DNA of 30,243 nucleotides from Pirellulaceae bacterium. Its GTDB lineage: Bacteria > Planctomycetota > Planctomycetia > Pirellulales > Pirellulaceae. Under the pieces are notes generated by a model that was not told where the DNA came from, made no database searches, and saw only the letters and a program-made list of their open reading frames with translations. The stretch lies in the NCBI GenBank assembly GCA_050485845.1, contig JBJHCD010000001.1, positions 1 to 30,243 on the forward strand, read 5' to 3'. Every line of letters starts with the position of its first letter. Position 1 is the stretch's first letter. Below, piece after piece: positions 1 through 30,243 of the stretch. Made by a program: the position numbers and the translations under genes.

Positions 1-2
1 AG

Positions 3-2192
3 CGCGAACAGTCCGATGGTGGTCAAGATCGTCTGGTGGCCGAGTTCCCCTTGCGGCACGCGGACGCGACCGAGGTGATCGAAAAGCTCAAGACACTGCT
101 CGGCATCGAAGCCCAGCCAACTCGAATGTCACGCGACCAGATTCGGCTGGCTCGTGACGAAATGGTTTTGCAGACGGAGATGATCAAGCGGTTGGGAGAC
201 CGAGCCCCGAAGTTGGACAAGAAAGAAGTGGAAGTCCACCTGGTGGCCAACGAACGGCAGAACAGTATTTTGGCCAACGCGGCTCCAGACAAGATCGCCG
301 TCATCCGGCAGGCTGTCCAAGCACTCGACACTCCAACGGACGATCACGCTTTTCGCCTATCCGACGTCACGACCATGAAGGTCTACCCCATGAATGGAGC
401 CGACGCGGACTCGGTGGCCGAGATCCTGAAGGATCTGCAGGGAATCGGGAAGCTGGACCGGAATACGCGATTCACGCAGGACGAGGACCGTCAGACGTTA
501 TTCGCTCACGCGTCGCTCGAGGATCATCTCACCATTAAGTCGGTGATGGATCAGATGTCTGGTTCCGCTCGTGATTTTCAAGTTATCACCCTGGAGCGGC
601 TTCAGGCCGAATACGTGGCCGAGTCGATCCGTTCGATGATGCTCGGGGAAAGTGCCACGAATACTCGGAATCGCGGACGCAGTCGCCGGACGCCCCAGAG
701 CAGCGGCAACGGTTTCCGGATCGAAGCCGATATACCTGGGAATCGGATCTTTCTCCACGCGACGGCGGCTGAATCGAAACAGGTGGATGAGTTGTTGGTC
801 CAACTGGGTGAACGAAAGGCTGTAGCCGGAAATGAACGAATTCTTTCCGTTTCCGCGGAGAATCTCGAGGAAACGATCGAGCGCGTGCGAGATCTCTGGC
901 CGACGCTCAGCAATCAGCCCCTGCATCTGGATGTACCCGACCAGCGACCTCGCCGTTCGGAATCACCGACCGGCGACCGATCGCGACGAATTCCGGTCGA
1001 GTCGGATGAGGAGGTAGGATCCGATCTACGCAGCCCTCGACGCGTGTTTCCTCCGAGCGCGCCTACTCGCCCGTCACAAGACCCCACGGCATTCAACACC
1101 TTTCCTGGTAAACCATCCGAACGATCCGAGCAAGAACTGGCCGAGGAAGATGACTTCACCCATGCGACGCGAGAAGTCTCTTTGGTTCGGGTGTTGGGGC
1201 CGGAACGAGGTCGCTGGGACGACTCCGATCGGTTTGGTGTATCCAATGCCGCGGACTCAAGTCCGGTGACGGTCCGTGGGGAGAACGAGGGCAAGTTGAT
1301 CTTGCGATCCGACGATCGTCAGGCTCTTTCGCGATTGGAGTCGGAACTAGAGGACCTGGTCCGGGGATCGGGATTATCGGGATCGCTGCCTCAAACCAAG
1401 CCCTACACGGTATTCAAACTGGACCATGCGTCCCCGTACTTGATCGAGATGACGCTCCAAGACATTTTTGCCTCGGACGGTGTTCGCTTGGCCAAACCGC
1501 TCCGATTTGTCTCCGATTCCACGACTCGATCGCTGATGGTCTTTGGTGCCGGTGAGGCGGAACTGCGTGAGATCGAGGAGCTGCTCGATTTTTATGATCG
1601 TCCACAGGATCGCGATCCGGAGACGCTCCGGAAGCCCCAGTATTTCGAACTTCAATACGCGAAGGCCGAGGAAGTTGCCGAGGTGATCAAGGATCTGTAT
1701 CGCGATTTGCTCAGCACAAATGATCGAGCACTCGCGGAACAACAACAGGGCCGCCGCTCTCAGCAAACTCGTCCAACCTCGATGCCGATCGTGAATAGCA
1801 ACGCCAAGGAACTGCAGTTTAAGGGGATGTTGTCGGTGGGAGTCTATGCCGACACGAACACTCTGATCGTCTCGGCGCCCCAGTACTTGACCGAGGAGAT
1901 CAGGGAGACGATCCAGGAGTTGGATCAGGAGGAAGCAGGTGAGGCGGCGGGAACGGTCACCAGCGTTATCGGGATCGGCGGGGATGTGAATGGCTCGTTG
2001 ATTGCCGAACGACTCGGGGCCATGATGGAAGAACAATCGGGCTCACGTGATCGTCGTGATCTTCGGCAGGACCCACGCCGATCTCGGTATGAGGGAGATC
2101 GCAGACCGACTTACCGGGGAGGCCCCGAAGACTTCCGCCGTTTCCGAGGGCAGCCTAGCCAACGCCCCCCCGTTCGCCGTACCGGTCCCTAA
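3..2192 (+). CDS. Secretin N-terminal (NolW-like/Secretin_N) repeat protein, 5'-truncated by the window edge; no C-terminal secretin domain
   Basis: The frame is open from base 3 (REQSDGGQDRLVAEF...), so GTG 36 is probably not the true start. About five complete N-domain-like repeats plus one half repeat are visible (e.g. EFPLRHADATEVIEKL...ANERQNSILANA; YFELQYAKAEEVAEVIKDLY...YADTNTLIVSAP). The protein ends in an Arg/Gly/Asp-rich tail; TAA at 2190-2192. Confidence 0.8.
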   Translation, partial: REQSDGGQDRLVAEFPLRHADATEVIEKLKTLLGIEAQPTRMSRDQIRLARDEMVLQTEMIKRLGDRAPKLDKKEVEVHLVANERQNSILANAAPDKIAVIRQAVQALDTPTDDHAFRLSDVTTMKVYPMNGADADSVAEILKDLQGIGKLDRNTRFTQDEDRQTLFAHASLEDHLTIKSVMDQMSGSARDFQVITLERLQAEYVAESIRSMMLGESATNTRNRGRSRRTPQSSGNGFRIEADIPGNRIFLHATAAESKQVDELLVQLGERKAVAGNERILSVSAENLEETIERVRDLWPTLSNQPLHLDVPDQRPRRSESPTGDRSRRIPVESDEEVGSDLRSPRRVFPPSAPTRPSQDPTAFNTFPGKPSERSEQELAEEDDFTHATREVSLVRVLGPERGRWDDSDRFGVSNAADSSPVTVRGENEGKLILRSDDRQALSRLESELEDLVRGSGLSGSLPQTKPYTVFKLDHASPYLIEMTLQDIFASDGVRLAKPLRFVSDSTTRSLMVFGAGEAELREIEELLDFYDRPQDRDPETLRKPQYFELQYAKAEEVAEVIKDLYRDLLSTNDRALAEQQQGRRSQQTRPTSMPIVNSNAKELQFKGMLSVGVYADTNTLIVSAPQYLTEEIRETIQELDQEEAGEAAGTVTSVIGIGGDVNGSLIAERLGAMMEEQSGSRDRRDLRQDPRRSRYEGDRRPTYRGGPEDFRRFRGQPSQRPPVRRTGP

Positions 2193-2195
2193 TTC

Positions 2196-2237
2196 GTTTG
2201 CCGGGAGTTTGCCGATGACTTGTCCAGCCGGCATCAT
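2196..2237 (+). promoter_or_regulatory. Putative sigma70-type promoter with a tandem direct repeat overlapping the -35 element (candidate OmpR-family operator)
   Basis: GTTTGCCG at 2196-2203 and 2207-2214 (period 11). TTGCCG (2209-2214) is followed by a 17-nt spacer and CATCAT (2232-2237). It lies directly upstream of the unit encoding an OmpR-family regulator. Confidence 0.5.
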
Positions 2238-2307
2238 GCAGTTCCCCTTCGTACTCCGTGCAAGTCCCGCCGCGCGGCAATTGGAAGTCGCGCCGGGTAC
2301 TTGGCGT

Positions 2308-3000
2308 GTGATACGCCACCTCCTGTGTGGGATCGTCGCTTGGGGACTGGGATGGGGCGAGCACGTTGAATCGGGGGTGACTCGGGCGAGTGACGTCCAC
2401 TTCAGCTTTCAGTCGGACCAACTCGATCAGAATCCACAAAAGTTTATTTTCTGTTCCGGCCGGACCAGCAACGTTATCCCCGTGCATTGGCGCGTCGTTG
2501 CCGACACCGAGAACGCTCAACGCCACGTCTTGGCCTGGCTGGCACCGGAAAAGGTCGAACACCGCTATGCCCTGGCACTTGCCGAGAGCTGTCACTGTCG
2601 TGACGTCAAACTGTCCGTGCGGATCAAGTTTCCATCGGGTGAGCCCGATGCGACGGGAGGCCTCGTTTGGCGTTATCAGGACTCGGAAAACTATCTCGTG
2701 GCTCGACTCGATCCATCTCAGCAACGAGGCAGACTGTACCGAGTCGTGAATGGCAATCTAGCCACCTTTGGACATGCCGACGGTTTAACACTACAGCCGG
2801 AAACCTGGTACACGCTGCGCGTCGAACATAAGCGAGACACGGTGAAGATGTATCTGGACGGCGAGGCGTTGCTGGTTGTCAAGGACCGCCACTTTCGTCA
2901 TTCCGGCAGGGTCGGCATTTGGACCAAGACCACCGCCAGCACCTACTTCGACGACCTCCGGATTCGACAATGGCACGATGACGATCGTGAGAATCGATAA
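2308..3000 (+). CDS. Exported DUF1080/LamG-like beta-sandwich protein (3-keto-disaccharide hydrolase-like fold)
   Basis: Motifs DVKLSVRIK, GGLVWRYQDSENYLVAR, WYTLRVEH and GRVGIWTK...TYFDDLRI match this family. GTG 2308 gives a signal-peptide-like N-terminus (MIRHLLCGIVAWGLGW). The longer ORF from 2047 overlaps the previous gene and the promoter, so the start is uncertain. Confidence 0.65.
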   Translation: MIRHLLCGIVAWGLGWGEHVESGVTRASDVHFSFQSDQLDQNPQKFIFCSGRTSNVIPVHWRVVADTENAQRHVLAWLAPEKVEHRYALALAESCHCRDVKLSVRIKFPSGEPDATGGLVWRYQDSENYLVARLDPSQQRGRLYRVVNGNLATFGHADGLTLQPETWYTLRVEHKRDTVKMYLDGEALLVVKDRHFRHSGRVGIWTKTTASTYFDDLRIRQWHDDDRENR

Positions 3001-3048
3001 CGTCCACGCAATCAGAGCCATGGTGGACTATCCCGGAGACTCCCGGCC

Positions 3049-3702
3049 GTGCGTATACTGCTGATTGAGGACGAGCCTGACCTGGCGGAAGTGATCTCTC
3101 TGGCGCTTCGCGAGTATGAGTTCTCGGTCGACACGGCCCAAGATGGACGCACGGGTCTTCAGAAGGCCCAGCAGGACGACTACGATCTAATCGTGCTCGA
3201 CTTGATGCTGCCGCAGCTTGGGGGCATCGCCCTGCTGAAGCGACTGCGGCAATCGAACAAGACCCCGGTCTTGATCCTTACCGCCCGGGACGAGCAAGCC
3301 GACAAGGTCAACGGTCTCAATGCGGGAGCGGACGATTTCGTCACCAAACCTTTTGACTTGGAGGAGCTGATCGCTCGCATCCGCGCCTTGATTCGCCGCT
3401 CTGTGAACCACCCCTCCCCCATCATTCAGCTGGAGGATTTGGAAATCCACACCGCCTCCCGCGAGGTCTATAAACAAGGCGACCTTGTTCCCTTAACTCG
3501 CAAGGAGTACGCCATCCTTCAGCTCTTGGTCCTTCGTCGGGGAGAGCTGGTCACTCGATCGATGATCTACGACCGACTTTATGGCGAACAGGATGATACG
3601 CTCTCCAATGTCGTCGATGTGTATGTGGCGAACCTTCGCAGAAAGCTGGGAGCCCAGCTCATCGAGACTCGCCGAGGCGAAGGATACATCATCCGTGATT
3701 AA
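3049..3702 (+). CDS. OmpR/PhoB-family response regulator (CusR/CzcR-like)
   Basis: Receiver motifs ILLIEDE, DLIVLDLMLP, PVLILTARD and GADDFVTKPF; winged-helix motifs LTRKEYAILQLL, NVVDVYVANLRRKL and IETRRGEGY. GGAG lies upstream of GTG 3049. Confidence 0.96.
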   Translation: MRILLIEDEPDLAEVISLALREYEFSVDTAQDGRTGLQKAQQDDYDLIVLDLMLPQLGGIALLKRLRQSNKTPVLILTARDEQADKVNGLNAGADDFVTKPFDLEELIARIRALIRRSVNHPSPIIQLEDLEIHTASREVYKQGDLVPLTRKEYAILQLLVLRRGELVTRSMIYDRLYGEQDDTLSNVVDVYVANLRRKLGAQLIETRRGEGYIIRD

Positions 3703-5071
3703 TTCCGTCCGCTGGAAACTGATGGCCTGGTATGCCATGATCGTCGCCGCGATGACTGCCGCGTTTGGAACGTTGACCCACGTCACGGTGCAGCGGTTGT
3801 TGGAGCGGGAATTGGACGAACGACTTCTCGAGCAGGCGACGGCACTGGCCGATGTGCTGGTCCCGGAGGAAGATGGGACGTTTCGAGTCGAACTTTCGCC
3901 TGACCAGATTTCGCACTTTCAAGATGAGAGTCCCGGAGCCATCTACTATCGCATCTGGAATGCTCAACAGAGTCTGGTGGATACCTCACACCCCGAACTG
4001 ACCGTGGCCCATGTCGCTCAGCCAGGCCCCAGAACTCGAGGTGACGTTCGCGAGATGGTGGTGAAGGGCCCGGAGGGAACGCACATCCTGGTGGGGCGTA
4101 GTCTGAATCAAGAGCAAGCTCAACTGAAGAGACTGGCTGGAACGTCGGTTGCCGTGGGGCTTTTCGTACTACTTCCCTTTCTCGGTGGCGGTTGGTTCCT
4201 GACCAGTCGCGCATTAGCGCCGATCGAACGAATCAGCCGGGCTGCCGCCGCCGTCTCGACTTCGAATCAGAACGAGCGGATTGAAGTCTCGCGAATGGAG
4301 GCGGAATTGGCCGAGTTGGCTCGAACGGTCAACGAGGCCTTCGATCGACTACAGGACACCGTCGAGCGGCAAAAGCGATTCACGGCCGATGCCTCCCACG
4401 AACTGCGAACGCCGCTGTCGGTCATCATGGCTCGAGCCGACCTGGCCCTGAAGTCCGAAAGGACGCCGGATGAGTATCGCGAGGCACTGACGGTTGTTCG
4501 TCATGCGGCAAGTCGCATGAATTCGGTCGTGGAAGGGCTACTGACCTTGGCTCGAGCTGATTCCGGCGAGGTCCCGCTGCAACCAGGACCGTGTGAAATC
4601 CATGTGATCGTTGCCGAGGTCTGTCAGTTACTACAGCCCTTGATTCTGCAGCGCGAGTTGACCGTCGAGTCCGACTTGGTTCCGGTGCAATTGATGGGGG
4701 ACCGCGAACGAATTCGGGAGGCCGTTTCCAATGTCCTCTGCAACGCCGTCCAGTACAATCGTTCAGGAGGAGCGATTCGAATACAGCTCCGCGAACAATC
4801 CGGTCAGGCATTCATCCGAGTGGAAGACACGGGCATCGGAATTCCAGACTCCCAACAATCCCACTTATTCGACCGATTTTTCCGAGGGGATGAGTCGCGC
4901 TCGGGTCACGGGGACCGAACGAGTTACGGGGACCGATCGGGTCTGTCGCGGGGAAGCGGTTTGGGATTGGCCATCACCAAGTGGATCGTCGAAGCGCACG
5001 GCGGAAGCATCGAAGTGACCAGTCGAGAAGGAGAAGGGACCGTGGTGTCGCTGCGGTTCGGTTCCCTTTAG
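3695..5071 (+). CDS. Membrane sensor histidine kinase (HAMP-HisKA-HATPase, heavy-metal-sensor-like architecture)
   Basis: GTG 3695 overlaps the regulator stop by 8 nt. Two hydrophobic segments flank a periplasmic loop. H-box FTADASHELRTPL, N-box AVSNVLCNAVQYN, G1 VEDTGIGIP, F-box LFDRFFRGD, G2 GSGLGLAITKWIVEAHGG. Confidence 0.95.
   Translation: MINSVRWKLMAWYAMIVAAMTAAFGTLTHVTVQRLLERELDERLLEQATALADVLVPEEDGTFRVELSPDQISHFQDESPGAIYYRIWNAQQSLVDTSHPELTVAHVAQPGPRTRGDVREMVVKGPEGTHILVGRSLNQEQAQLKRLAGTSVAVGLFVLLPFLGGGWFLTSRALAPIERISRAAAAVSTSNQNERIEVSRMEAELAELARTVNEAFDRLQDTVERQKRFTADASHELRTPLSVIMARADLALKSERTPDEYREALTVVRHAASRMNSVVEGLLTLARADSGEVPLQPGPCEIHVIVAEVCQLLQPLILQRELTVESDLVPVQLMGDRERIREAVSNVLCNAVQYNRSGGAIRIQLREQSGQAFIRVEDTGIGIPDSQQSHLFDRFFRGDESRSGHGDRTSYGDRSGLSRGSGLGLAITKWIVEAHGGSIEVTSREGEGTVVSLRFGSL
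4908..4936 (+). repeat. In-frame 18-nt tandem duplication in the kinase ATP-lid region
   Basis: ACGGGGACCGA at 4908-4918 and 4926-4936, encoding ...HGDRTS-YGDRSG... between the F-box and G2 box. Confidence 0.6.
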
Positions 5072-5084
5072 GCTCTGGTTCCTC

Positions 5085-6548
5085 TTAGGCCAATAGTTCT
5101 CGCATCACTCGGCCATGGACATCCGTCAAGCGATGGTCGCGTCCTCCATGACGGAAGGTGAGCTTCCAATGGTCGACGCCCAATTGATGCAGGAGGGTGG
5201 CATGGATGTCATGGATGTCGACCGGAGAATCGGCAACCGAATTCCCAAACTCGTCCGTCTCTCCGTAGCTCATGCCCCCCCGAAATCCACCCCCCGCCAT
5301 GAAGAGGGCATAACCGTTCACATGATGGTCGCGTCCGCAGTTTTCCGTCACTTGCGGAGTGTGCGGAGTCCGTCCCATCTCTCCTGCCCACAAGACAATG
5401 GTTTCCTCCAGCATTCCACGCTGCTTCAAGTCGATGATCAAGGCGGCCACCGACTGGTCGGTGATCCGTGCATTCTTTTCGTGATTGACCTTCAGCTGGC
5501 CATGCTGGTCCCAGGGAGAATTGTTGCCGTCGAAGCTGGGACAAGTAATCTCGACGAACCGGACTCCCGCTTCCACCATTCGCCGAGCCCTCAAGGCCTG
5601 CGTGGCGTAAAACTGCTGGTGTTCGTCCTCCGAGTTCACTCCATATAGTTCGTGAATGTAGGCAGGCTCGCGGGAAATATCCGTCACTTCGGGAATGGTA
5701 CTCTGCATCCGGAAGGCTGTTTCGTAGTTCGCGATCGCCCCTTCAATTGCGTTGGGATCGGAGACCTGCGTGGCAAACTCTTCATCCTGCTGAGCCAGCA
5801 ACGCCAGTTTCTGCCTTTGCGTTGCCGCGTTACCGGCCGGCACGATATTGTCCACCGGAGTTCCCTTGGCTCGAATCATGGTGGCCTGACAAGAAGCCGG
5901 AAGATAGGAACTGCCGAAATTCTCGAGTCCCCCGTTGGGAACCCAGTCGTTGTTCAAAACCACATAGCCTGGCAGATTCTCATTCTCTGTTCCCAAACCA
6001 TACGAAACCCAAGCTCCCACACTCGGAGCCTGCCCGATGATCCGCCCGGTGTGCAGGAGCAGATTCTGTTGCCCATGCAGGGGGAGTTGGCCGATCATCG
6101 ACCGGACCACACACAACTCGTCCGCCACTCGGGCCACGTGAGGGAACAAGTCACTGACCCAGAGGCCACTCTGCCCCCGCTGATGAAACGCCCAGGGCGA
6201 ACCGAGCCAGACGCGGCCAGCACCTGACTGTGCCAACTTGGAGACGGCCGAATCCCCAATCGCCTCGCCCTGATACTTGGCCAATGCCGGCTTCGGATCA
6301 AAAGTATCCACGTGACTCGGGCCACCATCCATGAAACAAAAGATGACGTTTTTCGCGCGAGCGGGAAAATGAACCCCCCCCGCTCCCGCCGACGCGCCGG
6401 CGAACGCCCTTCCTCCCAGAAGTCCAGACAACGCCAGCCAGCCGAAGCCGGCGGAAGAACTCTGCAGGAAACCGCGGCGAGTCGAATCGCCGAGAATGCG
6501 ACCGGGACAACTCTTCGGCAAACGCGAATGATCGAATCGGAATGTCAC
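5085..6548 (-). CDS. DUF1501 domain protein with probable twin-arginine signal
   Basis: STRRGFLQ Tat motif followed by a hydrophobic stretch. Family motifs FPARAKNVIFCFMDGGPSHVDTFDPKP, RMVEAGVRFVE, WDQHG, GEMGRTP, GRDHH and DIHATLLHQLG. GTG 6548 has GGGAGAG upstream and lies just after the stop (6565) of the preceding gene. Confidence 0.93.
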   Translation of the reverse strand: MTFRFDHSRLPKSCPGRILGDSTRRGFLQSSSAGFGWLALSGLLGGRAFAGASAGAGGVHFPARAKNVIFCFMDGGPSHVDTFDPKPALAKYQGEAIGDSAVSKLAQSGAGRVWLGSPWAFHQRGQSGLWVSDLFPHVARVADELCVVRSMIGQLPLHGQQNLLLHTGRIIGQAPSVGAWVSYGLGTENENLPGYVVLNNDWVPNGGLENFGSSYLPASCQATMIRAKGTPVDNIVPAGNAATQRQKLALLAQQDEEFATQVSDPNAIEGAIANYETAFRMQSTIPEVTDISREPAYIHELYGVNSEDEHQQFYATQALRARRMVEAGVRFVEITCPSFDGNNSPWDQHGQLKVNHEKNARITDQSVAALIIDLKQRGMLEETIVLWAGEMGRTPHTPQVTENCGRDHHVNGYALFMAGGGFRGGMSYGETDEFGNSVADSPVDIHDIHATLLHQLGVDHWKLTFRHGGRDHRLTDVHGRVMRELLA

Positions 6549-6564
6549 GTGTCGGTCTCTCCCG

Positions 6565-9500
6565 TCACCGATAATAGATGAACTCTTTGGTATTGAACAC
6601 GGCATGAGCAACGTTGGCCCAAATCCACGGGTCGCCCATCCAGTCGCCGCCGACCTCCGCAAAATCCTTCGGAAAAACTCTTGCCGAATCTTCTGCCGAG
6701 CCGACCGGCAGGCCCCGAGCTAACTGCCGGGCCCCCTCGATCCATCGTCGCCGCTCTTCTTCGGTTGCCTCGCGTCCCAAGGCGGCCAGGAACATGGCTT
6801 CGATCCGATCACCCGGGTCCGAGCGACCGTCCTGAACCAATTGCTCAGCCCAAAACTCCGCCAACCGCGTGACGAGTGGATCGTTCAACATCAGGAGTGC
6901 CTGAGCGGGAACGTTCGTTTCGTCTCGTCGCCCTGTCGGCAACTTCAGGTCCGGCAGGTTGAAGCCGACCAGAAACTTTGGCGGCTCCATAATCGACATC
7001 GTAATGTATATCGACCGCCGACCGTAACTGTCCCAAGGACCGGAAAACAGTCGTTTCGCCGAATCCTCGGCGACGCGCGGGGGATTGATGGGGCGACCAT
7101 ACAGTCTCGGGTCAAGCCGACCGGAGACAGCCAGCAAATGGTCCCGAATGGCTTCGGCTTCCAGGCGGCGAGTCGGATAGTGATGAAGCAGTCGGTTGTC
7201 CGGGTCGTGCCGCCGGGCTTCCGAGGCCCTCTCTCCCGACTGCCGAAATGTCCGGCTGAGGACCAATTGTTTGACGAGCTTCTTGGTTGACCATCCCTCC
7301 TCCATGAAGCGGAGCGCCAGCCAATCCAGAAGTTCCGGGTGAGACGGCAAGTCCCCTAAATGTCCATGGTCGTTGGGAGTGGCGACGATCCCCGTCCCAA
7401 AGACCCACTGCCAAACACGATTGACATAAACGCGTGCCGTATGGGGGTTCCGAGGATCGGTCAGGTAGCGAGCCAGCTCGAACCGCCCACTGCCCGTGAA
7501 CTCAGCCGGCAACAGGCCATCCGACGAACGATCACGAGAAAAGACCTCCAAGAACCCGCGAGGAATCTCCGGCCCCTCGTCATCGACATTGCCTCGAATA
7601 TTCAGCCGGTAATTCAGTGGAGCCATGTCTCGCTCATCCATGCTGATGGCGCTGCGAGGAAACTCGATCTCGGCCTCGACCGCCCGATATCGCTCGACTA
7701 GCTCGGCCACCTTCGGAAGTTGCTCCGCTCGATTCGGAAGCAGCTCCTCGGCCAGCAGCCAGTTCAGCACCCGTACATCTCCCGAGCCCACTTCGTCCCG
7801 CGCCCAACGCACAACCGAACTCGATAGCCAACCCGCCACTCGCTGCCAGGCTTCGTCATTGGAAGCCGGTGCCGCCCCGGAATAGAGAGGTACGAATGCA
7901 TCGAGCGTATCGGGCGGAGTCCCGGGCGTCTCCTGGGCCACCACTCCCGTGAGGCTGAACCAGCTCCGTTTATCGAACCCATCATCGTTATCCGGTAGCC
8001 TTGTACCGCCGGCTCGAGCCAGTCCGGTGCGAGGAGGAAAGTTGGGATGGAGGTCGGACGTGGAGAATTCGGTCAACAGACGAGTGACGCCATTATTCAA
8101 ATTCCGACCGGTTACCGACTGCCAAGTGGAGCCTGCACTCGGATCGAGAAACGAGATGTTCTCGGCCTGAAATGCATTCTGAGGTACGTCGATCCGCCCG
8201 GCCCAATCTCCCCCCGACATTCGCAGACTGACGATGTTTCGCGGAAAAGTCTCCGATGGTGGCAGCCGGATGGCGCCGGGAAGTTTTGATGAAAGAGCGT
8301 GAGTGTGGTAACCACGGTCGAGTAGCGTGGTGACGAGCGATTCGCCTTGGAGAGCGATCCGAGGAGTCCCATCCGTGACATAACCATGCTCCAGTCCAGC
8401 TCCATCAATGACCCAGCCCTCGGGAAAACCCGGCTGCGAGAAGTCAGTCAACACCATGAATTGTGCCTGATTGGCTTGCTGGCGAGCTTCACGCTCTGTG
8501 GCCCATTCGGAATTCAGCTCGTTCCACCGGTTCACAGTGGCTAGATCGAGTGCACGTCGTTGCATGTCGGACCGGGGCTTTTTGTTCATGTTGCCCAGAG
8601 CAAGTCGGAACCGCCCCAGAACGTGCTGGCTACCGTAATGCTGAACCAAAGTGACGCGCCACTCGCCTCCATGCGGCATCTCGACCGGCTCGGCAAACTG
8701 AAACCGAGCCGCGCGATCCAGATTCAAAGGCGACACTCCACCGATCGCCCAGCCCGTTCCCGGGGCCGGATCCAGCGCGGCCTGGACCGGGTAACCGGCC
8801 TGGGAGAAACCGGCCGTGGCCGATCCAATTTTCACTTCTCGCCACTCCCCATTGGCGGCGCGAGGATCCTCGTCAGAAGTCACTCCGTTTGCAAATTGTC
8901 CCCCTTGGTCATCGTGCGCGGAATCACTGATCAGTGGACGTACCTCGACCCGCAGATGGGAGAGGACGAAGTTGCCGTGTTCTGTCCGCCCGGGGCCACC
9001 ACTGCCAAGACTCTCGTCGGTGAGCGCCTCGAGTTGCAGGAGGATCGCTGACCCGGGTTCCGTCGTGAAGCGGACCGTGTACTCGTCGGTCGCGGGGACT
9101 TCACCCCGTGCAAGAATCGACCGGTCTTCCGCGACCAGTAACTCGGTCGATTCCGATGCGGCCTCGGCTCGAAGATTGTACGTCTCGAGCCAGCTTGTTT
9201 GTTCAAGCAACTGAACCACTGGGTACGCGATATCCTCGAGCCCAGCCGTTTGCCAACTCGAATGCCGCCCCGCAGCCCACTCTCGCAGTGTTAAAGGATC
9301 CAGCGTTTCGCGAGCCACCGCGGTCCAGGCCTGGGCCAGCTCGGCCCGAATCTCATCCCGCAGGCGGCGAAGTTCGGCGACGAGAGACGCACGGCTTTCA
9401 GGGGCGTCGATGGCTCGAGTTGTCCAGCGCGGCGTCATGAAGACACCGGCCAGGGCATAGTAGTCGGCTTGAGAGATGGCATCCAGCTTATGGTCATGGC

Positions 9501-10614
9501 AGCGAGCACAGGCCACCGTCATTCCGAGAAAGGCCTTGGAGAAGGCGTCGATCTTGTTGTCGATCATCTCCTGGTGGATCCCGTTGAAGTCGAGACTGGT
9601 CCCATGACGATGTTCCCCCATGTGATAGAACATCGGCCCGATGAGACTTTCCGTCACTCCGTGAGTCGGATTGACCCGCGGATCGGGCAAGAGATCTCCA
9701 GCAATCTGTTCTCGGATCAACTGGTCAAAGCCGATATCCGCATTGAAGGCTCGGATCAGATAGTCGCGGTATTCCCAGGATCCCTTGGCCGGATTGTCCC
9801 ACTCGTAACCGTAGGTGTCGGTGTATCGCACCACATCCATCCAGTGCCGAGCGAAACGTTCACCATAGTGGGGCGATGCCAGCAATTGATCCACGGCCGC
9901 CGCCACGGCGGCATCGGGATTCTGGTGAAAGGCTTTCCGAAACGTGGTTACTTGGTCAGGACGAGGAGGGAGTCCGGTCAGGACGAAGGCCAATCGCCGC
10001 AGGAGAATTTCGGGTGAGGCAGGAGGAGCCGGAGCAAGTCCGGCGGATTCAAGTTTGGCCAGGATAAAGCGATCCACCGGCTCCCGGGTCCAGTCCACGT
10101 CGGCGACGGATGGCAGTTCACTGTCACGCGGCGGTTGAAGGCTCCACCACTGGCTGCGCTGCGCCAGTTTAACCTGCCAGGCCGCTTCGGCCGCCTGCTC
10201 GGGGGAGGGGGGCGTATCGCGCGGGTCCTCGGCCCCGCCGCGGATCCAATGTTCAAAATCAGCGATCACCGAGTCGGCAAGTCTTCCGGTCGGGGGCATT
10301 TCAAAGGATTCGTGGCGGAGGGCTTCGAGCAGCAAACTCGCCTCCGGTTCGCCCGGCACGATGGCAGGTCCCGAATCACCACCGGCGCGAAGGCCGTCGC
10401 GGTAGTCCAGCACCAGGCCTCCCTGAACCTCCGAGGCTCCCGAGGAATGACACTCGTAGCAATGTTCGACCAGTACCGGCCGAATTTTCGTCTCAAAAAA
10501 CTCCAGCTCCTCCCGGCCTTCTCCCCGTGAAGGGGCAAGGGAGAGCAGCAGAGCCAGTCCGAAGGTCGGCCAACCAGCGAAGAAGGCGAAATCGGCGCGA
10601 AGGAGTTGATTCAT
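6565..10614 (-). CDS. Planctomycete cytochrome c (PSCyt1) + DUF1549 + DUF1553 (PSD1) exported protein
   Basis: Signal peptide. Motifs FFETKIRPVLVEHCYECH (CxxCH, 10447-10461), HYGERFARHWMDVVRY, VACARCHDHK (second CxxCH, 9496-9510), TARVYVNRVWQWVFGTGIV, PSHPELLDWLA, RRLEAEAIRD and VPAQALLMLN. Confidence 0.95.
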   Translation of the reverse strand: MNQLLRADFAFFAGWPTFGLALLLSLAPSRGEGREELEFFETKIRPVLVEHCYECHSSGASEVQGGLVLDYRDGLRAGGDSGPAIVPGEPEASLLLEALRHESFEMPPTGRLADSVIADFEHWIRGGAEDPRDTPPSPEQAAEAAWQVKLAQRSQWWSLQPPRDSELPSVADVDWTREPVDRFILAKLESAGLAPAPPASPEILLRRLAFVLTGLPPRPDQVTTFRKAFHQNPDAAVAAAVDQLLASPHYGERFARHWMDVVRYTDTYGYEWDNPAKGSWEYRDYLIRAFNADIGFDQLIREQIAGDLLPDPRVNPTHGVTESLIGPMFYHMGEHRHGTSLDFNGIHQEMIDNKIDAFSKAFLGMTVACARCHDHKLDAISQADYYALAGVFMTPRWTTRAIDAPESRASLVAELRRLRDEIRAELAQAWTAVARETLDPLTLREWAAGRHSSWQTAGLEDIAYPVVQLLEQTSWLETYNLRAEAASESTELLVAEDRSILARGEVPATDEYTVRFTTEPGSAILLQLEALTDESLGSGGPGRTEHGNFVLSHLRVEVRPLISDSAHDDQGGQFANGVTSDEDPRAANGEWREVKIGSATAGFSQAGYPVQAALDPAPGTGWAIGGVSPLNLDRAARFQFAEPVEMPHGGEWRVTLVQHYGSQHVLGRFRLALGNMNKKPRSDMQRRALDLATVNRWNELNSEWATEREARQQANQAQFMVLTDFSQPGFPEGWVIDGAGLEHGYVTDGTPRIALQGESLVTTLLDRGYHTHALSSKLPGAIRLPPSETFPRNIVSLRMSGGDWAGRIDVPQNAFQAENISFLDPSAGSTWQSVTGRNLNNGVTRLLTEFSTSDLHPNFPPRTGLARAGGTRLPDNDDGFDKRSWFSLTGVVAQETPGTPPDTLDAFVPLYSGAAPASNDEAWQRVAGWLSSSVVRWARDEVGSGDVRVLNWLLAEELLPNRAEQLPKVAELVERYRAVEAEIEFPRSAISMDERDMAPLNYRLNIRGNVDDEGPEIPRGFLEVFSRDRSSDGLLPAEFTGSGRFELARYLTDPRNPHTARVYVNRVWQWVFGTGIVATPNDHGHLGDLPSHPELLDWLALRFMEEGWSTKKLVKQLVLSRTFRQSGERASEARRHDPDNRLLHHYPTRRLEAEAIRDHLLAVSGRLDPRLYGRPINPPRVAEDSAKRLFSGPWDSYGRRSIYITMSIMEPPKFLVGFNLPDLKLPTGRRDETNVPAQALLMLNDPLVTRLAEFWAEQLVQDGRSDPGDRIEAMFLAALGREATEEERRRWIEGARQLARGLPVGSAEDSARVFPKDFAEVGGDWMGDPWIWANVAHAVFNTKEFIYYR

Positions 10615-10763
10615 GATGGATGATGGGGGGGCAGGGAGCGCCGCAATGCAGCGCGGGGCAATCCAGGCGGGTGAGCCAACCTCATCATCATAGCGGATTT
10701 CTCAAGGAAAGATCCATTCCCGCAGGGGAGGTCTCCGGTGCCGCCAAGCCGTCCCAAAAAAGT

Positions 10764-10793
10764 TTGACATCCCCCCCTCGAGGCTGTTAGGCT
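10764..10793 (+). promoter_or_regulatory. sigma70-type promoter for the 10858 gene
   Basis: Perfect TTGACA (10764-10769), 18-nt spacer, then TAGGCT (10788-10793) preceded by an extended -10 TG (10785-10786). RBS GAGGAG at 10845-10850 before ATG 10858. Confidence 0.65.
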
Positions 10794-10857
10794 GCGCCAA
10801 CCGCGGCGATGAATACACCCTCCCCTTATCGGTTACCTGCTCACGAGGAGTTCCTCT

Positions 10858-11790
10858 ATGTTTCGTCTCTCATGGTGCGGATGGTTCGTGGCGTCGATGC
10901 TGTTGACTCTCTCGGTTCCATTGGCTCATGCCGACGTTGAGGACCCGAACGAAGCGGAGAAGCCGACGCCGGAGTTGACTCAGCCGTTCGTGGACGAGAT
11001 TACCCTGTTCGCGATCCGGGAAGATGGAACGCGATATGCGGTCAAGGATCCTCAACTGATGATCCGCACTTACGACGGCGAGCGGGGCGGCACTGGTGAA
11101 TTCGCCCAAAGTGCCGCCCATTGGGCTTGGGGAGAAGGCCGCCCCGTGGCCATTACCGTGTTCTGGCGATGGCAACACCGCGACACTTGGGGCCATTCCT
11201 TTATTTCCACCAGTCCGGGGCGACTGGTCGCGACGTGTGAACATCGTATTTGGAGCCCGGAACAGCCTGGACTCCAGTTCGCTCGACTCGAGGATGTTCC
11301 GGCACCCGCGGAAGCGAAGGAGGATCGGATCGAGCAGATGGCGAAGATTGCTCAGCGGTTTACCGGAGAAGAATTGGTCCGCGACCGAGTCCTGGACCTT
11401 GCGATCCTTCCAGACCCGATCTACCAATACCAAGCGGACGATATCGACGGAGCGATCTTTGGATTGGCCCGGAACGGAAGTCCTTACGGATATTTGTTCC
11501 TCGAAGCGGTCAGTGACCCGGTCGAGAACCGCTACTGGCGTCACGGTTGGATTAAGGGGACCAGTTCACACGTCAACGTGATGTTCGATGGCAGAGAACT
11601 CCTCCACATTCCTGGCGACCTGAATTTCGTGGGCGAGCCGACCGAGCCCTTTTGGGTTTTCTTTCGTGATATGCCAGGCGAACAAGCCCAGCAAGCCCAG
11701 CAAGCCCAGCAAGCCCAGCAAGCTCAGCAAGCTCAGCAAGCCGAGAATACGGAAAACGGCGAGCCGGTTGAGTCGGCAGAGGAGGAATGA
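10858..11790 (+). CDS. Exported hypothetical protein (resembles a conserved planctomycete family) with a low-complexity Gln/Ala/Glu tail
   Basis: Strong RBS; signal peptide ending LAHA-D. Segment PAPAEAKEDRIEQMAKIAQRF...ILPDPIYQYQ..DIDGAIFGL resembles conserved planctomycete hypothetical proteins as I recall them. No function assignable. Confidence 0.8.
   Translation: MFRLSWCGWFVASMLLTLSVPLAHADVEDPNEAEKPTPELTQPFVDEITLFAIREDGTRYAVKDPQLMIRTYDGERGGTGEFAQSAAHWAWGEGRPVAITVFWRWQHRDTWGHSFISTSPGRLVATCEHRIWSPEQPGLQFARLEDVPAPAEAKEDRIEQMAKIAQRFTGEELVRDRVLDLAILPDPIYQYQADDIDGAIFGLARNGSPYGYLFLEAVSDPVENRYWRHGWIKGTSSHVNVMFDGRELLHIPGDLNFVGEPTEPFWVFFRDMPGEQAQQAQQAQQAQQAQQAQQAENTENGEPVESAEEE
11683..11742 (+). 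repeat. In-frame 9-nt tandem repeat (CAAGCCCAG x4, CAAGCTCAG x2, partial) encoding a QAQ/QQA run
   Basis: Read directly from 11683-11742; translates to QAQQAQQAQQAQQAQQAQQA. Confidence 0.97.
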
Positions 11791-11940
11791 GGCTGGAAGG
11801 CATTGGTGAGCTTGGCCCGAGTCTCAATTCGGTCGGGTGGGGGGGCGAGACTAGCTCGTGAAGCATGCCACGCCCCGGGGGCCTTGCTGGGGCTGCACCG
11901 TTGTCTTGACTGGGACTGCTAGTTTACCGGCACCTCGTTC

Positions 11941-11949
11941 TGGTACACT
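11941..11949 (+). promoter_or_regulatory. Possible extended -10 promoter for the sulfatase
   Basis: TGgTACACT (TGn + TACACT) about 90 nt upstream of ATG 12041; no well-spaced -35 element. Confidence 0.3.
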
Positions 11950-12040
11950 CTCGCTGGAACGTTTTCCGTGACGTCCTAAGGATCATCGCGGATCAATCTG
12001 AGTTGTCTGAAGGTATTTTTTGCGAAGTGCGAGAGTGGAA

Positions 12041-13606
12041 ATGGTTGCTCGATCCTTCGATTGCCTGGCCGTGTCGCTACGGGTACTGGTCTCAATTCAA
12101 GTACTCATGACGTTCGTGTCGGTGGAGGCCGCCGACCGGAACATCGTGTTCATCATCACGGACGACGAGAGTCCGACACTGGGATGTTACGGTGACCCGG
12201 TGGCTCGGACCCCGGCCATCGACGCCATTGCCGCGGACGGTGTGATCTTTCGCAACGCCTTTGCCACCACGGCGTCGTGCAGCGCGAGTCGGAGTGTGGT
12301 GATGAGCGGTCTGCACAATCATCGCAACGGCCAATACGGCCATCAACACAGCTATCACAAATTTCTGACATTCGACGGCGTGGGGCGACTGAGCCTTCCG
12401 AATGTGATGCGCGGGCTTGGTTACCGCACCGCGCAAATCGGCAAGTACCACGTGGGGCCCGAGTACGTTTATCGATTCGATACGTATCTGCGTGGTAATG
12501 CTCGCAATGCCGTGGAGATGGCCGAGCGATGTCGAGGTTTTATCACCGCGGACGACGAGCGCCCTTTTCTGTTGTACTTCGCAACATCCGATCCCCATCG
12601 CAGCGGCGAAGAGGATGAGAACAGCCGGCAGGAACTGAAGCCGAATCTTTTCGGCAACCTTCCGAATCGGGGGCATTATCCGGGAGTCGATGAAGTCTTC
12701 TATGACCCGGCCGAGGTTCCCGTGCCGGCCTTTCTACCGGATACCGTGGAGACGCGGGAGGAGCTGGCCCAGTATTACCAGTCTTGTTCCAGGATCGATG
12801 CCGGGGTGGCTCGATTGGTCCAAATCCTCCAAGAGGCCGATCTGTACGACAAGACGCTGATTGTCTTTACTTCGGACCATGGCATGGCCTTCTCAGGAGG
12901 AAAGACGACCGTTTATGAAGGGGGATTGCTCGTCCCGATGGTCGTTCGCGATCCCTACCAGCCCAAGCGTGGATTCGAAAGCCGGGCGCTGATCAGCCAC
13001 ATCGACATCACGCCGACCCTGGTCGACTATGCCGGGGGACTGGATCCGCGCACGGGAGGGCCTCGCCGTTACGGTGAGGTACCGGCTGACAGGGAGTCGG
13101 CATCCGGTTCCACTCGCCCGAATCCAGCCGCGCCGCGGGAGAACACTGACGGAGGGAAGCCGTTCGATGTCTATCATGGTCGTTCCTGGCTCCCTGCCTT
13201 GGCGGATCCCGAAGCGGAACATTGGGAGACGATCTTCGCTTCCCACACATTCCACGAGATTCAGATGTACTATCCGATGCGGGTGGTTCGCGACAAGCAG
13301 TACAAGCTGATTTGGAACATTGCCCATCCCCTCCCCTACCCCTTTGCTTCCGATCTCTGGGCTGCTTCCAGCTGGCAGGCTCAGTACCGGAAAGGTCTGG
13401 ATGCTCCCTACGGTCAAAAGACGGTTGGTCAGTACATTCATCGTCCCGAGTTTGAACTGTACGATATCCGCGAAGATCCTCACGAAAGCACCAACCTCGC
13501 GGAAAGTAACGAACACGCGGATCTGCTCGAAGCTTACAAGCAGCGTCTCCAGCGATATCAGCGGGAAATGCAGGATCCCTGGATCATCAAATGGGAATAC
13601 GAATGA
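12041..13606 (+). CDS. Exported sulfatase (formylglycine-dependent S1 family, N-sulfoglucosamine sulfohydrolase-like)
   Basis: Signal peptide ending VEA-A. Motifs NIVFIITDDE, CSASR followed by SVVMSG, GYRTAQIGKYHV, FTSDHG and ELYDIREDPHESTNLA. ATG 12041 preferred over TTG 12020. Confidence 0.93.
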   Translation: MVARSFDCLAVSLRVLVSIQVLMTFVSVEAADRNIVFIITDDESPTLGCYGDPVARTPAIDAIAADGVIFRNAFATTASCSASRSVVMSGLHNHRNGQYGHQHSYHKFLTFDGVGRLSLPNVMRGLGYRTAQIGKYHVGPEYVYRFDTYLRGNARNAVEMAERCRGFITADDERPFLLYFATSDPHRSGEEDENSRQELKPNLFGNLPNRGHYPGVDEVFYDPAEVPVPAFLPDTVETREELAQYYQSCSRIDAGVARLVQILQEADLYDKTLIVFTSDHGMAFSGGKTTVYEGGLLVPMVVRDPYQPKRGFESRALISHIDITPTLVDYAGGLDPRTGGPRRYGEVPADRESASGSTRPNPAAPRENTDGGKPFDVYHGRSWLPALADPEAEHWETIFASHTFHEIQMYYPMRVVRDKQYKLIWNIAHPLPYPFASDLWAASSWQAQYRKGLDAPYGQKTVGQYIHRPEFELYDIREDPHESTNLAESNEHADLLEAYKQRLQRYQREMQDPWIIKWEYE

Positions 13607-13832
13607 GCGGAGGGTTGCGCCGCTCTCAAGTGGGCACCCTGCACGTCGTGATCGGGACAAGCGCGCGGAAACGAACAGCGGTGCGCGCTTCCTGCGGCGG
13701 CAAGCAGGACTGATGAAGGGCCCGCGAACACGATCATTCGGCCTCCACCCCATCCGATTCAAGGGGTTTCTCGCTAGCAGATTGAAGGTCGAATCGCTCG
13801 AGTTTCATGAACGCGGCTGCTTTTTGGGTGGA

Positions 13833-13848
13833 TGGCCCCCGGTTTGCT
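13833..13848 (+). promoter_or_regulatory. Putative sigma54 (-24/-12) promoter
   Basis: TGGCCC-CCGGT-TTGCT, with GG at 13834-13835 and GC at 13846-13847, the exact 12-nt offset of RpoN promoters; about 125 nt upstream of ATG 13973. Confidence 0.45.
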
Positions 13849-13972
13849 AAAAGTCGCAAGGTTTGATTTTCGCGACCGCTTGGCGAACCGGGGCCGAATC
13901 GTTGGCTTCCGGCGTTCGAATCTACTCGGATGGAGCGGCGTCCCGACCGGCCGAAGAAGGAAACGAGATTAC

Positions 13973-15037
13973 ATGGGCAATCATGAAATTCACTGTGAGT
14001 ATTTTTCGCAAGAGGATCTGCTCGGGGCGGGGTGCCTTGACTTGCGGCTTGCCATCGAGGCAACCCGCGAGGCGATTGCCTCCTTCGAGGCAGGGGATGT
14101 CATCTTTCCCGAAAAAATCGTCCAGATCTTCAATAACGAAACACAAGAGAGAATCAATTGCCTCCCCGCCACGTTCCGCAGCAAGAAAATCTGCGGCGTG
14201 AAATGGGTTTCCGTCTTCCCGCCGAATCCCACTCGGCATGGAATTCAGAACCTGTCGGCCGTGATTATTCTGTCGGAGATTGAACGTGGATTTCCCATCG
14301 CCTTCATGGAGGGAACGCTCTGCTCCAACGTCCGCGTGGGGGCCGTGGGAGGACTGGCTGCCTCCTATCTTGCTCGTCCCGATTCCGAGACCATCGGTTT
14401 CATTGGGGCAGGCGAGCAGGCGAAGATGCACTTGATTGCGATGAAGACGGTCATCCCCTCGTTGAAGACCTGCCTGGTCGCGGCGAAGGAAGTTGAAGAG
14501 GAGGAACAGTTTGTCCGCCAGATGTCTCCCATCCTGGCTGACATGGAGATACGGGGGACCGGCACCGATTTGGAGGCGGCGATCACCTCGGCTGACATCG
14601 TCGTCACGGCGACGAGTGCCCAGGCGCCGCTTCTGAAAGCTGCTTGGATGAAGCCGGGTACGTTCTACAGCCATATCGGCGGTTGGGAAGACGAGTACGC
14701 CGTGGCCAAGAGCTGTCAGAAGATTGTCTGTGACGACTGGGAAACGGTGAAACACCGAACCCAGACGCTCAGCCGCATGTATCAGGAGGGAGAATTGTCG
14801 GATGCCGATATTTTCGGCAACCTCAGCGACCTCGTCTCGGGCCGCAAGCCGGGCCGGGAAACTCCCGAGGAACGAATCTATTTCAATGCGGTCGGCTTGG
14901 CGTATATCGACGTCGCCATTGCCTGCGCCATGTACGAAAGAGCGCGCACAGCTGGCATGGGCCAGGATCTCAAAATTCAGCATGAGATGATTTTCGAACA
15001 CGCACATCTCAAGGATTGGGTGCGCATGGGAAAATAA
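13973..15037 (+). CDS. Ornithine cyclodeaminase/mu-crystallin family protein (NAD(P)-binding imine reductase or cyclodeaminase; substrate unknown)
   Basis: GVKWVSVFPPNP, NVRVGAVGGLAASYLAR, Rossmann motif IGFIGAGEQA, ADIVVTAT, MKPGTFYSHIG and IYFNAVGLAYIDVAIA. AAGGA lies upstream of ATG 13973. Confidence 0.92.
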   Translation: MGNHEIHCEYFSQEDLLGAGCLDLRLAIEATREAIASFEAGDVIFPEKIVQIFNNETQERINCLPATFRSKKICGVKWVSVFPPNPTRHGIQNLSAVIILSEIERGFPIAFMEGTLCSNVRVGAVGGLAASYLARPDSETIGFIGAGEQAKMHLIAMKTVIPSLKTCLVAAKEVEEEEQFVRQMSPILADMEIRGTGTDLEAAITSADIVVTATSAQAPLLKAAWMKPGTFYSHIGGWEDEYAVAKSCQKIVCDDWETVKHRTQTLSRMYQEGELSDADIFGNLSDLVSGRKPGRETPEERIYFNAVGLAYIDVAIACAMYERARTAGMGQDLKIQHEMIFEHAHLKDWVRMGK

Positions 15038-15167
15038 GCGAGATGTCACCTATTGCGGGTGGGGCTTTTGCTGGCGAGTCGGGAGACGCCGGGGCATCAT
15101 GTGAATGGCGCGCGGTTCCGGGACGTGTCCACCATGACTTCGAGGTGCCAGAACCGGTCTGAATCTC

Positions 15168-17408
15168 CTATTCTGGGGAGGCATTGGGGAATGTGAACTC
15201 ATAAGTCCCTCCCCCCAATTCCAGGACCTGGCGACCATCGGACGACTCGCGGAGCGTCAAGTCGGATGATTCCAGGACGAGGCGGCCCGACTCCCGGACC
15301 GCTTCCCAGGAAGCATTGGGTAACAGGAATTCGACTTGCGTGTTGGCGGGCAACTCGAGCTGGCAGTTCACCTCACCGCTCGATTTGCTCCATTTCATCC
15401 GAACGGGACCACGAAGTGTGGGAATCTGAGCGGTGAACCAATCCAAGTCGCCCGGTTGGGGCGCGACCCGGAGACGACGGTAGCCTGCTTCCAATGGTGT
15501 CACTCCCACCAAATACCGCCCGATTGCCGCCACGGGACCGGTCGCCCATGGATGATTCCAATCCTGGTTGGTCTTATATCGCTGATCCCAGGCCTCCATG
15601 GTCATGGTGGCACCTTGCTTGATCATGTTGTGCCAACTTCGAACACCACGCGAATCGATCAACTCAATCGCGGCTTGTGGTTCACCATGACGAAACAGAA
15701 TCTCCAGCAGGAAGTGTGCCGCATACACGCTACACGTCGCCCCTCGTGATTGGACCGACTCGAGCACGGTGGCTTGATGGGCTTCCGGAACGAGATCGAA
15801 TGCCAGAGGGAACAGGTTTGCGTGGAGTGAGCTATGTGCGACTCCCTCACCATCCCGATACCGTCCCGTGTCCGTATCGAAGAAAACTTGTTGGTATTGT
15901 GCTCGTACATGAGCAGCCCGCTCGCCCCAGATAGCCGCCTCCTCGGGACGTTCCAGCACGTCGGCGATCTTCTGCATTAACACCAAGGCACGGTAATGAA
16001 AAGCATTGGCGACGGCGTCCACGTTGGTGATCTGGTGCTGATCCCGTTCTCCTGGAGGCCAGTCCACCACGATCCGCAGTGACTCGCCGAGGTTGAGGGC
16101 CGCAAGTAATTCGGGGGTCTGCAGCGACACGTCAATCAAGCCATCATCACGGGCCAAATCGACCAACGTCTTGACAGACAACTGATCGTAGCTGACAGCC
16201 AGCGAGCGAAGGTCACCGGTGTGCAGGTAGTCCTCCCAGGCAATCATGACGGTGAACGGATGCCATTCCAGCGGCCAGGTCGGGCGCTGCAGGAGGTACT
16301 CCAGAGTATGCCGCGCCATGCCATAAGAACGGTCGACGTTGTAGTGGGCCAGTTGATTCACGTACGTATCCGCTTCGTACGGTTTACGCTCTCGATCACC
16401 GTCGACGTACAAACCCGCAAAGCTGGTTGCCTGGATCGTGTACCGACATAGTTCCCAAATTGTGTCCAATCCGGGGCGTGAGGATTCGAAACGGGCTGCT
16501 TGCTCATCAAATGGAATGCTCAACCACCCCCGCTGAACCATCCCAGGTCGAAAACCGGGCGGGACATTTTCGAGCAATGCGAAGCGGAATGGCATTATTT
16601 GGGCCAGCCCCGGAGAAAGGCCCAAAAACCCTTCTTTCATCCACCCAGGGGGAGTCCAGTGGAGCGCGGGTTGATGCAATTGGATCCCCTCCTGGAAGCG
16701 AAGGGAGTGCTGTTGGTATCGAACCGAACCTGGAGGTTGACGATCAAGTTGATAATCGCCCGCCAGCTTTTCCGCCAGATGAACGCTCAACTCGCTTCCC
16801 GCGGGTGGTTCCTCCCAGATGATTGCCAGGTTTCCGAACGCAGCCTTGTCGAATTCGAAATACCATCGATCAGAGGCCAGTTGCACCGATTTTACTGGTA
16901 CGTCCCAGTTCATCAGCAGAGCCGGTCGGTTCGTAAAGTTTTGGTTGGCTCCATCGGAATGAGTCAGTCGGTAGCCGGAGTACATCCGGTCCGCTGTATG
17001 GAAGAATTGTGTTTGTGACCAAGGACTGACAGCATCCTGTTCATTCCACGTTCTGACGTGCCATTGATAGGTGGTGCCGGCCAACAACTCGGGTCCCTGA
17101 TAGGGAACCGCAACCGAGTCGGCCGAGGAGACTTTTCCAGAGTCCCAAAGTGGAGTGTCGGCGTTCACTTGACGAAGTTGGATTTGCCAGGCAACCTGGC
17201 GGGCTCCGCGGCGCGGGTCATTGATGATCCAACTGAACCAGGGTTCGCTCCGGTCGATGATGGTCCTTTCCGGAAAACGGAGCAGGTCCACCATCAGGCC
17301 GGTTGGGGCCTCAAGCGGAATCGGCACTTCATCCGCCAGCGAAGCAGAGTTGGCGAGCGTGAGCCAGGGAAAGAAAAACACGAACGACAAAAACGGTCGA
17401 AACAACAT
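15168..17408 (-). CDS. Exported glycoside hydrolase family 78, alpha-L-rhamnosidase-like
   Basis: Signal peptide. N-terminal Fn3-like block (PWFSW...QVAWQI...LWDSGKV...YQWHVRTW). Catalytic-barrel motifs VDGDRERKPYEAD, GATMTMEAW and WNHPW. C-terminal PLEAGYRRLRVAPQPGDL...IPTLRGPV. Confidence 0.88.
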   Translation of the reverse strand: MLFRPFLSFVFFFPWLTLANSASLADEVPIPLEAPTGLMVDLLRFPERTIIDRSEPWFSWIINDPRRGARQVAWQIQLRQVNADTPLWDSGKVSSADSVAVPYQGPELLAGTTYQWHVRTWNEQDAVSPWSQTQFFHTADRMYSGYRLTHSDGANQNFTNRPALLMNWDVPVKSVQLASDRWYFEFDKAAFGNLAIIWEEPPAGSELSVHLAEKLAGDYQLDRQPPGSVRYQQHSLRFQEGIQLHQPALHWTPPGWMKEGFLGLSPGLAQIMPFRFALLENVPPGFRPGMVQRGWLSIPFDEQAARFESSRPGLDTIWELCRYTIQATSFAGLYVDGDRERKPYEADTYVNQLAHYNVDRSYGMARHTLEYLLQRPTWPLEWHPFTVMIAWEDYLHTGDLRSLAVSYDQLSVKTLVDLARDDGLIDVSLQTPELLAALNLGESLRIVVDWPPGERDQHQITNVDAVANAFHYRALVLMQKIADVLERPEEAAIWGERAAHVRAQYQQVFFDTDTGRYRDGEGVAHSSLHANLFPLAFDLVPEAHQATVLESVQSRGATCSVYAAHFLLEILFRHGEPQAAIELIDSRGVRSWHNMIKQGATMTMEAWDQRYKTNQDWNHPWATGPVAAIGRYLVGVTPLEAGYRRLRVAPQPGDLDWFTAQIPTLRGPVRMKWSKSSGEVNCQLELPANTQVEFLLPNASWEAVRESGRLVLESSDLTLRESSDGRQVLELGGGTYEFTFPNASPE

Positions 17409-17651
17409 GCCGATTTATCGAATCCCCACAGTTAACAGGAGTTGAACCGAGAGGCATCCGACTATCGTGCCGCCCCTCGAGAGACCTCGCCCCGCATCGG
17501 GCAGCAGGATCTGGCGACCATTGACCGTCGCCCCCTCTTCTTCCCGACTCGAGATGAGAGAAAGTTGGATTTTACACTCGACCTTCGACTGGAATACCCC
17601 CTTCTCGCAAGATCGCTCGGCTGACGAAGGGAGATGCGACTCCGCGGGATT

Positions 17652-17690
17652 TCGAGTAGGACGTGTTTCGAGTAAGATGCGTGTCGAGTA
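17652..17690 (+). repeat. Three intergenic direct repeats of TCGAGTA with 16-nt period
   Basis: TCGAGTA at 17652-17658, 17668-17674 and 17684-17690, in the divergent gap between the rhamnosidase and the exchanger. Confidence 0.8.
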
Positions 17691-17846
17691 ACACGCCGGC
17701 AGTCGTTTTTCCGGCCCTGAACCGGCCCCGCCGCATGGATCGTCAATCCCTATCGGGTAATCGGTCCAGGTCAGCGCAAATGTCGCGGGCCTATGCGGCG
17801 GTTCGACCGGGCGAAACGGGCTCAGGAAGTCATTGGAAGTTATTGC

Positions 17847-19232
17847 ATGACGGAAACACTGGATAGTCAGACCGATGGTACCTGGGATCCCCGGGGCTTT
17901 CTGGTCGGCTTGTCCGCCTTGGTGTTGTTGGTCGTCTTCTGGCTGCTCGGCTGGGAACTTCCGTACCTGCTGGCGGGCGTGGTTTTGATTTCGGTTGTCA
18001 TCTGGCAGGCCTGCGATCCATTTGCCGAAGCCGCACAGTGGGTGGGCAACACATTCCGAGTTCCCGGGTCGGTCCGGGGAGCTACCTTGGACGCCGTCGC
18101 CAGTTCGATGCCGGAGTTTTTTAGCGGCGTCTTCTTCGTTCTCGTGGCGATTTCCGCGGCGGACAATACCGAGTCAGCTCGCGTGGCGGCGGGTTCCGAA
18201 GGCTATGGTTCGGCACTGGCCACGGCGGCGGGAAGCGCCGTCTACAACATGATTCTGATCCCGGCGTGCTGCGCCCTTGTGATCTCCATCTATCGAAAGA
18301 GTCGTCCCACGATCGACATCGAGGATGAAGTGATCGCCCGAGATGGGATCTGGTTCGTGTGTTGTGAGATCCTGCTGATCTTGTTCCTGTTCCAGGATCA
18401 ACTCTATTGGTGGATGTCATTGGTGTTCATCGGGCTTTATTTGGTCTACATCATCCAGCTATATCGAGACGCCCGGTCGTATCGACGGAAATTACAAGTC
18501 ATCAAGGAACAGTTGGCCGAACTGCGGGAAGAGGCGGAACTTCAGGTGGTGGCCGAGCGAGTTCGGGTCCATTATCGGCTCCGAGTTTCAACGTTGGTGA
18601 TCCAGAAGGCACAAGAGGAATTCGAACGTGAGCGGACGGCGGGCGAGATGGAGTCGTCCGCTGAATTCGAAGAGTCGGACGAGACGCCGGAGAACGTGGA
18701 CGTCGCCTTCGGTCTGATTCGAATTCCATTGAACCAGATCACGGCCTGGTTGATCTTGCTGTTCTCCACCGCCGTTGCGGCGGGAGCCTGCTTTTTTCTG
18801 GTCGCCGTGACCAATCGGACTGCTGCTGTGTTGGAGGTGCCGACCTTTTTCGTGGCAGTGATTCTGGCTGCCGCCGCCTCGTCCGTCCCTGACACTTTCC
18901 TGTCCATTGGGGCTTCCATGCGGGGAGATGACTCCGGCGCGGTCTCCAATGCGTTCGGCTCCAACATCTTCGACATTTGTATTTGCCTCTCCTTTCCCCT
19001 ACTACTTCATTCCTATCTGGTCGGCTGGGAGCCGGTTAGCTTGACTCAGGATGGCAATCCAATTCCCGGACTGATGGGGCTCCGAATCCTCCTGGTGACA
19101 CTCACGATCGCCACCCTGGCCATCATTTGGCACAATCGCCAGTTGACTCGGCGCAAGGCCATTGTCCTTTGTGCCCTCTATCTTCTGTTTATTTCTTACG
19201 CGGTGCTCGGATCACTTGGCATTTTGTTTTGA
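17847..19232 (+). CDS. Na+/Ca2+ exchanger (CaCA superfamily) with NCKX-like alpha repeats
   Basis: Two transmembrane clusters separated by a charged loop. Alpha-1: ATLDAVASSMPEFF...GSAVYN. Alpha-2: AAASSVPDTF...AVSNAFGSNIFDI. ATG 17847 with GGAAG upstream is preferred over 17793. Confidence 0.92.
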   Translation: MTETLDSQTDGTWDPRGFLVGLSALVLLVVFWLLGWELPYLLAGVVLISVVIWQACDPFAEAAQWVGNTFRVPGSVRGATLDAVASSMPEFFSGVFFVLVAISAADNTESARVAAGSEGYGSALATAAGSAVYNMILIPACCALVISIYRKSRPTIDIEDEVIARDGIWFVCCEILLILFLFQDQLYWWMSLVFIGLYLVYIIQLYRDARSYRRKLQVIKEQLAELREEAELQVVAERVRVHYRLRVSTLVIQKAQEEFERERTAGEMESSAEFEESDETPENVDVAFGLIRIPLNQITAWLILLFSTAVAAGACFFLVAVTNRTAAVLEVPTFFVAVILAAAASSVPDTFLSIGASMRGDDSGAVSNAFGSNIFDICICLSFPLLLHSYLVGWEPVSLTQDGNPIPGLMGLRILLVTLTIATLAIIWHNRQLTRRKAIVLCALYLLFISYAVLGSLGILF

Positions 19233-19263
19233 GATGATACCCTCGATTTCGAATGGGACCTTG

Positions 19264-22200
19264 ATGTCGCCTCAGACTAAACACACACTTTCGGTGATTG
19301 CGGGGATCTTCTGGTTGATGCTTCCGATTCATGGGGCGCTCACCGATGAGGTTCCTGGACCGGGGGAGGGCCCTGACGAAAACCTGGAGGCGATGGAGCC
19401 TGTGGAAGAACGCGTGAACGTGGGGCTGGCCGGAGAGTACCCGGCCAACATTGCCCGCTACCTGCTGGCCCAGGGAGCCCAACGCGCGGTTCTTTCGCCC
19501 GATGGAAATCATGTGGCGGTTCGGTCGATTCTGACCGGACTACCTCAGATTTGGGTCAATTCCGTCGATGGAGGTCAGCCGAGACAACTGACCTTCGGCA
19601 ACGGCGTCACGTTTTTCGAGTGGGCTCCCGATGGCCAAAGCCTGTTCTACGGAGCGGACAATGATGGCGACGAGCAAGAGGCCTACTTTCGAATCTCACT
19701 GGATGGACAACGCGAGGAACGAATCCTCGCCGCGCGGCGAGGGGCATTCCGCTCGTTCGGCGGCACGCTACCCGACGGCGAGACCATCGTGTTTTCATCG
19801 ACCGAGCGGAACGGAACGGATTACGACATTTATCGGCTTGATCTCGCGACCGGGATGCAGCGAATGATGTTCGAAGGGGAACTCGCGTGGTGGCCACGCT
19901 CGGTTTCGCCATTCGGGCCGATGCTACTGATGACCCAGGCTGTGGGAGAGGATTCCAATAACCTCTTCCTTTTGAATCTTGATTCGGGCGAGAAACAGGA
20001 ACTATCCGTTCCTGATCGGCGGGCGAACACGGAAAATGGGGGCTTTGCCTGGACGGCGGATGGCCGATCGGTGTACCACGCGTCGAACGAGGGACGAGAG
20101 TTTCTCGCTTTGGTTCGGCGAGATCTTATCGAGAATCAAGTGGAAGTTGTTGAGGAGGCTCCCTACGACATCGAAAATGTCTGCCTGGGGGGCTCGAACC
20201 ATCAGGTGCTGTTGTGGACCACCAACGAAGATGGATTCTCCCGCCTGCATGCTCGGGACCTTGACGAAGACCGGACCATGGATGTACCCGAATTGCCCGA
20301 GGGGGTGTACAGCATTTCCTGTCCCCCAGGGAGTCCCCGGGCGGCGATTCTGGTCAATGGTCACGCCACGCCGGGGGACGTTCTGGTCTGGGATTTCGCG
20401 ACCGGAAGTCTTCGAACTGTGTGGGAATCGAACCTGGCCGGATTGGACCCATCACGTTTGGTTCGACCAGAGAGTCTCCGCATGCCGGCCCGAGACGGCG
20501 TCACGCTACAGGGACTTTTGTACCTGCCGAGCGCCGATCAGCGCCGCGGCAAAGAACGACCACCCGTGGTGTTCGATGTGCATGGTGGTCCGACAGCCCA
20601 AAGTCAGTCCACTTTTCAAGGAAATCTGCAGTATCTGCTGGAACAGGGAATTGCTGTCTTCCGGCCCAATATTCGGGGTTCGACCGGTTTCGGGCATTCG
20701 TATCTCACTCTGGACGATCGCGAAAAGCGACTGGACAGCATCCGCGATCTGGTCGACATGCTCCAGTTTCTGCGTGATGACGGACGCGTGGACGCTGATC
20801 GGGCGATCGTGCGCGGCGGGTCGTACGGAGGTTATGCCGTCAATGCCGTGCTGGCCAATCATCCAGGTCATTTCATCGCCGGAGTCTCTTTGTTCGGCGT
20901 TGCCGACTGGGTCACCGCACTCGAAGTGGCTGCTCCATCGCTACGAGCGACCGATCTGGTCGAATACGGCGATATTCGTGAACTGCAATGGCGAGAGTTT
21001 TACACCGAGAACTCACCGATTCGACAGGCGGACCGCATTCAAGTCCCGGTGCTCTATTCCCACGGAGTCAATGACACTCGAGTCGATATTCACGAGACGG
21101 AAGTCATGGTGCGCGTCTTGCGAGATCGAGGGATTGAGGCCCCCTATATCCGGTTTCGTGACGAAGGGCATGGCTGGCGAAGGTTGTCGAATCGCTTGTT
21201 CTACGGCCGCCGCGAGGCGGAATTCATTGAGAAGATGTTTGGGCTCGATGGCCCGGAAGAGAAACAGACCACCTCTTCACCCCTGCGTTTTGAGAAGCGA
21301 GTTCTCACGGAGCGATACTTTTGTGATGGAATCACGGCGGGAGACATCAATCGGGATGGCCATATCGACATCGTGGCGGGGCCGTATTGGTACGAAGGAC
21401 CCGACTGGACGATTGCTCATGAGTTCTATCCGGCCCAGCCTCTGCCGCCGGAGGCGAGTCCCTCGAATAGCATGTTCAGTTTCGTTTATGATCTGAACGG
21501 CAATGGCTGGCTCGATATCCTGGTGCTGGGCCGAGTTCACATGCACTCGGCCTATTGGTACGAAAATCCGGGGGAGACGGGGGAAACGGGGGAAACCTGG
21601 AAACGGCATTTTGCCTTCGAGCGAGTCCGAGGTGAATCGCCCATGTTCGAAGATATTACGGGCGACGGTCGGCCTGAACTTCTCTGCCACTGGGAGGGAC
21701 GTTGGGGATGGATCGCTCCGGATTGGGAGCATCCGACCGAACCATGGCAGTTTCACCCGCTGGGGGAACCACAAGATTGGGATCAGTTCTACCATGGACA
21801 GGGAATAGGAGACGTCAACGGAAACGGTCGGCAAGATGTGATTCTCAACGACGGTTGGTACGAGCAGCCCGAATCCCTACCTGGCGACAGAGCGAACGCT
21901 CGGACCTGGAGATTTCATCGGCATAGATTCTCCCCAGGCCGTGGGGGAGCGCAGATGTTCGTGGACGATGTCAATGGCAATGGGCGAAGTGACATTATCA
22001 CGGCACTTGATGCCCATGGCTGGGGCCTGGCTTGGTTCGAGCAGCTACCTCGGTCGAATGAAGCCGACATTCGGTTTCGGATGCATCGAATCATGGGGAG
22101 TCGCGAGGAGGAGCAGGAATTCGGCGTTGCCTTTTCGCAACCCCACGCTCTGGCCCTGGCCGATCTGGATGGCGATGGACTGAACGATATTGTCGTCGGC

Positions 22201-22467
22201 AAGCGGCGGTGGGCTCATGGTCCCACCGGCGATGTCGAACCGGATGCCGAACCGGTGTTGTACTGGTTCCAGTTGCAGCGAGACGAGAAACTCGGGGTCC
22301 GATACATTCCCCATCGAATCGATGACGATTCAGGCGTCGGAGTTCAAATCACCGTCATGGACGTTGACGGGGATGGTCGCCCGGATATTTTGACCGCTTC
22401 GAAACTGGGGACCTTCGTGTTCCTGAATCGGCCGAGTGAGCAAGTCAGTGGCGAAGGGGCCGACTGA
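19264..22467 (+). CDS. Exported S9 (prolyl oligopeptidase-family) peptidase fused to a C-terminal FG-GAP/VCBS-repeat domain
   Basis: Signal peptide from ATG 19264 (ATG 19234 also possible). N-terminal propeller repeats (LSPDG, EWAPDG, AWTADG), VHGGPT, PNIRGSTGFG and catalytic triad motifs GGSYGG / GVND / DEGHG. From about 21283 there are seven DxD/NGD/NG-type loops. Confidence 0.9.
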   Translation: MSPQTKHTLSVIAGIFWLMLPIHGALTDEVPGPGEGPDENLEAMEPVEERVNVGLAGEYPANIARYLLAQGAQRAVLSPDGNHVAVRSILTGLPQIWVNSVDGGQPRQLTFGNGVTFFEWAPDGQSLFYGADNDGDEQEAYFRISLDGQREERILAARRGAFRSFGGTLPDGETIVFSSTERNGTDYDIYRLDLATGMQRMMFEGELAWWPRSVSPFGPMLLMTQAVGEDSNNLFLLNLDSGEKQELSVPDRRANTENGGFAWTADGRSVYHASNEGREFLALVRRDLIENQVEVVEEAPYDIENVCLGGSNHQVLLWTTNEDGFSRLHARDLDEDRTMDVPELPEGVYSISCPPGSPRAAILVNGHATPGDVLVWDFATGSLRTVWESNLAGLDPSRLVRPESLRMPARDGVTLQGLLYLPSADQRRGKERPPVVFDVHGGPTAQSQSTFQGNLQYLLEQGIAVFRPNIRGSTGFGHSYLTLDDREKRLDSIRDLVDMLQFLRDDGRVDADRAIVRGGSYGGYAVNAVLANHPGHFIAGVSLFGVADWVTALEVAAPSLRATDLVEYGDIRELQWREFYTENSPIRQADRIQVPVLYSHGVNDTRVDIHETEVMVRVLRDRGIEAPYIRFRDEGHGWRRLSNRLFYGRREAEFIEKMFGLDGPEEKQTTSSPLRFEKRVLTERYFCDGITAGDINRDGHIDIVAGPYWYEGPDWTIAHEFYPAQPLPPEASPSNSMFSFVYDLNGNGWLDILVLGRVHMHSAYWYENPGETGETGETWKRHFAFERVRGESPMFEDITGDGRPELLCHWEGRWGWIAPDWEHPTEPWQFHPLGEPQDWDQFYHGQGIGDVNGNGRQDVILNDGWYEQPESLPGDRANARTWRFHRHRFSPGRGGAQMFVDDVNGNGRSDIITALDAHGWGLAWFEQLPRSNEADIRFRMHRIMGSREEEQEFGVAFSQPHALALADLDGDGLNDIVVGKRRWAHGPTGDVEPDAEPVLYWFQLQRDEKLGVRYIPHRIDDDSGVGVQITVMDVDGDGRPDILTASKLGTFVFLNRPSEQVSGEGAD
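21571..21597 (+). repeat. In-frame 9-nt tandem repeat encoding GET x3
   Basis: GGGGAGACG GGGGAAACG GGGGAAACC within the FG-GAP domain. Confidence 0.8.
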
Positions 22468-22551
22468 AGGGTGGCGAAATCATTTCCACACTTGATCCGG
22501 CGGCTTCGTATTATGGGCGCCCAGGCGAGCCCCGAGCAGCCGAGCCCTATA

Positions 22552-23595
22552 TTATCGACTTTCTCGAATCATCTTTAGCGTGGCGGTTGCCAGGGTGGCG
22601 ACGTCCTGGTCGCTGTCGTTCTCCAGGGTCTCGACAGGCTCCGTGGCGTCCTCGGCCTCGGGGCCCCAACTAGCCAGTGTCAGCAAGGCATGTCTCCGAA
22701 CCTCCGCGTCGGTATGCCCCAGGCTTTCCGACAATACCTGCCAGGCGGATGGAGCACGGGTCCGCAGGCGACCGAGCGCCAGGAGAGCGGCGGAGGAGAC
22801 GTTCGAATGAGAATCCCGTCCGAGGTCGACCAGACAGGCGACCACTCGGTCGGCCGAGTCCGGCAACTGCTTCCAGCCCTCGGGATCGCAACCCAGTTGC
22901 CCCAGATTTTCCGCCGCCAAAGATCGAGTTTCTCCGTCTGAATCCTGGGCGGCCTGCAGCAGAACTTCCAAGGCCGTCTCATGCAAGGTTTTGTCAGTTT
23001 GCGGCGTGCTCAGCACCAACGTCTTGGCCGCGCGAAGCCGGAGAACCAAGTCCGGATCCTCCAGCAAGGTCTGCAGTCCGGGTAAGGCCTCCCCAGCGGA
23101 TGCATGTAGTGCGCCAAGAGCCTCGAGCGACTCCCGTCGAGCGATGGTCGTTCCGTGCTGTAAAGTATTCAGTAGCGGCTTCACCGCCGCTTCTCCACTT
23201 CGTCCCAAGGCGACGGCCGCGAGTTGCCGTACGGTCTCGTCTTCATCTCCGAGTGCGACGCACAACGCGGCCACGACGCTCTCCGACTCGCCCCCTTGGC
23301 TCGCCAAACCACTGGCTGCCGACCGGCGAACTGAGAGAGGCCGATCCCCCTCCAATCCGCGGGCCAGATCCAATTCCGCGGACCTTCCCAGGCGTCCGAG
23401 CGCGATGGCAGCTAGTTGGGCGATACTTTCGTCGGATGCGTCGAGCCATTTCGCCAGTTGAGGATGTAGCTCCGGGCGGGGTTGCTGAACGGATTCCGAA
23501 AGCAGGGAGATCGATTCTAACAGTGAATCGTCACCGGGATCCCCTGAAGCTTGTCGAGTTGCCTTGGGCTGACTCCTGTTGTCGGTATCTACCAT
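22552..23595 (-). CDS. HEAT-repeat (PBS-lyase HEAT-like) protein
   Basis: About eight repeats of the pattern L.D.d..VR..AA.ALG (AIALGRLG, AAVALGRSG, SLEALGALH, AAENLGQLG, ALLALGRLR, ALLTLASWG). ATG 23595 overlaps the vgrG stop region (ATATGGTAG). Confidence 0.88.
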   Translation of the reverse strand: MVDTDNRSQPKATRQASGDPGDDSLLESISLLSESVQQPRPELHPQLAKWLDASDESIAQLAAIALGRLGRSAELDLARGLEGDRPLSVRRSAASGLASQGGESESVVAALCVALGDEDETVRQLAAVALGRSGEAAVKPLLNTLQHGTTIARRESLEALGALHASAGEALPGLQTLLEDPDLVLRLRAAKTLVLSTPQTDKTLHETALEVLLQAAQDSDGETRSLAAENLGQLGCDPEGWKQLPDSADRVVACLVDLGRDSHSNVSSAALLALGRLRTRAPSAWQVLSESLGHTDAEVRRHALLTLASWGPEAEDATEPVETLENDSDQDVATLATATLKMIRESR

Positions 23596-25310
23596 ATGTT
23601 TCCGGCCCCCGGTGTGTAGCTGGGTGAAACGACCGCATTGGTTATCAACGTTCCGCAGTGAATCACTCCGGAAGTCTTGAGCATCCCCGAGTTGACTGTA
23701 ACGAGCCCCGCGGTAATCTCAATCATCCCCGCGTCAATTTGAAGCTTGGACGCGGATTGAATCTGAATCACGCCTTCGCGACGAAGTTCAATTTGATTTC
23801 CCGATTCATCTCGAATCCGAAGTGTCCCCGCCTCGGCAATCAACTCGACCGATCCGGTGCCTCGCAACGTTATCTGCTGGGCCTCCGGTTGATCATCGAA
23901 ACGCAGTTCTTGTCCTCGGCTGGTTCGGATGGCGGTGACTCGAACATTATCTTCCGCCGGCTTTTGAAGACCGTTGTACATTCGTCCCGTGACGACTGGT
24001 CGGTCCGGGTCACCCCCCAGGAACTCCACCAAAACCTCTTGTCCAACGTCGGGTGGAAACCAGGTCCCCCAGCCATCACCCGCCTGCATTTCGGCGAATC
24101 GTATCCAGCAGGAGTCGGCCTCGGACTTGATCCATGGAAATCGAACGCGAACGGTGCCCGCCAAGTCAGGGCCTGGTGGGTGTTGCGCCACGATGGCGGG
24201 CTGAGGTCCGAAGATCATCGGCTTGGCAGCGGAACGAGGGGGCCGGTAGGTGGCCGACTCGGTAACTCGAACTGCCGACAGCGAGTTTCGATAGCCGAAC
24301 CGGGAATCATAGGCGTGGTCCACGTCCGTGAGAAAGTACTCACCTCCCAGGGACCGGTTTTCGCGAGCCCGCAGGGAAATGCGATGCCCCGCGGCCAGTC
24401 GGGGCTCTTGAGAGACTCCCTGATAAGTGCCGCGCCGAGTTTCCTCGCGTTCCATCCCGATCCGCGCTCTTTCGGCCGCCTGGCTGTTCGAGCTGACTCG
24501 ACCAGGATATTCCTGTTTCTCCCAATCGGTCGAAATGACGACTGGGTCCAGCGAGGCTTCGCGAGCCGTCAGCACTTCGGCGGACATTTCCTGATAGTCA
24601 CGCACCGAGTGGCTGCCGCCGTGGAGCTGAAAGTCAGCTCGCCAATGCGTGATGTCCTCCCCGAGATCGACTACCACTGGTCGACTCGGCCCCGCCATGG
24701 TGACTCGGTCTGCCAAAATTAGACGATGCTCGCCCTCTTCATGCTCGAAGTAGTAGAAGATCCCTTCCTCTTCGAGCAGCCGGGAAAGAAAGGTAAAATC
24801 CGTTTCCTGGAATTGGCAACAGTAGCGCCGCTGAGTTGTCCCACCGGAAAACCGCAGATCGCAGCGATGACCTTGTTGCCAATCGGCAGCAAGGCTTTGC
24901 AGAATGTCACGGGGAGTCTGATCTTCGAAGATGCGACACGACGTCGCGAGGTTCCAGAGTGACAGCCAAGGAACAACTCGTAAACGCTGAACATGTGGGC
25001 GTCTGGCCTCCTCGACCGGGACGATGGTAAGCTGTTGGACGATTCCGTGCCAATGTCGCAACGTCTCGCCGCCGCCAACGCCTCCTCGCCGTAGTTGAAT
25101 GGAGACTTCGCGTCCGATGATATCGCTGTCGTTGATGGTGGAAGGATCGAAAGTGAGCGGATCGACCGGCTCGATTTCGACGTCGAACGAGAACAGCCCG
25201 GAGACTCGCTCCCGACCCGTGAGTCGATTCACGTAAAAGGGAGTGGAAGTCCAAGTGGCGGAAATTTCCGGGCGGACGCCCGCATGAGACCAGGAAGCGT
25301 CAGTGGACAT
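23589..25310 (-). CDS. vgrG: VgrG/TssI-family spike protein (gp27 hub + gp5 OB-fold + short beta-helix), orphan
   Basis: Hub motifs LTGRERVSGLFSFDVE, VVPWLSLW...CRIFEDQTPRDIL and YCCQFQETDFTFLSRLLEEEGIFYYFEH; RPPRSAAKPMIFGPQPAIV; OB-fold SCWIRFAEMQAGDGWG...PDVGQEVLVEFLGGDPDRPVVTGRMYN; beta-helix-like C-terminus. Confidence 0.93.
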   Translation of the reverse strand: MSTDASWSHAGVRPEISATWTSTPFYVNRLTGRERVSGLFSFDVEIEPVDPLTFDPSTINDSDIIGREVSIQLRRGGVGGGETLRHWHGIVQQLTIVPVEEARRPHVQRLRVVPWLSLWNLATSCRIFEDQTPRDILQSLAADWQQGHRCDLRFSGGTTQRRYCCQFQETDFTFLSRLLEEEGIFYYFEHEEGEHRLILADRVTMAGPSRPVVVDLGEDITHWRADFQLHGGSHSVRDYQEMSAEVLTAREASLDPVVISTDWEKQEYPGRVSSNSQAAERARIGMEREETRRGTYQGVSQEPRLAAGHRISLRARENRSLGGEYFLTDVDHAYDSRFGYRNSLSAVRVTESATYRPPRSAAKPMIFGPQPAIVAQHPPGPDLAGTVRVRFPWIKSEADSCWIRFAEMQAGDGWGTWFPPDVGQEVLVEFLGGDPDRPVVTGRMYNGLQKPAEDNVRVTAIRTSRGQELRFDDQPEAQQITLRGTGSVELIAEAGTLRIRDESGNQIELRREGVIQIQSASKLQIDAGMIEITAGLVTVNSGMLKTSGVIHCGTLITNAVVSPSYTPGAGNIW

Positions 25311-25370
25311 GAGCGCGACTCGCGTGAGAGAAATGGATGCCCGAACGGATCAATCGAGGGCAAGGAAACG

Positions 25371-25415
25371 CCAGAACCAGAAGAACCAGGACCAGTAGAA
25401 CCAGGACCAGAAACA
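25371..25415 (+). repeat. Three 15-nt purine-rich direct repeats in the vgrG upstream (divergent) region
   Basis: CCAGAACCAGAAGAA / CCAGGACCAGTAGAA / CCAGGACCAGAAACA. Confidence 0.8.
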
Positions 25416-25460
25416 ACCAAGGCAAGGCCAGGATATGGCCGAGACAAGGAACGACGAGCA

Positions 25461-25682
25461 ATGCCGATCATTATTAATGAAATGGACATGGGATTCCCAG
25501 ACGAGCCTCCCACCGAAGGTTCGCTCGCCAGTCGTGTCGCCGAACTGGAGCAGCATGTCGAATCCCTGGAGATGACCGTCCGCAACCTCGCTCGGTATTG
25601 TGAGGCATTGGAAGCGACTTGTCGAACGGCTTTCGCGGATTTGCCGGGTCAGGCACCCTTTCCCATTGTTCCTCGCCCCTAG
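25461..25682 (+). CDS. Small (73 aa) hypothetical protein with a coiled-coil segment
   Basis: AAGGA lies 10 nt before ATG 25461; heptad-like stretch LASRVAELEQHVESLEMTVRNLARYCEALE. The longer ORF from 25095 would overlap the vgrG start on the opposite strand. Confidence 0.6.
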   Translation: MPIIINEMDMGFPDEPPTEGSLASRVAELEQHVESLEMTVRNLARYCEALEATCRTAFADLPGQAPFPIVPRP

Positions 25683-25824
25683 TCGCACCGTGTGAGTCGT
25701 CCGTTCGCGTCACGGATTTCCGCCGCTGACGCGATTCTCTCTGGTTATGAACGAGATCACGTTCTCGACACGATCGGGGTGAGAATCAGCAAGTCGACGC
25801 CAGAATCGAGGTTGTAACCAGCGT

Positions 25825-28389
25825 ATGGAGACCATCAGTCCGCTTCCGATCGAGTCGATCCTGCCCCAATTCATTTCTCAATTACATGCGGAGGGGCAGG
25901 TCGTATTGCGAGCCCCCACGGGAGCCGGAAAGACAACGCGAGTTCCACCGGCTCTCCTTGACTCGGGATTGGCCGGAACGGGACAGATCGTGATGCTCGA
26001 GCCGAGGCGGATCGCCGCTCGGAGTGCGGCGCGGCGGATGGCATTCGAGCGTAAGACGCCGATCGGGGGCGAAGTCGGTTACCAGGTCCGCTTCGACCAA
26101 CAGTCTGGTCCGCACACCAGGATCCTGGTCGTCACCGAAGGGGTGTTGCTCCGCCGGCTTCAGGATGATCCCTTCCTGGAAGGTGTTTCGATCGTGCTGT
26201 TCGATGAGTTTCACGAGCGGAACTTGGCCAGTGACTTGGCGCTTGCGATGATTCGTCGGGTTCGCCAGACATTTCGGCCGGAGCTACAAGTCGGCGTGAT
26301 GTCGGCCACCCTTGATCCTCAACCCATCGCCGATTACCTGGGTGGCGCGACGATTCTGGAAAGTGAGGGGCGCACGTTTCCCGTTCAAATAGAGCATGCC
26401 GTCCCGCGCGAGCGAATGCCGTTGCCCGAACGGGCGGCCTGGGGAATCGAAAGAACTCTTTCTCGCTCGGAAGGGGACATCCTGGTTTTTCTGCCGGGAG
26501 TGGGTGAGATTCGTCGGACGGCAAAGCTCGTGGAGCCGTGGGCCCGGCGGGAAGGTCTCGAGCTGCTGCAGCTATATGGTGATCTTCCTGCCGAGGAGCA
26601 GGACCGCGTTTTGCAGCCTAGTCCAAGGAGAAAGCTGATTCTCGCCACCAATGTCGCCGAGACCTCTCTTACCATCGAAGGGGTCGCCGCGGTGGTGGAT
26701 ACCGGATATGCCAAGGTACTGCGACTTGACCCCCAGGTCGGACTCGACCGGCTACAGCTTGAAGGCATCTCGAAAGCCTCAGCTCAGCAACGGGCCGGAC
26801 GAGCTGGACGGACAGGGCCAGGATACTGTCTCCGACTTTGGCGGTCGGATTCGACCGAACACCAACAGGAACAATCCGAGCCGGAGATCCGGCGAGTCGA
26901 CCTTTCCGGGGCGGTGCTTGAGCTGAAATGCTGGGGGGAGTCTTCCGTGAGGGAGTTTCCCTGGTACGATGCCCCACGCTCGGAAATGGTGGAACAGGCG
27001 GAATCTTTACTTCGGCGGCTGGATGCCCTGGACTCGGCGGGAGAAATTACCGAGTTGGGGCGAAGCATGGTACGCCTGCCGGTGCATCCTCGCTTGGCCA
27101 GACTACTGATCGAAGGACATCGACATGGAGAGGCTCGCAAGGCAGCCTGGCTGGCCGCCTTGATTTCCGAGCGGGATCCGTTTTTCCGTCCTGGTGGATC
27201 GACCGGCTCGCGCCCTCCTCCCACCGTGACGGCTCGCTACTCCTCCTCCGATCTGCTCGATCGCCTCGAGGCCCTCGAAGAAGCCGAACGGCATGGGACC
27301 ACGGTCTTTCCGTGGGGTGAGTTGAATCGAGGGGGGGCTCGCTTCATCAATCGTGTCCGTGACCAGTTGGTTCGAGCGATGGACGCAGTAGCCGGCGATT
27401 TCCATTCTGCCCTGGAAGGGAAGTCAGCCGCGAAAATCTCCTCGGATGAGGCGTTGTTGCGAGCCTTGGTCGTGGCATATCCCGACCGAGTCGCTCGGCG
27501 GCGGGATCGCGGTGATCGCGGCAAAGGGGTGATGGTGGGAGGCCGAGGAGTGCGACTGGGTCCGACCTCGTCGGTGCGGGAGGGGGAGTTGTTTCTTTGC
27601 GTGGACGTGGACGCCGGTCAGACGGAAGCCTTGGTGCGCCAAGCCTCGATGGTCGATGTCGATTGGCTCCCCACCTCCTCTTGCCGAACGCAGGTGGACG
27701 TCTTCTTCCATCCTTCGCAAAAGCAAGTGGTCGCCAGGCGCCGAGAAATGTACGAAGACTTGGTCCTCGCCGAGTCTCCGACGACCCTGCCGGACGACGA
27801 CCGTCCGGCCGAACTGCTGTTCAGTGAAGCGGTCCGCGCCTGGGACCAGATTTTTCCTCGGCAAGATGCCAAGATGGTCGAACTCGTGCAACGAGTGAAT
27901 TCCCTGGCCCAATGGATGCCGGAGCTGGAACTTCCAACATTTCACGACGAGGCTTTGCGCCAGGTACTGCGTGCCTTATGCGGACGCTGCCGGTCATTCG
28001 CCGAACTGAAGAAGGCGGATTGGAGGGCGGAGCTGACATCACTGCTGACGTGGGACCAATTGCAGGCGTTGGACCGCGAGGCGCCGCAGCAGGTCGTGGT
28101 CCCCAGCGGGAGCCGCATTCGGTTGTCTTATCAGGCAGGGAGCCCACCGGTCCTGGCCGTGCGGATTCAAGAGATGTTCGGACAACGCGAGACCTTCCGA
28201 GTGGCAGGTGGCCGAGTACCGGTGCTGCTTCATTTGCTGGCCCCCAACATGCGTCCCCATCAGGTGACCGACGACTTGGAGAGCTTCTGGAAAAATACTT
28301 ACAACATCGTGAGGAAAGAGCTTGCTCGCCGCTATCCCCGACATCCTTGGCCCGAGGATCCGCTTTCAGCCAAACCGATTCGAAAGTGA
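25825..28389 (+). CDS. hrpB: ATP-dependent RNA helicase HrpB (DEAH/RHA family)
   Basis: APTGAGKTT, LEPRRIAAR, DEFHER, MSAT, LVFLPG, LATNVAETSLTIEG, QRAGRAGR and the HrpB C-terminal signature LLHLLAPNMRPHQVTDDLESFW...ELARRYPRHPWPEDP. Confidence 0.97.
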   Translation: METISPLPIESILPQFISQLHAEGQVVLRAPTGAGKTTRVPPALLDSGLAGTGQIVMLEPRRIAARSAARRMAFERKTPIGGEVGYQVRFDQQSGPHTRILVVTEGVLLRRLQDDPFLEGVSIVLFDEFHERNLASDLALAMIRRVRQTFRPELQVGVMSATLDPQPIADYLGGATILESEGRTFPVQIEHAVPRERMPLPERAAWGIERTLSRSEGDILVFLPGVGEIRRTAKLVEPWARREGLELLQLYGDLPAEEQDRVLQPSPRRKLILATNVAETSLTIEGVAAVVDTGYAKVLRLDPQVGLDRLQLEGISKASAQQRAGRAGRTGPGYCLRLWRSDSTEHQQEQSEPEIRRVDLSGAVLELKCWGESSVREFPWYDAPRSEMVEQAESLLRRLDALDSAGEITELGRSMVRLPVHPRLARLLIEGHRHGEARKAAWLAALISERDPFFRPGGSTGSRPPPTVTARYSSSDLLDRLEALEEAERHGTTVFPWGELNRGGARFINRVRDQLVRAMDAVAGDFHSALEGKSAAKISSDEALLRALVVAYPDRVARRRDRGDRGKGVMVGGRGVRLGPTSSVREGELFLCVDVDAGQTEALVRQASMVDVDWLPTSSCRTQVDVFFHPSQKQVVARRREMYEDLVLAESPTTLPDDDRPAELLFSEAVRAWDQIFPRQDAKMVELVQRVNSLAQWMPELELPTFHDEALRQVLRALCGRCRSFAELKKADWRAELTSLLTWDQLQALDREAPQQVVVPSGSRIRLSYQAGSPPVLAVRIQEMFGQRETFRVAGGRVPVLLHLLAPNMRPHQVTDDLESFWKNTYNIVRKELARRYPRHPWPEDPLSAKPIRK

Positions 28390-28429
28390 TCGATTTGTGA
28401 CTTGCTTTCGGCAGGGGTCGCGTCGGCAT

Positions 28430-30241
28430 TCATTTCGATGGAGGGGGAAGGTCGAGCCTCGCTACTTCAAACGGAGCCAGCGTCAGTTCAAGATGTCCTT
28501 CATTCGTGTTGATCACCTCCGGTGCCGCGGAACGGTACGATTCCGGATCTTGCATCGCCGCGATAACATTTTTCTCATGGAGTCGCCGGAGGTGCCAAGG
28601 TCCGGGGAATGCGTCCAGGCTGATTTGTTGTGATTCGGCCGTTAGATTGGCAACCAGCAGTCGCCGGCGGTTGTCTTGTGTCAGCAGCAACGTTTCGACT
28701 CGTAGCGGATCGCTCGATTGAGTCGGAAGGACTTTTCCCTCGGAAAACTCGGCCACGTCCGCCAGAACGTGAAACAATGGAAAAACGGATCCAGGCAGGG
28801 AACGGAATTTCTCCGGGACGGGTGAACCGCTTTCCGTCTCCATGACCCCGCGCCACCCGTTCGTCTCGTAGTAGGTCGCATGCTCGGCGCCGCTCTCCGC
28901 CAAGTACTTGATGCTTCCCATGGTCCAGCCCGCACCAAACAACGACATCTGGCGGACATCCACCTGTTCGGGCAGTGTTCCTGGTGGCGGTTCCTCGGGT
29001 GCCGCCGTTGCGTTGGGGTTGAAGCGAGGTTTCAGCGTCACCGGGGAAATGGCCAAGGGAAGCGAACCGGAGAATTGCCGAGCGCTGACGACCGTCTCGG
29101 CATGGGCCGCCAGAGTCTCCACCAGGGACCGATTGTCAAAGGCATGTACTTGAGGATTGATGGAATAGCAAACTCCATCTGCCACGTTGATATTCGGTCG
29201 TCCCCGGTTCAACTCCGTGAAATAGGCGTTGGTCCCCGTGAAGATCGGCGTGTCGGTGGCATGGCGACTTAGATGCTCTCTGGCCAACTGGACCCATTGT
29301 TCCCTCGTGGAAGATTCATTCGAGTGAAACAGTAGCCACCGAGCGATCGTGGGATTTTCCGACTGCAACCAATCAACGAAAGCGAGCAGTTCCGCCTCCG
29401 CGTCATCCGAAACGAACAGGGCGACTTCGAGAGGAATATCCAGCGAGGCGGCTTCCTCGGCGGCTTGTTGAAAGCGCCCGCGATGGTCGGGATCTGCCAG
29501 CACGACGTCGACGCGAAGATGAGCGGGACGCAGCATGCCGAGCCGACGGATTTCTCGTTCCGTGAGACGTTCTCCATGACTTGCCATGGACAAGCCGATG
29601 GAAAGCAGGGGGCGAGGTTCGGCCGAGCCAACTTCCAGTGAGAGAGGGTGTGTCTTGTCATGAGGGAACACCGAGTCTTGGCGACCATGGTCGGCGTGGG
29701 CGTCCGCCTGGCCGTCGGCATGGCCTTCGAGAGTCAGGGTGACGCGTTGTGCGATTTTCGTCCCCATGGGAATCTCAACGGGATAGGGGCGGCTCAACGG
29801 AGTGCAAAAGGTCTTGAAGGAGGCGTCGACCCAGTTGCGCTGATCTTCCATTTCAAAGACGTCCCCTTCGAAATCGAGTCGAGCCCATACGCCGGGTTTT
29901 ACTTCATGAGCCAGAGATTGAATGTCCAGAAACGGAGCATCCGGCTGGATGTATTGAGGGAAATTCTTCTCCACGAGCGTGCCGTCTGCTTGGATGGCGC
30001 GGCCACGTGCCCCCGCGGCTTCGGAGGGATGCAGGATGCAGAAGCCGATACGATTTCGCAGAAAGGTCGACCGGGCGATTCCGTCCATGCTGAAAGTAAT
30101 CGTTCCTTGCTCGTCTCCCTTGATCTCTCCCTGCCAGATGAAGTCGATATCTCCCTGCTTATTTTCGACTTCGTAGCGAATCAGAAACGAATCTTCGTGG
30201 ATCTCCAGCTTTTCGTTCCTGAGCACCACGGGAAGTGTTCC
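28430..30241 (-). CDS. D-apionate lactonase (ApnL)-like protein, 5'-truncated by the window edge
   Basis: The frame is open to the window end (GTLPVVLRNE...). Motifs TFLRNRIGFCILHP, FEGDVFEMEDQRNWVDASFKTF, AYFTELNR, INPQVHAFDNRSLVETL and VDVRQMSLFGAGWT match my recollection of the ApnL family. Confidence 0.7.
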   Translation of the reverse strand, partial: GTLPVVLRNEKLEIHEDSFLIRYEVENKQGDIDFIWQGEIKGDEQGTITFSMDGIARSTFLRNRIGFCILHPSEAAGARGRAIQADGTLVEKNFPQYIQPDAPFLDIQSLAHEVKPGVWARLDFEGDVFEMEDQRNWVDASFKTFCTPLSRPYPVEIPMGTKIAQRVTLTLEGHADGQADAHADHGRQDSVFPHDKTHPLSLEVGSAEPRPLLSIGLSMASHGERLTEREIRRLGMLRPAHLRVDVVLADPDHRGRFQQAAEEAASLDIPLEVALFVSDDAEAELLAFVDWLQSENPTIARWLLFHSNESSTREQWVQLAREHLSRHATDTPIFTGTNAYFTELNRGRPNINVADGVCYSINPQVHAFDNRSLVETLAAHAETVVSARQFSGSLPLAISPVTLKPRFNPNATAAPEEPPPGTLPEQVDVRQMSLFGAGWTMGSIKYLAESGAEHATYYETNGWRGVMETESGSPVPEKFRSLPGSVFPLFHVLADVAEFSEGKVLPTQSSDPLRVETLLLTQDNRRRLLVANLTAESQQISLDAFPGPWHLRRLHEKNVIAAMQDPESYRSAAPEVINTNEGHLELTLAPFEVARLDLPPPSK

Positions 30242-30243
30242 CC

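What the first reader, a model, noticed from the sequence alone, without database searches (positions are those of the whole stretch)
23589..25310. Apparent hybrid spike: T6SS-type VgrG hub joined to an eCIS/baseplate-V-type needle ending in SYTPGAGNIW
Seen: the N-terminal ~450 aa carry T6SS TssI-type motifs. After the OB-fold (from about 23940 downward) the protein lacks the usual VgrG 'NELRFED...GEEQIYIHAQKD' wording and long DUF2345 or effector extension. It instead reads RTSRGQELRFDD...IRDESGNQIEL...IEITAGLVTVNSGMLKTSGVIHCGTLITNAVVSPSYTPGAGNIW. I recall this terminal ...TLITNxVxSxSYTPGAGNIW signature from stand-alone phage-baseplate-assembly-V (gp5-like) proteins of extracellular contractile injection system loci; this is memory, not a search result. 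Inference: a recombinant spike linking two classes of contractile machines, possibly with a self-contained tip or a non-standard PAAR interface. Such systems are barely characterised in planctomycetes.
Basis: partly seen in the sequence, partly recalled or inferred. Interest (0 to 1): 0.75.

Follow-up and report, generated by a model that had tools for sequence, protein, structure and literature searches.

The report
T6SS spike with eCIS-type needle tip
This planctomycete gene encodes a type VI secretion spike whose short needle ends in a cap otherwise typical of phage-tail-like injection particles. Spikes with this cap always come with a HEAT-repeat partner gene and usually without the standard PAAR tip protein, which suggests a second way of finishing a secretion spike.

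Summary
ORF 23589-25310 (-) encodes a 573-aa VgrG. Its hub and OB fold pass the T6SS TssI models. It lacks the canonical Gp5_trimer_C/DUF2345 needle and ends in SYTPGAGNIW.

The last ~85 residues match at least 594 loci in species genomes, and about 70 of the best 80 are stand-alone gpV genes in one syntenic PAAR-less eCIS cluster with a split gp27/gp5 spike.

The "one-off recombinant" reading is only partly supported. The same tip occurs on VgrGs inside canonical T6SS core clusters (TssF-TssG-ClpV-VgrG). Every such VgrG but one is followed by a homologous ~330-aa HEAT-repeat protein. In a panel of 75 related VgrG loci, tip and HEAT co-occur in 9, and 65 have neither. PAAR genes lie within 4 kb of 0/9 tip VgrGs and 37/71 others. 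Six of nine tip genomes have no PAAR-like gene at all.

The window's gene belongs to a rare short-needle, orphan planctomycete sub-clade that adds a conserved divergent 73-aa ORF. The host genome has two T6SS clusters plus a separate eCIS with its own spike and PAAR.

Best reading: an accessory T6SS spike of a PAAR-independent class with a HEAT partner. This is a new variant of a known kind. The scan had already noted the vgrG-HEAT cassette on this same stretch.

The parts
23589..25310 (-). vgrG-like gene, 573 aa (P0001): T6SS-type hub and OB fold followed by a short needle
   Evidence: ORF. TIGR03361 303.9 bits and Pfam Phage_GPD plus Phage_base_V. Best solved relative is P. aeruginosa VgrG1 4MTK, E 2e-44 over residues 27-484.
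24309..25214 (-). gp27-like hub domain (Phage_GPD, residues 33-334)
   Evidence: Outside the own clade the nearest hubs are canonical T6SS VgrGs at 30-32% identity.
23976..24173 (-). gp5 OB-fold domain (residues 380-445), ending in GDPDRPVVTGRMY
   Evidence: The OB fold is nearer to canonical VgrGs (median 76 bits, 52-60% identity) than to stand-alone gpV proteins (median 47 bits, maximum 72).
23592..23975 (-). Short beta-helical needle (residues 446-573), of the same length and type as eCIS gpV needles
   Evidence: 579 hits, mostly stand-alone gpV. AF2 model with pLDDT 90, best structural matches AlgoCIS Alg8 and Anabaena Cis8 needles. Neck alignment.
23592..23621 (-). Terminal cap motif SYTPGAGNIW
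   Evidence: Invariant in the clade. Y, P, G, G and N are invariant across 43 diverse tips. No solved structure aligns to the last ~25 residues.
22552..23595 (-). HEAT-repeat partner gene, 347 aa. Its ATG lies inside the Ile-Trp-stop codons of vgrG (7-nt overlap). No signal peptide is evident.
   Evidence: Pfam HEAT_2, 104 bits. Overlap read. Homologous proteins follow tip-bearing VgrGs in L011/L012, L013, L033, L035, L036, L037, L132 and L135-L182.
25461..25682 (+). Conserved divergent 73-aa ORF (starts MPIIINEMDM, predicted coiled coil, two conserved Cys)
   Evidence: Conserved at the same position in L011/L012, L013 and L036. Not found in 60 relatives that lack the vgrG. Called as a gene on independent assemblies. 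No family above threshold.
25371..25412 (.). 15-bp tandem repeat (2.8 copies, CCAGGACCAGAAGAA) in the divergent intergenic region between vgrG and the 73-aa ORF
   Evidence: sequence read. Function not tested.

Best explanation
The gene encodes an accessory (orphan) spike for one of the host's two type VI secretion systems. It belongs to a rare class of VgrG whose needle ends in the cap SY[TS]PG[AV]GN[IV]x instead of the blunt ..GGxxMIN end that PAAR proteins bind.

Shown:
- The hub and OB fold are T6SS-type.
- The needle and cap are the type found on the gp5 half of the split spike of a widespread PAAR-less eCIS lineage.
- T6SS VgrGs with this cap are almost always followed by a homologous ~330-aa HEAT-repeat protein, often translationally coupled.
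- They have no PAAR gene nearby, and most of their genomes have no PAAR-like gene at all.

Inferred:
- The trimeric hub docks on Hcp and the baseplate as in any T6SS.
- The cap closes the end of the beta-helix, so no PAAR cone is needed or can bind.
- The cytoplasmic HEAT solenoid, made in step with VgrG, binds the capped needle as a dedicated adaptor, protective cap or cargo.

In the planctomycete sub-clade the needle is shortened to gpV length. The pair is detached from the T6SS core cluster and is joined by a divergently transcribed 73-aa coiled-coil protein of unknown role, possibly a regulator or chaperone.
For: - T6SS identity of the N-terminal 484 residues.
- The host genome has two T6SS core clusters (TssB, C, E, F, G, ClpV, Hcp and two TssK) and a separate eCIS with its own fused spike plus PAAR.
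- Tip shared with eCIS gpV. Needle fold nearest to eCIS spikes.
- Tip VgrGs inside T6SS core clusters.
- Tip-HEAT linkage in a panel of 75 P0035-related VgrG loci: 8 intact tips plus 1 frameshifted tip all have HEAT, 65 have neither, and 1 non-tip locus has only a weak HEAT hit. The link also holds in seven other contexts. HEAT homology is shown.
- PAAR within 4 kb: 0/9 tip loci against 37/71 non-tip loci.
- PF05488 anywhere in the genome: 1/9 against 12/16, Fisher p = 0.0036.
- Six of nine tip genomes lack PAAR, DUF4280 and Tox-PAAR-like alike. In three of them the tip VgrG is the only VgrG.
- Within this genome, the canonical VgrG on C39 has a DUF4150 PAAR-like gene downstream and the eCIS spike on C46 has a PAAR, while the tip VgrG has HEAT.
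- No PAAR was found in any of the 80 tip-type eCIS loci. This agrees with Chen et al. 2019 (PMC6899500), who report that afp10 is absent from a split-afp8 subtype.
Against: - No physical evidence links VgrG and HEAT. The complex prediction gave no verdict.
- The cap structure is not modelled as a trimer. The last nine residues have low confidence in the monomer model.
- The tip genomes come from only 2-4 lineages and are MAGs of unknown completeness, so the PAAR statistics overstate independence.
- One planctomycete with a tip VgrG plus HEAT (G113) does have a PAAR elsewhere. Three of nine tip genomes have some PAAR-like gene, though in two of them it sits next to other VgrGs and in the third (G464) it is not beside the tip VgrG.
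- HEAT-repeat proteins also occur in PAAR-containing vgrG islands such as PA0101 (PMC7970981), so a HEAT gene near vgrG need not replace PAAR.
- The window's clade is never seen inside a T6SS cluster, and its hub sits on a long branch. Its use by the T6SS is therefore inferred.
- No RNA data were found.
Confidence: 0.6

Rival explanations
1. One reading: a recent recombinant. A T6SS vgrG of this organism acquired the needle of an eCIS gpV gene by recombination in the shared ELRFDD neck, giving a lineage-specific hybrid that links the two machines.
For: Domain mosaic. The neck is homologous in both families and loses the VgrG-specific loop exactly there. The needle has gpV length and the exact GNIW end of eCIS proteins. 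In the tip tree the VgrG group is sister, with weak support (SH-aLRT 84), to a group that includes planctomycete eCIS gpVs. The hub tree places tip VgrGs in at least three places.
Against: The architecture is old. P0121 and P0123 share it at 32-38% hub identity, and hub and tip trees agree within the clade. The homologous HEAT partner links it to tip VgrGs in other phyla. The AU test does not reject one origin. The genome's own eCIS has another needle type.
Confidence: 0.2
2. The protein is not a T6SS part. It is the fused spike (Afp8-like) of an eCIS or another non-T6SS contractile machine, encoded away from its cluster.
For: The needle and tip are eCIS-type. The genome has eCIS genes. The locus is not in a T6SS cluster.
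Against: The hub passes T6SS-specific models. Solved eCIS spikes align only from residue ~306 onward, at E 1e-17 to 1e-5, against 2e-44 for VgrG1 over residues 27-484. The genome's eCIS already has a spike and PAAR in place. None of 80 tip-type eCIS loci has a HEAT gene. Relatives with the same tip and HEAT pair sit directly after TssF-TssG-ClpV.
Confidence: 0.08
3. The HEAT protein is not a tip partner. It is a T6SS cargo/effector or a general accessory factor that merely travels with this vgrG lineage, and the cap has no bearing on PAAR.
For: HEAT-repeat genes occur in other vgrG islands that have PAAR effectors. The complex prediction gave no verdict. No toxin or immunity pair lies beside the cassette.
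Against: HEAT follows the tip, not the hub lineage. It is present with all 9 tip VgrGs and with none of 66 non-tip relatives apart from one 19-bit hit, across hub lineages separated by well-supported branches. Start codons overlap in several lineages. Neighbouring PAAR genes are missing only at tip VgrGs.
Confidence: 0.12

Closest known systems
Canonical T6SS spike VgrG/TssI (e.g. P. aeruginosa VgrG1 PA0091, PDB 4MTK/4UHV; TIGR03361)
   Same: gp27-like hub plus gp5 OB fold, GDPDRP..TGR motif and ELRF(E/D)D neck. Passes the family's curated cutoff. The host genome has T6SS core genes.
   Different: No Gp5_trimer_C/Gp5_C/DUF2345 needle. Post-OB part of 141 aa against 188-306 aa. Ends SYTPGAGNIW instead of ..GGxxMIN. 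No PAAR neighbour, with a HEAT-repeat gene in that place. Orphan locus.
Gp5 half of the split Afp8 spike in lineage II eCIS (Chen et al. 2019, PMC6899500; subtype IIb is the one reported to lack afp10/PAAR)
   Same: Needle length, sequence (36-57% identity) and the invariant terminal motif. No PAAR gene in the locus.
   Different: In eCIS the gp27 hub is a separate ORF of another type. The gene after gpV is a conserved 500-750 aa protein unrelated to HEAT. Assigning the tip-type clusters to subtype IIb is my inference from gene content and was not tested against dbeCIS.
Self-capped phage spikes: P2 gpV, phi92 gp138, R2 pyocin spike (PDB 3QR8, 3AQJ, 3PQI, 4S37)
   Same: OB fold plus short beta-helix that works without a separate PAAR tip. 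The needle model superposes on the P2 gpV C-terminal domain (TM ~0.5, 25% identity).
   Different: Those apex domains are defined by a C-terminal HxH motif that binds Fe (PMC12407873). No HxH is present here, so the cap is a different solution.
P. aeruginosa vgrG1b island PA0095-PA0101 and Tvp accessory complexes (PMC7970981; PMC13373197)
   Same: A vgrG island that includes a HEAT-repeat protein (PA0101). OB-fold plus short-prism proteins (TvpC, DUF6484/DUF3540) show weak similarity to this needle.
   Different: Those islands are built around a PAAR or DUF4150 effector with DUF2169 (TvpA), none of which is present here. The HEAT gene there is distal, not coupled to vgrG. Homology between PA0101 and this HEAT protein was not tested.

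Membership tests
T6SS VgrG/TssI | gp27-like hub (Phage_GPD) fused to a gp5 OB fold, scoring above the curated TssI model cutoff | tested here: met
   PF05954 208 bits, PF04717 71 bits, TIGR03361 303.9 bits (cutoff 186.35), TIGR01646 229.8 bits (cutoff 121.8).
T6SS VgrG/TssI | Canonical gp5 C-terminal beta-helix (Gp5_trimer_C/Gp5_C) with a blunt ..xIN end that receives PAAR | tested here: not met
   No PF22178 or PF06715 hit. Ends GNIW, whereas relatives end ..MIN..KIN or ..ILQN.
T6SS VgrG/TssI | A T6SS core apparatus encoded in the same genome or cluster | tested here: met
   Two core clusters on C7 and C38/C267 and two TssK genes. The locus itself is orphan. TssM (PF06761) was not found in this 85.8%-complete MAG.
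T6SS VgrG/TssI | Secreted by, and required for, T6SS firing | not testable with these tools
eCIS spike (Afp8/Pvc8/Alg8 or split gp27 + gp5) | Encoded within an eCIS cluster (sheath, gp19 tubes, gp25, Baseplate_J, Pvc16_N) | tested here: not met
   Neighbours are the HEAT gene, hrpB, a peptidase and an exchanger. The genome's eCIS pieces lie on C366, C856 and C46 and have their own spike.
eCIS spike (Afp8/Pvc8/Alg8 or split gp27 + gp5) | Needle and tip of the eCIS gp5/gpV type | tested here: met
eCIS spike (Afp8/Pvc8/Alg8 or split gp27 + gp5) | Hub of the eCIS type | tested here: not met
   Solved eCIS spikes align only from residue ~306 onward. The hub aligns to T6SS VgrGs.
P2 gpV-type self-capped spike | HxH motif near the C-terminus forming an Fe-binding apex | tested here: not met
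   No HxH in the last 60 residues. The single His at 551 is not conserved. Definition taken from PMC12407873.
TvpC (DUF6484/DUF3540) surrogate spike | Stand-alone OB fold plus short prism without a gp27 hub, encoded with DUF2169 and a PAAR-like gene | tested here: not met
   A full hub is present. DUF6484 scores 24.0 bits (cutoff 27.6) and DUF3540 13.5 bits (cutoff 27.9). No DUF2169 or PAAR gene in the window.

The most novel reading that the evidence does not exclude
The SY[TS]PG[AV]GN[IV]x end is a third kind of contractile-spike terminus, beside PAAR-capped blunt ends and HxH-Fe apex domains. It makes PAAR dispensable. It is used both by a major PAAR-less eCIS lineage and by a T6SS lineage in which a dedicated HEAT-repeat protein has taken the genomic, and possibly physical, place of PAAR at the tip.
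Probability: 0.35. Interest if true: 0.8.

Novelty: new variant of a known kind. Interest (0 to 1): 0.62.

Why it matters
PAAR proteins are regarded as the standard tip of T6SS spikes. They sharpen the spike and carry effectors, and in several species they are needed for firing. A class of T6SS spikes that ends in a different, strongly conserved cap, lacks PAAR and always brings a HEAT-repeat partner would mean there is a second way to finish and load a T6SS spike.

Because the same cap marks a very widespread PAAR-less eCIS lineage, it also offers a concrete explanation for why that lineage lacks afp10. It provides a simple sequence marker for finding such systems. It shows that needle ends are shared or exchanged between the two machine classes. 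The hypothesis can be tested directly by a trimer structure, pull-downs and deletions in organisms where this is the only VgrG.

Tried and rejected
- Complex prediction of three needle copies (445-573) plus the HEAT protein scored 0.30, just under the 0.32 mark. This gives no verdict and is not used as evidence either way.
- The region-restricted word search with residues 500-573 found only two proteins and could not count tip-bearing VgrGs.
- The search for related loci with the HEAT alignment failed because no stretch was conserved enough.
- A profile comparison of the HEAT partner with the conserved eCIS protein that follows gpV showed no relationship (probability 0.03). The two downstream partners are therefore not homologous.
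- A profile search of the PDB with the tip found only the repetitive beta-helix part in solved spikes and nothing for the last ~25 residues.
- The AU test for a single clade of tip-bearing hubs gave p = 0.073. Neither multiple transfers nor a single origin can be claimed.
- A protein search with the 73-aa ORF found only itself, and Pfam gave sub-threshold coiled-coil hits.
- No RNA sequencing run holds the locus; the holders are DNA metagenomes from mine tailings and lake water. Transcription and operon structure remain untested. The promoter and terminator scans gave only consensus-level matches.
- No orthologue was found in 60 genomes of the same family or order.
- I considered a decayed or truncated VgrG and rejected it: the ORFs are intact, the C-terminus is invariant and the partner is conserved across lineages.
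Full report
**The object.** The window is the whole 30.2-kb contig C1 of a planctomycete MAG with 1106 contigs, 85.8% complete. Planctomycete marker families PSCyt1/2, PSD1 and DUF1501 are present. ORF 23589..25310 (-) encodes 573 aa. Pfam finds Phage_GPD (33-334) and the Phage_base_V OB fold (380-445). NCBIfam TIGR03361 (TssI/VgrG) scores 303.9 bits against a cutoff of 186, over residues 20-484. The best solved relative is P. aeruginosa VgrG1 (4MTK, E 2e-44, residues 27-484). Solved eCIS spikes (Alg8, Cis8, Afp8, Pvc8) align only from about residue 306 onward and far more weakly. No Gp5_trimer_C, Gp5_C or DUF2345 domain is found. The protein ends SYTPGAGNIW.

**Surroundings.** The gene is not in a contractile-machine cluster. 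Downstream, a 347-aa HEAT-repeat gene (22552-23595) starts 7 nt inside the vgrG stop region, with its ATG inside the Ile-Trp-stop codons. Upstream lie a divergent 73-aa ORF and hrpB. Further neighbours are a peptidase, an exchanger and glycosidases. The same arrangement is seen on independent assemblies, including a 1.03-Mb contig.

Elsewhere the genome has two T6SS core clusters (C7; C38 continuing into C267), two TssK genes and two canonical VgrGs ending ..GGVIKLN and ..GSKIKEN. It also has pieces of an eCIS: sheath on C366; tubes and a fused hub-OB on C856; the needle end ..GSLVKIN followed by PAAR, gp25 and Baseplate_J on C46.

**The two halves.** A full-length search found a small clade (P0002-P0006, 45-81% identity, 528-574 aa, all ending SYTPGAGNIW). 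After a gap come canonical T6SS VgrGs at 35% identity or less, covering only the N-terminal ~80%. An exhaustive search with residues 450-573 found 579 proteins. Most are 100-250 aa OB-plus-needle proteins with the motif at their very end. Segment-wise BLAST shows that the hub and OB fold are nearest to VgrGs, while the last 83 residues are nearest to stand-alone gpV proteins (45-57% identity). Only one of 114 canonical VgrGs (P0035) shares the tip.

The neck keeps the VgrG-like ELRFDD. It lacks the VgrG-specific loop before that motif, as gpVs do, and the post-OB length (141 aa) equals that of gpVs. An AF2 model of residues 445-573 (pLDDT 90, but only 60 over the last nine residues) superposes best on the needles of AlgoCIS Alg8 and Anabaena Cis8 (TM 0.65-0.66). 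T6SS VgrGs reach 0.36-0.40.

**What the short proteins are.** About 70 of the best 80 lie in one syntenic eCIS cluster. Its order is Pvc16_N, sheath, gp19 tubes, CIS_tube, a separate Phage_GPD hub, gpV with the tip, a conserved 500-750 aa protein, gp25, Baseplate_J and P2_I-like. None of these loci has T6SS genes, a HEAT partner or a detectable PAAR.

Chen et al. 2019 report that lineage II eCIS subtypes IIa-IIc split afp8 into gp27 and gp5 ORFs, and that afp10 (PAAR) is absent solely from subtype IIb (PMC6899500). The tip-type clusters fit that description. This assignment is my inference.

**The tip is also a T6SS feature.**
- P0035 (632 aa, Syntrophobacteraceae) has a canonical neck and Gp5_trimer_C but ends ..SYSPGVGNIV. 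It sits in a full core cluster (TssA-B-C-Hcp-E-F-G-ClpV-VgrG) and is followed by a 334-aa HEAT protein whose start overlaps the VgrG stop.
- P0183 follows ClpV and is followed by a homologous protein.
- P0121 and P0123, which share the short architecture with hubs only 32-38% identical to ours, are each followed by HEAT.
- A planctomycete in another family (G113) has a ~700-aa VgrG ending ..SYSPGAGNVM plus HEAT.
- The one exception is P0201, which is followed by an Rhs-type gene.

In an unselected panel of 80 genomic loci related to P0035, 75 were complete with room downstream. Eight intact tips and one frameshifted tip all have the HEAT gene. Sixty-five loci have neither tip nor HEAT, and one non-tip locus has only a 19-bit HEAT hit. 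Seven of the nine tip loci lie directly after TssF-TssG-ClpV.

**PAAR.** PAAR genes lie within 4 kb of 37 of 71 non-tip VgrGs and of none of the nine tip VgrGs. Genome-wide, PF05488 is found in 1 of 9 tip genomes against 12 of 16 controls (Fisher p = 0.0036; the genomes are related, so this overstates independence). In the one positive tip genome the PAARs sit next to its three canonical VgrGs.

Adding DUF4280 and Tox-PAAR-like, six of nine tip genomes still have nothing. In three of those the tip VgrG is the only VgrG. Inside the window's own genome the contrast is the same: the canonical VgrG on C39 has a Tox-PAAR-like gene downstream, the eCIS spike has a PAAR, and the tip VgrG has HEAT. 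G113 does have one PAAR elsewhere.

**Evolution.**
- The tip tree is poorly resolved. It groups 10 of 15 VgrG-borne tips (SH-aLRT 90) beside a group containing planctomycete eCIS gpVs.
- The hub tree makes the short clade monophyletic (99) on a long stem. It places P0035/P0183, L132 and P0201 among different canonical VgrGs, so supported branches require at least three changes.
- The AU test does not reject one clade (p = 0.073).
- Exchange of the needle end between VgrG lineages, and between eCIS and T6SS, is therefore plausible but unproven. A recent one-off hybrid is unlikely.
- The short clade is rare. There is no orthologue in 60 relatives, and VgrG-borne tips occur in 2 of 401 sampled Planctomycetota genomes.

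**Mechanism proposed.** It is shown that this is a T6SS-type hub joined to an eCIS-type capped needle, with a dedicated HEAT partner gene and systematic absence of neighbouring PAAR. It is inferred that the cap closes the beta-helix so that PAAR is unnecessary, and that the cytoplasmic HEAT solenoid binds the capped needle as adaptor, cap or cargo.

Current classification (PMC12407873) recognises spikes with a fused HxH-Fe apex and spikes that need a separate, mostly PAAR, tip. This end has no HxH and no PAAR, and no solved structure covers it. HEAT proteins are known in PAAR-containing vgrG islands such as PA0101 (PMC7970981). Stand-alone OB-prism proteins (TvpC) are known as T6SS assembly factors (PMC13373197). 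Neither matches this module.

**The third gene.** The divergent 73-aa ORF (25461-25682) is conserved with the cassette in four planctomycete contexts and was not found where the cassette is missing.

**Verdict.** This is a new variant of a known kind and of moderate to high interest, because it points to a PAAR-independent way of finishing T6SS and eCIS spikes that can be tested directly.

Noticed in passing
L014:10711-12867 and the equivalent gene in 71 of loci L038-L117: In the tip-type eCIS clusters, the gene directly after gpV (the position PAAR holds in other eCIS) is a conserved 500-750 aa protein. It has no Pfam family and has a strongly hydrophobic, Cys-containing C-terminal segment. 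It is unrelated to the HEAT partner.
   Followed up: partly
window 25461-25682 (+): Conserved 73-aa coiled-coil ORF with two conserved Cys, divergent from vgrG. It is found only where the short vgrG-HEAT cassette is found. No family match.
   Followed up: partly
window 25371-25412: A 15-bp tandem repeat (2.8 copies) in the 150-bp divergent intergenic region between vgrG and the 73-aa ORF. It may be a regulator-binding array.
   Followed up: no
own genome contigs C7, C38, C267, C366, C856, C46: The genome carries two T6SS core clusters and an eCIS, a combination that Chen et al. 2019 describe as rare. The eCIS spike gene is cut by contig ends (C856 end to C46 start).
   Followed up: partly
own genome C7:749-3889 and C7:11208-12995 (-): One T6SS cluster has two adjacent TssC-like genes (498 and 547 aa) and a third, divergent TssC-like ORF (596 aa) on the opposite strand after ClpV.
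   Followed up: no
L137:3962-5881: A Syntrophobacteraceae-type tip VgrG reads ..VVSPSTALE at its end, apparently a frameshift or sequencing error inside the cap motif. The HEAT gene downstream is also in pieces.
   Followed up: no
own genome, whole: The TssM family IcmF-related (PF06761) was not found although two TssK and two sets of TssB/C/E/F/G are present. It may be missing from the 85.8%-complete MAG or be divergent.
   Followed up: no
L042, L043, L044, L057, L068, L075, L079, L089: About one in ten tip-bearing stand-alone gpV genes had no recognisable eCIS or T6SS neighbour within the fetched flank. Their role is unknown; they could be orphan spikes or TvpC-like factors.
   Followed up: no
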